Positions 1 through 64,000 of a stretch of DNA of 64,000 nucleotides are shown piece after piece (positions within the stretch are counted from its first letter, which is position 1; each line of letters opens with the position of its first letter). The notes beneath the pieces were generated by a model. The model was not told the DNA's origin. It saw only the letters and a list, made by a program, of their open reading frames with translations, and did no database searches. The position numbers were made by a program, and so were the translations under genes. Origin of the DNA: a virus; the IMG/VR virus record IMGVR_UViG_3300027971_000028, positions 32,001 through 96,000 of that record; one strand, 5' to 3'.

Positions 1-28
1 TTTAGCGGGAAGGAACTAGGAGATAAAA

Positions 29-805
29 ATGGCTATAGAAATATTTAGAGCATACGTAAACTCTGACCTGCCTATTCAAGATGGAGATCATATATTTTCC
101 ATTATTGCTTCTGATGCTGATGTTGCTTTTGCTGCACCACAAGAAGTTATAGATTCATACGGTCTTACTCAAGAAAGAATTGATATGGCAAAAAATTTAT
201 ACACTGCTTCTGATGTAGAACTACCTACAACACCAACGGACTGGGCGATACTGGCTTCAACAAATATGAGTCAAATTTCTGTTATTCCTTTTGATGTATC
301 AGAGCCTTACGACACTATTGAGCAAGCAGTTACTGATGAGACTAGTGATGCTCAAGATGCGTTAGAGATAAGAAATGAAAATCAATCAGTAGAACCTGTA
401 ACTGCTGCTGTATCAGATGCTTGTCCTCCTGCAACACAAGATATACCAACTAACCTTGCAAACCGCGAGAAGGCAATTAAAGATGCTGCTTATGGCCCAC
501 TAAATCCAGCAGAACCAAATGAAGAATTCTGGCAAGAAAAAGCAACACGCTGGTCTGTAACAATAGATGAAGCAAAGAAGTCACGTTGCGGAAACTGCGT
601 AATGTTTATTAGAACTACTAAAATGAAAGACTGCATTGCTCAAGGCATTGAGCAAGGTGGATCAAGTGAAAATAACGCTTGGGATGCTGTAGATGCTGCT
701 GAACTTGGTTACTGCGAAGCATTTGATTTTAAATGCGCCGCTTCCAGGACTTGTAACGCTTGGGTTGCAGGTGGTCCAATTGATGACTCTAAGGCAAAGG
801 AGTAG
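29..805 (+). CDS. Hypothetical head-module protein with Cys-rich C-terminal domain
   Basis: 258-aa ORF with SD-like GGAGA upstream; C-terminus has CGNC...C...FKC...RTC; lies upstream of the protease/capsid genes. Confidence 0.75.
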   Translation: MAIEIFRAYVNSDLPIQDGDHIFSIIASDADVAFAAPQEVIDSYGLTQERIDMAKNLYTASDVELPTTPTDWAILASTNMSQISVIPFDVSEPYDTIEQAVTDETSDAQDALEIRNENQSVEPVTAAVSDACPPATQDIPTNLANREKAIKDAAYGPLNPAEPNEEFWQEKATRWSVTIDEAKKSRCGNCVMFIRTTKMKDCIAQGIEQGGSSENNAWDAVDAAELGYCEAFDFKCAASRTCNAWVAGGPIDDSKAKE

Positions 806-807
806 TT

Positions 808-1092
808 ATGGCTTTCACACCAGATAAACCAGAAAACATTTCAGATTTGTATGCACTGATTGATACAGAATTTGATGAGGTAGTAGTAGTAATTTACGAG
901 TCAGATGAAGGCACTTTCTACAGACAGAATGGTGACTGGATTGAGCTATCTGACGAGGATGACCACTTTGATTTTGATGGTTTAATGGTCATATATGTTG
1001 ACCCCGCCTTTATAGCCGTATACGACGAAGCCGAAGGTTCCAGCGAGGCTATTGGAATAAACGAACTAAAAGAGTACGAGTCAGCGAAGTAA
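808..1092 (+). CDS. Small acidic hypothetical protein
   Basis: 94-aa ORF starting 2 nt after the previous stop, D/E-rich, with GGAG upstream. Confidence 0.75.
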   Translation: MAFTPDKPENISDLYALIDTEFDEVVVVIYESDEGTFYRQNGDWIELSDEDDHFDFDGLMVIYVDPAFIAVYDEAEGSSEAIGINELKEYESAK

Positions 1093-1109
1093 AAGAGACG
1101 GAGTTTAAG

Positions 1110-4100
1110 TTGCAATTTATAGGTCGTAGTGGGAATAACGCCTTATTTGTGCTTGAAAACAAGGCTGTAGTTGTAGACGAAAAAAGAAACTTAGTTTCTT
1201 CTATTGACTATGCAGATGCGCTCACTGCTTCTTTCACTCCTGATGATAACCAAGAGAATCCATCTTCTGTTACTTACGAGTTAGCAACCGCTGCAATATC
1301 AGATTTAGACATAAAGATTTTTTCAAATAATGACCGTTTATACACAATTCCAAAATCAGTTCAGTCAGAGGCAAAACGTGCCTTAGAGTGGCGTAAAAAG
1401 CATGATCGCGGTGGCACATCGGTAGGTTTAAATACTGCTAGAACTCTTGCTCGTGGTGGTCAAATTGGTATTAGAAAAATTCGTCACATCGCTAAGTACT
1501 TCCCTCGTCATCAAGTAGATAAAAAAGGAAAAGGCTACGAGCCTTCAGAACCTGGCTATCCTTCAAATGGACGCATCGCTTGGGCTCTTTGGGGTGGAGA
1601 TGCTGCTGAACGCTGGGCCAGTGCAATAGTTGCCCGTGAAAATAAGAAGGCTCAGGCAAACTCAATTACTGCTTCATATAAATTTGTTATGGCCGACTAT
1701 GAGTCTCCAGAAAAGGTAGAACTTAACTCTTTTATAGAGTCAGAGATGTTGCCAGAAGATATGGCTCCTCAGTTCTTTATTCGTATTCGTTTAGATGGTA
1801 CTGGCATTGATCGCTTATATAAAGTAAATACAGACGGATCAGTCTTTGTTTGGGACGATGCAATGTGGGAAGATCTTGGAAATATTAACTATGATTTTCA
1901 CACTTACGATAAAAGCCTCGATGATCCCTATGACATGGTTGAGAAAATACATGTTCCTGTAGACACAGAAACTGCAATTATTGTTTCAGGAAACTTAGAC
2001 TCTAATCCTATGAAATCAATTTCTATATCTCAAATTAATCAAGAAGAGTCTGACATATTTGTAGATGAGATGGATAAAATTGATTGGGATTTAATTAATG
2101 AGATTTCTTATGATGAAAATATGTATAGCGAGTATGAGGAGTTTTCAGACTCTTCTTTAACTGCTGCCACTGCTCCGACAGCAGGAACTCCTGTAACTAA
2201 TCAAGATGGAAATTACACTCCAGAAGAGCGCTCTCAGAAAGCACGTTCTCAGGTAAGAGATGCTATAGGTAAGTTTGCCAAGTCTGGTGGACGAGTTGTT
2301 ATTGGTAAAAAGCCAGAGTATTCAGGAACTATTGAATCTATTAACCCTGCTACTCAAAGCGTTAAGGTTAAGTTAGATAATGGAAATTATGTTGATGTTC
2401 CTGCTAATACTACAGAGCCTGCAGATACTTTTAAACCACTTCCACAAGAAAAAACTTTAACATCTACTAAGCAACTTACTAAAGGAATTTTAGGAGAGCC
2501 TAGAGTTCCTATTGATTCCCCTAATGCCACTCTTCCTGGAAAACTTCCTCAATTAAACACTGCTCAAGTTCAAACAATATTAAATGACCTTCCAGCATGG
2601 AGCACTGATCAAAGATTAAAAGCATCTTCTCCTAGCGCTCCTACGGCTGTTAGCACAGAAACAAAAACTCCTAATGCTTATAACGATCCAAGTTTAAGAA
2701 AGTTTTTAGAGAAAAAAGTTGTAGTAAATGGAGAAACCACTTATCCTAATTCAATTTGGTATCAACCAAAAGTAGATCCTTCTTCAATAGAAGGCTACAA
2801 ACCAACTAAAGACTTAACTCCTTCCCCTGGATTAAAAGTTCCACCTGCTTTTCGACAACCTGCTAAAGGTCTTACCTCTGCTGCATCTGTAGCATTAACG
2901 CCAGATACTTCAGATGTTCCACCAATTTATATGGCAATTGTTTCACCTGATGATCCTCAAGCGGTAATGGAATTAGTTTCATTAATACCTACTAGTAAAG
3001 ACTCTGTTGTAACTTCTACATGGAAGCGTAAGCCAGGAGTATGGGAAAAAGATGACTCAATTCTTTCTGATTTAAAGAGTCCTACACCTCCACCAGTTGT
3101 TGTCTTAGATGATGACACCTTAAAAATAGTTTTGGATCAAATAGATTCAGCTGCTAAAACTGCATCTGCATATATTACAGATTCAATAATTTCTTCCTTA
3201 ATTGCTGCTGGAGGAATTGACCGTAACAAAGGAAATGCTGAAAAACTTCGTCGTTATTGGTTATATGGAAAAGGTGCAGCAAAAATTCGTTGGAATACCG
3301 CAGGTGATTGGACCCGCTGCGTTCGCCAACTTTCAAAATACATGGGTCCTCGAGCAAAAGGCTACTGTGCATTGCGTCATAAAGAAGCAACTGGCATGTG
3401 GACTGGAGATAAGGAGCATCGTCAACTTTATGGCAAAAAAGGAATTAGAGCAGACGCGTTTAGCACAGATTTTATACTTCCTTCTGAAGCCATACTCGAA
3501 GCAACCTCTCTTAAAGCAAGAGCAGCGGATGCCAGAAACAGAGTTGTCTTAGCAGGAGCAGAGATAGAAGATTTTAAAGGAGCAGAGTTTGTTATTCCTT
3601 TAGTTATCCCAGAAGACATAGAGTCTGGAGATGGTCGTAAGTTTGAAAAAGGCGCTATTACTATGCGTGAACTTCCTCTTCCATTTTTATGGCAAATTAA
3701 GACTGGCGAGGGTCATTCTGGATCAGTTGTAATTGGAACAATTATTCAGATGGAAAGAGTAGAACAAGGTATTGGAAATGCCAGAGGATATTTTGATACT
3801 GGAGAATACGGAAAAGAAGCGGAAAGATTAGTTCGTGGAGGCTTCATCCGTGGAGTTTCTGCTGATATGGACATGTTTGAAGCAGATGAAGAAAAAGAAA
3901 ATGCTGAAAATGACTCTAACAAAAAAGTTGGAGCAGGTAAAATGAACATAACTAAGGCAAGGGTTATGGCTGTAACTCTTGTCCCCAAGCCCGCTTTTCA
4001 GGAATGTCGAGTAGAACTCGCAGACCAAAGCGGAGAAATGCAGGAGGAAGAAGTGATATCTGATGGAGTGTATGTCGAAGGATTAAATCCTTTAGACGCA

Positions 4101-6302
4101 TCAGCGTTAGTAGCGTGTGGAATTGTGGCTGGGTCAATACCAGTTACTCCACCGAAAGATTGGTTTGCTAACCCAAAATTAAAAAAACCAACCGCACTAA
4201 CAGTAACTGATGAAGGTCAAGTGTATGGTCACATTGCTGCATGGCATGTAGATCATATTGGAATGTCTTATGGAACTCGTCCTCCTCGGAGTAAGAGCAG
4301 TTATGCATACTTCCACACTGGTGCTGTACGTGCTGACGATGGAACAGATGTTCCAGTTGGACAATTAACTTTAGCTGGAGGACATGCTTCTCTTGAAGCA
4401 AGTGCTTCAGAAGCAGTTCGTCATTATGACGACACAGCATCTGCAGTAGCAGATGTACATGCTGGAGAAGATGCTTATGGTATCTGGGTATCAGGAGCAC
4501 TTCGCCCTGGCACAACTCCAGAACAAATTCGTGCTCTACGTGCCTCTGCTCCGTCAGGAGATTGGAGACCGATTAAAGGTGCTTTAGAGCTTGTAGCAAT
4601 TTGTCAGGTAAATGTTCCTGGCTTCCCAATTGCTCGTGCTCGTGTTGCATCAGGTCAAGTTATGGCACTTGTTGCTGCTGGTGCAAGCGTTCTTGCTCAA
4701 CTAAAGAACGATCCTTTAGCAGAGTTACATACTCGAATTGATAAACTAGAAGCACCATTAATTGCGGCTAGTAATAGTGCTAAAGATAGAATGAGAACAA
4801 TTACTGCTGCTATTAAAGCATCTGAATTATCTAATAGAGTAAATAAGATGAAAGAAGAATCTTCTTCTTATATGCTTCAAAGTATTGATAACTCAGATTC
4901 AGAGTTAGCAGTCATTACTCGCAAACAACGTATGGAATTAGCAAAAGATAAAAAAGCACTTCCAGATGGGTCATTCCCAATTAGAAATGTTTCTGATCTA
5001 AAAAATGCTGTTCATGCATATGGACGTGCTAAGCCAGGAAATCGTGGTTTGGTTCGCCGTCATATTGTAAAGATGGCTCGTCAGTTAGATCGAAAAGATC
5101 TAATTCCAGAGAACTGGAAAGAAGCATCCGTAAACGATACAGATAGTATTGCTGCTAGTTTAAGAGCAAGAATCTCTATTGTTGAATCAGTTGTTGCCGC
5201 TGGCGGTTTGGATCGTAACCGGGGAAACGCTGAAACGCTTCGTCGCTACTGGACAAGAGGCGAAGGAGCTGCAAAAATCCGTTGGGGAGCACCTGGTGAC
5301 TGGAGTAGATGCGTAAAGCATTTAGCAAAGTATCTAGGTCCTCGTGCTAAGGGTTACTGTCAACTACGTCATAAAGATGCTTTAGGTATTTACACTGCAA
5401 CACATGCTAAGCGTGATAGAGCTAAGAATAATTCTGTAGAAGAATTTTCTAGTGATTACATGCCAGAGACAATGGAGCAGATGGAGATTCCACAGGATCA
5501 ACTACAAATGCCTGTAAGCAAAATTATTCAACAACCAGATGATCTATATGACGCTCAATGGGAGCCAGAAGATATGATTGTTGTCATTTTAAATGAAATG
5601 GGAGAGGCTTCAGAAGCAGATTTTTTAGCCAATTCTGAAACATTTGCTGAAAAAGATCCTTATGTAGTAGATCAAAGTGAGCCTGTTGGTACACCTGATT
5701 TAACAAAAGAAGATCTAAAAGGTCTTACAGATGAAGAAACAGATATACTAAAAAAAGAAGTTAAGAGTAAGCAAGACGCAGAAAAGTCTAGAGCTAAATA
5801 CACACCTAAAACCCAACCCCGTGATGCCACAGGGAAGTTTCGACAAGTGCTTGCTCGGTTGAAACTGGACCTAGGTGATGCTGGATCAGATGCTGCATTA
5901 AAGAAGATTGAAGAGGTTGATAATCTAGATAATGCTGGTAACTACGCTGAAGCAGCCAAGGCTGCTGGCGATTTGCTAGATATTGTAGATAGATTAGATA
6001 CAGGAGCACTTAACGCTGAGGCTATAGGCAATGTTAGAAACAGTGCTGGAGAATTAGGCAAGGTTATTGCTAACCTACCTTTTGCCTTTGGAGAAGATGC
6101 TCAGAAGATCAGATTTAGTGATGTACCACCTGCCCTACAGGATCTAATGGAAAAAATGATCACTAGGGTTGAGAATAAAATTGGTCAAAAAGACGCAGAT
6201 ATTGCTACTAAAGGTATGAAGGACTTTATGTCAGGTCAAGAGGTCTACAGCCAGAGCGAGATATCTAGTCAAATGTCTAAGTTACTTAGACTACTTACCT
6301 AA
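1110..6302 (+). CDS. Giant multidomain capsid maturation (prohead) protease-containing protein
   Basis: 1730 aa directly upstream of the MCP. Protease-like segment (IPEDIESGDGR..ELPLP..GHSGSVVIG..GKEAERLVRGGFIRGVSADMD), a second actinophage protease-associated domain (GQVYGHIAAW..YAYFHTG..GGHA..GEDAYGIWV), an ALPDGSFPI module and a duplicated ~68-aa repeat. Confidence 0.8.
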   Translation: MQFIGRSGNNALFVLENKAVVVDEKRNLVSSIDYADALTASFTPDDNQENPSSVTYELATAAISDLDIKIFSNNDRLYTIPKSVQSEAKRALEWRKKHDRGGTSVGLNTARTLARGGQIGIRKIRHIAKYFPRHQVDKKGKGYEPSEPGYPSNGRIAWALWGGDAAERWASAIVARENKKAQANSITASYKFVMADYESPEKVELNSFIESEMLPEDMAPQFFIRIRLDGTGIDRLYKVNTDGSVFVWDDAMWEDLGNINYDFHTYDKSLDDPYDMVEKIHVPVDTETAIIVSGNLDSNPMKSISISQINQEESDIFVDEMDKIDWDLINEISYDENMYSEYEEFSDSSLTAATAPTAGTPVTNQDGNYTPEERSQKARSQVRDAIGKFAKSGGRVVIGKKPEYSGTIESINPATQSVKVKLDNGNYVDVPANTTEPADTFKPLPQEKTLTSTKQLTKGILGEPRVPIDSPNATLPGKLPQLNTAQVQTILNDLPAWSTDQRLKASSPSAPTAVSTETKTPNAYNDPSLRKFLEKKVVVNGETTYPNSIWYQPKVDPSSIEGYKPTKDLTPSPGLKVPPAFRQPAKGLTSAASVALTPDTSDVPPIYMAIVSPDDPQAVMELVSLIPTSKDSVVTSTWKRKPGVWEKDDSILSDLKSPTPPPVVVLDDDTLKIVLDQIDSAAKTASAYITDSIISSLIAAGGIDRNKGNAEKLRRYWLYGKGAAKIRWNTAGDWTRCVRQLSKYMGPRAKGYCALRHKEATGMWTGDKEHRQLYGKKGIRADAFSTDFILPSEAILEATSLKARAADARNRVVLAGAEIEDFKGAEFVIPLVIPEDIESGDGRKFEKGAITMRELPLPFLWQIKTGEGHSGSVVIGTIIQMERVEQGIGNARGYFDTGEYGKEAERLVRGGFIRGVSADMDMFEADEEKENAENDSNKKVGAGKMNITKARVMAVTLVPKPAFQECRVELADQSGEMQEEEVISDGVYVEGLNPLDASALVACGIVAGSIPVTPPKDWFANPKLKKPTALTVTDEGQVYGHIAAWHVDHIGMSYGTRPPRSKSSYAYFHTGAVRADDGTDVPVGQLTLAGGHASLEASASEAVRHYDDTASAVADVHAGEDAYGIWVSGALRPGTTPEQIRALRASAPSGDWRPIKGALELVAICQVNVPGFPIARARVASGQVMALVAAGASVLAQLKNDPLAELHTRIDKLEAPLIAASNSAKDRMRTITAAIKASELSNRVNKMKEESSSYMLQSIDNSDSELAVITRKQRMELAKDKKALPDGSFPIRNVSDLKNAVHAYGRAKPGNRGLVRRHIVKMARQLDRKDLIPENWKEASVNDTDSIAASLRARISIVESVVAAGGLDRNRGNAETLRRYWTRGEGAAKIRWGAPGDWSRCVKHLAKYLGPRAKGYCQLRHKDALGIYTATHAKRDRAKNNSVEEFSSDYMPETMEQMEIPQDQLQMPVSKIIQQPDDLYDAQWEPEDMIVVILNEMGEASEADFLANSETFAEKDPYVVDQSEPVGTPDLTKEDLKGLTDEETDILKKEVKSKQDAEKSRAKYTPKTQPRDATGKFRQVLARLKLDLGDAGSDAALKKIEEVDNLDNAGNYAEAAKAAGDLLDIVDRLDTGALNAEAIGNVRNSAGELGKVIANLPFAFGEDAQKIRFSDVPPALQDLMEKMITRVENKIGQKDADIATKGMKDFMSGQEVYSQSEISSQMSKLLRLLT
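3204..5400 (+). repeat. Two copies of a ~68-aa domain (approx. 3204-3408 and 5196-5400) in the protease polyprotein
   Basis: AAGGIDRNKGNAEKLRRYW..GAAKIRW..GDW.RCV..L.KY.GPRAKGYC.LRHK occurs twice in the translation. Confidence 0.9.
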
Positions 6303-6365
6303 TCGGTAAAAACAGTACAAAAAAGAAAATCACACTATAAGAACTAATGTAGTATTCAGTATTAG

Positions 6366-6466
6366 GTGGAGTGCCTCCACGCATCTATTGCGTCCGCGAG
6401 TCCCTCAGCCTCGACTGATCAGCGAGATGGGGAAAAGCCCTATCCTAACTGACCCTAAGGAGGGAC
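6366..6466 (+). promoter_or_regulatory. Structured 5' leader of the major capsid gene (multi-hairpin, abuts or occludes the SD)
   Basis: Stems: GTGGAG/CTCCAC (6366-6380), ACGCA/TGCGT (6379-6393), CTCG-CTG/CAG-CGAG (6410-6426), GATGGGG/CCCTATC (6426-6444), TCAG/CTGA, GTCCCT (6400-6405)/AGGGAC (6461-6466). GC-rich island in an AT-rich genome. Confidence 0.6.
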
Positions 6467-6470
6467 AGTA

Positions 6471-8609
6471 GTGGACCAAATCAAACAAATGATGGATCAG
6501 TTATCTGACATCACTGACGAACAAGTTAGTGAACTTCAGGCATCTATCCTCAGCGAATTTGAATCGGTCGAGAAGGAGGATCCTACTCCGCAGACAGTTG
6601 ACGCTATGACGTCACTTGCCGACATGCTCGATGGAGTTAGAAACGAAATCAAGCGTCGTGAGGTAGCAACTGTAGAACTTGCTCAAAAAGCAGCAGAAGC
6701 AACTAATCGCGTATACGGAAAAGAAGACGAAAATAAAGACATGGAAACTACTGAAGTTAAAGATGCTGCAATGCATGAAGAGGCTCCTGCCGCTCCTGCT
6801 GAAGAAGCACCTGTAACTGAAGAAGCACCTGTTTCTGAAACTCCTGCCCCAACCATGGAAGAGGAGAAAAAAATGGAAGATGCAGCAGCAATGCCTGCAG
6901 CTCCAGAAGTTACTCCAGAAGTAGAAGATGAAAAATCTCCTGCAGACATGGAAGAAGACAAAAAGGAAGAAAAGGAAATGGAAAAAACTATGACTGAAGC
7001 GTCAACCGAAGCAGATAAGAAATCTGAATTTTCGACTGAAGTTAAAGAAACAACTGAAGCAGCAGCAGCTGTGGAAGAGATAGTTGTTGCAGCTGTTGCA
7101 GAAGCACCAGCAACAACAACAACAGCAGAAGTACCAGTAGTAGCAGAAGCAGCAGTTGTAGAAGAGGTAGCAGTATCGCAAGATGCTCCTGCAGCTGAAG
7201 CAGCAGTTGTTGTTACTGAAGGTGCTGAAGCAGCAATCATTGAAACACCAACACAAACAGAAAATGTGCAAACAGCACAAGAAACTATGGAGGCACCCGT
7301 GACCGCCGCTGCAGATAACGCAGATAACCTCAACATCGAGGTACCGGCTGACCGTCGCCCAACATCTCGGACAACAGAAGCAGCCGTGGCAATCACTGCT
7401 GGTGCTGATATTCCTGGATATACAGCAGGCAGCTCAATTTCAAGCATGGCAGAAGTTGCAGAAGCAATGGCCAAGCGTCTACATGGCCTACGCCGTGTAA
7501 ATGGTGGAGATGGAGAACAACATATTGTTGCTTCTATTTCTACCCAATTTCCAGAGGCTCGCACCCTTAATCAGGATGCACAAGCTAACTGGGACAAAGT
7601 ACAAGCTGTAGTCGGACCTGAGGCACTTGTTGCTTCTGGTGGACATCAAGCACCTTTCGAGGTTAAGTACGATATCTTCGGTCTTGGCTCAGCAGTGCGC
7701 CCAGTCCGTGATTCTCTACCTCGTTTCCAAGCAGACCGTGGCGGTATCCGCTACATCACTCCACCAGTACTTAGCTCATATGCTAGCGCTGTTGGTGTAT
7801 GGACTGCTGCTAACGATTCAGCAGAAACACCAAGCCCAGCTTCAAAGTTGAGCTTAACTGTAGCCGCAGCTGCTGAGACAACTGTCTCAACTGATGCTGT
7901 TACTTTGCAACTACAATTCGGTAACCTTCTAAGCCGTGCATATCCTGAATTAATTGCTCGTCACAACGAACTTGGTTTAATTCAACATGCTCGCGAGGCT
8001 GAAGGAAATCTTATGGCAAAAATCGGTTCAGCATCAACAGCCGTTACTTCAACTTCCGTAATTGGAATGGGTCGTGACTTCCTAGTTCAACTAGGTCGCG
8101 CTGCTGCCGCTTACCGTGCACGTCATCGTCTAGATGCAGATGCTCCACTTCGCGCAATTATTCCAGCATGGATTAAAGACGCAATGGCAGCTGATCTAAC
8201 TTTAAATATGCCTGGAGATTCAACTCTAAATGCATATGCAGAGATTGATGGCTACATTGCAGCTCGCGGAATCAACGCTACATTTGCTCTAGATACTGCA
8301 GCAGGAGCTTCTCCTTTTGCAGCACAGAGCTCTGGCGCAATGAATGAGTTCCCAGATACATTCGTTTGGTACTTATTTGCTGAAGGATCATTCTTGTTCC
8401 TTGATGGTGGCACTTTGGATCTTGGAGTTATCCGTGATTCAACACTTGTCGGCACCAACGACTACAAGATGTTCGTTGAAACCTTTGAGAACGTTGCCCT
8501 TATCGGCGTCGAATCTCTACAGGTTACATCAACTATCAATGTAAACGGAGTAGCAGCCGCTCTTCGCGATACACTTGGTGGATTGACTGCAGCAACAATC
8601 GAGTACTAA
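6471..8609 (+). CDS. Major capsid protein with fused N-terminal acidic scaffold
   Basis: GTG start after AAGGAGGG; ~280-aa E/A/P-rich low-complexity N-terminus; C-terminal capsid-like region beginning ALVASGG..AP; followed by a strong hairpin. Confidence 0.85.
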   Translation: MDQIKQMMDQLSDITDEQVSELQASILSEFESVEKEDPTPQTVDAMTSLADMLDGVRNEIKRREVATVELAQKAAEATNRVYGKEDENKDMETTEVKDAAMHEEAPAAPAEEAPVTEEAPVSETPAPTMEEEKKMEDAAAMPAAPEVTPEVEDEKSPADMEEDKKEEKEMEKTMTEASTEADKKSEFSTEVKETTEAAAAVEEIVVAAVAEAPATTTTAEVPVVAEAAVVEEVAVSQDAPAAEAAVVVTEGAEAAIIETPTQTENVQTAQETMEAPVTAAADNADNLNIEVPADRRPTSRTTEAAVAITAGADIPGYTAGSSISSMAEVAEAMAKRLHGLRRVNGGDGEQHIVASISTQFPEARTLNQDAQANWDKVQAVVGPEALVASGGHQAPFEVKYDIFGLGSAVRPVRDSLPRFQADRGGIRYITPPVLSSYASAVGVWTAANDSAETPSPASKLSLTVAAAAETTVSTDAVTLQLQFGNLLSRAYPELIARHNELGLIQHAREAEGNLMAKIGSASTAVTSTSVIGMGRDFLVQLGRAAAAYRARHRLDADAPLRAIIPAWIKDAMAADLTLNMPGDSTLNAYAEIDGYIAARGINATFALDTAAGASPFAAQSSGAMNEFPDTFVWYLFAEGSFLFLDGGTLDLGVIRDSTLVGTNDYKMFVETFENVALIGVESLQVTSTINVNGVAAALRDTLGGLTAATIEY

Positions 8610-8629
8610 GCCGTAACCAATTTGTTGAA

Positions 8630-8653
8630 GGGGAGCCTAAAAATAGGCTCCCC
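8630..8653 (+). terminator. Perfect 10-bp hairpin after the capsid gene (no U-tract)
   Basis: GGGGAGCCTA-AAAA-TAGGCTCCCC. Confidence 0.7.
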
Positions 8654-8697
8654 CGATACAATAAACAAAAACTAGATTTAAGTTAGGAACAGAGAAC

Positions 8698-9564
8698 ATG
8701 GCTTTTACCGGAATATTTGAAGCTCCAAAGATCACACCTTCAGAGTTCGGTCTATTCACCGTAGCAAAGCCTGATACTAAGATAAAAGAAGATCAATGGA
8801 TTAGAGGATTCTCACAAGAGTGGGATACCAGTATTTATTCTACAAAAAACTGGGACGATACAGATACTACATCCGCTGTTATTGCCTCGAATGCAACACC
8901 TACGCGATACACTGAAATTAAACCATTTTTTATTGAAGCTGAAGATTATCGCTCAACATTAGGTTTTACTGGCTTTGACTATGTAGCAAGAGTTAAACGT
9001 CAACTTGAAGGAATAACACAGAAGTCAATTGAACGCGAGCTATGGGATGGAGCAGTTAGAAAAGGCGAATCCCACGAAAATAAAGCACTTAGTGCCGCAA
9101 GTGCAACACTTGTTAATGGAACTACAGCACTTTCTGTTCAACGTGCACTTGCATTACTTGACTATGAATTGTCTGATACTTCCCCTTGCGGAGAAAACGG
9201 TGTCATTCACATGACAAAGGATGTGGCTGGTCTTCTATCTGCTAACTATATGATTTTTGATAATAAAGAAAAAGGCCACCTTCAGACAGTTAGTGGAACT
9301 AAAATTATTGTTGGTTCTGGTTACACTGGAAATGGTCCAGATTCACAGACAGGCGCAACAGCGTCAGCGACAAACAAATGGATGTACGGCACTGGCACAA
9401 TCAAGACACTTATTGGTGATGTTGATGTCGTAGCTGACAATCTGGCTCAAAGCTATGATGTAGCGGGAAATCAAAATGATATGCGTATTAAGGCAATTCG
9501 CCCAGCGGCGGTTTACTTTGATACATCTATACATTTAGCAATCAGAGTTGATTTAACAGCGTAA
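8698..9564 (+). CDS. Virion structural protein (minor capsid or head-associated, uncertain)
   Basis: 288-aa ORF between the MCP and tail tube genes. Confidence 0.6.
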   Translation: MAFTGIFEAPKITPSEFGLFTVAKPDTKIKEDQWIRGFSQEWDTSIYSTKNWDDTDTTSAVIASNATPTRYTEIKPFFIEAEDYRSTLGFTGFDYVARVKRQLEGITQKSIERELWDGAVRKGESHENKALSAASATLVNGTTALSVQRALALLDYELSDTSPCGENGVIHMTKDVAGLLSANYMIFDNKEKGHLQTVSGTKIIVGSGYTGNGPDSQTGATASATNKWMYGTGTIKTLIGDVDVVADNLAQSYDVAGNQNDMRIKAIRPAAVYFDTSIHLAIRVDLTA

Positions 9565-9603
9565 AATAAGAACAAGTAAAAACCAACTAAAGGAGAAATC
9601 AGT

Positions 9604-10653
9604 ATGGCCACTCAGGACTACGCGGCAAGCGTCCAAGGTGTGGCGATCCGTGTCACTAGACTGGACGCCTCAGGTAACCTACTCACCCAACCAGGTGATA
9701 GTTATACAACCTCGGCGTTCCTTCGCGCTTCATTTACACCAGAGTACGAAGAGGGCGATGAAATCGTAGAGAAGTCAGCAAACGGTACAGTTTGCGTTTC
9801 CTACAAAGCCCCAGACACTCTTAAAAGAATTACTATGGAACTGGCAATTTGTGAGCCAGATACAGAACTTACTGCTCTATTAGCAGGCGGGTTACTACTT
9901 CGTAAGAATCTAGGAACTTATGCTTCACCAGATCGCACATCAATTGGTTGGGCCGCACCAGCCGTTGGAGATGACCCTGCTGGAAACGGCGTTGCTCTTG
10001 AAGTTTGGTCATTTGCTGTGAAGGATGGAAAGCGTGCAACAACTCGTCCATACTTCCACTGGGTTTTCCCATATGTTAAGTTGCGTCAATCAGGTGACCG
10101 TGTAATTGAAAACGGATTACTTGCAAACACTTTCGAAGGCTATGGTCTTGGAAATGAGTCCTTTGATGCAGGTCCAGACGGCCGCTGGGAGTTTCCAGTT
10201 GCAGCAGAGCGTCCATACTCATACGCTCGCGATTCATGGGCACCAACTGGTCTAAAGGGCTTCTACGAGTGGCATGATGATATTACTAAGACTATTAGTA
10301 ACACATACCGCACTGGAACTACTGCAACTATTACAACATCTTCTGCTCACGGATTCCGTGTAGGAGATAGCGTAACTGTTGCTGGTACCAACGGAAACTC
10401 TGCACTTCACGGTACTAAAACAATTACCGCAGTTCCAACAACAACAACCTTCACATACACCACTACAACAAGCGGAACTATCACCTCTGCTGCTGATACT
10501 GGAACCGCAGTTGTTGCTAAGGGCTACTGGGCAGTTACAGACTTTACCTCTCAAGGATCTACTACTGCGTACAACGTACCTGGTAGCAGTTCATATAATG
10601 CTGACAACGCTGTTGACTTCATTATTGCTTCATCAGAGGATGCAACCTCTTAA
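9604..10653 (+). CDS. Major tail (tube) protein with an inserted beta-rich HG-x-x-VGD decoration domain
   Basis: SD AAGGAG; actinophage tail-tube-like N-terminus (RVTRLD..EYEEGDEIVEKSANG.VCV..K.PDTLKR); module at approx. 10282-10518. Confidence 0.8.
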   Translation: MATQDYAASVQGVAIRVTRLDASGNLLTQPGDSYTTSAFLRASFTPEYEEGDEIVEKSANGTVCVSYKAPDTLKRITMELAICEPDTELTALLAGGLLLRKNLGTYASPDRTSIGWAAPAVGDDPAGNGVALEVWSFAVKDGKRATTRPYFHWVFPYVKLRQSGDRVIENGLLANTFEGYGLGNESFDAGPDGRWEFPVAAERPYSYARDSWAPTGLKGFYEWHDDITKTISNTYRTGTTATITTSSAHGFRVGDSVTVAGTNGNSALHGTKTITAVPTTTTFTYTTTTSGTITSAADTGTAVVAKGYWAVTDFTSQGSTTAYNVPGSSSYNADNAVDFIIASSEDATS

Positions 10654-10665
10654 TATAAGTAAAAG

Positions 10666-10721
10666 AAGGGCGGACGACGTGTTGGTCGTATCATTGATAC
10701 AACTACCCGTTGTTCGCCCTT
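10666..10721 (+). terminator. Long imperfect hairpin after the tail tube gene
   Basis: AAGGGCG-GACGAC...GTTGTT-CGCCCTT with inner GTATC-ATT-GATAC; the G-U pairs work on the + strand. Confidence 0.55.
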
Positions 10722-10744
10722 ACTCTTTAGGATTGGTGTAAATA

Positions 10745-11887
10745 ATGGGCAATCTTTGGGTAGATGTTAACGAACTTGGCTCTACTTATGCAGAGTCTCA
10801 ATACGCATATGATGCTGTACAAACAGCCTCCTACCTACTTTGGGGCATGTCTGGAAGAAAATACTCTGGCGTAACAACTGTTACTGAGCGATATGTATCT
10901 TCTTATGATCCTCATATCCGAACAGGCGCCTCTATTCTTACATACTCTCCCACTTTAATTAGGGGAAATGTTGAAAATATTAGATTAAATGGTTCAGGAC
11001 CATATCAGCAAGATGACTTTTCAGGGGATGGAACATCTGCAAGTACTCGCGTACGCCTTCGTGGTCGTAAAGTAATAAGAGTTCATACACTAAGAGATAG
11101 AAATGGCGTTGTAATAGATCCAAGAGATTACTATTTAGTAGAGCACTCAACTATTCTTGCTACACCAGGGGCTAGTTGGACATCTTCTAATATTGAAGTT
11201 ACTTATTCATATGGAACACCGCCACCATTAGCAGGAAAAGCTGCTGCTCGCTTACTTGCCATTGAACTTGTTAAGTTATATGAAAATGACGACACTTGTG
11301 CTCTTCCTCAGCGTGTAACCTCTGTTGCTCGCCAAGGTGTTTCATATACAATTCTTGATAATCAAGATTTTATTGATGAACTTAGAACTGGTTTATATGC
11401 TGTAGATCTTTTCTTAAAAACAACTAACCCAGATAGGGCTAGAGCAAAAGCAAAAGTATTTAGTCCAGATACGCCTAGAGCACGTCGCCCTATTCCTAAG
11501 CCATATCAATTAACAGAGACTCCTTATGACTTAAAGGTACTTACATCTGGTTCAGCACTAGTTCTTTATTTAAGTGAAATAAATGGAAGTTTCTTAGAAG
11601 ATGATTCAGCATGGGAAGTATCTTTAACTGTGTCTGATCACTCTTACACAAAATCAGAAGACTTAGAAAACTCTATTAGCCTAAGTCGTGTTAATGGAAC
11701 AATAACTATCTCCCCAACTTATAGTCAAATATTAGACATTATTGGTCCAAGAGAGCCTGGTGTTTATGACATCTATTGCACTAGACCTAGCCTAGCCGAT
11801 CCAACTGTTGATGAAGTAATTAACCTACTTACAGCAAACGTATCATTTGAACTTTACACAAGAGTAGAGCCAATTTACACACTGTAG
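10745..11887 (+). CDS. Head-to-tail adaptor protein
   Basis: Position and motifs (ASYLLW.MSGRKYSG; LPQRVTSVARQGVSY). Confidence 0.7.
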   Translation: MGNLWVDVNELGSTYAESQYAYDAVQTASYLLWGMSGRKYSGVTTVTERYVSSYDPHIRTGASILTYSPTLIRGNVENIRLNGSGPYQQDDFSGDGTSASTRVRLRGRKVIRVHTLRDRNGVVIDPRDYYLVEHSTILATPGASWTSSNIEVTYSYGTPPPLAGKAAARLLAIELVKLYENDDTCALPQRVTSVARQGVSYTILDNQDFIDELRTGLYAVDLFLKTTNPDRARAKAKVFSPDTPRARRPIPKPYQLTETPYDLKVLTSGSALVLYLSEINGSFLEDDSAWEVSLTVSDHSYTKSEDLENSISLSRVNGTITISPTYSQILDIIGPREPGVYDIYCTRPSLADPTVDEVINLLTANVSFELYTRVEPIYTL

Positions 11888-11914
11888 GATATAGACAACA
11901 AGTAGGAGAGACAA

Positions 11915-12421
11915 ATGTCGACAACGATAAATAAGGCAACTGTTAGTAGTGACGCCAAAAATCTTGCTGTATTTTTAGATGCAGTACTTGCTCAAGTTGT
12001 TACTTCTTACGCTTCTTATACTATGCCACTTCCTCTGCGTAGATACTACACATTAGGACAACCTGTAGTTGATTGTGAGCAAGTAGTTGTTTCTTTTGTA
12101 CAAATGTATGTTGGTGCTCCAGGAGATGAAGCGACTCAGCCTCGTAGATGTAGTGATCCAAGAAGTGCGACAATTAATGTTTCCGTATCAAGAGCAGTTC
12201 CAGTAGTTGGTCAGAACGGTAGACCACCTTCTGCTGAAACAATAGAGAGTGCTTCAGAAATTGCTGCGTATGATGCATGGATTTTACTAGATAGCGCTTC
12301 TCAATTAGATACTTGGGAGTCTTCTGGTTTTGGTCTTGGAGTTATTGCAACTGTTGAGGTTCAAGCCCCTGAAGGTGGTTTTCAAACTGTAACTCTTACC
12401 CTGACTGCAGCCGTTCCATAA
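11915..12421 (+). CDS. Tail terminator or neck protein (putative)
   Basis: Synteny between adaptor and HK97 gp10-like gene; SD AGGAG. Confidence 0.55.
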   Translation: MSTTINKATVSSDAKNLAVFLDAVLAQVVTSYASYTMPLPLRRYYTLGQPVVDCEQVVVSFVQMYVGAPGDEATQPRRCSDPRSATINVSVSRAVPVVGQNGRPPSAETIESASEIAAYDAWILLDSASQLDTWESSGFGLGVIATVEVQAPEGGFQTVTLTLTAAVP

Positions 12422-12422
12422 A

Positions 12423-12806
12423 ATGGCAACAGTAGTATTTCGCAGGGCAGAGTTAGATTTTCTACTTAACTCTCCTGAAGGTGATGTAGGAAAGTACTTA
12501 GCAAAAAAAGGTCGTTTAATAACCGCTGCTGCTAAGGCTCAAGTTGGCGTAAGAACAGGAGCACTTCGTTCTTCTATCCACATGAGACATTTACGAGACT
12601 CTCGGGGTCAGTATGTGAAAATTGGATCTAATTTGGACTACGCTTTGCTACACCATCAAGGAACTAAGCCTCATGTTATTCGACCAGATAGGGCAAAAGT
12701 GCTGAGATTTGTTAGAGGCTCAAGGATTATATACACGACTTCTGTCATGCATCCTGGAACTAAGGCAAATCGCTATCTATCAGATAACTTAAAGTTGGTA
12801 AAATAG
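12423..12806 (+). CDS. HK97 gp10-like neck protein
   Basis: Basic; VGVRTGALRSSI and LLHHQGT motifs typical of the family. Confidence 0.65.
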   Translation: MATVVFRRAELDFLLNSPEGDVGKYLAKKGRLITAAAKAQVGVRTGALRSSIHMRHLRDSRGQYVKIGSNLDYALLHHQGTKPHVIRPDRAKVLRFVRGSRIIYTTSVMHPGTKANRYLSDNLKLVK

Positions 12807-12813
12807 TAACAAC

Positions 12814-12835
12814 ATTTACTATAAAAATAGTAAAT
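12814..12835. repeat. Perfect inverted repeat in the intergenic region
   Basis: ATTTACTAT-AAAA-ATAGTAAAT. Confidence 0.7.
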
Positions 12836-12866
12836 AAAAGACAAATGAGAAAAGAGGAATATCAAC

Positions 12867-13220
12867 ATGACAACAGGTAGGTTTAAGGATTTTGGTAGCG
12901 GTGGTGATGTAAACACGCAACCTTTATCTTTCAAACTTTACGGAGAAGATTTCCAATGTAAAACGGCTCTTCAAGGTAAAGTTCTTTTAGACATGGTTGC
13001 AGATGCTGGTTCTGATTCAAGCGGAATGGCAGCTGCTCTTATTGACAAGTTCTTTGCAAAGGTTTTATTGCCAGAAAGTTTAGATCGTTTTCTAAAACTG
13101 GTGGATGACCCTAGCAAAATTGTAACTGTTGAAAAATTAGGTGAAATCACTTCTTGGTTGGTCGAGCAGTACTCAAGCCGTCCTATACCGGGGCTAGAGG
13201 ACTCGCAGAGTGGGCAGTAG
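12867..13220 (+). CDS. Tail assembly chaperone (G)
   Basis: First of two overlapping ORFs immediately upstream of the tape measure gene. Confidence 0.75.
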   Translation: MTTGRFKDFGSGGDVNTQPLSFKLYGEDFQCKTALQGKVLLDMVADAGSDSSGMAAALIDKFFAKVLLPESLDRFLKLVDDPSKIVTVEKLGEITSWLVEQYSSRPIPGLEDSQSGQ

Positions 13221-13600
13221 ATCTCTGGCCTTATGTTAACGGGAAAGCACTAATGAACGGCCTACAACTATCTTCTATGGAACTAGCAGACATGCTAGAC
13301 GTTATCCATGTAATTTTTGAAGATGACATGACCTCCGTCGCTAGTGCAGAACAAGTTGACGTCAAAGAAAAAGTAAGAGAAATTATTTATAGGGATTTTT
13401 ATAAAACTACTTATAAATATAAAACAACTAAAAAAAGTCAAAACGCAGGTTTTGACAACTCTGTTGGAGATTTTGACTACAGCGACATCACACCGTTTGA
13501 CCCAAGCAGTCAAGCAGTGAAGCCGTTTGTTCCGCCAACAGAGTTTAATCCAGACATGCAAAAGCCGTTTGGATCAGTACTAGATGCCCCTTTGGGCTAA
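13154..13600 (+). CDS. Tail assembly chaperone extension (T), probably reached by -1 frameshift
   Basis: Overlaps the preceding ORF in the -1 frame (open from 13145); TTG start with no SD; canonical position before the TMP. Confidence 0.6.
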   Translation: MVGRAVLKPSYTGARGLAEWAVDLWPYVNGKALMNGLQLSSMELADMLDVIHVIFEDDMTSVASAEQVDVKEKVREIIYRDFYKTTYKYKTTKKSQNAGFDNSVGDFDYSDITPFDPSSQAVKPFVPPTEFNPDMQKPFGSVLDAPLG

Positions 13601-13621
13601 GAGATTAGGAGGTGATGGCGC

Positions 13622-16441
13622 ATGGCAATTGTTGGTGATGCATATGTAGTAGTTCGCGCCATCACTACTAGTGTTGAAAGAGATATTCAAAAATCTTTTA
13701 AAGGTGTGGACGCAGTTGGAGAAAAAGCTGGAGTAGATATATCTAATGGAATAAATAGAGGTATTCGCAGAGCTAAATTTGATTTTAGTGGAAGTTTTGC
13801 AAAATCAGCAATAGATGCTAAAGAACGATTTTCATCTTTAACAAGAGCGGGATATGCGTTAGCGCCAGCACTTACAGCATTAGGTGGGATTATTGGTCTT
13901 CTTGGTACAGGACTTATTTCTTTAACTTCAATAATTGGAGCCGCTGCTACCCCCGCGTTAATTACTTTAGCTGGAGCATTTACAGCCGCAGGTCAAGCAG
14001 CTCTGACACTAAAATTAGCATTTTCTGGGGTCGCTAAAGCAGTACAAGCAGGAACTAAAAACTCTAAAAAAAGTGCTTCTGCTGCAAAATCAGAAGTAGA
14101 TGCTCAAAGAAATTTAGCAAAAGCATATGAAGATCTAGCAGATGCTCAAAAAGGAGTAAATGATGCTAGAGAAACTGCAATTGAACAGATACAACAACTA
14201 GGTTTTGATTCTGAAGATGCTGCAATTAACGAACAAAAAGCAGCACTCGAACTTGAAAAAGCCCGTGAGACTCTTGCTCGTGTTTCAGATCTTCCACCTA
14301 ACTCTCGTGCTCGTAAAGAGGCTCAGCTTGCTTTTGCTGAAGCAGATTTAAATCTTAGAAGAGCGGTTGATCGTAACAATGATTTAAAAAAGGCAGAAGC
14401 AGAAAATGCAAAAGCAGGTCCTGATTTATCTTCTCAAGTAGAGGCAAGTAAAGTTGTTGTTAATGCTAAAAAAGCAGAATTAGATGCTGAAAGAAACTTA
14501 ATAAAAGCAACAGAAGCAAGAGATGCTGCTCTACAAGGATCTGGAGCAGATGCTTACGCTGACGCACTTTCTAACTTGTCAAAAGAAGCCCAAAACTTTG
14601 TTAAATATTTAGTTTCTATACAGGGAGAGTTTAAAAAACTTAAGGCTGCTGCTGGAGAAAAACTTTTCCCTCAACTAGAAACAGCAATAGATAACTTAGT
14701 AAAAAACCTATTTCCTGCTCTAAGACCTCTTCTTACTGAAACAGGAGATGTTTTAGGTAAGGTAGCAATAAGAATATCTGAAGTAATAACAAAATCAGAA
14801 AACATAAAAAGACTAGAGTCTATATGGAAGACAAATAATAAATTTATAGACAATTTTGGTAGTGCAATAGCCAATCTTTATGAAGGATTTTTAATTCTTT
14901 TAAACGCTGCTAAACCTTTAATTGATGCTTTCGGTGAATGGCTAAAGAATGTTACTGGCTCATGGAAAGAAACTTTAAAACTTGATGAAGCAACTGGAAA
15001 ACTTGGAGAGCGTTTTAAAATTGCTAAAGGAATATTAAAAGACTTAGGCACTATTCTTGGAAACGTTTTTGGAGGATTTAAAAATCTTGTAAAGGCAAAC
15101 GTGGGTCCTGGCAGTGGCGGTCAAATATTCTTAGACTACTTTAAAAAAGTATCTTTAGCATTTAAAAATTTAAAGACAATAGATGGACGTCCTCTAAAAG
15201 ACTTTTTTGCAGATGCAGCAAAAAACGGTACAGTTCTTCTATCATTGCTAGGAGAAATTATTGGTGGGTTCATAAGACTAGCCGATAATAAAGGCTTAGG
15301 AATTTTCTTAGAGCAACTTAGAGTAGTAAACGGTATCTTTAGTGATATAGGTGAAAGTTTAGACTCTTCTTTACCATCTTTTGGTAATTTTTTAATAGAG
15401 TTTTCAACTTTTATAAAAACAGTAACAGACTCGGGATCTATAACAATATTTTTTGATACTTTGTCTGGAGTTCTTAAAAAATTAAATGATTTTTTAAATA
15501 GCGAATTTGGTCAAGCATTACTGAGGGTATCTGCTCAAATACTTCCTTTATTAGCAGCCTTTGGGTTAATAACTAAAGCAGTAACATTTTTTGGAAAAGT
15601 ACTTTTAGGACCTCTATTTTCGCTTATTAAGTTTGTTGATAAAATTGTAGAGATAGCCCCTAAGATACGAGCATTTGCAACAGCATTTGGCGGCCCAATT
15701 GCAATTATTTTAGCTGTTGTAGCTGTGTTTGCTCTTCTCTACCAAAATAGCGAGATATTTAGAGAATCTATTGGAAAGCTAGTTTCTGCTGTTGGTGGTG
15801 CGTTAACAGATGCATTTAAAACAATAAAAACTGCTGTAGATGGTTTTGATCTTTCTGGAATTATGAGTGTATTTAAAATGCTTGGTGATTTTTTAGGAAC
15901 ATTTATAGTTCCAATAATTAGTGTAGTTTTAGTTACTGCTATAAAAACTGTTGCTGGTGTAATTTCTTCACTAATAAAAGTAGTAGGTCTTTTAACAAAT
16001 GCATTTAGCGGAATTGCAGGTGCTGTAAGCAAGGCTTTTAGTATCGTAATTTCAGTAGTTAAAGGTGCAATAAATGCATTAATATCAGTTTGGAATAATA
16101 GTCTTGGTAATTTAAAGATTACGCTACCTAAAATTGGGCCATTCGGCGGCGGAACCATTGGATTCCCAAAAATTAATCCTCTTGCAAAAGGTGGAGTTGT
16201 AATGCCAAGCGCTGAAGGAACTCTTGCCACAATCGGTGAAGCAGGTCGACCAGAACGTGTAGAGCCACTTGATCCAAACGGTCTGTCAAAGCGTGATAAA
16301 GCAATGATAGAAACATTATCTGGTGGAAAAGGTTCTGGAATTAATATAACAATTAATCCTTCTGCTGGCATGGATGAGAGAGAACTTGCCTCTATTGTTT
16401 CTCGTCAGATTGCCTTCCAACTTCGTAAGGGAGCCGCCTAA
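13622..16441 (+). CDS. Tape measure protein
   Basis: 939 aa, helical/amphipathic repeats, MAIVGDAYV N-terminus, C-terminal LAKGGVV..GEAGRPE motif; SD GGAGGTG. Confidence 0.9.
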   Translation: MAIVGDAYVVVRAITTSVERDIQKSFKGVDAVGEKAGVDISNGINRGIRRAKFDFSGSFAKSAIDAKERFSSLTRAGYALAPALTALGGIIGLLGTGLISLTSIIGAAATPALITLAGAFTAAGQAALTLKLAFSGVAKAVQAGTKNSKKSASAAKSEVDAQRNLAKAYEDLADAQKGVNDARETAIEQIQQLGFDSEDAAINEQKAALELEKARETLARVSDLPPNSRARKEAQLAFAEADLNLRRAVDRNNDLKKAEAENAKAGPDLSSQVEASKVVVNAKKAELDAERNLIKATEARDAALQGSGADAYADALSNLSKEAQNFVKYLVSIQGEFKKLKAAAGEKLFPQLETAIDNLVKNLFPALRPLLTETGDVLGKVAIRISEVITKSENIKRLESIWKTNNKFIDNFGSAIANLYEGFLILLNAAKPLIDAFGEWLKNVTGSWKETLKLDEATGKLGERFKIAKGILKDLGTILGNVFGGFKNLVKANVGPGSGGQIFLDYFKKVSLAFKNLKTIDGRPLKDFFADAAKNGTVLLSLLGEIIGGFIRLADNKGLGIFLEQLRVVNGIFSDIGESLDSSLPSFGNFLIEFSTFIKTVTDSGSITIFFDTLSGVLKKLNDFLNSEFGQALLRVSAQILPLLAAFGLITKAVTFFGKVLLGPLFSLIKFVDKIVEIAPKIRAFATAFGGPIAIILAVVAVFALLYQNSEIFRESIGKLVSAVGGALTDAFKTIKTAVDGFDLSGIMSVFKMLGDFLGTFIVPIISVVLVTAIKTVAGVISSLIKVVGLLTNAFSGIAGAVSKAFSIVISVVKGAINALISVWNNSLGNLKITLPKIGPFGGGTIGFPKINPLAKGGVVMPSAEGTLATIGEAGRPERVEPLDPNGLSKRDKAMIETLSGGKGSGINITINPSAGMDERELASIVSRQIAFQLRKGAA

Positions 16442-18582
16442 TGAGTCGCTCAAATTTATTTACAAACCCTACTTACCAAACTAACACTACTGGCTGGTCT
16501 GCTGCTCAAAAACTAAACAAAAGAATTATTAACTCCCAAAGAAGTGCCACCACTGCGACAATAACTACTAGTACTGCCCATGGTTTTTTAGTTGGTGATA
16601 GCGTAACTATTGCTGGCACTAATGGTAACTCTGCTTTACATGGTACTTATACAATTACAGCAATACCAACCTCAGTAACATTTAGATATACAACTGCAAC
16701 CAGTGGAACCATAACTTCAGCAGCAGATACAGGAACTGCCACCGTATTTGGGCTAGCACCTTCTGCTAATACAAAAACTATTAGCAACTCTCAAAGAAGT
16801 ACTACAACAGCACTTATAACTACTTCAGCATCTCACGGTTTTGCGGTAGGAGATGTCGTAACGATTGCTGGAACTAATGGCAACACCCCCTTACACGGCA
16901 CTTACACAATTACAGGAGTTCCTAGCGATACTACCTTTACCTACACAACCTCAACCTCTGGAACTATTACATCCGCTGCCGATACTGGTACAGCAGTAAT
17001 TGCCACTACATCTTTAGCAAGAATTACCTCTGACTACTTTGTTGGCTCTTCTTCTTTACAAATAACCAAGTCTGCTCAGGCTAACTCTGGAGTAATTACT
17101 ACCGACAGAATTGCTACTACAGCGTTATCTAGTTATGCAGTTTCTGGGTATGTAAAAGTTCCTACTGGCGCAGAAGAAGGCTCTTTTAGTATTAAGGCTA
17201 TTTGGTATAACGCATCTACTGCTGGAAGCATAGTTTCAATAAGTAATAACACTGCAAGAGATTTAACCAGTTCCTCAGGCTGGCAAAGAATCACGGCAGT
17301 ATTCACCGCACCAGCCACTTCAACTCATGCAAACTTTGCTTTTATTCAAAGCACCGCTGGTACTAAAGCCGAGACTTTCTTACTTGACGCTGTTTTATTA
17401 GAGCAGTCTGACTCAGTAGAGGGCTTTTTTGTTAACTCTAATCAAGCCAATGAAACTTCAAAGGTAAACCTTGCTTTAGCCCCACTTCCACAGCCTCATT
17501 TGACGGGAATGAAGTTACAAGCAGATATATCGCTGAATGACTTTACTTTTAATACAATTGATGAATACGGAGTTATTTGGGTAGTTACTGATATTGGTGG
17601 TTGGTGGCAACATCCTTCTCCTGAAATCCCTGAGGTTTCTAGAGGCTGGGGCGATGGTTCATATGATGTTAAAGGTAAATACAACGCAAGAGATATAACT
17701 TTTGAAGGCGTTATTCTGACTCCAGATCCTTCTCTACTTGCTGCTGCTAGAGATAGATTTGTCGCGGCTACAAATTTAGTTTATACAGGTGGATGGCTTA
17801 AAACAAATGAAGGATCTTACATTAAAGCATCTTATGTAAGATTAAGCGGAGATCCAGAAATACAAACAGTAAATGCTCGCGGGCGCACTGAGTTTTCTAT
17901 CGGACTTAGAGCAGCAGATCCTATAAAATATAAGTGGAATACAGAAGACCCAATCTATGGGTATGAGAACGTATTAATACCGTGTGAAGCAACATCTACA
18001 GCCGCGGATGGAACCGAGATTATAGAAAATGAAGGTAACTACCCTGTTAGCGTATATTTAACTATTACTGGTCCGCTAGTTGGTCCAGCGGTAATATCTA
18101 ATGACACTTCCGAGGAACAAATTAATATAACAGGTGCTCTAAGAGCTGCTACTACTAAAACAATTAATAACAGAGGCTTAACTGATAATTTAGTAACCCT
18201 CTCAACTACCACCACTCACGGATTAGTTGTTGGTGATGTTGTTACTGTTTCTGGTCTTGGTTCACCGTATGACGGGGATTTTGTAGTACTTAGTGTTCCT
18301 ACAACTAGCACATTTACATATGCAGCAACTGGTTCTAACGTCGCTTATGGAGCTGGTAGTGGGAGCCTTGCCTATGGTCCAGATACTTTAGAAATCAACA
18401 CATATGATAGATCTGTATTTTTAAATGGAGAGTATTTAGGAGCAAGAGCAAAATTAGAAGTGTATAACGAATGGATTAATTTATACCCAGGCAATAACAC
18501 AATTAGTTTTTATGACATAGGCGATGCTGCCAATTCAACGGCTACTTTATCTGTAGACTATCGTTCTGGATGGCTTGCTTAA
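16441..18582 (+). CDS. Distal tail (Dit-like) protein with three HG-x-x-VGD domains and a CBM-like insert
   Basis: Follows the TMP with TAATG overlap; C-terminal L.PG.NTI.F..YRSGW Dit-like end; NPTYQTNTTGW...FLLDAVLLEQ lectin-like insert. Confidence 0.7.
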   Translation: MSRSNLFTNPTYQTNTTGWSAAQKLNKRIINSQRSATTATITTSTAHGFLVGDSVTIAGTNGNSALHGTYTITAIPTSVTFRYTTATSGTITSAADTGTATVFGLAPSANTKTISNSQRSTTTALITTSASHGFAVGDVVTIAGTNGNTPLHGTYTITGVPSDTTFTYTTSTSGTITSAADTGTAVIATTSLARITSDYFVGSSSLQITKSAQANSGVITTDRIATTALSSYAVSGYVKVPTGAEEGSFSIKAIWYNASTAGSIVSISNNTARDLTSSSGWQRITAVFTAPATSTHANFAFIQSTAGTKAETFLLDAVLLEQSDSVEGFFVNSNQANETSKVNLALAPLPQPHLTGMKLQADISLNDFTFNTIDEYGVIWVVTDIGGWWQHPSPEIPEVSRGWGDGSYDVKGKYNARDITFEGVILTPDPSLLAAARDRFVAATNLVYTGGWLKTNEGSYIKASYVRLSGDPEIQTVNARGRTEFSIGLRAADPIKYKWNTEDPIYGYENVLIPCEATSTAADGTEIIENEGNYPVSVYLTITGPLVGPAVISNDTSEEQINITGALRAATTKTINNRGLTDNLVTLSTTTTHGLVVGDVVTVSGLGSPYDGDFVVLSVPTTSTFTYAATGSNVAYGAGSGSLAYGPDTLEINTYDRSVFLNGEYLGARAKLEVYNEWINLYPGNNTISFYDIGDAANSTATLSVDYRSGWLA

Positions 18583-18606
18583 ACTTAAAAAACTTAAGGA
18601 ACTAAA

Positions 18607-21264
18607 ATGACAACTAATGAAATTAACCCAGCTGATTACAGATACTACGCTGTAGATTTGCTTACAAACACCTTGTTGGTAGAGATCCCGTTTGTAGATG
18701 TTACTTATGGAAGGGCTCTAAGTAAAGCAGGTTCTTTTTCTGGGTCAATTCCTATAGTTGAAGCAAACGCTCATTTAAATCTATATGAAAACACCATGCC
18801 AGGAAAAACAGCAATATATATTCTTAGAAACGGCGTCTGCGTCTGGGGCGGAATTATATGGAGCAGAAGTTACTCTCCCATTGATAAAAAGTTAACTGTA
18901 GATGGCGCAGAGTTTATAAGTTATTTGTATCATAGGATGGTATGGCAAACTCTTTATTATGGAAGTGAGCCTTACTACTGCAGCAGATATGTAGCAGGGT
19001 CTGGTACAGCAACTATTTACACTAGTACAGAACATGAATTTGAAGTAGGAGATGTTGTAAAGGTTTACGCACTAAATAATGCTTTAAATGGTACGCATGT
19101 AATAACAGCAATCCCGTCTGCTTCAAGTTTTTCTTTTGCCTCCGCTGCGACGCTCTCTTTAAGCCCTTCTGATATAGGTCAAGCTCGTTCTGTTGTTGAT
19201 TCATATGATGTTGCTAGAGATATTTTAGGCTGGTTAAATGAGGATTTTTCTACAAATGATTTTTTAAATGATGAGGCTTATGGCGATAGACGTATAAATT
19301 TTCCAGCCACGGATGAAGAGTACACAGTTACCAATAAACTTTGTGTTTCAAACAGTACTACTCTAACTTTAGATAGGCCGCATGATCTAATAGTAGGTCA
19401 ACTAGTTGAAATTGCAGCTGTAGATGATTTATTAGATGGTTATCAAACTATTACAGCCGTCCCAACCAGCACAACCATTAAATACAACGTCACTGGTTCT
19501 GTAAATATCTCGACTGCTGCTGTAACCCCGTACACAAGTTATGATGTAACTTCAAAAAGCATATCCACTACTTCTTTAACTATAACATTTAAATCAGTTT
19601 CATCTAATATTGCAACAATAACTACGAGTCAACCCCATGGGCTTGCAGTAGGAGATTATGTAAGCATAGCAAAATTAGATAACAGCGTTTCTTATACTAA
19701 AACAGCCACTGCCTTTAGTGGATCTACTACCCTTACAGTTACAAGTGCTACTAATTTAGTAGCAGGAATGTTAGTTTCTGTAACAACTGGAAAACTTAGT
19801 GGAAACACTATTGTTGAGAAAATAGTTGGAACTACTGTTACTTTAAACAAACCTACATTATCTGCTATAACTTCTGAAACTGTAAGTTTTACAAATCAAT
19901 CTGCACTAAATGGCACTACTAACGTTATTTCAATACCAACTAGTACAACTTTTACAATACCAGTAGATAGTGCTGATATTGGTACTACCGCTGTCGCTGC
20001 AAATACAGGCGAGGCTTCTTATAAAACTGTTACCTTAACTACATCTGCTAATCACGGAATAGTGGCAGGTACCAGCATTATTGTTGAAAATATAGGAAGT
20101 GATTACGATGGTAATTATGTAGTAGCGTCAGTACCAGATGTTAAAACTATAAAATACACAGTCTTTTCTACTTTAAACTACGTTACCACAGGAGTTTCTG
20201 GCGGTACTGTTTCTTGGGGTGGCAGATTAGTTGCTGGTACTTATGGTTCATATTCTTCTAACTCTAATATAGGCATAGACTCTACTGAAGAGTTAAGTGC
20301 AAAATATTTAGGGTCAAGTAGTAAAGTATTTAGAGGCTCTGACTTAAGATCTTTTGGAGATATATTAGAAGATTTTTCTAAAGAACTTGAAGGTTTTGAG
20401 TACAGAATAGATTGTGATTTTGAAAATGATGCTTTTACTAGAACATTTACTTTTGTTCCTTTTGTTGATCCACCTGTAAGAATACCTGTAACATTTAAAC
20501 AACTAACATCTAACATTGCAACAATAACTACAAGCACTGCTCACGGGTTAGTTGCTGGGGACGAGACTGTTATTACAGAGGTTGGCTCATCATTTGACGG
20601 AACAGTTACTGTTGTTAGCGCTCCTACTACAACTACCTTTACTTTTTACTCTTATAACAACAATGTCCCTTCTACTGCATCTACAGGATATATAGGAGTG
20701 GTTCATCCGTTAAGTGTTTTAGGCGCTGATCAATATGTTTTCGAGTACCCAGGCAATATTTTTCAATTTACTTTAAATGAAAATGCAGAAGACTCTGCTA
20801 CTAGAATGTGGGTAGGTGGATCTGCTGATGGATTAGATGGCACTGCTAGCCAACCTTACGCTGCAGCGGCTTCAAAAGATTTACTAAATCAAGGTTGGCC
20901 ACTATTAGATGAGATCGAAGAAAAAAATGATGTAGATACTGTTGCTGCTGGTAAAGAGGCTTTATATAACTATGCTTTAGACTTTTTAGGAGAATCTAGA
21001 CCTCCAGAGGCAACTTTTAATATAGAGGTTAATGGATCTTTAGATCCTGTAGTTGGGTCTTACTACCCAGGAGATTGGTGCTCAATAATTCTTGATGATG
21101 AGTTTGTTAGAATGCGTCTAGCAACTGATCTAGAGCCTAGAGGTGATGTAATTGTTCGTAAAATTATTGCCTACACAGTTGGTGTTCCAGAAACTCCATC
21201 TTTTCCAGAAAAAGTAACACTGACTCTTCAAACTGAATGGAAGGAGGATAGAAAAAATGTCTAG
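18607..21264 (+). CDS. Baseplate hub/Tal-like minor tail protein with five HG-x-x-VGD-type domains
   Basis: Hub-like N-terminus (YAVDLLTN..EIPF..LSKAGSFSG) and C-terminus (YPGNI; G.YYPGDWC) interrupted by repeated modules. Confidence 0.7.
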   Translation: MTTNEINPADYRYYAVDLLTNTLLVEIPFVDVTYGRALSKAGSFSGSIPIVEANAHLNLYENTMPGKTAIYILRNGVCVWGGIIWSRSYSPIDKKLTVDGAEFISYLYHRMVWQTLYYGSEPYYCSRYVAGSGTATIYTSTEHEFEVGDVVKVYALNNALNGTHVITAIPSASSFSFASAATLSLSPSDIGQARSVVDSYDVARDILGWLNEDFSTNDFLNDEAYGDRRINFPATDEEYTVTNKLCVSNSTTLTLDRPHDLIVGQLVEIAAVDDLLDGYQTITAVPTSTTIKYNVTGSVNISTAAVTPYTSYDVTSKSISTTSLTITFKSVSSNIATITTSQPHGLAVGDYVSIAKLDNSVSYTKTATAFSGSTTLTVTSATNLVAGMLVSVTTGKLSGNTIVEKIVGTTVTLNKPTLSAITSETVSFTNQSALNGTTNVISIPTSTTFTIPVDSADIGTTAVAANTGEASYKTVTLTTSANHGIVAGTSIIVENIGSDYDGNYVVASVPDVKTIKYTVFSTLNYVTTGVSGGTVSWGGRLVAGTYGSYSSNSNIGIDSTEELSAKYLGSSSKVFRGSDLRSFGDILEDFSKELEGFEYRIDCDFENDAFTRTFTFVPFVDPPVRIPVTFKQLTSNIATITTSTAHGLVAGDETVITEVGSSFDGTVTVVSAPTTTTFTFYSYNNNVPSTASTGYIGVVHPLSVLGADQYVFEYPGNIFQFTLNENAEDSATRMWVGGSADGLDGTASQPYAAAASKDLLNQGWPLLDEIEEKNDVDTVAAGKEALYNYALDFLGESRPPEATFNIEVNGSLDPVVGSYYPGDWCSIILDDEFVRMRLATDLEPRGDVIVRKIIAYTVGVPETPSFPEKVTLTLQTEWKEDRKNV

Positions 21265-22312
21265 TAGAAGACGTAACAGTAAGAAAAATCTAGGAACTAA
21301 TCTATCTGACATACAAAGACGTCTGCGACGTATGGAGAGAAAGCCTATAAGAACTAGGCTTCAAAATAGAGTTATTAAAGGTGCTGCTATAGCCCCTAGC
21401 AGTATTACAGCAGATGAGGTTGGTTTTGGTACTAATATAGTAAGCACAGAAAATCCTGAAGATTTTGTTAATTTAAAAGATGGGCAAGAAATAACAAACC
21501 CAAACACTGGTGAGAAAAAAGTATATGATGAACTAAATGACGAATTTATAACTATAAAAGACCCCGCTGCTCAAGCGTCCGCAGATGGAAAAAATAAAAT
21601 CTATCGTCAAACTTCTCAACCTACGGGGGGTACCTACGTTCAAGGAGATACTTGGTTTGATACAGATGATGACAATAAAATTTATCGTTATGATGGGACT
21701 TCTTGGGTAGGGTTTACTTTAGGAGATGGCGCTTTAGCCAGTATTTCTGCTAATAAACTCACTGCTGGAACAATTGATGCACGTGTCATAACTGTTTCAT
21801 ATCTTGATGCAGGAAACATAACATCTGGAACAATAACTGGAAGAACTCTTCAAACTTCTGCATCTGGAAGAAAAGTTATTATAGATGGGTCCAATAACTA
21901 TATTAGACTTGATGATCAAACTGGTACGGCTACTGCATTTATAACTCCTTTAACCATAGAAAGTCTTGGAGATTACGGAATTTTTATGCATTCTGGATCT
22001 ACGGTAGACACTACTGGTGCTACTGCTGGAGCTGGAATATTTATTGCCGAGTATGCAACAAGAATATATGCTCAAGATAGAGCAAGTTTTATCAGAATGG
22101 ACAACGGTCAAATAGAAATCTCGGCGGACAATGCAACGTTTGCAACTATTATTTTAGATTCTACTGAAGTTTACATTAGTAAACTTAATGGACAGGCTAT
22201 AGCAGAAGACCCTACATCAGACATGAAAGTTAGAAATATAATGGCAACTAATACGGCAGGTACCCCGACTTATAGCGGGGGAGCCGGGGACATAATGTTG
22301 GTTTACACTTAA
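21257..22312 (+). CDS. Minor tail or central fibre protein
   Basis: N-terminal coiled coil, GDTWFDTDDDNKIYRYDG module, ITAGTI-type repeats, C-terminal AGDIMLVYT. Confidence 0.65.
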   Translation: MSSRRRNSKKNLGTNLSDIQRRLRRMERKPIRTRLQNRVIKGAAIAPSSITADEVGFGTNIVSTENPEDFVNLKDGQEITNPNTGEKKVYDELNDEFITIKDPAAQASADGKNKIYRQTSQPTGGTYVQGDTWFDTDDDNKIYRYDGTSWVGFTLGDGALASISANKLTAGTIDARVITVSYLDAGNITSGTITGRTLQTSASGRKVIIDGSNNYIRLDDQTGTATAFITPLTIESLGDYGIFMHSGSTVDTTGATAGAGIFIAEYATRIYAQDRASFIRMDNGQIEISADNATFATIILDSTEVYISKLNGQAIAEDPTSDMKVRNIMATNTAGTPTYSGGAGDIMLVYT

Positions 22313-22316
22313 TCTC

Positions 22317-24755
22317 ATGCCTACTAATTACATAAAGACAAACTCTGGTTGGAATCCTATATCGCAAATTTGGATAAAACTTGCAGCGGGATGGAAAAGT
22401 ATTTCACAGGGGTGGGTTTATGTAGCTGGAAATTGGCGTCAATTCTTTCCAGGAGGTCTTGTTCCTGTCATTGCTGCTCAAGTAACAATAGCCAAGTCTG
22501 GTACTGGCACTATAACTTTAACTGGAACAAATAGACGTTGGACTAACTTTTCTACTGGTGTTTATTACTTTGATAGTTCTACCGATAACTCGAACTGGAC
22601 GCAGATGGATACGGGAGCAATTACAAACCCTGCAGTTGCTGGAACAAATACTAAGACTTATGTTTTAACTCAGTCGGACGTTACAGCCAATACAACTAAT
22701 TACTACAGATTTCGTGTAGAAGTAACTAGTTCTACTCCAGTAACTGCTACTTCTACCTCCACCAATGTCACAGTTGAAGGCACTCGGGACATAACTGATC
22801 TATCAGCAACTGCAAGTCTTTTATATGGAAGTGTTATAGATCTTTCATGGACTGCTTCCGTCTACGCTGGAAGCCAGAGAGTTCAATATAAACTTGCCTC
22901 AAGCGGTATTTGGAGTACTTTTTCTACAGTATCTGGCTCTGCAACATCAGTAAGCGTAACTGGGCTAACAGGCGGCGGAATTTCTTATAATTTTAGAATA
23001 CTTCCTTATACAGGAGCCTCTGCTACAGGCTATTACGGAAACTACTCCAATACAGCAACCGCCTCTACATACGCAGGATATCCGTATACTTTTAATTTTG
23101 GAAATACTTTATATATAGGAACAAATGGATACATATCTTTTGACTCTGGAAGAACTGTAACTTATCTTGGTTTTGTAGGTCGCGTACTTTCTATGCTTAC
23201 AGCAGATCTAGTACAAGACTTTTTAAGCGTTGCTGCCTCTGGATCTACGCAATATATTTTTTGGAGAGGTCATCGTTTTGGAAATTCAAATACATCTGAA
23301 ATTAGATTAGAAATACAAATACCAGATGCAGGTGGCTATGCTTTTATAGAGTATACCTTTACTACAGCAGTTAGTCCAAGAAACAGCTCTACTATAAGTA
23401 CTGATATTGGATATTATGTAGATGGAATCGGACCTTCTGGCGGGTATAGCAACATATCTTCTAGCATTTTAACCACGCAGCAAGTATTGATATATTTTGG
23501 CTTTGGCGCTTCTACAGGTCCAGGATCTGGAATTTTTTCTTCTCAAGGTATTAGTTGGGGAGGATGGATACAACTTGATACGGTATCAGGTGGTGATCTT
23601 GATGATGGATACTATGCTCTTACAACAGTTGCTGGCTCATCTCCATCAGCGCCTACATCTGTAAGCAACTCTAGTGTAACTGGAAGTTCTGCATCTGTAT
23701 CTTGGTCTGCTCCATCTAGCCTAGGCGGATCTAAAATATTAAGTTATGACTACTCAACGGATCAATCAAACTGGACAAATACAGGATTAACAACGTCTGC
23801 AACTGTTACTGGTCTTTCTGGTGGAACAAACTATACGGTTTACGTTAGGGCTAATAACTACTTTTTTACTGGAACCAGTTATGGAACTACTAATTTTACA
23901 ACTTCTTCTGTTTTAACACCGCCAACCATTTACCTAGTAACTGCTGGAGACTCCAGTGGGCAGCCAGTAACAGTTTATTTTTCTGGTGGCTCTGGACCTT
24001 ATTATCAAATATGGTGGACTCTCTCATTCGGTAGCACTTCATATGATGAGTATGGTAGTTCGAGCCCAATAACTGATTACACTGGACCTACTTCTGCCAG
24101 CAATGCTTGGTATGCTTACGTTAGATCTGTTTCAAGTCCAACTAACACTGGGCTAGGTCCGTCTTCAACAATAAGTGATTGGAGCCCTGGATACCAATTT
24201 ACTGTTACTCAAGCGCCAATTATTCCAACAATTACAATGAATGCAAACACTGGTATTAGTTCAAGTGGTGCAACAATTAACTGGTCATCAACTAATCAAT
24301 CATATTCTTATGTAAATAGTACATATCTTGGTTTTGCTAATAGTTATACTTTTTCTGGTCTATCTTCAAGCACATTCTACTCTGGAACTGTTACCGTATA
24401 TTCTTCTACTGGCAATACAGCATCTGCTAGTTATAGTTTTACAACATCTGCTCCAGTGGTAACAATACCAGCAACTCCGACTGGTCTTACCCTAAGTGGA
24501 AGCGGAGCCGTAAATTGGAATGCAGTTTCTGGTGCAACTTACTATGAAGTATTAAATTACACGGCGCGGAGTTCCTCTGGTGCAAGTCGCCTTGGACCTT
24601 ATAACACAATTGTGTACGGAACATCTCTTCAGCTTGGAGCCAGCCAAGGGTACTCGGGTTTAAATAACTATGCAAGAGTTCAGGTAAGGGCAGGAAACAG
24701 CGCTGGGGTTTCATTATATGGTCCATGGGAGCCAAGTGCTACAACATACACTTAG
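22317..24755 (+). CDS. Putative receptor-binding protein with fibronectin type III-like repeats
   Basis: 812 aa, S/T/G-rich; several W..(P/S)...Y...V.A FN3-like units; Trp-periodic N-terminal adaptor. Confidence 0.65.
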   Translation: MPTNYIKTNSGWNPISQIWIKLAAGWKSISQGWVYVAGNWRQFFPGGLVPVIAAQVTIAKSGTGTITLTGTNRRWTNFSTGVYYFDSSTDNSNWTQMDTGAITNPAVAGTNTKTYVLTQSDVTANTTNYYRFRVEVTSSTPVTATSTSTNVTVEGTRDITDLSATASLLYGSVIDLSWTASVYAGSQRVQYKLASSGIWSTFSTVSGSATSVSVTGLTGGGISYNFRILPYTGASATGYYGNYSNTATASTYAGYPYTFNFGNTLYIGTNGYISFDSGRTVTYLGFVGRVLSMLTADLVQDFLSVAASGSTQYIFWRGHRFGNSNTSEIRLEIQIPDAGGYAFIEYTFTTAVSPRNSSTISTDIGYYVDGIGPSGGYSNISSSILTTQQVLIYFGFGASTGPGSGIFSSQGISWGGWIQLDTVSGGDLDDGYYALTTVAGSSPSAPTSVSNSSVTGSSASVSWSAPSSLGGSKILSYDYSTDQSNWTNTGLTTSATVTGLSGGTNYTVYVRANNYFFTGTSYGTTNFTTSSVLTPPTIYLVTAGDSSGQPVTVYFSGGSGPYYQIWWTLSFGSTSYDEYGSSSPITDYTGPTSASNAWYAYVRSVSSPTNTGLGPSSTISDWSPGYQFTVTQAPIIPTITMNANTGISSSGATINWSSTNQSYSYVNSTYLGFANSYTFSGLSSSTFYSGTVTVYSSTGNTASASYSFTTSAPVVTIPATPTGLTLSGSGAVNWNAVSGATYYEVLNYTARSSSGASRLGPYNTIVYGTSLQLGASQGYSGLNNYARVQVRAGNSAGVSLYGPWEPSATTYT

Positions 24756-24763
24756 GAGAATTG

Positions 24764-24979
24764 ATGCTAACCAATGAAGAAAAAATAAACATTATAATTG
24801 ATAAACTTAACAAACTGGATTTTGTAATAAAATCATTCATTGATCATGCCGAAGAATTTAAAGATAAATATTCCTTGGAAGATGAGTTAGCAGATTGCAA
24901 CGCTAAAAAGGCTGTTTTTATATCAATGCTAGAAGATTTAGGCTATTCAGGGCATGAAAGCCCTATACAGTCAGGTTAA
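24764..24979 (+). CDS. Small helical hypothetical protein (start revised from 24725 to the ATG after GGAGAA)
   Basis: SD AGGAGA upstream of 24764; EEKINII motif shared with the next two ORFs. Confidence 0.65.
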   Translation: MLTNEEKINIIIDKLNKLDFVIKSFIDHAEEFKDKYSLEDELADCNAKKAVFISMLEDLGYSGHESPIQSG

Positions 24980-24993
24980 GAACCCCTCTCTCC

Positions 24994-25002
24994 TGATACA
25001 AT
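24994..25002 (+). promoter_or_regulatory. Extended -10 promoter candidate TGaTACAAT
   Basis: Matches TGnTAnnnT in the intergenic gap before 25032. Confidence 0.5.
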
Positions 25003-25031
25003 AAGAACCTACACTACACAGAACTAAGGAA

Positions 25032-25259
25032 ATGGAAAAAATGACAATAGAACTAAGTAAAGAAGAAAAAGTAAGCATTATAAATCAACACATCAAAACT
25101 TTGAAGTACAACAAGTATGACTATCAAATATCTATAAAAGAAGAAGAAGCCGTAGCAACACCTTCTACTTCTAGAGTAGACTCACTTAATGAAAAAATAA
25201 CAGAGGTCGATGCAAAGGTTGCAGCACTAAGCGCTGAAATAGCAGCACTAAACGCGTAA
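25032..25259 (+). CDS. Small coiled-coil protein
   Basis: 75 aa; paralogous to 25269..25493. Confidence 0.7.
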   Translation: MEKMTIELSKEEKVSIINQHIKTLKYNKYDYQISIKEEEAVATPSTSRVDSLNEKITEVDAKVAALSAEIAALNA

Positions 25260-25268
25260 GGATCTTCA

Positions 25269-25493
25269 GTGGTCACTAAAGAGGTAACAAAGCAAGAAAA
25301 ACTTGACTTAGTTGCTTCTCGTATACGTAATCATAAAATTAATAAATTTAACTCTGAACTTTTTATTATAGAAGAAGAGGCTAGTTTATCCCCAACTGAG
25401 TCCGATATAGCCTCTGCAAGAGCCTCTATACTTTCATCAGAGTCTCAGATAGCGGCTTTAGAAGAAACATACTCTGTCATCCAAGCAGAGTAA
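25269..25493 (+). CDS. Small coiled-coil protein
   Basis: 74 aa; EK..I......K.NK....I.EEEA pattern shared with 25032. Confidence 0.7.
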   Translation: MVTKEVTKQEKLDLVASRIRNHKINKFNSELFIIEEEASLSPTESDIASARASILSSESQIAALEETYSVIQAE

Positions 25494-25518
25494 AAACATA
25501 AGAGAAAGACAAAAAGAC

Positions 25519-25683
25519 ATGAGTGAATTTAAGACAAAGCAAGAGTTAATGATTATTGCCCTTCAACAACGTATCGGTGAACTTACTGCAAATTATGAAG
25601 GACAAATTGCTTCCCTTCGCGCTGATCTAACTCAACTTATGGAGATAGCAAAGATTTCTGAAACCGAAACTAAAGAGACATAA
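25519..25683 (+). CDS. 54-aa coiled-coil protein missing from the ORF track (MSEFKTKQELMIIALQQRIGELTANYEGQIASLRADLTQL...)
   Basis: Fills the gap; its stop overlaps the next ATG (TAATG). Confidence 0.7.
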   Translation: MSEFKTKQELMIIALQQRIGELTANYEGQIASLRADLTQLMEIAKISETETKET

Positions 25684-26153
25684 TGTTTGAGGTAAAAGAT
25701 AGTTCTAGAACTTTACAGTTTAATGGAACACTACTAAGTAAATCTTCTTCATGGCGTAAGGGATCTGTTCGCTGGATTGAGTTTGCTCTTTATAAAACTG
25801 AAAACGGTTCTTATGTACTTTCTCGTATTGGAGTTTCTTTAATTTACCACGGCGCAACCTGTGAAAAGGTAGATCGATATAATTTAGTTGACGAGTTCAC
25901 CGAAAACCTTGAAGATGACGCCATTCCTTGTGAAGAGTGCTCCCCTAATAGATCTTTACCTATTATTTTTCCAGAAAAGTATCGCTACTGGGCTCAGGTG
26001 AGTGATAACCCTCAGCCAGTATTAGACGCACTTTACAAATATAACGAGAATGGGGCAAGATACCTCACCTACGTTGCTCAGAAACTTCTAGACATTGCCG
26101 CTAAGAATGACGAGAATATAGATCTTATCTATAGAGTAGAGACAATTCCATAA
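25683..26153 (+). CDS. Hypothetical protein
   Basis: 156-aa ORF with C-x2-C (CEEC) and coupled start. Confidence 0.7.
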   Translation: MFEVKDSSRTLQFNGTLLSKSSSWRKGSVRWIEFALYKTENGSYVLSRIGVSLIYHGATCEKVDRYNLVDEFTENLEDDAIPCEECSPNRSLPIIFPEKYRYWAQVSDNPQPVLDALYKYNENGARYLTYVAQKLLDIAAKNDENIDLIYRVETIP

Positions 26154-26190
26154 AAAAGAACTAAACTAAATCAAAACGACAGAAGGATAA

Positions 26191-28011
26191 ATGACAAACG
26201 GATTAGATGGAATTCAAGTAAGCCTTGTTGACTCTGTAGAAAAGGCAAACGAATTTATTTCTTGGTTAGGCCAGCGCCGTCCTCATGATGCAATTGCAAT
26301 CGACACTGAGACGGGGGAAAAACTAGGTTCACCTAGAGATCATGCTTTATCTCCTTGGCATGGTGATCTTCGTTTGGTTCAAGTTGGTGATGGTATGCAC
26401 GGCTGGTCTATTCCTTGGGCAGAATGGTCTGGAGTTTTTTATGAAGCAATGAATAAATTTGATGGACCTATTGTGTGCCACAATATTGCATTTGAAGCAA
26501 GATGGTTTGCGATTAAATCTAATTGGGAAATACCTTGGCATCGTGCACATGACACAATGATTATGGCTCACCTTATTGATCCGTTAGGTCCTGGTGGATT
26601 AAAGCCTTTATCAGCAAGACTTGTAGATGGTCATGCTGCCCACCTTCAAGATAAGTTAGATGTTGACCTAGCAAAAAATGGTTGGACTTGGGGAACTGTT
26701 CCAACAAACTTTGAGCCTTATTGGTCCTATGGCGCACTAGATACTATTTTAACAATGCGTCTTTGGGAAAAGTTTTATGAGAAGTGCGGTCCTGGTCAGC
26801 CTTATCACAAAGCCTATGAGATCGAGATGGCTGCTAGAAAAATAGTTACTCGTATGGAAATAAACGGAGCAAGAGTTGATCTAGAGTATTCAAAACGCAA
26901 GTATGAAGAACTTATTGATTACACGGAGTCAGTAAAAGACTGGGCTGCTAAAACCTATGCTGGAACTAGTATCACTAGCAATATTCAACTAGTTAGATTA
27001 TTTGAAAAACTTGGCGCAGAGATAACTGAAACTACCCCTTCTGGTCAAAAATCTGCAAGTAAGGATCAACTTCACCTACTAACTATTCAAGGAAATGATG
27101 AGGTTAAAAATCTTGCTGAGACAATTTTAAAACAGCGTAAAGCAGATAAACTGGCAAATACCTATTTCCTCAACTTCTTAAACAAGTCCATTGATGGCAT
27201 TGTCCACCCTTCTGTAAAGACTTTAGGTGCTCGTACCTCTCGTATGTCTATCACCGACCCAGCGCTACAAACCCTGCCAAAGGGAGATGACACTGTTCGC
27301 AGAGCATTTATCCCTAAAGATAAAGATCACGTAATTATTACCTCTGACCTAGATCAGGTTGAGTTTCGTATGTTTGCTTCTTTATCTAAAGATCCTAATT
27401 TAATTAATCTTTTTAATCGCGCTGATGCAACTGGTTCAGATCCCTTTACTGAAATTGGTCGTGAGGTTTATCAAGAACCAGATATGACTCGTGCAGATAA
27501 AAGACGTAACCTAATTAAGGGAATGGTTTATGGTCGTCTCTACGGTGCTGGAGTTGCTAAACAAGCACTTACTGCTGGAGTTCTAGAGTCTCAGATGAAA
27601 TCTGTATCAGATGCTTTTGATAAGCGTTACCCAGGGATGATTAAGTTTCAAAGAGATATTGAAAATCTTGGTGCTCGTAGAGAAAGAGATGAGGGTCAAG
27701 GTTACATTTACACTTGGACTGGTCGTAAGATTCCTTGCGATGAAGGACGTGTTTACACGTTAATTAACTACTTAATCCAAGGCGGGGCTGCCGAAATATT
27801 TAAAAGTAATCTAATAAAACTTGATCAAGCAGATTTGACCGAGTACCTTATCGTCCCTGTACATGATGAAATTGTTTTACAAGCACCAAGGGATGAAGCA
27901 GAAGAAGTAAAGAAAGTAGTTCAAGAATGTATGACAACCACTGAAGGTTGGGATGTTCCACTAACTGCTGGAATAGATGGTCCATTAGAGAACTGGGGAC
28001 AAAAGTACTGA
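26191..28011 (+). CDS. polA: Family A DNA polymerase (3'-5' exonuclease plus polymerase)
   Basis: Exo I DTET, Exo II HNIAFE, motif A DLDQVEFR, motif B KGMVYGRLYG, motif C VHDE. Confidence 0.95.
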   Translation: MTNGLDGIQVSLVDSVEKANEFISWLGQRRPHDAIAIDTETGEKLGSPRDHALSPWHGDLRLVQVGDGMHGWSIPWAEWSGVFYEAMNKFDGPIVCHNIAFEARWFAIKSNWEIPWHRAHDTMIMAHLIDPLGPGGLKPLSARLVDGHAAHLQDKLDVDLAKNGWTWGTVPTNFEPYWSYGALDTILTMRLWEKFYEKCGPGQPYHKAYEIEMAARKIVTRMEINGARVDLEYSKRKYEELIDYTESVKDWAAKTYAGTSITSNIQLVRLFEKLGAEITETTPSGQKSASKDQLHLLTIQGNDEVKNLAETILKQRKADKLANTYFLNFLNKSIDGIVHPSVKTLGARTSRMSITDPALQTLPKGDDTVRRAFIPKDKDHVIITSDLDQVEFRMFASLSKDPNLINLFNRADATGSDPFTEIGREVYQEPDMTRADKRRNLIKGMVYGRLYGAGVAKQALTAGVLESQMKSVSDAFDKRYPGMIKFQRDIENLGARRERDEGQGYIYTWTGRKIPCDEGRVYTLINYLIQGGAAEIFKSNLIKLDQADLTEYLIVPVHDEIVLQAPRDEAEEVKKVVQECMTTTEGWDVPLTAGIDGPLENWGQKY

Positions 28012-28490
28012 TGAAATATATAGTTTCTGTAGATCCTGGTAAAGCAACGGGAGTTTGTTTAGTTGAGTGGTCTGGCTTGCCAGAAGAGGCTCCAGTAGTA
28101 AAGATGTCAGCAGAGGTTGACCCAGAAACATTTGCTTCTTGGATAGACACGGCTATGTCTATTGCTTTTTCCTCAGCCGAGTCCTACGATAATGTTTTAG
28201 TGGTTTGTGAGCGATTTGTTATTACTGCTCAGACAGTGAGAAACTCACAAGCGCCATTTAGCCTTGAACAGATAGGGGTTTTAAAGCATATGTGTCGAAC
28301 TAAGGAATATGACCCTGAAAAAATCATTTTTCAATCCCCTGTAGATGCCAAAACTATGTTTCCTAACGATGCTTTAAAGAAGTTAGGCACTTGGCATAAA
28401 GGCGGAGAAGGTCATGCAAATGACGCCATACGACACGCCCTTTTAAAGTTGGTTAAGATCGGTTGGAAGCCATTAGTTCTGTTAAAATAG
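28011..28490 (+). CDS. RuvC-like Holliday junction resolvase (start revised to 28011)
   Basis: IVSVDPGKATG, VVCE and HANDA motifs; TGATG overlap with polA. Confidence 0.75.
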   Translation: MKYIVSVDPGKATGVCLVEWSGLPEEAPVVKMSAEVDPETFASWIDTAMSIAFSSAESYDNVLVVCERFVITAQTVRNSQAPFSLEQIGVLKHMCRTKEYDPEKIIFQSPVDAKTMFPNDALKKLGTWHKGGEGHANDAIRHALLKLVKIGWKPLVLLK

Positions 28491-28551
28491 GTATGGACAG
28501 AAAAAAATAATCTAAAAACTATTTCAGTCTATATATAGGTAGGGGGTAAAA

Positions 28552-30351
28552 GTGGCAGTATCTGTAGATATAGATGCCCAAGGCGAACATATCCTTATAA
28601 GTGCTGACTGGCGCTACAAAGAACTCTGTAAAAGCCTCCCAGGAGCCTCCTGGAGCGCTTCTGAGCAGGTTTGGAGAGTCCCCCTAAGTTGGACAACCTG
28701 TTTAGCCTTACGCTCCACTTTCCGCAGTGATTTAGAGATAAAGCCTACTTTAGGCGCTTGGGCAGCCAATCAATTAGAGACAAGAATTACCCCAGCCAAC
28801 AATTTAAGAGAGTTAGAGACCTATGAAGGCGATGATGTGCTATTCCCTCATCAAAGAGCGGGAGTTGCCTTTTTAGCAACCGCTAAAAGAGCCCTTCTAG
28901 CCGATGAACCTGGCTTAGGTAAGACTGCTCAGGCTATTAGAGCCCTAAAAGAGTTAAACGATAGAGGAGAAGAGGTTTTCCCTATCCTTATTGTCTGCCC
29001 TAACACTTTAAAGAATAACTGGGCAAGAGAGTTTGCTAGATGGTGGCCAGATGTAACTACACAAGTTATTAAAGGATCTGCTGTTCAACGCAAAAAACAA
29101 TTCGAACAACCAGCACAAGTATTTATTATTAACTGGGAGTCACTGCGTTCTCACTCAAGACTTTCTCCTTATGGATCTATCTCTTTAACAAGATGCCGTG
29201 CTTGTGGTGGTCAAGATGAAAAAATTAGCGAGAACCGTTGTGAAGTTCATTTAAGAGAGTTAAACAACTTTAAATTTAAAGCAGTGGTTGCAGATGAAAT
29301 TCACAGAAGTAAAGATCCTAAGTCAAAACAATCTCGTGCTCTTTGGTCTGCCTCTGGTAATGCTGAAATTCGCTTTGCACTAACTGGAACACCTATTGCT
29401 AACAATGTTGTAGATCTTTGGTCAATACTTCACTGGATCTCTCCTAAGGACTGGCCTAGCAAGACAAAGTGGATTGATCGAATGGTTGATGTAATGCTTA
29501 ACGCTTTTGGTGGAATGATGGTTCTAGGAGTTAAGCCTCAGATGCAGGATGAGTTTTATAAGAGCGTAAATCCATACATGAGACGCATGCTTAAAAAGGT
29601 TGTACTACCAAACCTTCCTCCAGTTCTAAAAGAGCGTAGAGATGTAGAGATGTCTACTAAGCAGAAAAAAGCCTACGAGCAGATGAGAGACTTAATGATC
29701 TCTGAACTTGAGTCTGGCGATACTCTCGCAGCACCTAGCGTTCTAACTCAAACAATTAGACTTCTTCAATTTGCTAGTTCTTATGCAACTATTGCCACCA
29801 ATGAAGTTACTGGTGAGCCTAGAGCAGTATTAGATGCTCCTTCATGCAAAATTGATGCTCTGATGGATGATATTGAAAACGGAGACTTTGGAGATGACTC
29901 TGTAGCGGTAAGCGCCGTCTCTAAACAACTTATTAATCTGCTGAGCGCTGAGTTAACAAAGAAAAAGATTTCTCACGGATTAATTACAGGAGATCAAGAT
30001 GAGGATGAACGTCAGAAGGCTATTGACGATTTTCAGTCTGGAGCAATAAAATGGATTCTGTTTACAGCCCAAGCGGGAGGAGTTGGAATCACACTAACCG
30101 CTGCTCGTCGTCTGATAATGCTTCAAAGACCTTGGTCTTTAGTTGATTACAAGCAAGTATTAGATCGCGTACACAGAATCGGAAGCGAAATACATGACTC
30201 TATAGTAATTACCGACTATGTTACGGAAGGAACTATAGAAGAGAGGGTTATCCAAGTTTTAGAAACTAAAGCCGATAACTTTGAACAAATTGTTAAAGAT
30301 AAAGATCAACTTCTAAAACTACTACAAGATGATAAGACAGGAAACCTATGA
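28552..30351 (+). CDS. SNF2-family (SF2) helicase
   Basis: ADEPGLGKT, DEIH, LTGTPIAN, AGGVGITLT, RVHRIG. Confidence 0.92.
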   Translation: MAVSVDIDAQGEHILISADWRYKELCKSLPGASWSASEQVWRVPLSWTTCLALRSTFRSDLEIKPTLGAWAANQLETRITPANNLRELETYEGDDVLFPHQRAGVAFLATAKRALLADEPGLGKTAQAIRALKELNDRGEEVFPILIVCPNTLKNNWAREFARWWPDVTTQVIKGSAVQRKKQFEQPAQVFIINWESLRSHSRLSPYGSISLTRCRACGGQDEKISENRCEVHLRELNNFKFKAVVADEIHRSKDPKSKQSRALWSASGNAEIRFALTGTPIANNVVDLWSILHWISPKDWPSKTKWIDRMVDVMLNAFGGMMVLGVKPQMQDEFYKSVNPYMRRMLKKVVLPNLPPVLKERRDVEMSTKQKKAYEQMRDLMISELESGDTLAAPSVLTQTIRLLQFASSYATIATNEVTGEPRAVLDAPSCKIDALMDDIENGDFGDDSVAVSAVSKQLINLLSAELTKKKISHGLITGDQDEDERQKAIDDFQSGAIKWILFTAQAGGVGITLTAARRLIMLQRPWSLVDYKQVLDRVHRIGSEIHDSIVITDYVTEGTIEERVIQVLETKADNFEQIVKDKDQLLKLLQDDKTGNL

Positions 30352-31274
30352 GTGGAGTCATAAGACTATCTAACTCGGAAATACAGACATTTAAAGATTG
30401 TCGCCGTCGTTGGTGGCTAACTTACTATCGTGCATTAAAACCTAAGCATCAAGATATGACTGGTCCACTTGCTATGGGAAGCAGAATCCATGCCGCTCTA
30501 GATGCTCACTACGCAAAAGGTGTTCCTTTGCTAACTGCGCACTCTGAATTAATTGAACAAGATAAACAACTTTTACTACAAGATTTTAGAGATGTATCTA
30601 ACCTTGAAACAGAAGGTGAGTTAGGTCGCATCATGCTTGAAGGCTATGAGCAATGGGTAGAAGAAAATGGTATTGATGCAGAACTTGAGATGATTTCAAC
30701 GGAGGAAACAATTATTGCTCCACTGTTTAATGGCGAAGTAGAACTTCAAGGAAAACTTGATATGCGTGTTCGTCGCAAAGCCGACGGCGTAAGAATGTTC
30801 CGTGACTTTAAAACTGTAGGAGGCTCTTTATCTGAGTTTGCAAATATGGCTCATATGAATGAGCAGGTTATGACATATATGCTTTTAGAGTCTACTAAAA
30901 CAGATGAGAAGGAAAGAAGTGAGGGTGGAATATTTACACTTCTTAAAAAAGTTCGTAGAACTGCGGCTGCTAAACCTCCGTTCTATGATCAAGTAGAAAT
31001 TCGCCATAACATATTTACTTTACGCTCTTTCTGGAATAGAATTCACGGAACGATTACAGATTTAATGAGAGTAAGACAGGCGTTAGATGCTGGTGAAAGC
31101 CATGCATTTAATGCTTATCCAAAACCAAGTCGTGACTGTAAATGGAAATGCCAATTTTTTGCTATCTGCCCAATGTTTGACGACGGAAGCGCCGCTGAAC
31201 AAGCACTTAGTGAAATGTATGAGGAGACTGATCCTTATGCATATTATGAAACAGAGAAAAAAGGAGGCGAGTGA
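30348..31274 (+). CDS. Cas4-like PD-(D/E)XK exonuclease
   Basis: N-terminal C(RRRW), GKLD..DFKT, QVMTY, C-terminal C-x3-C-x5-C. Confidence 0.85.
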   Translation: MSGVIRLSNSEIQTFKDCRRRWWLTYYRALKPKHQDMTGPLAMGSRIHAALDAHYAKGVPLLTAHSELIEQDKQLLLQDFRDVSNLETEGELGRIMLEGYEQWVEENGIDAELEMISTEETIIAPLFNGEVELQGKLDMRVRRKADGVRMFRDFKTVGGSLSEFANMAHMNEQVMTYMLLESTKTDEKERSEGGIFTLLKKVRRTAAAKPPFYDQVEIRHNIFTLRSFWNRIHGTITDLMRVRQALDAGESHAFNAYPKPSRDCKWKCQFFAICPMFDDGSAAEQALSEMYEETDPYAYYETEKKGGE

Positions 31275-31277
31275 CGT

Positions 31278-32057
31278 ATGAGTGAGATCCAACGCTCTCT
31301 TACGGTTATGGTGTACGGAGAAAGCAAGGTAGGTAAATCTACTTTTGCTGTAACTGCTCCATACCCACGACTCATGCTTGACGTCGAGGGTGGGCACCGA
31401 TTCCTACCTATCGTTGTTAAGTATTGGGATCCTCTTCGCGAGGAACCACCAATCGCTGATGGAACTTGGGACACTGTTGTAGTTACAGTTCGTGACTATG
31501 ACACTGTTATTAAGGTTTATCAGTGGTTACAACTTGGAAAGCATCACTTCAAGAGTTTGATTATTGATTCAATCTCTGAACTACAAGTTAAATGTATGGA
31601 CAGCATCGCAGGTACAGAACAAATGAAGATGCAACAGTGGGGCGAACTTCTTCGTCACATGGGTGGGCTTCTTCGTGATCTTCGCGATCTAACTATGCAT
31701 GCTACAAATCCTCTTGAAGCAGTTGTACTTACTGCTATGTCAAGAACAAGCCAGGATGGAAGACACCGTCCATATCTACAAGGTCAACTAGCAATTCAAG
31801 CACCATATTTTTACGACATTCTTGGTGCGTTGACAGTAGAGCAAATGGCAAATCCAGATCCACTACAACCTCCTTATAAAGTAAGGCGTATGTATGTGGA
31901 AAGAACAAACGATTATGAGGCTGGCGAGCGAGTACAAGGTCGTCTAGGTTCTATAGTCGAGCAAGACAAGTTATCAATTGAAGTAATGCTTAATACCATT
32001 TTTGGAACTAAGCAAAATACTCAAGATAAAACAACTAAAGAAAAGAAAGAGGTATAA
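31278..32057 (+). CDS. Sak4-like AAA ATPase (single-strand annealing protein)
   Basis: YGESKVGKST Walker A, LDVEGG, IIDSISE; sits between the nuclease and SSB genes. Confidence 0.75.
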   Translation: MSEIQRSLTVMVYGESKVGKSTFAVTAPYPRLMLDVEGGHRFLPIVVKYWDPLREEPPIADGTWDTVVVTVRDYDTVIKVYQWLQLGKHHFKSLIIDSISELQVKCMDSIAGTEQMKMQQWGELLRHMGGLLRDLRDLTMHATNPLEAVVLTAMSRTSQDGRHRPYLQGQLAIQAPYFYDILGALTVEQMANPDPLQPPYKVRRMYVERTNDYEAGERVQGRLGSIVEQDKLSIEVMLNTIFGTKQNTQDKTTKEKKEV

Positions 32058-32060
32058 CAA

Positions 32061-32576
32061 ATGAGTACTCTAAATTGGGGTGACCTCATCAAAGAAGCAG
32101 GCGAATCAGGTAACTATGATCCGCTTCCAGATGGTGATTACGATGTTCTAGTCCTAGAGGCTACACATAAAATGACACAGAGTGGCAAAACAATGTTCTC
32201 TGTAAAAGCGCAGGTTGAAGGTGGCGCTCATAACAAGCGTCTAGTTTGGGATAACTTAGTTGTTTCTCCAGACAGTCCTGCCGCACTTGGTATCTTTTTC
32301 AAAAAGATGCATGCTCTTGGTGTTCCTCGTGATTACTTTTTACAGCAACCAGCGCCAACCAATGCTCAGATTGAGCAAATAATTACTGGTAAGCGTTTCC
32401 GTGCTCAAGTTGGAACACGTACTTGGAATGGTTCTAAGAAGAACGAAATCAAGAACTACTACCCAAACGCTGCGCAAACTTCTGCAGCATCTGCTCCAGT
32501 TGCCGCTGCTCCAGCGCCAGCACCTGCACCAGCTCCAGCGCCAGCACCTGCTGCTGCTCCTGCTGCTCCGTTCTAA
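32061..32576 (+). CDS. DUF669-like single-stranded DNA-binding protein
   Basis: YDPLPDGDYDV..SGKTM..N.IK.Y with a Pro/Ala tail ending in APF. Confidence 0.75.
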   Translation: MSTLNWGDLIKEAGESGNYDPLPDGDYDVLVLEATHKMTQSGKTMFSVKAQVEGGAHNKRLVWDNLVVSPDSPAALGIFFKKMHALGVPRDYFLQQPAPTNAQIEQIITGKRFRAQVGTRTWNGSKKNEIKNYYPNAAQTSAASAPVAAAPAPAPAPAPAPAPAAAPAAPF

Positions 32577-32590
32577 ATAAAAAATAGAGT

Positions 32591-32639
32591 TTACTAGATG
32601 TTGTTGTTGTTCAGGGGAATTACCAACAACATCTAGTAA
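32591..32639. terminator. 16-bp perfect inverted repeat after the SSB gene
   Basis: TTACTAGATGTTGTTG-N17-CAACAACATCTAGTAA. Confidence 0.6.
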
Positions 32640-32663
32640 CCATCTTAGATATAAGAGGTTTAT

Positions 32664-33674
32664 ATGAAGGTATTAATTACAGGGTGCACAGCCTCTCACG
32701 CATCCAAAAATACAAACGAAAAAGTTCCTTCATTTGCTGGAAATATTAATAGTGCTTTAACTGAATTAGGTTTTGATGTTACTTGGGAAGATCCTTCAGT
32801 AACTATGACTAAAGATTATTTATCTCAATATGACGCCATTTTAGTGGGTATCGCTAAGCCAACAGGTATTGCATCCCACAGGGCATACGGTGCTCTATCC
32901 GTAATAAATCACGCTAGTGACCTAGGAACTCTTTCTCTTTTTATAGACACGATAGATCCTCACAAACTTTACTTCAGTCTGGGAGACATATATAGGAAGC
33001 CAGAGTCTTTCTTTGGCAGTTTCTACTCTAAAAAACGAGAGTACAAGTTAGCCTTAGAGCCTAAAAACTATGAAAACGTAATAGAGGGCGCTAGAAAACT
33101 TTATGGCGGTGCTTGGCCTAAAACAATTATTCCGTCTTACCCTTGGTCTACTGAAGAGGTAGTTACTAAATACATACCTAATATAAACAAAACAAAATTA
33201 TTCTTAGTTAACCCAGACTCCTACCTTTTAGAAATTAATAACCCGATACACAACTATGCTGATGGAAGTTATTGGTGCATAGATAATCCCAAGACGGATT
33301 GGTATCGTAAGGTATCTGTTTCTTTATCTAACCCGCAACTTAACTACAGAGCAACTAAGTGGGAAGGCAATAAAGACATATTGACTAGAATATCTAGTTC
33401 AATGGGAGTTTTAGTTTCAGTCTACAAATCTGGAAATCCTTGGTGGTTTCCAACTTTATCTCAAACGCTTTACATAGGAGTACCTGCAATTACTGATTGG
33501 AGGTTAACTACGTATATGGGTCCAGAATGGTCAATGCTTCCAAACGCTATAGAGGAGATGAGTCCTATTGAAAGAGTGGAAGTGTCTAAGAAACAGAAAG
33601 AGTCTTATATTCAAAATATACCCTCATGGGAGAGTGTAAAAGAAAATATAGGAAACATACTGCTACAAAAGTAA
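32664..33674 (+). CDS. Putative GT-B glycosyltransferase (T4 beta-glucosyltransferase-like N-terminal pattern)
   Basis: MKVLITG..ALTELGFDVTW..QYDAILVG..SLFID pattern resembles DNA glucosyltransferases; family call is tentative. Confidence 0.45.
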   Translation: MKVLITGCTASHASKNTNEKVPSFAGNINSALTELGFDVTWEDPSVTMTKDYLSQYDAILVGIAKPTGIASHRAYGALSVINHASDLGTLSLFIDTIDPHKLYFSLGDIYRKPESFFGSFYSKKREYKLALEPKNYENVIEGARKLYGGAWPKTIIPSYPWSTEEVVTKYIPNINKTKLFLVNPDSYLLEINNPIHNYADGSYWCIDNPKTDWYRKVSVSLSNPQLNYRATKWEGNKDILTRISSSMGVLVSVYKSGNPWWFPTLSQTLYIGVPAITDWRLTTYMGPEWSMLPNAIEEMSPIERVEVSKKQKESYIQNIPSWESVKENIGNILLQK

Positions 33675-33704
33675 TAAACAAACTAACTAGGAAAGGAACA
33701 AAAA

Positions 33705-34136
33705 ATGGCTGATGTAGATATCGCCTGGGTAAAAGAGCAACTGACAAAAAACAAGACCAGAAGAATTGTTGGTGACTCTGTTCTAACTCTTCTCAAGTCT
33801 TGGGAAGATGTAAAAGAAAAGAATAAAGAACAAAAAGTTGACTACTCTAAAGATATTATTGCTATCTTTGCTAAGTTGTCACTGGGTCACGCTCTTGTAA
33901 AAGAAGAAAAAGGCGAGACTTGGGTTCAGGTAACTCCTGGCTCAATTGTTTTGGCAGATTACGTGCGAATAAAGTCTGATGCTTTTGATAATAAGAGCGG
34001 TAAAGACTTTAATGGAAGGAGAGGTCGGGTTGTAGGAATTCGTTATGGAGATATTATTATTAAAAGTGATGATAATAAAGCTCCTCTTTTAGACGGAGTT
34101 CATTTAAGACCAGATCAATTAGAGAAACGCTTGTAA
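33705..34136 (+). CDS. Hypothetical protein with SH3-like C-terminal half
   Basis: 143 aa, SD GGAAAGGA; GRRGRVVGIRYGDIII. Confidence 0.7.
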   Translation: MADVDIAWVKEQLTKNKTRRIVGDSVLTLLKSWEDVKEKNKEQKVDYSKDIIAIFAKLSLGHALVKEEKGETWVQVTPGSIVLADYVRIKSDAFDNKSGKDFNGRRGRVVGIRYGDIIIKSDDNKAPLLDGVHLRPDQLEKRL

Positions 34137-34137
34137 C

Positions 34138-34356
34138 TTGAAAACAGTTACATATAAGTTCTCTGTAGTTGGGAATAATCATCAAGAGATTATTGACAAT
34201 ATCAAAGAAGAAATATCTTTGTACCTTGCCATAAACTCTGATGACCCACTAAAATATGTTAATTATGAGGTAACTATTGATGGCACCTCTGATAAAAATC
34301 TTCCCAAAAAATACAATGCTCAAGTGATAGCGAGGATAAAGGATGACATCAGGTAA
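34138..34356 (+). CDS. Hypothetical protein
   Basis: 72-aa ORF tightly packed in the operon. Confidence 0.55.
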   Translation: MKTVTYKFSVVGNNHQEIIDNIKEEISLYLAINSDDPLKYVNYEVTIDGTSDKNLPKKYNAQVIARIKDDIR

Positions 34357-34669
34357 CGAAGAAACACCAACAACTAATGAACCTACTACCTTACGGGTTG
34401 AAGCGCTACGGGAAGCCGCCAGAATTATTTCTGGGGAGCGCAACAAACAGTACGGTGGTCCTGAAGAAAACTTTGAAAGAATAGCAAAAATATGGGAGAT
34501 AATTTTTGGTATCCCTGTAAGTAATGAAGATGTAGCGATGGCAATGGTTGCTGTAAAAGTTGCTCGCTATGCTTCTAAATCTGGATACCAACCAGATACT
34601 TGGATTGATATTGCTGGTTACGCTGCATGCGGTTATGAGGTCGGGAACTTGGAGAATAAACAAAAATAA
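34343..34669 (+). CDS. DUF6378-like all-helical protein (possible nucleotide pyrophosphatase)
   Basis: ERNKQYG.PEENFERIAKIW..DVAMAM..K.AR..DTWIDIAGYA. Confidence 0.7.
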   Translation: MTSGNEETPTTNEPTTLRVEALREAARIISGERNKQYGGPEENFERIAKIWEIIFGIPVSNEDVAMAMVAVKVARYASKSGYQPDTWIDIAGYAACGYEVGNLENKQK

Positions 34670-34715
34670 TTTGTAAGTAAATAACCCGATAACCAAACTT
34701 TAAAAGGAGAGCCAA

Positions 34716-34994
34716 GTGTCTCGTGGACCATGGGAATTTGAAGAACCGTTATGCGCAGAAGTTGGTGTAGAAATATTTTACACTGATGATAAAGATGAAA
34801 AGAAAGTTGATTCGATGAGTACATATGCAATGGCAAATTCCATATGCAAACAGTGTCCTCACAAAGCCGAGTGTGCTGACTGGGCTATTAAAAATGAACT
34901 GTTTGGTTTTTGGGGAGGACTAAGTCCCAAGGATAGAACTAATATAAGAAAGCACAAAAGAATTCCTGTAAATATAGATTTAAAACAAATATAG
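34716..34994 (+). CDS. whiB: WhiB-family transcription regulator
   Basis: C...CxxC...C plus GFWGG. Confidence 0.9.
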   Translation: MSRGPWEFEEPLCAEVGVEIFYTDDKDEKKVDSMSTYAMANSICKQCPHKAECADWAIKNELFGFWGGLSPKDRTNIRKHKRIPVNIDLKQI

Positions 34995-34995
34995 A

Positions 34996-35343
34996 ATGGA
35001 AAATACAACTAGAATTGTCCTACTAGATACGCCTAAAGAAAGGCTATGTATGGAAGACAGTTCAATAGTTAGCCCTATGGCTCTCTGCGAGTTGTGCTGG
35101 ATGGAAGAGCACTCCAAGTGGGAGCCTCAGAGTGTGAATGAAGATGGCAACATCCTTGTAAAACTTGTTGGTGTAGATATGCCAACAATAATAAACACTG
35201 GCTCTGTAGATGTCTGCTGTATGTGCGGATCAGTAACTATTGCTGGGATATATGAGTTAAAGAAGCAAGAAGAAATATACTTTACCAATGATGAGTTTTC
35301 AAAGGATTTTGAGTTTAATTTTTACTCTACAGAAGACGAATAG
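34996..35343 (+). CDS. Hypothetical protein with two CxxC pairs
   Basis: CELC and CCMC; acidic C-terminus. Confidence 0.65.
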   Translation: MENTTRIVLLDTPKERLCMEDSSIVSPMALCELCWMEEHSKWEPQSVNEDGNILVKLVGVDMPTIINTGSVDVCCMCGSVTIAGIYELKKQEEIYFTNDEFSKDFEFNFYSTEDE

Positions 35344-35357
35344 CCTCTAAAAAACTA

Positions 35358-35696
35358 ATGAAAAAAGACACAAGACCTGGGGAAGAGCTTTGGTGTGAGT
35401 GGAGTGGATCTGGCTACAATAAAAATAACCCTGACTCAACCGTTTATTACACTTTAGATTATGTAGATATGGATAATGATCTTGTCTCTAGAGCACTAGC
35501 ATCTGCTATTCAAAGAGACGGGGTTGCCGATTCTTTAGGAGATAGTTTTAAATTAATTGAAAATTGTCAAATAACTAGGGGCTGGTGTGGCATTCTAGAG
35601 GAAGAGTTTGAGTACGTAGTGTGTGACGAAAATTCTGAAACCGAGTATGGTGATATAGTAGATAATATTGAATTAACTACTTGGATAGAAATATAG
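35358..35696 (+). CDS. Acidic hypothetical protein
   Basis: 112-aa ORF. Confidence 0.65.
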   Translation: MKKDTRPGEELWCEWSGSGYNKNNPDSTVYYTLDYVDMDNDLVSRALASAIQRDGVADSLGDSFKLIENCQITRGWCGILEEEFEYVVCDENSETEYGDIVDNIELTTWIEI

Positions 35697-35751
35697 TAAA
35701 TATAGTGTTTTAGTCAGTAGATTTATAGTGCTTTAGTTTAAAATAGAGCAT

Positions 35752-36276
35752 ATGTGGAAACCAGCAGAAAGCCTTAGATGGCAGAGTGAAGCCTTATGCG
35801 CTAAACCATCAAATAAAAAATATTTAGACTGGTTCTTTTCTAAAGATTTTTCTCAAAAATATGATGCTAAAAATTTATGTTTCTCCTGCCCTGTGAGAAA
35901 AGATTGTTTACAGTGGGCTTTAGAGCACAGACAAATTTGGGGAATATGGGGAGGCAAAGATGAAATTGAGATCCGCAGAACTCTTTCTGTTTCATATCTT
36001 GGAGAAGAGACTCGACGCCGTAGATACCCTAACTGTCCGTTCTGTACTGCTAGACCTGGCAAACTAGAAACATCTGTAGAAAAACTATCAACAACTGGAA
36101 GATGGACTACAGCAAAAATTGTTACCTGTACCGAGTGTGGCTTTGCTTGGAGAAGTAGAACTAGCGCCAATGCAGTAGAGGCGTATAAGGCTGAGAAAAT
36201 TGATAAAGCAGCCAAGTTAGAGAAGAAAAAAGAGAAATTAAGGAAGAAAAACAAGCGTAAAAAAGCAGTTTCATAG
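35752..36276 (+). CDS. whiB: WhiB-family regulator fused to a zinc ribbon and basic tail
   Basis: W...ALC..AKNLCFSCPVRKDC..WGIWGG, then CPFC...CTEC and a Lys-rich end. Confidence 0.9.
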   Translation: MWKPAESLRWQSEALCAKPSNKKYLDWFFSKDFSQKYDAKNLCFSCPVRKDCLQWALEHRQIWGIWGGKDEIEIRRTLSVSYLGEETRRRRYPNCPFCTARPGKLETSVEKLSTTGRWTTAKIVTCTECGFAWRSRTSANAVEAYKAEKIDKAAKLEKKKEKLRKKNKRKKAVS

Positions 36277-36344
36277 CCTACTTGCTATTTTCTATCCTAC
36301 CTACTAGTATTGCCTCTCAAGAGACAAAATGACTAGGAGCAAGA

Positions 36345-37487
36345 ATGTTAAAGAATAAAGTACGTATATTAGGTTTAGCCACTGCGCTAACACTTATTGC
36401 CAGCCCAGCCTTTGCTGGATGGGCAGCAGATACAGATGCACAAAGCACAGTATCTCGAATGAAGTCTGAAGATTTGCTTCAAACAAGAGCCGATGGCTAC
36501 TTTGCAATCACTTTAGATGAAATCACATCTACACCACAGACATCTGGTCTTACCAATGCCCCGTCTGCTAAAGCAAAATACGCAGTTATTATTGATGGTG
36601 TTGTTGATCGGATAGTTACTTGGGATGGTTATTCACCAAACCGTGTAATTGATTCATATGGAATTATTGTAAAGCTTCCTGCTAATGCTGGAGTTAAGTA
36701 TGTTGATTCAAGGGGTATAACTCGCCTTAAGCCAATTACTCAAGGCTCAATTGTTTCTGTATATGTAGCACCTGATGTAAAGGTAACTCCTACATATGAG
36801 ATCACTCAATTGTCTCCAGTAACACTCCCAACTGAGCCAACTGGTTCTGCTGTCTCAGAGGCAAACTCTTCAGTAGTTACCTCTCAAACACTTAATTCTA
36901 ACAACTCAGTCTCAATGACTGTTGAGGTTGCTGGCGTTCAGGATCTGCCGTCTACATCAGTTGTTTCTGTATACACAGTTACAGATGGTCGCTCAACTAC
37001 CTCAGTAGGTCTTGCGCAGGGGCAAAGCACGGTAACCATAAATGATCTACCTCAGGATCAAAACGTCACAGTTAAAACAGTAATTTGTGATACTTTGACA
37101 AATACTGAGACTGTAATATCAAACCCTATAGTTGCAACTGTTGCCTCAACTGCGCCAGCGCCAACTCCAGCTAGAAGTGCCGCAACAGATCGAGCAACAA
37201 TTACTGCTCCATCTATCTCTTCTCGAGTTGTAGATGCCTCTGGAGCCTTATCTGTGGCTATTGCAATGCCAGCAGTTCCAAACTTTGACTCAAGTAAATC
37301 TTGGGCAACTCTTATTGTCCGTGATAATAAATCTGGCTCAACTACAGCAATTGGAACAGATGGAACAGCCCAGACTCTAAATGTTGGATCCCTTGGATCA
37401 GGTCGTGATTACACCGTTTCGGTTGTAGTTCGTGATCTTGCTACAGGACAAGAGACTGTGATTAGTGGTGAAGGCATATCTAAGTAA
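36345..37487 (+). CDS. Secreted Ser/Thr-rich protein with signal peptide and two beta-sandwich-like repeats
   Basis: MLKNKVR-hydrophobic-PAFA signal peptide; SD AGGAG. Confidence 0.75.
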   Translation: MLKNKVRILGLATALTLIASPAFAGWAADTDAQSTVSRMKSEDLLQTRADGYFAITLDEITSTPQTSGLTNAPSAKAKYAVIIDGVVDRIVTWDGYSPNRVIDSYGIIVKLPANAGVKYVDSRGITRLKPITQGSIVSVYVAPDVKVTPTYEITQLSPVTLPTEPTGSAVSEANSSVVTSQTLNSNNSVSMTVEVAGVQDLPSTSVVSVYTVTDGRSTTSVGLAQGQSTVTINDLPQDQNVTVKTVICDTLTNTETVISNPIVATVASTAPAPTPARSAATDRATITAPSISSRVVDASGALSVAIAMPAVPNFDSSKSWATLIVRDNKSGSTTAIGTDGTAQTLNVGSLGSGRDYTVSVVVRDLATGQETVISGEGISK

Positions 37488-37497
37488 TACAACATAT

Positions 37498-37537
37498 AAA
37501 ATAGGGATCACTTATAGAGAGTGATCCCTATTTTTTA
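37498..37537 (+). terminator. Intrinsic terminator
   Basis: ATAGGGATCACT-N7-AGTGATCCCTAT followed by a T-run. Confidence 0.85.
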
Positions 37538-37546
37538 TATATTCCA

Positions 37547-37555
37547 TGTTAAAAT
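37547..37555 (+). promoter_or_regulatory. Extended -10 TGtTAAAAT 6 nt before the ATG (leaderless candidate)
   Basis: No SD before 37562. Confidence 0.55.
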
Positions 37556-37561
37556 TAAGTT

Positions 37562-38242
37562 ATGACTCGCTCAATTATCTTAGTTCCATCTAGAACTAGA
37601 CCTAAAAGATTTGTTAAAGCAGTGGACTCTCTAAGATATCACTCAACTGTTTCGGACATAGTTGCTTGCTTAGATGAGGATGATCACGCTTTATATCCAA
37701 GGATGCAGGGTATTAAGTATGAGATAGGACCTAAACCAGAGCAGTTAGGTGTAAATGAAAAACTAAATCGCATGGCAAATAAGTATATGGACGAGTATGA
37801 CTACATTCTTTGGGCAGCGGATGACACGACTGTTATGACACCTAAGTGGGATGAAAACCTTATTAATGCAATAAAAGATGTGCCTATGGGCATCTCATAC
37901 CCAGATGATTTGGCTCAAAGGGCTCTTTTACCTAGCAACGGAACTTGTTTTGATTCAAATATTGTAAAAACACTTGGATACCTAGCCCCTCCTGAGTTAT
38001 TACATTTATATATAGATAATTTTTGGAAACTACTAGGAGATGCTATGCAGACTCTTAGATACTGCCCTGAAGTTATCTTAGAACATCACCACTACGCAGT
38101 TCGCAAGGCACCTTCTGATGATTTATATGCTGCGATAAACTCTCCTTGGATGTATGAGCGAGATAGGAATGCTTTGGCTAAATATAAGATGACAAATTTT
38201 CAGAGTGATATTACAAAACTAAAAGAGGCAATTAACAAATGA
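37562..38242 (+). CDS. GT-A fold glycosyltransferase (GT2-like)
   Basis: IILVPSR..IVACLDEDD..YDYILWAADD; EHHH near the C-terminus. Confidence 0.8.
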   Translation: MTRSIILVPSRTRPKRFVKAVDSLRYHSTVSDIVACLDEDDHALYPRMQGIKYEIGPKPEQLGVNEKLNRMANKYMDEYDYILWAADDTTVMTPKWDENLINAIKDVPMGISYPDDLAQRALLPSNGTCFDSNIVKTLGYLAPPELLHLYIDNFWKLLGDAMQTLRYCPEVILEHHHYAVRKAPSDDLYAAINSPWMYERDRNALAKYKMTNFQSDITKLKEAINK

Positions 38243-39243
38243 AAGTATTAGTAACTGGTGTAGCAGGGTTTATGGGCAGTCATTTAGCAGATGCTTTTCT
38301 TGCTAAAGGCTACGATGTTGTGGGAATAGATAATTTACTAGGTGGATATGAAGAAAATGTACCTTCAGGTGTTGATTTTCATAATATAGATTTAGATAAT
38401 TTAGAACTAATCCAACCTCTTTTCAAAGATGTAGATTTAGTAGTTCATACTGCTTGTACTGCCTATGAAGGGCTATCCGTATTCTCTCCGTCTCTAGTTG
38501 TTAGAAATACCATGCAAATAACAACAAACATAATGAGTGCTTGCGTAAAGGCTAATGTTAAAAAAATTGTTCATCTATCTTCTATGGCAAGGTATGGCAC
38601 TCAGGATGTAGTTCCCTTTGTTGAGTCAATGACCCCTAAGCCTCAGGATCCGTATGGAATTGCAAAGTATGGGGCTGAACTTATGATTAAAAATATTGCA
38701 GACACTCACGGACTTAATTATGTAATACTTGTTCCACACAACATTATTGGCCCTAGACAAAAATTTGATGACCCTTATAGAAACGTAGCCTCTATTATGA
38801 TAAATAGAATGCTTCAAGGTAAGCAACCTATTATCTATGGAAATGGCGAGCAAAAAAGATGTTTCTCATTTATGCAAGATGTCACTGATCCACTTATGAT
38901 TGCATGTGAGACTGATGTTGCTGATGGTCGAATTGTTAATATTGGTCCAGATGAAGAGTTTGTTACCATAAATGAACTAGCTCAGAAACTATCAATAATT
39001 CTTGATTTTAAGTTAGATCCAATTTATATGCCAGGAAGACCTCAAGAAGTATTTCACGCTAACTGCTCAGCCAATCTAGCAAGAGAACTTTTAAACTACA
39101 AAACCACTACCTCATTAGAGTCTGGATTAGTAGAACTAGTAAACTGGATTAAATCTAAGGGCGCTAGGCAGTTTAATTACCACCTGCCTCTAGAGTTTGT
39201 TACTGATAAAACTCCAAAAACTTGGACAGACAGGCTTATGTAA
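38239..39243 (+). CDS. NAD-dependent NDP-sugar epimerase/dehydratase (extended SDR)
   Basis: VTGVAGFMG, SSMARYG, YGIAK (YxxxK), HNIIGP. Confidence 0.92.
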   Translation: MKVLVTGVAGFMGSHLADAFLAKGYDVVGIDNLLGGYEENVPSGVDFHNIDLDNLELIQPLFKDVDLVVHTACTAYEGLSVFSPSLVVRNTMQITTNIMSACVKANVKKIVHLSSMARYGTQDVVPFVESMTPKPQDPYGIAKYGAELMIKNIADTHGLNYVILVPHNIIGPRQKFDDPYRNVASIMINRMLQGKQPIIYGNGEQKRCFSFMQDVTDPLMIACETDVADGRIVNIGPDEEFVTINELAQKLSIILDFKLDPIYMPGRPQEVFHANCSANLARELLNYKTTTSLESGLVELVNWIKSKGARQFNYHLPLEFVTDKTPKTWTDRLM

Positions 39244-40105
39244 AACTAGTAATAGATTTATATTTTTCTGTTCTATTTTCTTTATTTTTTAAGTAATTAA
39301 ACCACCACCTAGAGGCCCCAAGATTCTCACTCAAGGTAAGGACTCCATATATAGTTCTGTTGTCTATGTATTGAGTAATCCCTTTATCTCTAGCCGAGTT
39401 AGAAAAAACCATATACTCCCAGCGGTCTGACTGCTCTAGATAATTAAGTTCAGATAGGTACTCTCTTTTAATCAGATAAGTGCAGTGAACACACATGCAT
39501 TCAATTAACCCTCTTACCTCTTGATTTAAAATTTTGTAGTAAATATCTTCTGCAATAATTGACCCAAAGTCATCTACTTTGTCGTGGTAGTTTGAGTAGT
39601 ACCTGCTCATATGACCTTCTCGCTTAGCAGCCTCTATAGGAGTATCAGCGTTTTCTCCAAGCGCAACCGCATACCTTAAGAAGGGAGCAACTATAGGTAA
39701 GTCTAGTTTTACTAACTCTTTAAGAGTTTCTGGGAACAAGAAGTTGTCGGTATCTACTACAAAATAATACTCGCAATCTGTGAGTAAGGCTTGATTCATA
39801 CTTTCTTGACGAATTTTTCCTAGAACCCTAAATCTTTCCCCATTCCAGAAATGAACATCATACTGCTCTACCTTCTCTGGAACATCTTCGCTGTTATAGA
39901 TTAATCCTTTATATTTATCACCGTACTCTTCTACCCACTCTTCTAAAAGTTGTTTTGTGTTATCTGTGTTGTTATTAGTTCTTATGTAGATAAATATGTT
40001 TTCTTTAGGATAGTCCCAATCATTTAAACTTTCTAAAAAAAGTGGAAGAACTGCTTCTTTTTGTTTTACAAGAAGGGCTAAGAATACGTTTGGCTGTGTC
40101 ATCAA
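39236..40105 (-). CDS. GT-A glycosyltransferase resembling the procollagen galactosyltransferase N-terminal domain
   Basis: LPLFLESL..YPKENI..NNNTDNT..LEEW; VVDTDN (DxD); IVAPFL; CVHCTYLI. Confidence 0.7.
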   Translation of the reverse strand: MMTQPNVFLALLVKQKEAVLPLFLESLNDWDYPKENIFIYIRTNNNTDNTKQLLEEWVEEYGDKYKGLIYNSEDVPEKVEQYDVHFWNGERFRVLGKIRQESMNQALLTDCEYYFVVDTDNFLFPETLKELVKLDLPIVAPFLRYAVALGENADTPIEAAKREGHMSRYYSNYHDKVDDFGSIIAEDIYYKILNQEVRGLIECMCVHCTYLIKREYLSELNYLEQSDRWEYMVFSNSARDKGITQYIDNRTIYGVLTLSENLGASRWWFNYLKNKENRTEKYKSITSFT

Positions 40106-41139
40106 ATGCCTTGACGGTAGAAAACTAGGTTGTTTTTTAATCTAGTCTCACTTGGATTTCCCTTAAGGGCGCTTTCTCCATACTCTACTGCTTTTTCTTT
40201 ATCTCCTAAATTATGAGCAGATAAGGCTCTCATATCATCTAGCATCCAGTTCCATAGCGCTTCAGATGATAAATAATGTTTAGTTGGTTCACACTTAGCA
40301 ACTAACTTACAGGTCTCCCAGACGCCACCCCAGTCGGATTGTTCATAGTAACAACGTACTTTTTCATAATAAGCCTCACCGCATGGGTCAATTGATATTG
40401 CTTTATCTGCCCAAGTATGTGCCTCTTCAAGTCTTCCTAAATTTCTACATGCTTCAGATGCAAATCTGCAAACTGCTGCACGCTCTATGTACCAGTCTTT
40501 ACTAAATTCAGTAACCTTTTCAGCACTACTTATTACTAACTCCCACATTCTGTAGTAGTAATACTCACGGCAAAGGTAGACCCAGATTCTGTGATCTTCT
40601 CCAAACTCTTTACTTGCTGCCACAAGCATTGTCATATATTGACCACGAGACTTTGTATTATCTGGCTTGTGATACATCTTGGTAGGAATAGTGCAACTCA
40701 TTAGAGGTGTATCAAGGGATGGAACAAATACTTCATGAATAGGGTACTTCCAATAAATACCGTCTCTAGCGTGCAAACGAGCACCGAGCCAAGTGTGACC
40801 AGTATCAAAATCACACCAGCCTTTGTTAGCACCAGGTGCCCAATGTTCTTTTACTTTTTTAAAAAAATCTTCATCTACTGTCTCATCTAAATCTAAACTT
40901 AAACAGACATCTATATCGGTTGGTAATAGGCTTTGAGCAGTATTTCTTGCAACATCAAATCTCCAAGGTTTTACACTTATTTCATAGACAATAATGCCAT
41001 TACTTCTTAGTATCTCTACCGTTTTATCTGTAGATCCTGTGTCACAAACCAATCTAAAATCTGCATTTTTAGTAGTATCTGCCCACCGCTGGGCGTGCTT
41101 CTCTTCATTTAAGGCAATAGCGTAGGCAGCAACTTTCAT
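40102..41139 (-). CDS. GT2 glycosyltransferase with C-terminal TPR repeats
   Basis: IALNEE, DTGSTDKT, FDVARN, SLDLDE, YPIHE, then TPR-like helices. Confidence 0.85.
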   Translation of the reverse strand: MKVAAYAIALNEEKHAQRWADTTKNADFRLVCDTGSTDKTVEILRSNGIIVYEISVKPWRFDVARNTAQSLLPTDIDVCLSLDLDETVDEDFFKKVKEHWAPGANKGWCDFDTGHTWLGARLHARDGIYWKYPIHEVFVPSLDTPLMSCTIPTKMYHKPDNTKSRGQYMTMLVAASKEFGEDHRIWVYLCREYYYYRMWELVISSAEKVTEFSKDWYIERAAVCRFASEACRNLGRLEEAHTWADKAISIDPCGEAYYEKVRCYYEQSDWGGVWETCKLVAKCEPTKHYLSSEALWNWMLDDMRALSAHNLGDKEKAVEYGESALKGNPSETRLKNNLVFYRQGI

Positions 41140-41145
41140 AATCCA

Positions 41146-41154
41146 ACTATACCA
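41146..41154 (-). promoter_or_regulatory. Extended -10 TGgTATAGT 6 nt before the ATG (leaderless candidate)
   Basis: Reverse complement of ACTATACCA; no SD directly before 41139. Confidence 0.5.
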
Positions 41155-41348
41155 TTTCTGGCATATCTATCCTTTAATGGTAAAAGTGTGTCTTATTCTT
41201 ATTAAATCTTTGATCTGACCAGTAAAAGTATGGTCTAACTTTATGTTTATACACAGGTTTTCTTGACTTTAAATGCCGTAAAACACGAGGTAGTATTTTT
41301 CTGCCTACTCTCTTATATGAAGAGCAGGAAGATTTAGTCTGACGCACT

Positions 41349-41396
41349 CAAAACAAAGGAGGCTGCAGTTACCAGTATTGGCACTACAACCTCCTT
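41349..41396 (-). terminator. Intrinsic terminator ending the fibre island
   Basis: Minus strand AAGGAGG-TTGTAG-T-GCCA-ATAC-TGGT-A-A-CTGCAG-CCTCCTT then TGTTTT. Confidence 0.75.
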
Positions 41397-41407
41397 ATAA
41401 TTTTTAA

Positions 41408-41644
41408 TTAAATTACTAGTACAGCCGCTTCTTCTTCAGTAAGGGGAGTTCCAGCAATTAACTTTGCTCTTGCAGAAGCCTTAAGTGCTGCTGTTGCAGC
41501 CGCAGCTTCTTCGCGCTCAGCCTGTGCTGTTGCAAATGCTGCAGCGTCTTGATCACGTTGTGCAATCTCTTGTGCTGTTAACGGAATAGTTTGTGCTATT
41601 CCAGTTGAGCAATCTACTACTATTTTTGTAGGTGTCTCGGCCAT
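41408..41644 (-). CDS. Small protein at the end of the fibre cassette
   Basis: KIVVDCSTG..PLTAQEIAQR then helical Ala-rich region. Confidence 0.7.
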   Translation of the reverse strand: MAETPTKIVVDCSTGIAQTIPLTAQEIAQRDQDAAAFATAQAEREEAAAATAALKASARAKLIAGTPLTEEEAAVLVI

Positions 41645-41646
41645 GT

Positions 41647-42015
41647 TTATGCTACCTCTATCCAGCTAGTTGTTTCTTCATCCCAACGATACATTTTCTC
41701 ATCTGTTGGCATTGGAGTTGGGGCTTGCCAATTACATGTTGCCTCATCTAATACCCATGAAGCGTAAGGTTTTGGCGCAATAAACGCGTCTTTTACGGCG
41801 TCAAATGTGTAGCCAACTCCTGCATAATTCTTGCGATATGGTGTTCCGCCGTTAGCGTGAACTCCACCTTGTGTGTTGTAGGAAGTCTTCTTCCAAGTTC
41901 CACCTAGACCTAGGTCATCGGCTAAATACTCTTGACCCCGATTTTCTTGAGCATCTGGAACAACAAGTACACGTACTACTGTATTGCTCTCATCTATCTC
42001 GGCAAAATGTGCCAT
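41647..42015 (-). CDS. Small Trp-rich protein, paralogue 1 of 3 (possible fibre chaperone)
   Basis: TSYN..RKNYAG.GYT.D...DAFIAPKPY.SW..W.AP. Confidence 0.8.
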   Translation of the reverse strand: MAHFAEIDESNTVVRVLVVPDAQENRGQEYLADDLGLGGTWKKTSYNTQGGVHANGGTPYRKNYAGVGYTFDAVKDAFIAPKPYASWVLDEATCNWQAPTPMPTDEKMYRWDEETTSWIEVA

Positions 42016-42068
42016 ATATTTTTCTCCTTATTCCTTGTAGTTATTATATCACGATTTTTAGGTTAAAT

Positions 42069-43412
42069 TTATTTTGCGTATCTTATAATTACTAAACCGC
42101 TACCGCCAGCACCTGATGCATAAATACTTTGATTCGCACCACCACCGCCACCGCCAGTATTAGCAATACCAGCAGTACCTAATGTTGTTGTTGCATATAA
42201 TGCTCCTCTACCACCACCGCCTAAACCGCCGAGTGCAAATGAACCACCTTCAACCGCTCCGCCTCCGCCTCCTGCATAATATCCAGAATCTCCTGTACTA
42301 GTTGCAGATGCCCAAGTTGAGTATGATGCTCCAATTCCACCTGTTCCAACAGTTGATGGGCCTGCGCTTGTTCCAGCAGCACCTTTACCACCACCTCCAC
42401 CACCAACAAAGAAACCACTTCCACGATAACCGCCGCCGCCTGCATTACCTTGACCGCCTGCAAGTGCGGCTCCGCCAGATGTGTAATCTCCGTTATTGGT
42501 TCCCATTGAACCACCACCGCCACCAGATTGACCATTACTGCCAGTGCTATTCCACCAACTACCACCACCACCACCAAGAATTGTGTTTCCATTGAATGTT
42601 GTGTTACTTCCTGTTGCCCCATTACCACCAGTAGTTGCAGCGCCACCAGCACCAATTACAACAGGGTATCCAGTTGCGGTTAAAGATTGAGATGTATATT
42701 CAACTAAACCACCCGCTCCACCACCACCTGCATATTGGCTTCCACCTGAACCTCCACCTGCAATAGCAAGTACATCAGCAGTTATTGATTGCGTAGGAGT
42801 AAATGTGCCTGAGAATGGAAACGTATGATACCAGTAGGTACCGTCAGAGGATACGATTCCGCCAGTTGCTTTACTACCGCTAGTCACATTTGAGATGCCG
42901 TATAGGTAGAAGGTAGAGCCTGATACAAAGTTACCTGAGCCATATACAGCGCTTATTTTTATATCTGTAATTGGGTTAGAAGTACTTATTAAGCCAGCAT
43001 TTAATACAGCATAAGCAGTTGAGGCATTGTTTTCAGATACGCCATCAGTACTTACAGATTTGCTATTAGCAGAAGTATAATTAGGAATATAAATCTCAGT
43101 ATTACCAAATGTACTTGCAGTAGAGGTAGGACCATTAGACATACCTAAGTACAAATAAGTAGTAGCACTTGATTGACTTCCAGTAGTAGATCCACTTCCA
43201 TAAAGTTGTTTAGCAGAATAAATTGAACCAGTATTTATTGTTTCATTGTAGCCAACCTGTAGAGATAGATCAGTATTAGGTTGTCCATCTCTATCATCTC
43301 TAGCAGACACTAATATTTTTAAGTCAGTATAAGTTTGTGGAATAGCACTAAAGGTAATGCTTGCTGCTGTAGAAGACAAAGTCTTGACATCAATTAATTC
43401 CATATTTGCCAT
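42069..43412 (-). CDS. Beta-sandwich domain plus glycine-rich (polyglycine II-type) domain protein
   Basis: SITFSAIPQTYTDL N-domain; YHTF..SG.F..DVLAIAGGG..GGGGAGG C-domain. Confidence 0.8.
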   Translation of the reverse strand: MANMELIDVKTLSSTAASITFSAIPQTYTDLKILVSARDDRDGQPNTDLSLQVGYNETINTGSIYSAKQLYGSGSTTGSQSSATTYLYLGMSNGPTSTASTFGNTEIYIPNYTSANSKSVSTDGVSENNASTAYAVLNAGLISTSNPITDIKISAVYGSGNFVSGSTFYLYGISNVTSGSKATGGIVSSDGTYWYHTFPFSGTFTPTQSITADVLAIAGGGSGGSQYAGGGGAGGLVEYTSQSLTATGYPVVIGAGGAATTGGNGATGSNTTFNGNTILGGGGGSWWNSTGSNGQSGGGGGSMGTNNGDYTSGGAALAGGQGNAGGGGYRGSGFFVGGGGGGKGAAGTSAGPSTVGTGGIGASYSTWASATSTGDSGYYAGGGGGAVEGGSFALGGLGGGGRGALYATTTLGTAGIANTGGGGGGANQSIYASGAGGSGLVIIRYAK

Positions 43413-43428
43413 TATCTATTCTCCTTTA

Positions 43429-44733
43429 TCACAATGCGTAACGAATAATTACGATGCCACTACCACCAGTAGCACCGCCATTTCTAGCGCTACCACCTCC
43501 ACCGCCAGTATTTGCAGTTCCAGCAGTTCCAGTAGTACCAATTACACCATCATTCAACCCACCTGCACCGCCACCACCTAAACCACCTGCACCAGCAGAA
43601 ATTCCACTATTAACGCCAGCGTGACCACCACCACCACCTGCAAAATAATAATTTCCACCTGATAATTGACCAGCACCAGTTGTTGCTCCACCAGAAATTG
43701 CTGTAGTAGAACCTATACCACCATTACCACCAATATTAGATGATGCGTTACTGCCAACAGCGCCTTTACCACCACCACCACCACCTGCACCTTGTGATGA
43801 AGTTCCATCACCAGTACCACCATTATTTCCTTGTCCTGATGTTCCTAACCCAACACTACCGAAAGAACCTCCTTGACCGCCACCTGAACCAAAAGTTCCA
43901 GTTGCCGCAGCAGTATTGTAAGTACCTCCGCCTCCACCACCTTTTACTAATGTTAATGAACCAAATTTAGAGTCACCACCAGTAGCACCAATAGGTGAAC
44001 CAGCAGCACCACCACCACCAACTGTTACTGTGTAGTTAGTTGCAGTAAGTGATTGTCCAGTAAATGTAAGTAAACCACCTGCACCTCCGCCACCTGCATA
44101 ATAATCTGAACTACCACCAGCACCACCAGCAACAACAAGTACATCTGCTGTTATTGCTTCGTTAGGGATAAAAGCACCTGATGAAGTAAAAGCGTGATAC
44201 ATATAAGTACCATCACTTACAACAATATTTCCGCCTTGTGCTTTCTGAGCCTTATCTCCTACTTGGATTCCGTAGATTGAGAAGGTTGAGCCTGAAGCAA
44301 AGTTACCACTTAAAGGAAATAAAGTTAGTGAAGTTATTGCTGAGGTATTACGCCAAAGATTAACCCAAGCACCTGTTCTATTATTTGCATTATTTCCACG
44401 AACTATTGCAGTTTTGTAAGTTGTTGAATTAGAATAATTATTTATTTGATGAATATTGGTATTCAAAGATGCATAAGCCTCTCCACCAACCGCATAATTT
44501 TCATTGATATTACGGCCACTAAATGCACTACTACCGTTACCTAATAAATAAGTTTTTGAATAATTTGTACCAGTATCACCATTATATTGACAACAAATTA
44601 CTTGAGTATCTATTGTACAAGTTACATTATTAACAATAACTAAATCGGTATAGCCTTGTGGAATACTGGAGAAGGTAACTGATGCTGCTGCGCTACCTAG
44701 TGTCTGAGTTGCGATGGGTGTATAGGTACTCAT
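43429..44733 (-). CDS. Beta-sandwich domain plus glycine-rich domain protein
   Basis: Same two-domain layout as 42069..43412. Confidence 0.8.
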   Translation of the reverse strand: MSTYTPIATQTLGSAAASVTFSSIPQGYTDLVIVNNVTCTIDTQVICCQYNGDTGTNYSKTYLLGNGSSAFSGRNINENYAVGGEAYASLNTNIHQINNYSNSTTYKTAIVRGNNANNRTGAWVNLWRNTSAITSLTLFPLSGNFASGSTFSIYGIQVGDKAQKAQGGNIVVSDGTYMYHAFTSSGAFIPNEAITADVLVVAGGAGGSSDYYAGGGGAGGLLTFTGQSLTATNYTVTVGGGGAAGSPIGATGGDSKFGSLTLVKGGGGGGTYNTAAATGTFGSGGGQGGSFGSVGLGTSGQGNNGGTGDGTSSQGAGGGGGGKGAVGSNASSNIGGNGGIGSTTAISGGATTGAGQLSGGNYYFAGGGGGHAGVNSGISAGAGGLGGGGAGGLNDGVIGTTGTAGTANTGGGGGSARNGGATGGSGIVIIRYAL

Positions 44734-45323
44734 TAGGCTCCCTTAATTCCGTATAGGGCAATTGAAGTATATTGTGCAAAATTGTAATTATCTGGATAAA
44801 ATCTTATAGATGTAATTGCTGCTGTGTTTTGCCAAAGAGATGAATATAATGCAACTTGGCCGCCACCATTTCTATCTTCACCAAATAATGTTCTAACAGT
44901 TTTATATTTATTAGTATTTTTGTAATCAAGAATATCCATAATATTAACAGATACTACATTTGTGGCAGTTGTTCCCATAGCATTACCAGCATAAGCACCA
45001 TATCCAACATTTGTATTTGTATACGCTGCTGATGTAGCACTAGCGCCATCACCTGAAAGAAAATGAAAATTATAATTTGTAGGACTTGATGGAGCATAGT
45101 CTCCGTTAAAATAAGCCCAAACCGTACTGCCATAACTATTAACTCTTTGAGATTTAGCAATCATGCGAACTTGTAAATGAGTATAAGTTGAAGGGATAGA
45201 AGTAAAATCAACATATGCCTGACCAGCAGAACCTACCTGCACCATACCAAGTGGGAACATAACTCCAGTATCAGCTCGCGCCTGCTGGTTGGATGAGGCA
45301 ATAGTGCCAAATAAAATTGGCAT
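44733..45323 (-). CDS. Stand-alone beta-sandwich protein with MPILFGTIASS N-terminal peptide
   Basis: FTSIPSTYTHLQVR..AAITSI..IALYGI is paralogous to the N-domains of the two previous genes. Confidence 0.8.
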   Translation of the reverse strand: MPILFGTIASSNQQARADTGVMFPLGMVQVGSAGQAYVDFTSIPSTYTHLQVRMIAKSQRVNSYGSTVWAYFNGDYAPSSPTNYNFHFLSGDGASATSAAYTNTNVGYGAYAGNAMGTTATNVVSVNIMDILDYKNTNKYKTVRTLFGEDRNGGGQVALYSSLWQNTAAITSIRFYPDNYNFAQYTSIALYGIKGA

Positions 45324-45327
45324 TAGC

Positions 45328-45861
45328 TTAGGAAATGTCGCCTACTACTAAAAACGTATTACTTGCTGTGCAGATTACTGCGGCTGAAGAGTATTGAACT
45401 CTTAACTTAGGCGCAGTTGCTGTAGCACCAGATGAGTTAATAGTTACTCCAGCCCCTTGAGCAAAACTAACCTGACCTGCTCCAGTTTGAGAAACGTTAA
45501 CAACATCATTAGCACTAAATACTGATGGAGGAATTGTAAGAGTAATTGCCGCAGCATTACTTAAAGTCACAAGATCATTAAGATCTCCTGCTTGTAAGGT
45601 ATAGGTTGTTCCAGTTACGTTATTAATAGCCAAAATAGCGCTAGCAGCACCTGTTGGTCCAGTTACTGTTGAGCCTGTAGTACCCGTAGCCCCTGTTGAG
45701 CCCGTAGGACCTGTTGGCCCTGTAGAACCAGTTGCCCCAGTAGAGTAAGGAACAGTCGAACGAACGACCTCCCAAACGGTACCGTTCCACTTCCAAACAC
45801 GGTTGCCAACGGTATGGGTATCGTTGACGGACGGGGAGTTTGGAAAATCTATTGCTGGCAT
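45328..45861 (-). CDS. Short collagen-like fibre/adaptor protein
   Basis: IDFPNSP..W.WNGTVW N-domain, a few GXT triplets, C-terminal TYTL...QTGAGQV...RVQYSSA...GDIS domain. Confidence 0.8.
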   Translation of the reverse strand: MPAIDFPNSPSVNDTHTVGNRVWKWNGTVWEVVRSTVPYSTGATGSTGPTGPTGSTGATGTTGSTVTGPTGAASAILAINNVTGTTYTLQAGDLNDLVTLSNAAAITLTIPPSVFSANDVVNVSQTGAGQVSFAQGAGVTINSSGATATAPKLRVQYSSAAVICTASNTFLVVGDIS

Positions 45862-45884
45862 TTTTTCCTCCTGGTTACCTAGGT

Positions 45885-45893
45885 ATTATAGCA
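45885..45893 (-). promoter_or_regulatory. Extended -10 TGcTATAAT (consensus)
   Basis: Reverse complement of ATTATAGCA, upstream of SD AGGAGG for 45861. Confidence 0.65.
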
Positions 45894-45981
45894 GGTGCTT
45901 ATCTGCGTTGATAGTTTAAAAACGGTTTTTTAAGGCGCAATTTTAAAGGATTTATAGCCCTAGAAGGGGGTCTATCCATTA

Positions 45982-46023
45982 TTACCACGGTGCTGCACTC
46001 GCTAGGTCTCTTGCTTTAGTCAT
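45982..46023 (-). pseudogene. 13-aa remnant MTKARDLASAAPW
   Basis: First 24 nt identical to the start of the 48183..48281 mini-ORF; coupled to the upstream stop (TAATG); double stop. Confidence 0.55.
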
Positions 46024-46379
46024 TAGATTGCCACCTTAATCCATTCTTTGTTTATTTCAGACCAAGTCCATCTAAAACCTTCAACATCTGCTGGTCTAGC
46101 AACTGGTGCTTCCCAATCAAAAGTTGTATAATTTAATTTCCAAGATGCATATGGTTGAGGTGTAATAAATACATCAAAGGTACCATCGTATGTATAATCA
46201 ACTCCAGCCATACGTTTTCTTATATTACCATTGTAAGATGTTCTTCTAACCATATGTGGAGTTCCTTGTTCATAATATGCTTCAGGAGTTAAACCATCAA
46301 TTAGTTCAGTTTCATCTTTACCAACTATAACCATTTCTACTTTATTATTTTCTCTATTTATATATGCGTAATGTGCCAT
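46023..46379 (-). CDS. Small Trp-rich protein, paralogue 2 (start revised to 46379, MAHYAY)
   Basis: RTSYNGNIRKRMAGVDYTYD..F..PQPYASW..WEAP; TAATG overlap with the upstream gene. Confidence 0.8.
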   Translation of the reverse strand: MAHYAYINRENNKVEMVIVGKDETELIDGLTPEAYYEQGTPHMVRRTSYNGNIRKRMAGVDYTYDGTFDVFITPQPYASWKLNYTTFDWEAPVARPADVEGFRWTWSEINKEWIKVAI

Positions 46380-47854
46380 TATGCCCAACTTACTGTGTCT
46401 GAGACACCTGCTGCTGTAACTGTTGATATTTTATAACCACCACTTGTGGCAGTTGTTTGTGTAACTCCACCGCTAAAAGTTGCGGTAAGAGATGATATGT
46501 ATTTTAAAATAACCACACCAGAACCACCTGTACCAAAAAGAGTAGAACTTGTAGTTCCAGCACCATTTCCAGTATTTGCTGCGCCATTACCATAAGTTGG
46601 TGCTGCTCCTGCTGCATATGTTACTGAAGAGCCAGTAATAGAATTAGCAGTTCCAGGTCCTGGAATACATTCATTAGCACCAGCCAGTGAAGCTGCACCA
46701 CCAGAACCTCCGCCTGCTCCACCATCATATGCGCCATTACCACCAGTTGGGGTTTGAATTGAAGATGACCCAGCGTAACCTTCTACTGGTGAATAACCTC
46801 CAGCATTTCCTGAACCAGCGCCACCACCATAAGAATAATCACCAGCACCACCACCAGAGCCACCTGATGCACCAGCAGCGCCTCTAGTATTACCGCCTCG
46901 TCCACCACCAGATGAAGAAGTAGTATTAAAAGTAGAGTTACCACCATTAGAACCAGGAGCACCACCTGCTCCAACTGTAACCGTGTAATTTGTTGAAGAA
47001 GAAACACTCTGACTAGTAAAGTATCTATAACCACCTGCGCCACCTGCGCCAATAAATTCTTTACCACCGCCTTCGGCATTGTACCCGCTACCACCACCAC
47101 CAGCAACAATTAAATAATCAATTGAAATTGGTATTGTTACCGAACTAGTGGCAGAACTTTCAGGAGAATCTCCATTAGCGTTTGTTGTTTTTACTTTAAA
47201 AGTATAAGAAGAATTTTGTGAAAGTCCAGTAACTGTATGACTTGTTGAACCTATTGTTGCTGCGTTTACTGGTGTTTGAGCAGTCGCACCAATATATGGG
47301 GTAATAGTAATAGCAGTAAGAGCACTACCACCATTTGAATTAAGTGTCCAAGTTACTACAACATCTGTACCTGATAAAGTAGCAGTACCAATAGTTGGAG
47401 CCTGTGGTCTAGTTGATGGAGTAACAGGACTAGCATTGCCAGTATTTGTTGTTGTACCAAAATTGTTTTGTGCATTACCATATACAGTATAAGCAGTTCC
47501 TGGAGTTAATCCAGTTAAAGTAACTGTTGTGCTAGAACTTGAAGCACTAAATCCACCAGCAGTTGTATAAGCATTATATTGAGTAGCCGTACTGCCACCA
47601 GTGCCAGGAGTAAATACAACCGATAGTTTACCAGCAGTAGATGTATAAGCATCACCAGAAGAAGTATCGGTTGGAGTTGCAATAGTTGGAACTGATGGAG
47701 GGGCAGAAGATGCTACCCAAGTAGTGCCATTATAAATTTCAAGAAGTTCTAATGTACCATTGTAATAGGTATCACCAATTACAGGGCTACCAGGGCGGGC
47801 AGCGGTGTTACCAGAAGGTATGCCACCTTTAGAAGGAAATACTGCTGATGCCAT
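46379..47854 (-). CDS. FN3-like repeats plus glycine-rich domain protein
   Basis: Two P..P...W/F...GG..Y...GLT.G..Y units, then IDYLIVAGGG..GAGGAGG. Confidence 0.8.
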   Translation of the reverse strand: MASAVFPSKGGIPSGNTAARPGSPVIGDTYYNGTLELLEIYNGTTWVASSAPPSVPTIATPTDTSSGDAYTSTAGKLSVVFTPGTGGSTATQYNAYTTAGGFSASSSSTTVTLTGLTPGTAYTVYGNAQNNFGTTTNTGNASPVTPSTRPQAPTIGTATLSGTDVVVTWTLNSNGGSALTAITITPYIGATAQTPVNAATIGSTSHTVTGLSQNSSYTFKVKTTNANGDSPESSATSSVTIPISIDYLIVAGGGGSGYNAEGGGKEFIGAGGAGGYRYFTSQSVSSSTNYTVTVGAGGAPGSNGGNSTFNTTSSSGGGRGGNTRGAAGASGGSGGGAGDYSYGGGAGSGNAGGYSPVEGYAGSSSIQTPTGGNGAYDGGAGGGSGGAASLAGANECIPGPGTANSITGSSVTYAAGAAPTYGNGAANTGNGAGTTSSTLFGTGGSGVVILKYISSLTATFSGGVTQTTATSGGYKISTVTAAGVSDTVSWA

Positions 47855-48156
47855 TAGGAAATCTCCACTCCGCTAATTTGGAACTTAACTGTAACTGCTG
47901 ATGCAAGACCGGCAATAATTTTAGTTGTAGCAAGGACCTGCTTAAGGTCAAACAATGCTGTTGTGTTAGCAGCAATGGCTGCATCTTTAAATAGGTCAAC
48001 ACCATCTAGTGTGATGGTGAATGTAGCAGAAGTTGCTGCCGAGTTAGTTACTGCTATATTTGTAACTACCGTAGTTGTGCTTGCTGGAACTGTGTATAGG
48101 GTCGTGCTTGATGTTGCTGCTGCTCCTCGGAACAGAGCCTTTGATACTGTAGCCAT
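47854..48156 (-). CDS. Small beta-rich adaptor protein
   Basis: TTLYTVPASTTTVVTNIAVTN..ISGVEIS; TAATG coupling to the next gene. Confidence 0.8.
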   Translation of the reverse strand: MATVSKALFRGAAATSSTTLYTVPASTTTVVTNIAVTNSAATSATFTITLDGVDLFKDAAIAANTTALFDLKQVLATTKIIAGLASAVTVKFQISGVEIS

Positions 48157-48182
48157 TAGTTACTACTTTCTCTTAGTTGTTG

Positions 48183-48281
48183 TTATTTAGAATCCATGAT
48201 GTCTTCAACCTGAAGGTTGTCAACATCTGTTGTTGTTGCGGCTGTACTAGCCAAGTTTGCTAGGTCTCTTGCTTTAGTCAT
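48183..48281 (-). CDS. 32-aa mini-ORF MTKARDLANLASTAATTTDVDNLQVEDIMDSK (not in ORF track)
   Basis: Overlaps the stop of 48274..48621 and fills the gap before 48156. Confidence 0.65.
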   Translation of the reverse strand: MTKARDLANLASTAATTTDVDNLQVEDIMDSK

Positions 48282-48621
48282 TTGTTATCTCCTTCCAAGA
48301 TAGGTCATCTTCTGACCAGTAATATTCTTTATCCTCTACTGTAGGCATAGGAGTAGGTGCTTGCCATTGGCAAGTAGCCTCATCTAATGTCCAAGAGTTA
48401 AAAGGTTTAGGTGCTATAAAAGCATCTCGTGTAGCATCATAGGTATAACCTTTATTTGCATAATTTTTTTTAATTGAACCATCTTGACTTGTTTCAATCC
48501 AAGTGCCACCAAGATTATTTAATAACCATTGATAACCTTTATCACCGTTGGCATCATTATCATCTCCAACTAATACTCTTAAAACTTTATTGTTTTTATC
48601 AATTTCTGCCCAATAACTCAT
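48274..48621 (-). CDS. Small Trp-rich protein, paralogue 3
   Basis: WAEIDKNNKVLRVLV..LGGTW..KNYA.GYTYDATRDAFIAPKPFNSWTLDEATCQWQAP. Confidence 0.8.
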   Translation of the reverse strand: MSYWAEIDKNNKVLRVLVGDDNDANGDKGYQWLLNNLGGTWIETSQDGSIKKNYANKGYTYDATRDAFIAPKPFNSWTLDEATCQWQAPTPMPTVEDKEYYWSEDDLSWKEITND

Positions 48622-49454
48622 ACTATGTACCTCACAATTACAATTCCACTTCCGCCATTACCTGCGCCATCATTTCCACCCGCACCGCCACCGCCAGTAT
48701 TAACTAAAGCGTTTTTATTAGATGGACGGTAACCACCGCCACCTGCGACTTTTGTATTAGTCAGAGTGCCACCTTGACCAGTTCCACCTGAAGCATAATA
48801 AACAGTTCCAGAAACATTATCACCAGTTGTTGTTGCCAAACCCCAAGCAGAATAAGCAGAAGTACCCGCACCTGCCGCGCTGGTTTGCCAATTCCCACCT
48901 GCACCTGTGGCTCCCCCGCCACCTCCGCCTTCTGAACCTCCACCAACTCCTGTTCCGCCAGCAAATCCATTTCCTGATTGACCACCACTACCAGTATTAA
49001 ATTGACCGCCTTGTCCACCAGTTGTTGTTATTGTTGTAAATCCACTACCAGTCATACTTGATGAAGAACCATCTCCACCATTTCCATCTAATGAGCCGCC
49101 GCCGCCGTTTGCGCCAACTGTTATTGTGTATGTAACGGCTGTAATTGTTCTTGAATCGGTAAGTTTAACTTCACCTGCGCCACCACCCGCACCTGCATAT
49201 GTAGCAGTTTTTCCATACATACCGCCACCGCCACCAGCAATAGTTAAGATTTCACAAACGCCACCAGTTGTAACTACTAAACTGCCATTACTAGTAAAGG
49301 TGTGATATTTATATCCACCACTTGTAACTTCAGCGCCACCACTTGCAACAATTCCACTAGGAATATTACCGCCAAATCCTCCACCAAACCAATAGTTAAT
49401 AGTGTTGGCTCCAACACCCCCAGTTAATCTACTTCTTTGTCCGTATCTTGACAT
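48618..49454 (-). CDS. Glycine-rich domain protein
   Basis: ASGG..YKYHTFTSNG..EILTIAGGG..GAGGGAG. Confidence 0.8.
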   Translation of the reverse strand: MSRYGQRSRLTGGVGANTINYWFGGGFGGNIPSGIVASGGAEVTSGGYKYHTFTSNGSLVVTTGGVCEILTIAGGGGGMYGKTATYAGAGGGAGEVKLTDSRTITAVTYTITVGANGGGGSLDGNGGDGSSSSMTGSGFTTITTTGGQGGQFNTGSGGQSGNGFAGGTGVGGGSEGGGGGGATGAGGNWQTSAAGAGTSAYSAWGLATTTGDNVSGTVYYASGGTGQGGTLTNTKVAGGGGYRPSNKNALVNTGGGGAGGNDGAGNGGSGIVIVRYIV

Positions 49455-49801
49455 TAAGCAATCCTGTTCACATAACCTGTAAGAGTAACTACGTTAGCAG
49501 TTCCAGCAAATGCTTTAACTACTAGTGAGTTTGTTAGTAAGAGTCCAGGAGATACAAGAACTAATCCTGTACCTTCGGCACCAATATTAATTTCAATGTT
49601 GCCATCTGGAGCAGTAGCCTCTCCCCATTCAAGGGTAAGTTTTACCGTGGCTGCTGATGAGTTATGTGCATATAGCCAAATCTCATCAAGGGCTGTTGCG
49701 TGTGCTGTATGAATAGTTGTTCCTGCTGTAGCAGTTTGAACAACCTTGATGGCTTTACCATCTGTAGAACCACTAAGTTTTACTTTTGAAAAAGTTGCCA
49801 T
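49454..49801 (-). CDS. Small adaptor protein
   Basis: 115 aa, translationally coupled; TIHTA..DEIWLYAHN..GYVNRIA. Confidence 0.75.
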   Translation of the reverse strand: MATFSKVKLSGSTDGKAIKVVQTATAGTTIHTAHATALDEIWLYAHNSSAATVKLTLEWGEATAPDGNIEINIGAEGTGLVLVSPGLLLTNSLVVKAFAGTANVVTLTGYVNRIA

Positions 49802-49811
49802 TTTGTTTTCC

Positions 49812-51173
49812 TTATCCGAATATTTGTGCGGCTAGTATTGGTTGGTCATTGTCTGCTGATGGTACTGTCACTGCTGCCCACTCAAGGCCACCTGTGGCCG
49901 CTGAGTTAGCTTTTAGATAGTAATCATTAGTTCCTACTGCAAGTCTACCAATTGTGTCAGCGGCAGTACCTACAAGTAAGTCACCTTTTGCATCAATTGT
50001 AGTTGAAAGAACTGCGTTTGCTACGTTATAGGCACCAATTGCAAGTATCTCAACAATGTCATTAACAGCAAGAGCGGAAAGGCTAGCAATTGAGGTGCCA
50101 TTACTTGCGGTGTAATCTGTTCCTCTTACAAGTAAAACACCGTTAAGAAATACTTGCTCATAGCCTGCCGTGTATGCAAGTGTTACTGAGTTTGCATCTG
50201 CTCCAGAAACTCCAGTTTCACCACCTGCGGCTACAAAACGATATCTAGTTAAAGTTGCAGTACCAGTAGGTCCTGTAGGTCCAGTACCTCCAGTGCTTCC
50301 TGTAACACCAGTTGGCCCTGTAGGACCTGTATTTCCAGTAGGTCCATCATTAGCACTCGCTGCCTCTACCCAATAACCATCATAATAAATATAAACATTT
50401 CCTGAAGATGCGTCATACCATGCGTCCCCCGCCTCAGGTGCGGCAGGTGGAGTTGTTGCAACTGTTGAGAATTGACCATCATCTCCAGTTATACCTGTTG
50501 CACCCGTATTTCCAGTTGCACCAGTTAAACCAGTTGCTCCCGTTAATCCTGTTGCACCAGTATTACCTTGCGCTCCTGTATTACCAGTTACACCAGTATT
50601 TCCAACTGCTCCAGTTGCACCCGTATTACCAGTCGGACCATCATTTGCTGAGGCTGCCTCTACCCAATAGCCATCATAATAAACATATAAATTTCCACTT
50701 GCAGAGTCATACCATGCATCCCCAACTTCGGGGGATGCTGGTGGAGTTGTTGCGGCTACGCTAAATTGACCGTCATCTCCAGTTACACCAGTCTGTCCAG
50801 TTACACCTGTTGGACCTGTAGGTCCTGTACTACCTTTACCTGAAAGTAAATCCCACCTTGCAGAGGAACCAGGAATGTGTGAAGCAATATCACCACTTGC
50901 AATAAATGTGTTACAAAAATATGTACTGCCGTTGTATTGAACTACATCACGGACATTATATTCAACAAAATCAAAGGCTGCTCGCCAATTTATACCTGTT
51001 ATACCAGTAGGCCCAGTACTTCCAGTTACACCCGTAGGTCCAGTCTGACCAGTAGCACCCGTTGGGGCTAAATCACGGACTACTTTCCATGCGGTACCGT
51101 TCCAACGCCAAGTAGTATTACCAGAGGTAAATGTACTATTTACGCTAGGACTATTAGGAAAATCTATAGGCAT
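49812..51173 (-). CDS. Collagen-like (Gly-X-Thr) fibre protein
   Basis: IDFPNSP N-domain, GXT runs, two GDAWYD...YYDGYWVE nodes, C-terminal [11 protein letters not shown]. Confidence 0.85.
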
Positions 51174-51235
51174 ATGACTCTCTTACTTCAGCAAAAGGAT
51201 AGGACTACTATACTATAAATTTGAACTTTCTATAT

Positions 51236-51276
51236 AAAAGAAACTGCCCACCTTTTATAAAAAGATGGGCAATTTC
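51236..51276 (-). terminator. Intrinsic terminator between two collagen genes
   Basis: Minus strand TGCCCATCTTTT-TAT-AAAAGGTGGGCA then GTTTCTTTT. Confidence 0.7.
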
Positions 51277-51291
51277 TACCTAATATTTAGG

Positions 51292-53439
<2,148 letters not shown>

Positions 53440-53525
53440 TCATTTCACTCGAGTGGGATGATTCCCAAGACCAATTTTACCCTAGATAAAAAAAGGTGAT
53501 TAAAATATTTTTTTAAAAATTATTC

Positions 53526-54452
53526 TCATACTGCAGACTTTAGATATCTAACTACAACTATCCCCGAGCCACCATTTCCACCTGTTGAGTCATAACTTTG
53601 ACCATCAGAACTACGAACACCGCCTCCTCCTCCGCCACCACCTGAACCTGTATTTGTAGTTGCACTACATTGATAAAAATTTAACGCATCTCCAGCAGAT
53701 GTAAAATAGTTTCCGTTTCCTCCTCCTCCTGAACCTCTTGATGCAGAGTTTGAGCTATTTACGCTTCCTCCTCCTCCGCCACCAGCAATATATCCAGAAG
53801 ATGTTGCTTGTTGCCAAGTTAAATTAAAAAATCCTCCTATTCCACTCATTACCGAACTAATAGCAGATAACCATGTTGAATATGCAGAAGTTCCACTTCC
53901 ACCTGCGCCACCATTATTGCCACTTGCTGCACTACCAACTGCACCTGCTCCGCCGCCGCCACCATTACCCTGTGATGCGTAAGCTCCACCTGCATAACCT
54001 TCTACTGGAGAGTATGAACCAGAGTTACCAGAACCTGCTGCTTGGTTTGCTCCATACCAACCTCTACCACCACCACCAGAGCCACCGTTACCACCAGCGC
54101 TAGCATACTCTGCGCCACGGCCGCCACCTGATGTATTTAAAGAATTAAATGAAGATGGGCTTCCAGAACTGTAGCCACCTCCTGCGCCAATAGTTGCATT
54201 ATATGATCCTGCTGAAAGAGTTGCAGTACTAGAACGAACTCCACCAGCACCGCCGCCGCCACCACCACTTCCACCACCTCCGCCGCCAGCAATAACTAAA
54301 TATTCAACAGATATACTTGATCCAGTTATTGTTAAATCACTTGTACTAGTAAATACTCGGTAATAATAAGTCGAATCAGATGAAAGTGTCCCCCCACTTA
54401 CAAATGTTCTTTTTGATATTTCAGAGGAAAATACTCCTACAAGATGACGCAA
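53526..54452 (-). CDS. Glycine-rich domain protein
   Basis: VSGG..YRVFTS..VEYLVIAGGGGG; starts immediately after the collagen gene stop. Confidence 0.8.
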   Translation of the reverse strand: MRHLVGVFSSEISKRTFVSGGTLSSDSTYYYRVFTSTSDLTITGSSISVEYLVIAGGGGGGSGGGGGGAGGVRSSTATLSAGSYNATIGAGGGYSSGSPSSFNSLNTSGGGRGAEYASAGGNGGSGGGGRGWYGANQAAGSGNSGSYSPVEGYAGGAYASQGNGGGGGAGAVGSAASGNNGGAGGSGTSAYSTWLSAISSVMSGIGGFFNLTWQQATSSGYIAGGGGGGSVNSSNSASRGSGGGGNGNYFTSAGDALNFYQCSATTNTGSGGGGGGGGVRSSDGQSYDSTGGNGGSGIVVVRYLKSAV

Positions 54453-57917
<3,465 letters not shown>

Positions 57918-57928
57918 TTAGCCCCTCC

Positions 57929-60199
<2,271 letters not shown>

Positions 60200-60325
60200 C
60201 TCGAACACGTCTGAACGAGGTAGAACTAGATAGGTCTTTCTATATTCTACAAGATTTTTAACACTCTTACTTTTTTATTTTATTAAAAAGTGCTTATAAA
60301 GTTGTCTTTATTATAGAGCATTTTT

Positions 60326-61528
60326 CTACCTGCTAGCTGGGATAATGCTTATATCTCTACGAGGGTCATAGCCTTCTCCAATTACCATTGTTAAAACTCC
60401 AGCAGGAGACTCAAGCCCTGTTCTATCTCTAAACCAGGCAGAGCCAGGATCTAGAGTCGGACATTGCGCCCAAAATCTAGGACCTATATCCATGCTTTTA
60501 AAATGGTGATAATGACCAGATAACCAAACATCGCAATTTCCAAGAGCGGTCTGTCCTGCTGCTTGACCTGAAAGATATTTAATTGGATCTCTAGATTGAT
60601 GACCATGAAATAAACCAAGCATAGTTCCATTTATATTTATTGCTAAAGTTTGATGATCACTTTCTGGATATCTAAACTCAACGTGGGCTAAGTTTTCATT
60701 CTCTGCGCAAGCGTCCTGCACAGCGCTAGCAATCTCGGTGTTCCAACCATCTGCTGGATTAGCAACTACTTGCCTAGTTACCTCATCATGGTTTCCATTA
60801 ACTACTGGCACAACTACTCGATCTGATATCTCAGCAAATGCTTTTATTTGAGACATTAATAGTCTACGAGCAACTCTTGTCTGCTCCGTTAGTCCTAGAT
60901 CTGAAGCAGCCTGACTTTGTAATTTTCCGTGCTGGGAAACATTTCCCTCTACATGATCTCCTAACAATGCAATAACTGTTGTTCCTAGGCTTCTACCTAT
61001 CTTACGCAACTCTTTTAATCTATGAATCCCGCCCTCGGTGGTTTGATGAATTCTTGCTACAGACTCTAAAGTCCCGCCGCCACTACCTTTTTTACCAATT
61101 TGTTGATCACTGGGAGCAAATACAAAAGCAAACTCTCCTGTTGCTTTTATTTCTCTAGCAGCAGGTCTCCATTTTTTTATGTCTTCTATAAGTTTTTCTA
61201 AATCTAAATCATTTTCTTTTCTTATCATCTCTGCTGCAACTACATTTATTCTTGCCGACTCTAACCACTCGCCATCGTATCTTTGCCATCTAGATCTACG
61301 AACTGATCTAACAATCCAGTCTTTGGGATCTAAATTAAACTCTTTTAAAATCTCTATCGCATCTGGCAGGTTTCCTTCTGATCTAGGGATAGAAACTAAG
61401 TACCCGCCAGCCTCATCTATCTCCATGCGAGGGCGCCATGCTTCTGGCGTGTTATTTTTTCTTATATCCGAGCCTGATTCTCCAGGGGATATAAGTGCGG
61501 CTAGCTTTTCAGCTATCGACTCACTCAT
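60326..61528 (-). CDS. Calcineurin-like metallophosphoesterase
   Basis: SDQQIG, LGDHVEG, GNHDE, HGH and GHYH motifs. Confidence 0.85.
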   Translation of the reverse strand: MSESIAEKLAALISPGESGSDIRKNNTPEAWRPRMEIDEAGGYLVSIPRSEGNLPDAIEILKEFNLDPKDWIVRSVRRSRWQRYDGEWLESARINVVAAEMIRKENDLDLEKLIEDIKKWRPAAREIKATGEFAFVFAPSDQQIGKKGSGGGTLESVARIHQTTEGGIHRLKELRKIGRSLGTTVIALLGDHVEGNVSQHGKLQSQAASDLGLTEQTRVARRLLMSQIKAFAEISDRVVVPVVNGNHDEVTRQVVANPADGWNTEIASAVQDACAENENLAHVEFRYPESDHQTLAININGTMLGLFHGHQSRDPIKYLSGQAAGQTALGNCDVWLSGHYHHFKSMDIGPRFWAQCPTLDPGSAWFRDRTGLESPAGVLTMVIGEGYDPRRDISIIPASR

Positions 61529-61826
61529 TAATTTTTTCTAACTTACTGTTTAAATGTTTTTTTAATTGATTAGTCTTTCCTATATAGCATCTACAGGCTC
61601 TTGCTCTGTGAAGTCTTACTGAAGCAAATGCAATATTATGACCTTCACTAGATATAATTTCATGAATCTTTAGATTAGATACAGATCCGTTGCCAGCTTT
61701 AGTAGAAAAAATTATTTCTAAAGCCTCTCGATCTTCATCACTTACCGTGGCTAGTAATCTAGAGACTCCGCAAGGAAGACCTGTTTCGGATTTAGTTGCT
61801 GTTTTTAACTTCTCAGATAGGCTCAC
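61521..61826 (-). CDS. Small hypothetical protein coupled to the phosphoesterase
   Basis: 101 aa, overlaps the phosphoesterase start; C...H...CRC. Confidence 0.7.
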   Translation of the reverse strand: MSLSEKLKTATKSETGLPCGVSRLLATVSDEDREALEIIFSTKAGNGSVSNLKIHEIISSEGHNIAFASVRLHRARACRCYIGKTNQLKKHLNSKLEKINE

Positions 61827-61987
61827 TATAAAGTACCCTTCTCATTCGTATGTAAGTGTTTAGATAACTAAACACTGCTTTCATACGGGTACTTTAACGG
61901 TAAATATTACTTTTTAGTAGCACCTAAGCAAACTTTTTTCCAGCGTGTCCTTTTAGACTTTTTTTACCTTTTTGTCTAATTTTGCCT

Positions 61988-62326
61988 TTAGGCTAGGTTG
62001 TTCTTTTTTGCCTCTACAGATGCTTGCTGAGTTGTATCTATCATTCCAAGAACAAGTTCTTTAATAATTTGAACCTCTGTCATCATTTGATTATTAGTTT
62101 TATCTATCGAGTTAACTCTGTCAGCCATAGACTGACCCCCGTTTGGCCAAAGTTGATACTCGACCTTATCCATTCTATCTGATAGAGTTCTACCTTCCCC
62201 ATCTACCCCAATTGCTGCGTCTATCCTTTTTGCTATTTTATAAACTGAATATAGAAAAATACAAAGCGCTGAGATTGCTCCTGTTATACCTACTATTTCA
62301 TACCAAACTTGAGTACCGTTGAACAT
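61988..62326 (-). CDS. Single-pass membrane protein with coiled coil (holin or lysis-accessory-like)
   Basis: N-terminal hydrophobic helix (IVGITGAISALCIFLYSVY) followed by a coiled coil. Confidence 0.6.
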   Translation of the reverse strand: MFNGTQVWYEIVGITGAISALCIFLYSVYKIAKRIDAAIGVDGEGRTLSDRMDKVEYQLWPNGGQSMADRVNSIDKTNNQMMTEVQIIKELVLGMIDTTQQASVEAKKNNLA

Positions 62327-62533
62327 ATGAAGGGAGCACCTATCTGACTAATGTCATAGTGACTTTTGACTAATGGTCTAATTTTGACATATATTTAAAG
62401 ATCTTATTTTTTATATTGGCGAGTCTCTTCCCTTTTCGCCACAAAAACTCTATAGTTTCAATATTGCGTAAATGGTTCATATTTATCAAAACTTGCTCTA
62501 TAGTTCGTCAACGATTTACATAAAGAAGGAGCG

Positions 62534-62764
62534 GTGGCTTTGATACAAGGACAAAAAAGACTAAGCATAAGAGCCGTTGCCCTGCGATACGGAATACCCT
62601 CTAGAGTTGTTGCCAGAGCTGTATGGCTTGGTGAATTAAATGCAATTAAAACAACTACTGAAACTGGTAGAGAAAGAGTTTATATTCTTATTGAAGATGC
62701 GGATAAGTGGTTTTCTTTATTACCAGTTGTTTTAGAAACTGCTTATGTAAGTAGGTCAAAATGA
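62534..62764 (+). CDS. Helix-turn-helix (excisionase/MerR-like) DNA-binding protein
   Basis: LSIRAVALRYGIPSRVVARAVWLGELNA; SD AAGGAG. Confidence 0.75.
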   Translation: MALIQGQKRLSIRAVALRYGIPSRVVARAVWLGELNAIKTTTETGRERVYILIEDADKWFSLLPVVLETAYVSRSK

Positions 62765-64000
62765 GTACATGGGAGTACGCAAACGGCAGACTTGCACCAG
62801 GTGCAAAATGGTATGCAGAACAAGGTTGGAAAATTCTTCCATGTTATGGAATAGCCAATGGAAGATGTAGTTGTAACTCTTCACACGCAGAGCCAAAAGA
62901 CACTGGTAAACACCCAGCAATAGCCCAGTGGAACGCATCTGCTACATCTGATGTAGATAAAATTTCTGAGTGGTGGTCTTCTGAACCTGATTACAACATT
63001 GGAGTCTTCTGCCGTCCTAGTGGATTTTTAGTAATTGATATTGATCCTCGCTCTGGTGGCCCAGAATCATTTGAAAAATTTGAAGCCTTACTTGAAGGCG
63101 CACTTCCATCAACTGTTGAAGCAATAACTGGTGAGTACACAATCGGTAATGGAAAAGCCATGCGTGGTCGTCACTTATTTTATAAGTGCAGTGAGTCAGA
63201 AGAGTTAGTTGGAAATCTAAATAAACAAGGCTTAAAAGGCGTGGATATCAAACATAATGGTTATGTTCTTATTGCACCTTCTAGACACTTCTCAGGTCAC
63301 TGCTATGAATGGGTAAAAGGTAAAGGTCCTCATGAAATGGAGATGGCTGAGGCTCCAGAAGAGTTACTTAATGTTTTAAGAAAAAGATCAAGGAAATCTA
63401 GTGGAACCAGTGTTGGTCTTGGAGACTGGTCTGCAATGGTTGGAGATATAGGAAACTATGATCCAACAATTGATGTTAATAAAATTCTTAAAGAAGGTAT
63501 TGATGAAGGTAGTCGTGCTATTGATCTTTATGCACTTGCTTGCTCTCTTGCAAATAAATTTCCAGTAGATACTGAAGCAGGTCGTCTTGCTGTTGAATCT
63601 TTAATGATTCGTTTTAATGCCGAACAAGTTAGACCCCCTCTACCACTTGAAGGAACTAATAGCGTAATGATGCACACTAGACGTGCAATTGATTTTGTTT
63701 TAAAAAATCCTAAACTAGATAGGCTTTTACCTCCTGGTCACAAAGAATGGGCAGAAGGTTCTCAAAAAGAAACTAGAGCATCTTTAGGAGGAACTTCTTT
63801 AGAAAAAATAAAACCAATTTTAGGAGTTGTTCATCCGCCTGCTAATAGTGATAGAAATAATGCAATAATTTCTTCTATTGAAGATGGTTATGGAAATGAT
63901 CAAGTTTTATCTGCTAAAAATTTAGATATACCTCTTGATGTAGATGCTATTTCTATTGAAGATGGTGGGCAAGAAGATAAGCGAAGTTTTACAGATATTG
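62761..64000 (+). CDS. Bifunctional DNA primase/polymerase (Prim-Pol), truncated by the window end
   Basis: Open from ATG 62761: WYAEQGWKILP..CSC..KHP..NIGV..LVIDIDPRSGG..GRHLFY; absent from the ORF track, presumably because it has no stop in the window. Confidence 0.9.
   Translation, partial: MSTWEYANGRLAPGAKWYAEQGWKILPCYGIANGRCSCNSSHAEPKDTGKHPAIAQWNASATSDVDKISEWWSSEPDYNIGVFCRPSGFLVIDIDPRSGGPESFEKFEALLEGALPSTVEAITGEYTIGNGKAMRGRHLFYKCSESEELVGNLNKQGLKGVDIKHNGYVLIAPSRHFSGHCYEWVKGKGPHEMEMAEAPEELLNVLRKRSRKSSGTSVGLGDWSAMVGDIGNYDPTIDVNKILKEGIDEGSRAIDLYALACSLANKFPVDTEAGRLAVESLMIRFNAEQVRPPLPLEGTNSVMMHTRRAIDFVLKNPKLDRLLPPGHKEWAEGSQKETRASLGGTSLEKIKPILGVVHPPANSDRNNAIISSIEDGYGNDQVLSAKNLDIPLDVDAISIEDGGQEDKRSFTDI

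Follow-up and report, generated by a model that had tools for sequence, protein, structure and literature searches.

A conserved structured RNA leader directly upstream of the major capsid gene in a family of uncultured lake phages

The window analysed here, a stretch of 64,000 nucleotides, forms part of a 133-kb IMG/VR virus record from an uncultured lake phage. Near its beginning a gap of 168 nt separates an open reading frame (ORF) of 1730 aa (1110-6302) from the 712-aa ORF that starts with GTG at 6471, and it is this gap that holds the leader described below (Table 1). Residues 168-699 of the 712-aa product match the major head protein family PHROG 777 (E 1.2e-77), and the homologue of this ORF in DSL-LC01, a metagenome-assembled Actinomycetia phage whose host is predicted to be actinobacterial (PMC10611076), carries the annotation major capsid protein. 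The product of the 1730-aa ORF matches PHROG families that bear the annotations portal protein and head-maturation protease; by position it corresponds to three coding sequences of DSL-LC01 (L202:980-5899), all annotated as capsid maturation protease, and the region is either fused in the window phage or split (or mis-called) in DSL-LC01. The N-terminus of the capsid protein, MDQIK or VDRIK, follows the leader directly and is kept in all relatives. The first ~167 capsid residues (window 6471-6970) lie outside the PHROG match, and this conserved, acidic and helix-like N-terminal part (MDQIKQMMDQLSD...) would be compatible with a fused scaffold or delta-like domain. A search of the window for tRNA and tmRNA genes found none.

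Table 1. Position of the leader, its structural elements and the neighbouring features in the window.
Feature	Position	Strand	Basis
Predicted extended -10 element, TG (6348-6349) and TAGTAT (6350-6355)	6348-6355	+	Comparison of relatives
Structured non-coding leader, ~107 bases directly 5' of the major capsid gene	6364-6470	+	
P1, long 5'-terminal hairpin	6364-6411	+	RNAalifold, pair counts
J1/2, conserved linker (CGACUGAUCAGCGA)	6412-6425	+	Alignments
P2, variable hairpin, GAUGGGG (6426-6432) with CCCUAUC (6438-6444), loop AAAAG	6426-6444	+	Pair counts
P3, ribosome-binding-site hairpin	6448-6469	+	Pair counts
Fold B, GUCCCUC (6400-6406) with GAGGGAC (6460-6466), encloses P2	6400-6466	+	Possible; no covariation support
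Major capsid (head) protein gene, 712 aa, GTG start	6471-8609	+	ORF list, PHROG 777

A sequence-only reading of the window had described a GC-rich island in this gap and had proposed that a multi-stem RNA leader in front of the capsid gene could hide the ribosome-binding site through pairing of GTCCCT (6400-6405) with AGGGAC (6461-6466), the latter overlapping the Shine-Dalgarno (SD) sequence AAGGAGGG at 6457-6464. Its coordinates, motifs and gene assignment are correct and the hairpins that it listed are present. The island too is real, with a G+C content of 0.53 at 6350-6449, and of 0.55 over the element matched in relatives, against 0.33 in the AT-rich flank at 6250-6349. The predicted fold of 6330-6490 has a z score of -2.6 and is matched by three of 200 shuffled sequences, that of 6361-6473 a z score of -1.4, matched by 21 of 200; a fold that is only moderately better than shuffles is, taken alone, weak evidence.

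No match to Rfam 15 was found in the whole window at gathering thresholds, and at E values up to 10 the 271 nt from 6250 to 6520 gave a lone chance match of 9.3 bits on the minus strand, to astro_FSE, whose gathering score is 70. The Rfam search that had been suggested as a check therefore places the leader in no Rfam family and marks the family as new to Rfam: it is an uncurated RNA family without an Rfam counterpart. The leader resembles the curated phage cis-regulatory motifs GP20-a (RF02991) and GP20-b (RF03003) in being a conserved motif upstream of a phage structural gene, but unlike them fits no Rfam model. It also resembles, in having come from comparative analysis of uncultured viral contigs, the members of a 2023 catalogue of 8,495 uncurated structured-RNA candidates from IMG/VR intergenic regions (PMC10690425). 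Five of these are described there as lying upstream of a different capsid family, PHA00201, and the present leader may already be among the unnamed DNAVirus_N candidates of the catalogue.

Relatives were collected through two protein-seeded scans and one DNA-pattern scan of IMG/VR, together with DSL-LC01, which gave at least ~85-90 distinct leader sequences from IMG/VR contigs and DSL-LC01. The leader stands directly upstream of the capsid gene in every homologue examined, across capsid protein identities from 58% to 98%, and the ~105-125 nt before the start codon share the blocks AGGTRGAGTGCCT, AGTCCCTYGGCC, GAYTG, ACTGNCC and GGAGG..ACAG, separated by hairpins that vary in sequence and length. 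Three DNA-pattern matches that lack the rest of the motif are G+C-rich coding DNA. A covariance model (R1) finds one strong match of 60-120 bits per source, always abutting the start codon, in all 75 non-redundant sources. In the phage's own 133-kb genome R1 has a single match, of 113.9 bits, and a search of that genome turned up no second motif, and no repeat of either P1 strand, beyond chance; the motif is linked to the capsid gene only.

A comparison with the phage GenBank collection by DNA similarity matched DSL-LC01 alone, and there inside the capsid coding part. A loose-pattern scan of prokaryote genomes returned at least 120 matches in unrelated taxa, and among the matches listed none of 80 fitted R1, so the pattern was too loose and the scan taught us nothing about the host. 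Contigs covering the capsid region (window 5600-7400) occur in 14 lake-water metatranscriptome runs from 13 studies (2015-2025), from which it follows that the phage family is widespread in lakes and is probably transcriptionally active there. The leader is near-unchanged in a large family of freshwater actinobacterial phages, the hosts being predicted.

Pairing was counted in a model-based alignment of 75 distinct sequences, which was fitted to the model and is therefore biased in its favour. Without guidance, RNAalifold run on a MAFFT alignment recovers the lower helix of P1 (AGGUGGAGUGCCUC with GAGUCCCUCGGCCU), P2 and P3. Over all helices 95.6% of cells are paired in the 75 sequences and double-sided changes occur at 16 of the 30 pairs; none of 500 shuffles attains the observed pairing score, and sliding the partners by 1-3 columns leaves 34-44% pairing. 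The covariation check that the sequence-only reading had asked for on homologous leaders has thus revealed structural conservation, and a multi-stem RNA before the major capsid gene is genuine, conserved in every relative examined and backed by covariation in three hairpins. G-U pairs are frequent when the + strand is read and only then (U7-G55, for example, in 61 sequences), and this shows that the RNA is read from the + strand. The distance from one P1 half-site to the other is not constant among relatives, an observation that speaks against a dimeric DNA operator. From these patterns of substitution we conclude that the leader is a structured RNA rather than a DNA site or a coding sequence. 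A 15-codon upstream ORF from GTG 6371 was considered and rejected: it is not kept among relatives, in which hairpin lengths run out of frame and some read GTG CCT TAA.

The lower helix of P1 joins AGGUGGAGUGCCUC (6364-6377) to GAGUCCCUCAGCCU (6398-6411) through 11 pairs that are interrupted by three conserved mismatches, G6368/A6407, U6372/C6403 and C6374/U6401. It is 98.2% paired and nearly invariant, with four of its 11 pairs changed on both sides, while the apical stem (ACGCA at 6379-6383 with TGCGT at 6389-6393) shows such changes at four of five pairs. Folded alone, P1 has a predicted energy of -15.9 kcal/mol. At pair 9-53 the DSL-LC01 clade has A-U in place of G-C, and at pair 17-45 C-G gives way to U-A or A-U; for the lower helix, the substitutions that tell us most are those of the DSL-LC01 clade and of the relative L277. 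Among the variants, GAG/CUC becomes AAG/CUU, and CUC/GAG becomes CUU/AAG or CUAU/AUAG, and a G-G mismatch is exchanged for a single mismatch, a bulge or a G-U pair in the DSL-LC01 clade or L277. The linker J1/2 that follows reads GAYUGAUNAGCGAG in the main clade and GGACAGAAACCCGAG in the DSL-LC01 clade, and an all-against-all covariation scan supported neither a partner for J1/2 nor any extra helix or pseudoknot.

All seven pairs of P2 covary, and 95.3% of its cells are paired, with a stem length and a loop that vary freely; folded alone it has an energy of -9.8 kcal/mol (z -2.9). P2 and the apical stem of P1 had both been read off the single sequence as local hairpins, and both are conserved. 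P3 pairs ACUG (6448-6451) with CAGU (6466-6469) and CCC(U) (6453-6456) with (A)GGG (6461-6464) around the mismatch A6452/A6465, and it holds the SD core AAGGAGG (6457-6463) in its loop and 3' arm. It is mostly invariant, with 97.1% of cells paired and one double-sided pair change (C-G to U-A, in L277), and has an energy of -9.7 kcal/mol when folded alone (z -2.75). The variable base of the ACUGNCC block always lies opposite an invariant A and is therefore unconstrained, as the P3 helix predicts. In all members the ribosome site is inside P3, with GGAGG in the loop or the 3' arm and the spacer in the 3' arm, to which the first bases of the start codon also belong in most relatives. The claim that the ribosome-binding site lies within a conserved structure holds, and the local CCCT/AGGG fold offered as an alternative to the long-range stem is conserved too, as part of P3.

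Three further pairings were set aside. A covarying pair that stands by itself, C64-G136, lacks paired neighbours and is seen in only five sequences, which look closely related to one another; we regard it as coincidence. An outer helix between UCAGU, upstream of P1, and ACUGA in J1/2 seemed to be compensated in one clade (UCAAUA/UAUUGA), and was ruled out as it is missing in most clades and lies upstream of the predicted transcription start. Pairing of J1/2 with the 5' arm of P3 (GGACAG/CUGGCC) fits the DSL-LC01 clade alone, not the main clade. The junction of P3 and start codon (window 6466-6473) is an indel hotspot, with the forms ACAGTGG, ACAGTAGTGG, ACAGTTCGTGG, ACAGAGTGG and ACAGTATGG; the start codon is GTG in most members and ATG in a clade with a weakened SD (GGAAAAGGAAC) and in a few others.

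Upstream of P1 the relatives share a putative promoter of the extended -10 type. Each of the 74 relatives whose sequence extends far enough upstream has a TAnnnT hexamer that stops 6-10 nt short of P1, most often at 7 nt and at 6-8 nt in 67 of them, and a TG is adjacent to the hexamer or 1 nt off in 59 of the 74. Transcription would then start at about 6361-6363, 0-3 nt before P1, and this spacing predicts that P1 lies at the extreme 5' end of the transcript. A consensus sigma-70 scan did not call a promoter at the leader because it requires a -35 box, whereas the proposed promoter is of the extended -10 type. Among the RNA contigs, a clean 2-kb contig (run X2) begins at 6387 with nothing upstream, although assembled contigs reveal neither 5' ends nor expression levels, and contig depth rises several-fold across the leader in two other runs, in depths that mix related strains; together they give a weak hint of a local transcript start, and the gaps in coverage that some runs show carry no weight. 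Two more boxes lie upstream of the hexamer. One, ATCGTACAA, reads CAGTACAA in the window (6313-6320) and elsewhere in the window has matches no commoner than in shuffles; the other, AATCAC (6328-6333), is always ~16 nt away from the -10 hexamer. Depending on the relative, the two boxes are 0 to 10 nt apart, and both are gone where the upstream ORF ends nearer the leader. They could represent an unusual -35 region or an activator site.

The reading that we prefer, with a probability of roughly 0.6, is that the leader is a stabilising 5' UTR of a capsid transcript with its own promoter, which also gates access to the ribosome site; a cis-regulatory or stabilising role, as the sequence-only reading had offered, is in our estimation the best account of the conserved leader. 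Transcription would proceed from the extended -10 promoter, and the RNA would fold during synthesis into three serial hairpins, beginning with P1 at the very 5' end. With no more than ~3 bases left free ahead of it, P1 should shield the message from decay that depends on the 5' end, and its lower helix would at the same time occupy the pyrimidine-rich GUCCCUC, which could otherwise pair with the SD. P2 would serve as a spacer hairpin under selection for pairing alone. P3 would enclose the ribosome site, with GGAGG in or beside the loop and the spacer in the 3' arm, and so set the rate of initiation; with the ribosome site in P3, a 30S subunit must open a hairpin of about -10 kcal/mol. The leader is thereby proposed to act in cis on both the lifetime and the translation initiation rate of the mRNA for the most abundant virion protein.

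Stabilisers and hidden ribosome sites both have precedents. Stem-loops near the 5' end stabilise transcripts in the Escherichia coli ompA and Bacillus subtilis aprE leaders, and SD-like sequences do so in the SP82 polypurine element and the cryIIIA STAB-SD. The capsid leader is like all four in serving a highly expressed gene, like ompA and aprE in having a hairpin predicted to lie 0-3 nt from the 5' end, and like SP82 and STAB-SD in the purine-rich, SD-like 5' strand of P1 (AGGUGGAG). It departs from the latter two in that its SD-like stretch is base-paired in P1 rather than free, and from all four in that they need little sequence conservation while the leader has ~30 invariant positions; its likeness to a stabiliser is a prediction. 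Among phage late genes, structured leaders with a hidden ribosome site are likewise familiar. In phage Mu, a hairpin occluding the ribosome-binding site of mom is opened by the factor Com, and the lambda cIII message exists as two conformers, with RNase III assisting. The likeness lies in an SD and spacer held in a conserved hairpin and in the possibility of mutually exclusive folds, but for the capsid leader there is no known activator, nor any homology to these systems.

Mutually exclusive folds bring us to the pairing from which the sequence-only reading had set out. GUCCCUC is the 3' strand of P1, so its pairing with GAGGGAC (fold B) excludes both the lower helix of P1 and P3 (fold A). Fold B would have as its companion a 5' mini-hairpin, GUGGAG (6367-6372) with CUCCAC (6376-6381). 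On this basis the leader could be a two-state translational switch that times or limits capsid synthesis: the mini-hairpin would capture the 5' strand of P1, the freed GUCCCUC would lock the SD, and kinetics, a factor or temperature would decide the outcome. Both helices can form in nearly all members (97.0% and 93.8% of cells, respectively), so the proposed GTCCCT/AGGGAC stem survives as a possible structure; no compensatory change accompanies it, however, as none of its seven pairs is compensated in the 75 sequences, both sides hardly vary, and shuffles reach the observed scores. The mini-hairpin is not above shuffles either. Mutations on the SD side, in 7, 6 and 3 cells at three pairs (16 in total), break the long-range stem and are never matched on the opposite side, and the GGAAAAGGAAC clade persists with two mismatches in fold B. 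Where C6406 has changed to U, by contrast, its P1 partner has changed from G to A in half of the cases, which points to selection for P1 and not for pairing with the SD.

Covariation in the alignment is thus confined to one of the two competing helices, the lower helix of P1, and the architecture as drawn from the single sequence has to be revised, in that GUCCCUC is paired by covariation with the 5' end of the leader, AGGUGGAGUGCCUC, and not with the SD. The nested helices proposed in support of the long-range stem fail as well. TCAG/CTGA is 66% paired and not conserved, and a GGCC/GGCC extension that we tried pairs in 85.5% of cells, is uncompensated and is broken in 26 cells at a single pair. 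Over the whole family the energy predictions come out nearly equal for the two folds, fold B minus fold A averaging -0.9 +/- 3.4 kcal/mol with B lower in 47 of 75 sequences, in fragment predictions made with no null model, and in the window (6330-6490) the two folds are 0.5 kcal/mol apart; nearest-neighbour energies on 120-nt fragments are, however, rough. A need for the P1 3' strand to serve two partners would explain why this strand and the mismatches are invariant, but any strand that pairs with the purine-rich, SD-like 5' strand of P1 must itself resemble an anti-SD, and the complementarity between GUCCCUC and the SD may be a by-product.

The closest precedent for such a switch is the leader of the MS2 maturation (A) gene, in which an upstream complementary sequence pairs with the SD and delayed folding creates a kinetic trap; in MS2 that pairing has been proven to prevail at equilibrium, and it holds expression down. 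Both are 5' leaders of phage genes, ~100-130 nt long and with several hairpins, and both have upstream pyrimidines complementary to the SD and a competing 5' hairpin able to hold them. They differ in that the long-range pairing shows no covariation here and the competing P1 helix is the supported one, and in that the capsid leader serves the most abundant virion protein of a DNA phage and has no sequence relation to MS2. Weighing these points, we consider a bistable translational switch built on an invariant recognition helix, in which a late protein, the ribosome or temperature would choose the fold, to be unlikely. If true, it would be a new class of phage regulatory RNA that times capsid synthesis in a widespread family.

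Returning to the stabilising and gating leader, one point against it is the degree of sequence constraint. Pairwise identity is 0.93-0.94 for the P1 strands and 0.85 for the P3 region, whereas the first 30 capsid codons reach 0.66 overall and 0.48 at third positions; with leader identity above that of the capsid codons, constraint on the leader is stronger than on the protein that it precedes. Mismatched bases of P1 are as strictly conserved as paired ones, and ~30 leader positions are invariant, including the P1 mismatches and much of J1/2. Pairing alone does not explain this, and the invariance of P1 and J1/2 points to a further, specific partner of the leader, a protein or an alternative fold. 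A pure stabiliser would not need ~30 invariant positions, and something more specific is probably being recognised, be it by a protein, by the ribosome or by alternative pairing. A buried ribosome site on the most highly expressed gene is likewise unexpected for a purely constitutive element.

One candidate for this partner is a phage or host protein that would bind the lower helix of P1 with its mismatches, and possibly J1/2, such as a late translational activator or repressor, the capsid or scaffold protein in autogenous control, or an RNase III-like nuclease that processes read-through transcripts. Strands that are 93-94% identical, with mismatches equally strict, are typical of sequence-specific recognition; P1 as a whole spans about two helical turns, and its single copy in the genome is expected of a gene-specific operator. 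Yet no candidate protein was found, the genome holds no second operator, and the invariance could stem instead from the dual pairing that a switch would demand. We therefore view a protein operator as conceivable but tentative; it can coexist with the stabilising and gating role.

Two other readings start from position and from the unpaired bases, respectively. Since two of its hairpins directly follow a putative promoter, and a long run of structural genes on the same strand begins here, the leader could be a put-like processive antiterminator, a promoter-proximal RNA that acts on RNA polymerase and permits read-through into the tail genes, and a strong G+C hairpin 3' of the capsid gene in the window and some relatives would suit this. 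But an element that takes in the ribosome site and stops precisely where the start codon begins is more suggestive of translation; the downstream hairpin carries no U tract and is missing in many relatives that bear the leader, and no Rfam family is similar; we judge such a role very improbable. Still harder to credit is a metabolite riboswitch or a self-cleaving ribozyme, suggested by the invariant unpaired or mismatched nucleotides and by a superficial likeness of J1/2 (CUGAUNAG) to the hammerhead core, CUGAUGA ... GAAA, in which G8 is essential. C, A, U and G all occur at the position equivalent to G8, and P2 is not followed by GAAA; no Rfam model is found at E up to 10 in the 271-nt stretch, the hairpins are serial and form no multi-helix junction or supported pseudoknot, and the gene served is structural rather than metabolic.

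We know of no work on late-gene control in these abundant 130-kb uncultured phages, whose hosts are predicted to be actinobacteria. A leader that matches no Rfam model, is more conserved than the capsid gene and recurs in at least ~85-90 sequences and at least 14 metatranscriptome runs offers a compact handle on such control, with 125 nt taking in a putative promoter, a hairpin at the 5' end and another over the ribosome site. The invariant blocks, of 7-14 nt each, could be used as sequence tags by which to recognise the family in lake metagenomes.

The hairpin beyond the capsid gene is an observation in its own right. It pairs GGGGAGCCUA with UAGGCUCCCC at 8630-8654, 20 nt past the capsid stop codon, in a region with a z score of -3.7, and has UUGUUGA and GAUACAA on its two sides. 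The hairpin is missing from at least seven other relatives in which the leader is retained, and similar hairpins with the same flanks lie 3' of the capsid gene in L009, L022 and DSL-LC01, where, as in the window, they may act as a terminator or a 3' stabiliser.

Follow-up and report, generated by a model that had tools for sequence, protein, structure and literature searches.

We found that a freshwater actinobacterial phage encodes a stand-alone homologue of the GT1 domain of COLGALT1 and of the PLOD accessory domain, and that this protein shares their fold, keeps a conserved donor site and is encoded by a gene coupled to that of a second glycosyltransferase, a GT-A enzyme with TPRs (GT-TPR). 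Elsewhere the two are fused, and GT-TPR genes are linked to collagen genes with G-X-Thr triplets. The protein, here called the target, is probably a soluble, cytoplasmic, metal-dependent GT-A glycosyltransferase; its catalytic activity, donor, acceptor and order of action we infer from these features. Our preferred reading, in which we place about even confidence, is that it is an active UDP-hexose transferase extending Thr-linked glycans that GT-TPR begins on the phage's fibre proteins. The genes concerned lie in the window, the whole 64,000-nucleotide stretch of DNA that was analysed, as follows.

35752..36276, plus strand: WhiB-like regulator (Pfam Whib, 6.7e-17), which flanks the GT pair in relatives
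36345-37487: secreted Ser/Thr-rich protein
37562..38242, plus strand: third glycosyltransferase (phrog_14945, 7e-39), found in the closest relatives only
38239..39243, plus strand: NDP-sugar epimerase/dehydratase (Pfam Epimerase, 5e-52)
39236..40102, minus strand: target gene; its 288-aa product is a stand-alone GT-A protein and a homologue of COLGALT1 GT1 and the PLOD accessory domain
40100..40104, minus strand: TGATG overlap of the GT-TPR stop with the target ATG, read from the sequence itself
40102..41139, minus strand: partner GT-A + TPR gene, 345 aa, of the protein/peptide glycosyltransferase class (Pfam TPR_2, phrog_13126)
42069..44733, minus strand: two Gly_rich_2 proteins resembling fibre tips, encoded between the collagen genes and the GT pair; alternative acceptors
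45328..45861, minus strand: small collagen-like fibre protein with 8 triplets, Thr at Y in all
49812..60178, minus strand: four collagen-like fibre genes (49812-51173, 51292-53430, 54453-57914, 57929-60178) with G-X-Thr triplets, proposed acceptors
53526-54452: Gly-rich gene among the four collagen genes

Homology to COLGALT1 GT1 and the PLOD accessory domains

The open reading frame at 39236..40105 (minus strand), picked out by the first-pass annotation, was confirmed. Its likely start is the ATG at 40102 rather than the alternative TTG at 40105, since the resulting 288 aa fit the sizes of the relatives (287-288 aa) and this ATG overlaps the upstream stop as TGATG. The product is a single 288-aa domain in which no transmembrane segment and no match to Pfam GT25 (PF01755) were found. 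Pfam Glycos_transf_2 (PF00535, GT2) scores 21.9 bits against a cut-off of 23.3, over residues 15-64 only, Anp1 (PF03452, GT62) remains under its gathering threshold at 28.8 bits, and searches of PHROGs and NCBIfam returned no family. A tblastn search of 50,697 phage records with the target gave a weak archaeal-virus match only, megablast of the 36-44 kb region against sequenced phages gave no match, and a peptide-pattern scan of genome contigs, with patterns too specific to show absence, gave no target match.

Among 177,635 PDB sequences, phmmer matched the target to COLGALT1 (E 9.6e-16) and to residues 272-402 of LH3 (E 7.6e-7), and a profile of its family matched the same two proteins (2.9e-26 and 1.6e-9, respectively) and no other chain at E<=0.01. 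Every motif pair that the first-pass annotation had listed is present in the HMMER alignments to COLGALT1, far beyond chance: in target/COLGALT1 order these are the shared LP..L, TNNNTDNT..L.EW/TDHNMDNT..L.EW, VVDTDN/FVDADN, IVAPFL/VVAPML, YSNY/YSNF and CVHCTYLI/MVHSTFLI. The structures nearest to the target model are COLGALT1 GT1 and the PLOD/R699 accessory domains, and its GT-A fold matches COLGALT1 residues 49-320 and the LH3 AC domain best, clearly above generic GT2 structures. Profile and structure matches thus identify the target as a specific COLGALT1 GT1/PLOD accessory homologue and not a GT2 look-alike.

The resemblance to the N-terminal domain of the animal enzyme is therefore real but not specially animal-like. 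The nearest kin of the target are bacterial multidomain glycan enzymes (E about 1e-85; 1245 clusters), whose modules are 45-50% identical to it, against 23-25% for the animal domains, and which carry the same invariant residues. In these proteins the module is one domain of long fusions with GT2, methyltransferase, sulfotransferase or GT25 domains; in some it stands directly before GT25, the COLGALT-like order, and residues 404-804 of Mesorhizobium P0338 align in one stretch to both COLGALT1 lobes (E 2.7e-44). For most bacterial relatives the setting is a polysaccharide-type multidomain enzyme, and a link to collagen is not evident. BLAST with GT1 has been reported to find animals and giant viruses only (PMC12003778). 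The phage gene and the large bacterial family show the fold to be widespread in prokaryotes and phages, with a donor site that, judged from sequence, is intact.

The donor site and candidate catalytic residues

Two sites in the target gene may bear on catalysis.

39746..39754, minus strand: D117-T-D119, DxD metal motif aligned with COLGALT1 D166-A-D168
39416..39418, minus strand: E229 of the RWEY motif, a near-invariant acidic residue and candidate catalytic or sugar-binding residue

COLGALT1 contacts UDP-Gal through R61, W135, R139, R147, H235 and its DxD motif, and the counterparts in the target are K13, W86, R90, R98, H206 and D117xD119. Across 254 distant relatives these residues are conserved to at least 99%, with Lys (229) or Arg (24) at position 13, D117 kept in 253 and D119 in all. 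On the model of the COLGALT1 complex, UDP-hexose would be bound via K13, D47, W86, R90, R98, D117xD119 and H206. E229 aligns with COLGALT1 S262, beside D264/D265, and is Glu in 248 of 254 distant relatives; a near-invariant Glu at the S262 position hints at catalytic activity of the target. Confidence in the structure model is low for the loops at residues 162-184 and 226-230, the latter including E229. The suggestion that a stand-alone version might reveal an ancestral activity is plausible, given that donor-site residues are conserved. Donor-site conservation is no proof of turnover, however, since COLGALT1 GT1 conserves its donor site too.

The gene pair, its locus and its proposed acceptors

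The TGATG overlap suggests translational coupling of GT-TPR and the target. In the partner, TPR_2 scores 31.2 bits and GT2 falls just under threshold; its model is alpha/beta over residues 1-140 and a helical repeat over residues 165-342, that is, GT-A then a TPR arm. ThuS and SunS are its top full-length fold matches, and GmaR is a weak match (E 0.005, residues 4-95). The modelled architecture points to a GT-A + TPR enzyme of SgtA/GmaR/SunS type with a peptide acceptor. A membrane anchor is absent from both GT-TPR and the target. The pair is syntenic in 60 of 69 related viral loci, and elsewhere GT-TPR and the target occur as a single fused protein. Stand-alone target homologues also occur without a GT-TPR neighbour, as in the more distant viral homologues L065-L068, where the contexts of L065 and L068 are uninformative.

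In three separate contexts, namely the phage fibre island, DSL-LC01 and L072, a GT-TPR gene neighbours collagen genes of the G-X-Thr kind. DSL-LC01 has the GT-TPR and collagen genes and no target gene, so the target gene is dispensable for the core function. The collagen link runs mainly via the partner GT-TPR gene, not the target family. The target gene itself, first described as lying beside collagen genes, is in the same minus-strand fibre island, but 5-10 kb away rather than directly adjacent.

Thr occupies 267 of the 357 Y positions (75%) of the phage collagen triplets. The triplets had been called nearly free of Lys, and we counted 0; the Y positions of the relatives' collagens likewise hold no Lys. 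In the complete 133-kb genome, GT25 was not found and the 2OG oxygenase family (PF13640, 2OG-FeII_Oxy_3) had no match. Hydroxylysine is thus excluded as the acceptor, as had been argued, and Thr, or a sugar already in place, is the sensible candidate.

The epimerase gene is convergent with the target, their 3' ends overlapping, and its presence is confined to relatives at 86% identity or above; the GalE and LegB models score under their cut-offs on it. Scanning 35.5-46.5 kb for promoters and terminators gave no signal beyond shuffled expectation except a strong bidirectional terminator at 37498-37534. The WhiB-like regulator marks an actinobacterial host (PMC10202952).

In the mechanism that we propose, the target, which shares a fold clade with the COLGALT1 N-lobe and the PLOD/R699 accessory domains but has kept a complete nucleotide-sugar site, would act second in a two-gene unit. 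The TPR arm of GT-TPR would recognise the Thr-rich collagen-like (G-X-Thr), and perhaps the Gly-rich, fibre proteins; GT-TPR would put the first sugar on Thr and the target would add the next. The resulting glycan would stabilise Pro-poor triple helices and/or change the surface properties of the fibre.

The main rival, which we consider possible but unlikely, makes the target a non-catalytic accessory subunit that holds UDP-sugar and metal as a structural or allosteric cofactor and supports GT-TPR as a heterodimer or fused second lobe. All characterised clade members, COLGALT1 GT1, LH3 AC and R699 AC, are non-catalytic, and in these three solved systems the fold sits beside a catalytic GT (PMC12003778, PMC12987934, PMC12279948). 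The same inactive domains are the closest structures to the target model, the target has a GT-A enzyme as its coupled or fused partner, and an intact donor site is no less a feature of COLGALT1 GT1. Bacterial proteins, however, line up the module with several other GT, methyltransferase and sulfotransferase domains as in an assembly line, homologues exist with no GT-TPR neighbour to support, and Glu is near-invariant where COLGALT1 has Ser, the inactivity of GT1 being ascribed partly to missing acidic residues of this type (PMC12003778). We give similarly low weight to an active enzyme whose acceptor is not a virion protein, be it a host envelope glycan or glycoprotein (superinfection exclusion, receptor masking) or a free glycan. 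The nearest relatives bear cell-wall or LPS glycosyltransferase annotations and are located in glycan clusters, such roles are often given to phage GTs (PMC10202952), and the secreted Ser/Thr-rich protein is nearby; yet the TPR arm and the ThuS/SunS/SgtA-like architecture argue for a peptide acceptor, neither protein is membrane-anchored, and this reading would not explain why the genes recur at the ends of collagen-fibre islands.

It is improbable that the target is itself the initiating collagen Thr-O-glycosyltransferase, an analogue of the collagen galactosyltransferases, with GT-TPR extending the glycan or targeting the enzyme. The homology to collagen-modifying enzymes is real, and galactosyl-Thr collagens are known in Riftia, as cited in PMC10141479, but the collagen acceptor site of COLGALT1 is in the GT25 lobe, which the phage lacks, and not in GT1 (PMC12987934). 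Moreover, initiation on G-P-T repeats has been demonstrated experimentally for a GT-TPR enzyme (PMC7157674), and DSL-LC01 retains GT-TPR in the absence of the target. Glycosylation of phage DNA bases in evasion of host nucleases, commonly proposed for phage GTs (PMC10202952), is the least credible reading, and we rejected it on gene position and partner architecture: the target lies in the fibre island, apart from the replication genes at 26-35 kb, its partner carries TPRs, and PDB searches show no similarity to known DNA glucosyltransferases.

Evolutionary reading and comparison with known systems

Three recent structural studies found no activity in the COLGALT1 N-lobe or the PLOD accessory domain and did not settle where these come from or what they are for. 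We offer, as a speculation more doubtful than the extension role preferred above, that the COLGALT-GT1/PLOD-AC fold began as an active prokaryotic/phage enzyme building glycans on collagen-like (G-X-Thr) proteins and that the two-lobe COLGALT unit (module + GT25) was already bacterial. The phage enzyme would then be a living active version of the animal pseudo-glycosyltransferase, adding galactose/glucose to Thr-linked sugars and stabilising Pro-poor triple helices, and the tie of this enzyme lineage to collagen would predate animals. Being small, soluble and stand-alone, a protein of this kind would make it easy to test the function of the fold in an active form. As a concrete candidate for the glycosylation of phage collagen-like fibres, the gene pair bears on host recognition in abundant freshwater actinophages, of which isolates infecting Nanopelagicales are now available, and the target is a candidate type for enzymes extending glycans on bacterial collagen-like proteins such as BclA3.

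Among the closest known systems is the N-terminal domain of COLGALT1/GLT25D1 (GT1/GalT-N/NGT; PDB 9evj, 8zgc, 9u7h). COLGALT1 has two lobes, a GT1-like N-lobe and then a catalytic GT25 C-lobe, whereas the phage protein is without the GT25 lobe, an ER signal or a hydroxylysine substrate; Y126, K133 and S262 of COLGALT1 are replaced by V, H and E229. In COLGALT1 GT1, bound UDP-Gal and metal play a structural part and there is no catalysis (PMC12003778, PMC12987934); the phage protein, by contrast, is probably active. The AC domains of LH3/PLOD3 and mimivirus R699 no longer bind nucleotide or metal (PMC12003778, PMC11897130), and each is joined to a catalytic GT, in LH3 also to a hydroxylase; the phage protein stands alone and retains the full site. 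Yeast Mnn9/Anp1 (GT62) is 13% identical to the target, with the sub-threshold Pfam score of 28.8 bits. The Mnn9/Anp1 mannosyltransferases use GDP-Man and are Golgi membrane proteins.

Mycobacteriophage-encoded glycosyltransferases reportedly modify the phages' own structural proteins in the cytoplasm, work attributed to Freeman et al. in 2023 and alluded to in PMC11256854. There, as we propose for the phage pair, actinophage-encoded GTs act on the virion, although the proteins modified there are those of capsid and tail tube, with no collagen-like acceptor among them, and the enzymes belong to other GT families. The glycosylated G-P-T collagen-like repeats of C. difficile BclA3, modified by SgtA, and of B. 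anthracis BclA also have Thr at Y. As sgtA neighbours bclA3 (PMC7157674), so the phage places a GT-A + TPR enzyme, of the same size and architecture as SgtA, near a Thr-at-Y collagen-like gene. SgtA puts beta-O-GlcNAc onto Thr of the BclA3 G-P-T repeats in a Mn2+-dependent reaction (PMC7157674). In the SgtA/BclA3 system no COLGALT-GT1-like enzyme is known to be linked to glycan extension. In the 931-aa Mesorhizobium P0338, a GmaR-like GT2, the module and GT25 are joined in one chain, whereas in the phage the module has a gene to itself.

Homology of the phage GT-A protein to the COLGALT1 N-terminal domain

The open reading frame at 39236..40105 (-) was borne out as a real gene. Its relatives are 287–288 residues long, and the codon after the TTG start is an ATG that shares bases with the stop codon of the preceding gene (TGATG); we therefore place the start at 40102, giving a protein of 288 residues numbered here from that ATG. 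In a phmmer search of the PDB, COLGALT1 is matched at E 9.6e-16 (query 4-147 on 9evj chain residues 24-169), with a weaker second stretch containing YSNY/YSNF and VHCTYLI/VHSTFLI, and LH3 residues 272-402 at E 7.6e-7; only collagen-modifying enzymes returned meaningful E-values. A profile of 11 phage homologues found COLGALT1 at 2.9e-26 and LH3 at 1.6e-9, and no other PDB chain at E<=0.01. The protein lies below the Pfam threshold for Anp1 (26.2 bits) and GT2 (21.9 bits) and has no match in PHROGs or NCBIfam. It lacks a hydrophobic segment and should therefore act in the cytoplasm.

The AlphaFold2 model is a single GT-A domain (pLDDT 76.5, pTM 0.83). Foldseek ranks COLGALT1 (E 2e-21), LH3 (8e-17) and mimivirus R699 (3e-13) highest, with generic GT2 enzymes beginning at ~1e-9; SpsA, TarP, TarS and RmlT score 15-16 in structural comparison with the model. 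The first-pass annotation had listed a series of motifs shared with the COLGALT1 N-terminal domain (GT1). All of these motif pairs are present in the alignments, and the structural and PDB sequence and profile searches, in which generic GT2 enzymes are not the best match, confirm that the homology to GT1 is specific. On sequence and modelled fold, the protein is a member of the clade comprising GT1 and AC, the accessory domain of PLOD.

COLGALT1 holds UDP-Gal and a metal in this lobe through all of the residues listed below except S262 (PMC12987934, PMC11897130).

Equivalent positions in COLGALT1 (UniProt numbering, which is 9evj_A chain numbering + 27, verified on the DxD motif and other named residues in the alignment) and the phage protein
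R61: K13
Y126: Val
K133: H84
W135: W86
R139: R90
V143: L94
R147: R98
D166 / D168: D117 / D119
H235 / S236: H206 / C207
S262: E229
D264 / D265: in an insertion adjoining the RWEY motif of the phage protein

Conservation was counted over 254 distant relatives, most of them with 35-50% identity. N43, D47, R98 and D119 are found in all 254, W86, R90, D117 and G253 in 253, H206 in 251, H84 and N120 in 250, and E229 in 248, while position 13 is Lys in 229 and Arg in 24.

The GT-TPR partner and the fibre island

The 133,336-bp IMG/VR genome from which the window is drawn is rated 100% complete and carries siphovirus-type structural genes and a WhiB-like regulator, an actinophage marker (PMC10202952). 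The stand-alone GT-A gene is the last of a minus-strand island that encodes five collagen-like fibre proteins (four large, one small) and five of the Gly_rich_2 type.

Genes neighbouring the stand-alone GT-A gene
35752-36276: WhiB-like regulator (Pfam 6.7e-17)
37562-38242 (+): third glycosyltransferase
38239-39243 (+): NDP-sugar epimerase/dehydratase
40102-41139 (-): GT-TPR, a GT-A + TPR protein immediately upstream of the stand-alone gene (identified by TPR_2, phrog_13126 and fold)
42069-44733, 46379-47854, 48618-49454 and 53526-54452 (-): five Gly_rich_2 paralogues (PF21722 / phrog_2295)

The epimerase/dehydratase and third glycosyltransferase occur only in relatives at least 86% identical and seem to have been inserted recently between WhiB and the glycosyltransferase pair; the epimerase gene and the stand-alone gene share 8 bases at their 3' ends. 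The Gly_rich_2 paralogues, one of them with fn3 domains, are interleaved with collagen-like stalk genes, and the island is hypervariable among relatives otherwise 90-98% identical. A 380-residue Ser/Thr-rich protein encoded in the 36345-37534 region, confined to the closest relatives, matches no family, has an N-terminus resembling a signal peptide, and could be a further glycosyltransferase substrate; a bidirectional terminator with a perfect 16-bp stem (37498-37534) lies downstream of its gene.

GT-TPR matches Pfam TPR_2 (31.2 bits), phrog_13126 (2e-71) and, weakly, the flagellin O-glycosyltransferase GmaR; its best full-length fold matches are ThuS and SunS, both peptide glycosyltransferases, with OGT-type TPR domains next. 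It adjoins the stand-alone gene in 60 of 69 related IMG/VR loci (38-98% identity), down to 53% identity of the latter, and the only loci lacking it are two that are truncated before the upstream region and those of the most distant homologues. Of the two genes, GT-TPR is better conserved. Joint action of the two is suggested by three proteins of ~645 residues (P0165, P0286, P0209) in which a complete GT-TPR (1-358) is fused head to tail with the GT-A module (377-644), in the same order as the phage pair and 34-44% identical to it. As looser evidence, a profile of the GT-TPR glycosyltransferase domain matches an N-terminal GT2 in 124 of 257 module-bearing bacterial proteins, upstream of the module in 120 of these.

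Variants of the arrangement were also seen. In L047 (10861-12516(-)), L048 and L050, a 551-residue GT-TPR with an extra C-terminal SAM-methyltransferase domain is inverted relative to the stand-alone gene, mirroring bacterial GT2-methyltransferase-module fusions. On the P0165 contig (Logan SRR19514065), the fusion lies beside SecDF in a bacterial cluster that includes a GT1, four sulfotransferase-like genes, a GT25 and another, stand-alone copy of the module, which hints at a sulfated glycan made by the same enzyme set.

Thr-rich collagens and the proposed pathway

Thr occupies 267 of the 357 Y positions in the collagen genes of the window, and the X positions are mostly Ala, Asn, Val or Pro. 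Lys is absent from the triplets and the phage genome has no GT25 or 2OG-Fe(II) oxygenase, which excludes hydroxylysine chemistry; the earlier proposal that the acceptor is Thr or a primed sugar is a sensible one. Of 28 related loci spanning 15 kb or more, 17 have a collagen-like ORF in the flanking sequence retrieved, and in all 17 Thr is found at 62-100% of Y positions and Lys never.

The association of GT-TPR with collagens repeats in two further contexts. Actinomycetia phage DSL-LC01 (129 kb; OQ999401.1) encodes, in order, G-P-T collagen genes, a YHYH protein, a Trp halogenase, a GT-TPR 35% identical to the phage GT-TPR, and WhiB, and has no homologue of the stand-alone protein. L072 (2-7096) and L073 encode a collagen-like protein, a 178-residue acidic protein, GT-TPR, a GT-TPR-module fusion, a stand-alone GT25 with an overlapping start, a 493-residue protein of unknown function and an integrase. 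The L072 collagen-like gene, which Pfam Collagen matches at 1.3e-27, carries G-A-T, G-E-T and G-D-T repeats, and Thr fills 43 of its 66 Y positions. L071 combines the fusion with a Thr-rich protein that has its C-terminal domain in common with the collagen-like protein of L072, and with a 31% identical homologue of the acidic protein, which suggests that the latter is a conserved helper of the glycosylation cassette. The collagen link noted earlier is present, but runs mainly through GT-TPR. In the related phage DSL-LC01 (record positions 92184-111224 for this locus), the flavin-dependent halogenase (Pfam 5.5e-50) is unusual in a fibre island, and a UDP-galactopyranose mutase and another glycosyltransferase lie ~6 kb away.

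We give even odds to a pathway in which GT-TPR would start O-glycosylation on Thr of fibre proteins and the stand-alone protein, as an active UDP-hexose GT-A enzyme, would add the next sugar. Further diversity of the glycan may come from the epimerase and third glycosyltransferase of the closest relatives. The occurrence of GT-TPR without its partner in DSL-LC01 agrees with a constant initiating enzyme at the core and elongating enzymes that vary. Conservation in the family is what a functional donor site would show and makes activity plausible, but is no proof of turnover, since GT1 of COLGALT1 is inactive yet conserves its own (PMC12003778). A non-catalytic accessory role, the main alternative although unlikely, has precedent in COLGALT1, LH3 and R699, in all three of which this fold flanks the catalytic glycosyltransferase domain. 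We consider it similarly doubtful that the acceptor lies outside the virion, for example in a host envelope glycan, and quite improbable that the stand-alone protein is itself the initiating Thr transferase; DNA glycosylation is the most far-fetched of these readings.

Bacterial relatives and known systems

An exhaustive profile search found the module in 1245 representative clusters at E<=1e-3 and 344 at E<=1e-30, the majority long multidomain proteins in which it is embedded with GT2, SAM-methyltransferase, sulfotransferase, FkbM, GT32 and GT25 domains (Pfam scans and source names), in organisms including Mesorhizobium, Hyphomicrobiales, Aestuariivirga and Methylobacter. Bacterial modules are 45-50% identical to the phage protein, about double its identity to COLGALT1. 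As a lead only, the ESM Atlas neighbours are "GT2"-labelled stand-alone proteins of ~220-330 residues that come from tailed phages and giant viruses. The protein is one of a large family found in prokaryotes and phages, and is not animal-like; of the first interpretation, the specific GT1 homology stands and the reasoning on the acceptor is plausible.

GT25 is found in 26 of the 120 long relatives listed, directly after the module in P0121 and P0130. Residues 404-804 of Mesorhizobium P0338 (931 residues; N-terminal GT2 matching GmaR at 7e-9) form one collinear alignment with both COLGALT1 lobes (chain 24-441, E 2.7e-44), which suggests that a COLGALT-like two-lobe unit already exists in bacteria. 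A BLAST search with GT1 had matched only animals and giant viruses, and a later gene fusion was proposed (PMC12003778). A prokaryotic origin of this unit appears not to have been reported.

We rate the phage protein, on its predicted activity, as a candidate case of phage/bacterial O-glycosylation of collagen-like proteins by a glycosyltransferase lineage without a characterised active member. In work cited in PMC10141479, thermal stabilisation of the cuticle collagen of Riftia is attributed to galactosyl-Thr. The experimental precedent is C. difficile SgtA, a 358-residue GT-A+4xTPR enzyme encoded beside bclA3. In a reaction that depends on Mn2+, it modifies Thr of the G-P-T repeats with beta-O-GlcNAc, and the enzymes extending the resulting BclA3 glycan were not found (PMC7157674). 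The phage protein falls outside the COLGALT family, which has a GT25 lobe and a hydroxylysine substrate, whereas it has neither. Its partner GT-TPR resembles SgtA in combining GT-A and TPR domains and in being encoded beside Thr-rich collagen-like genes.
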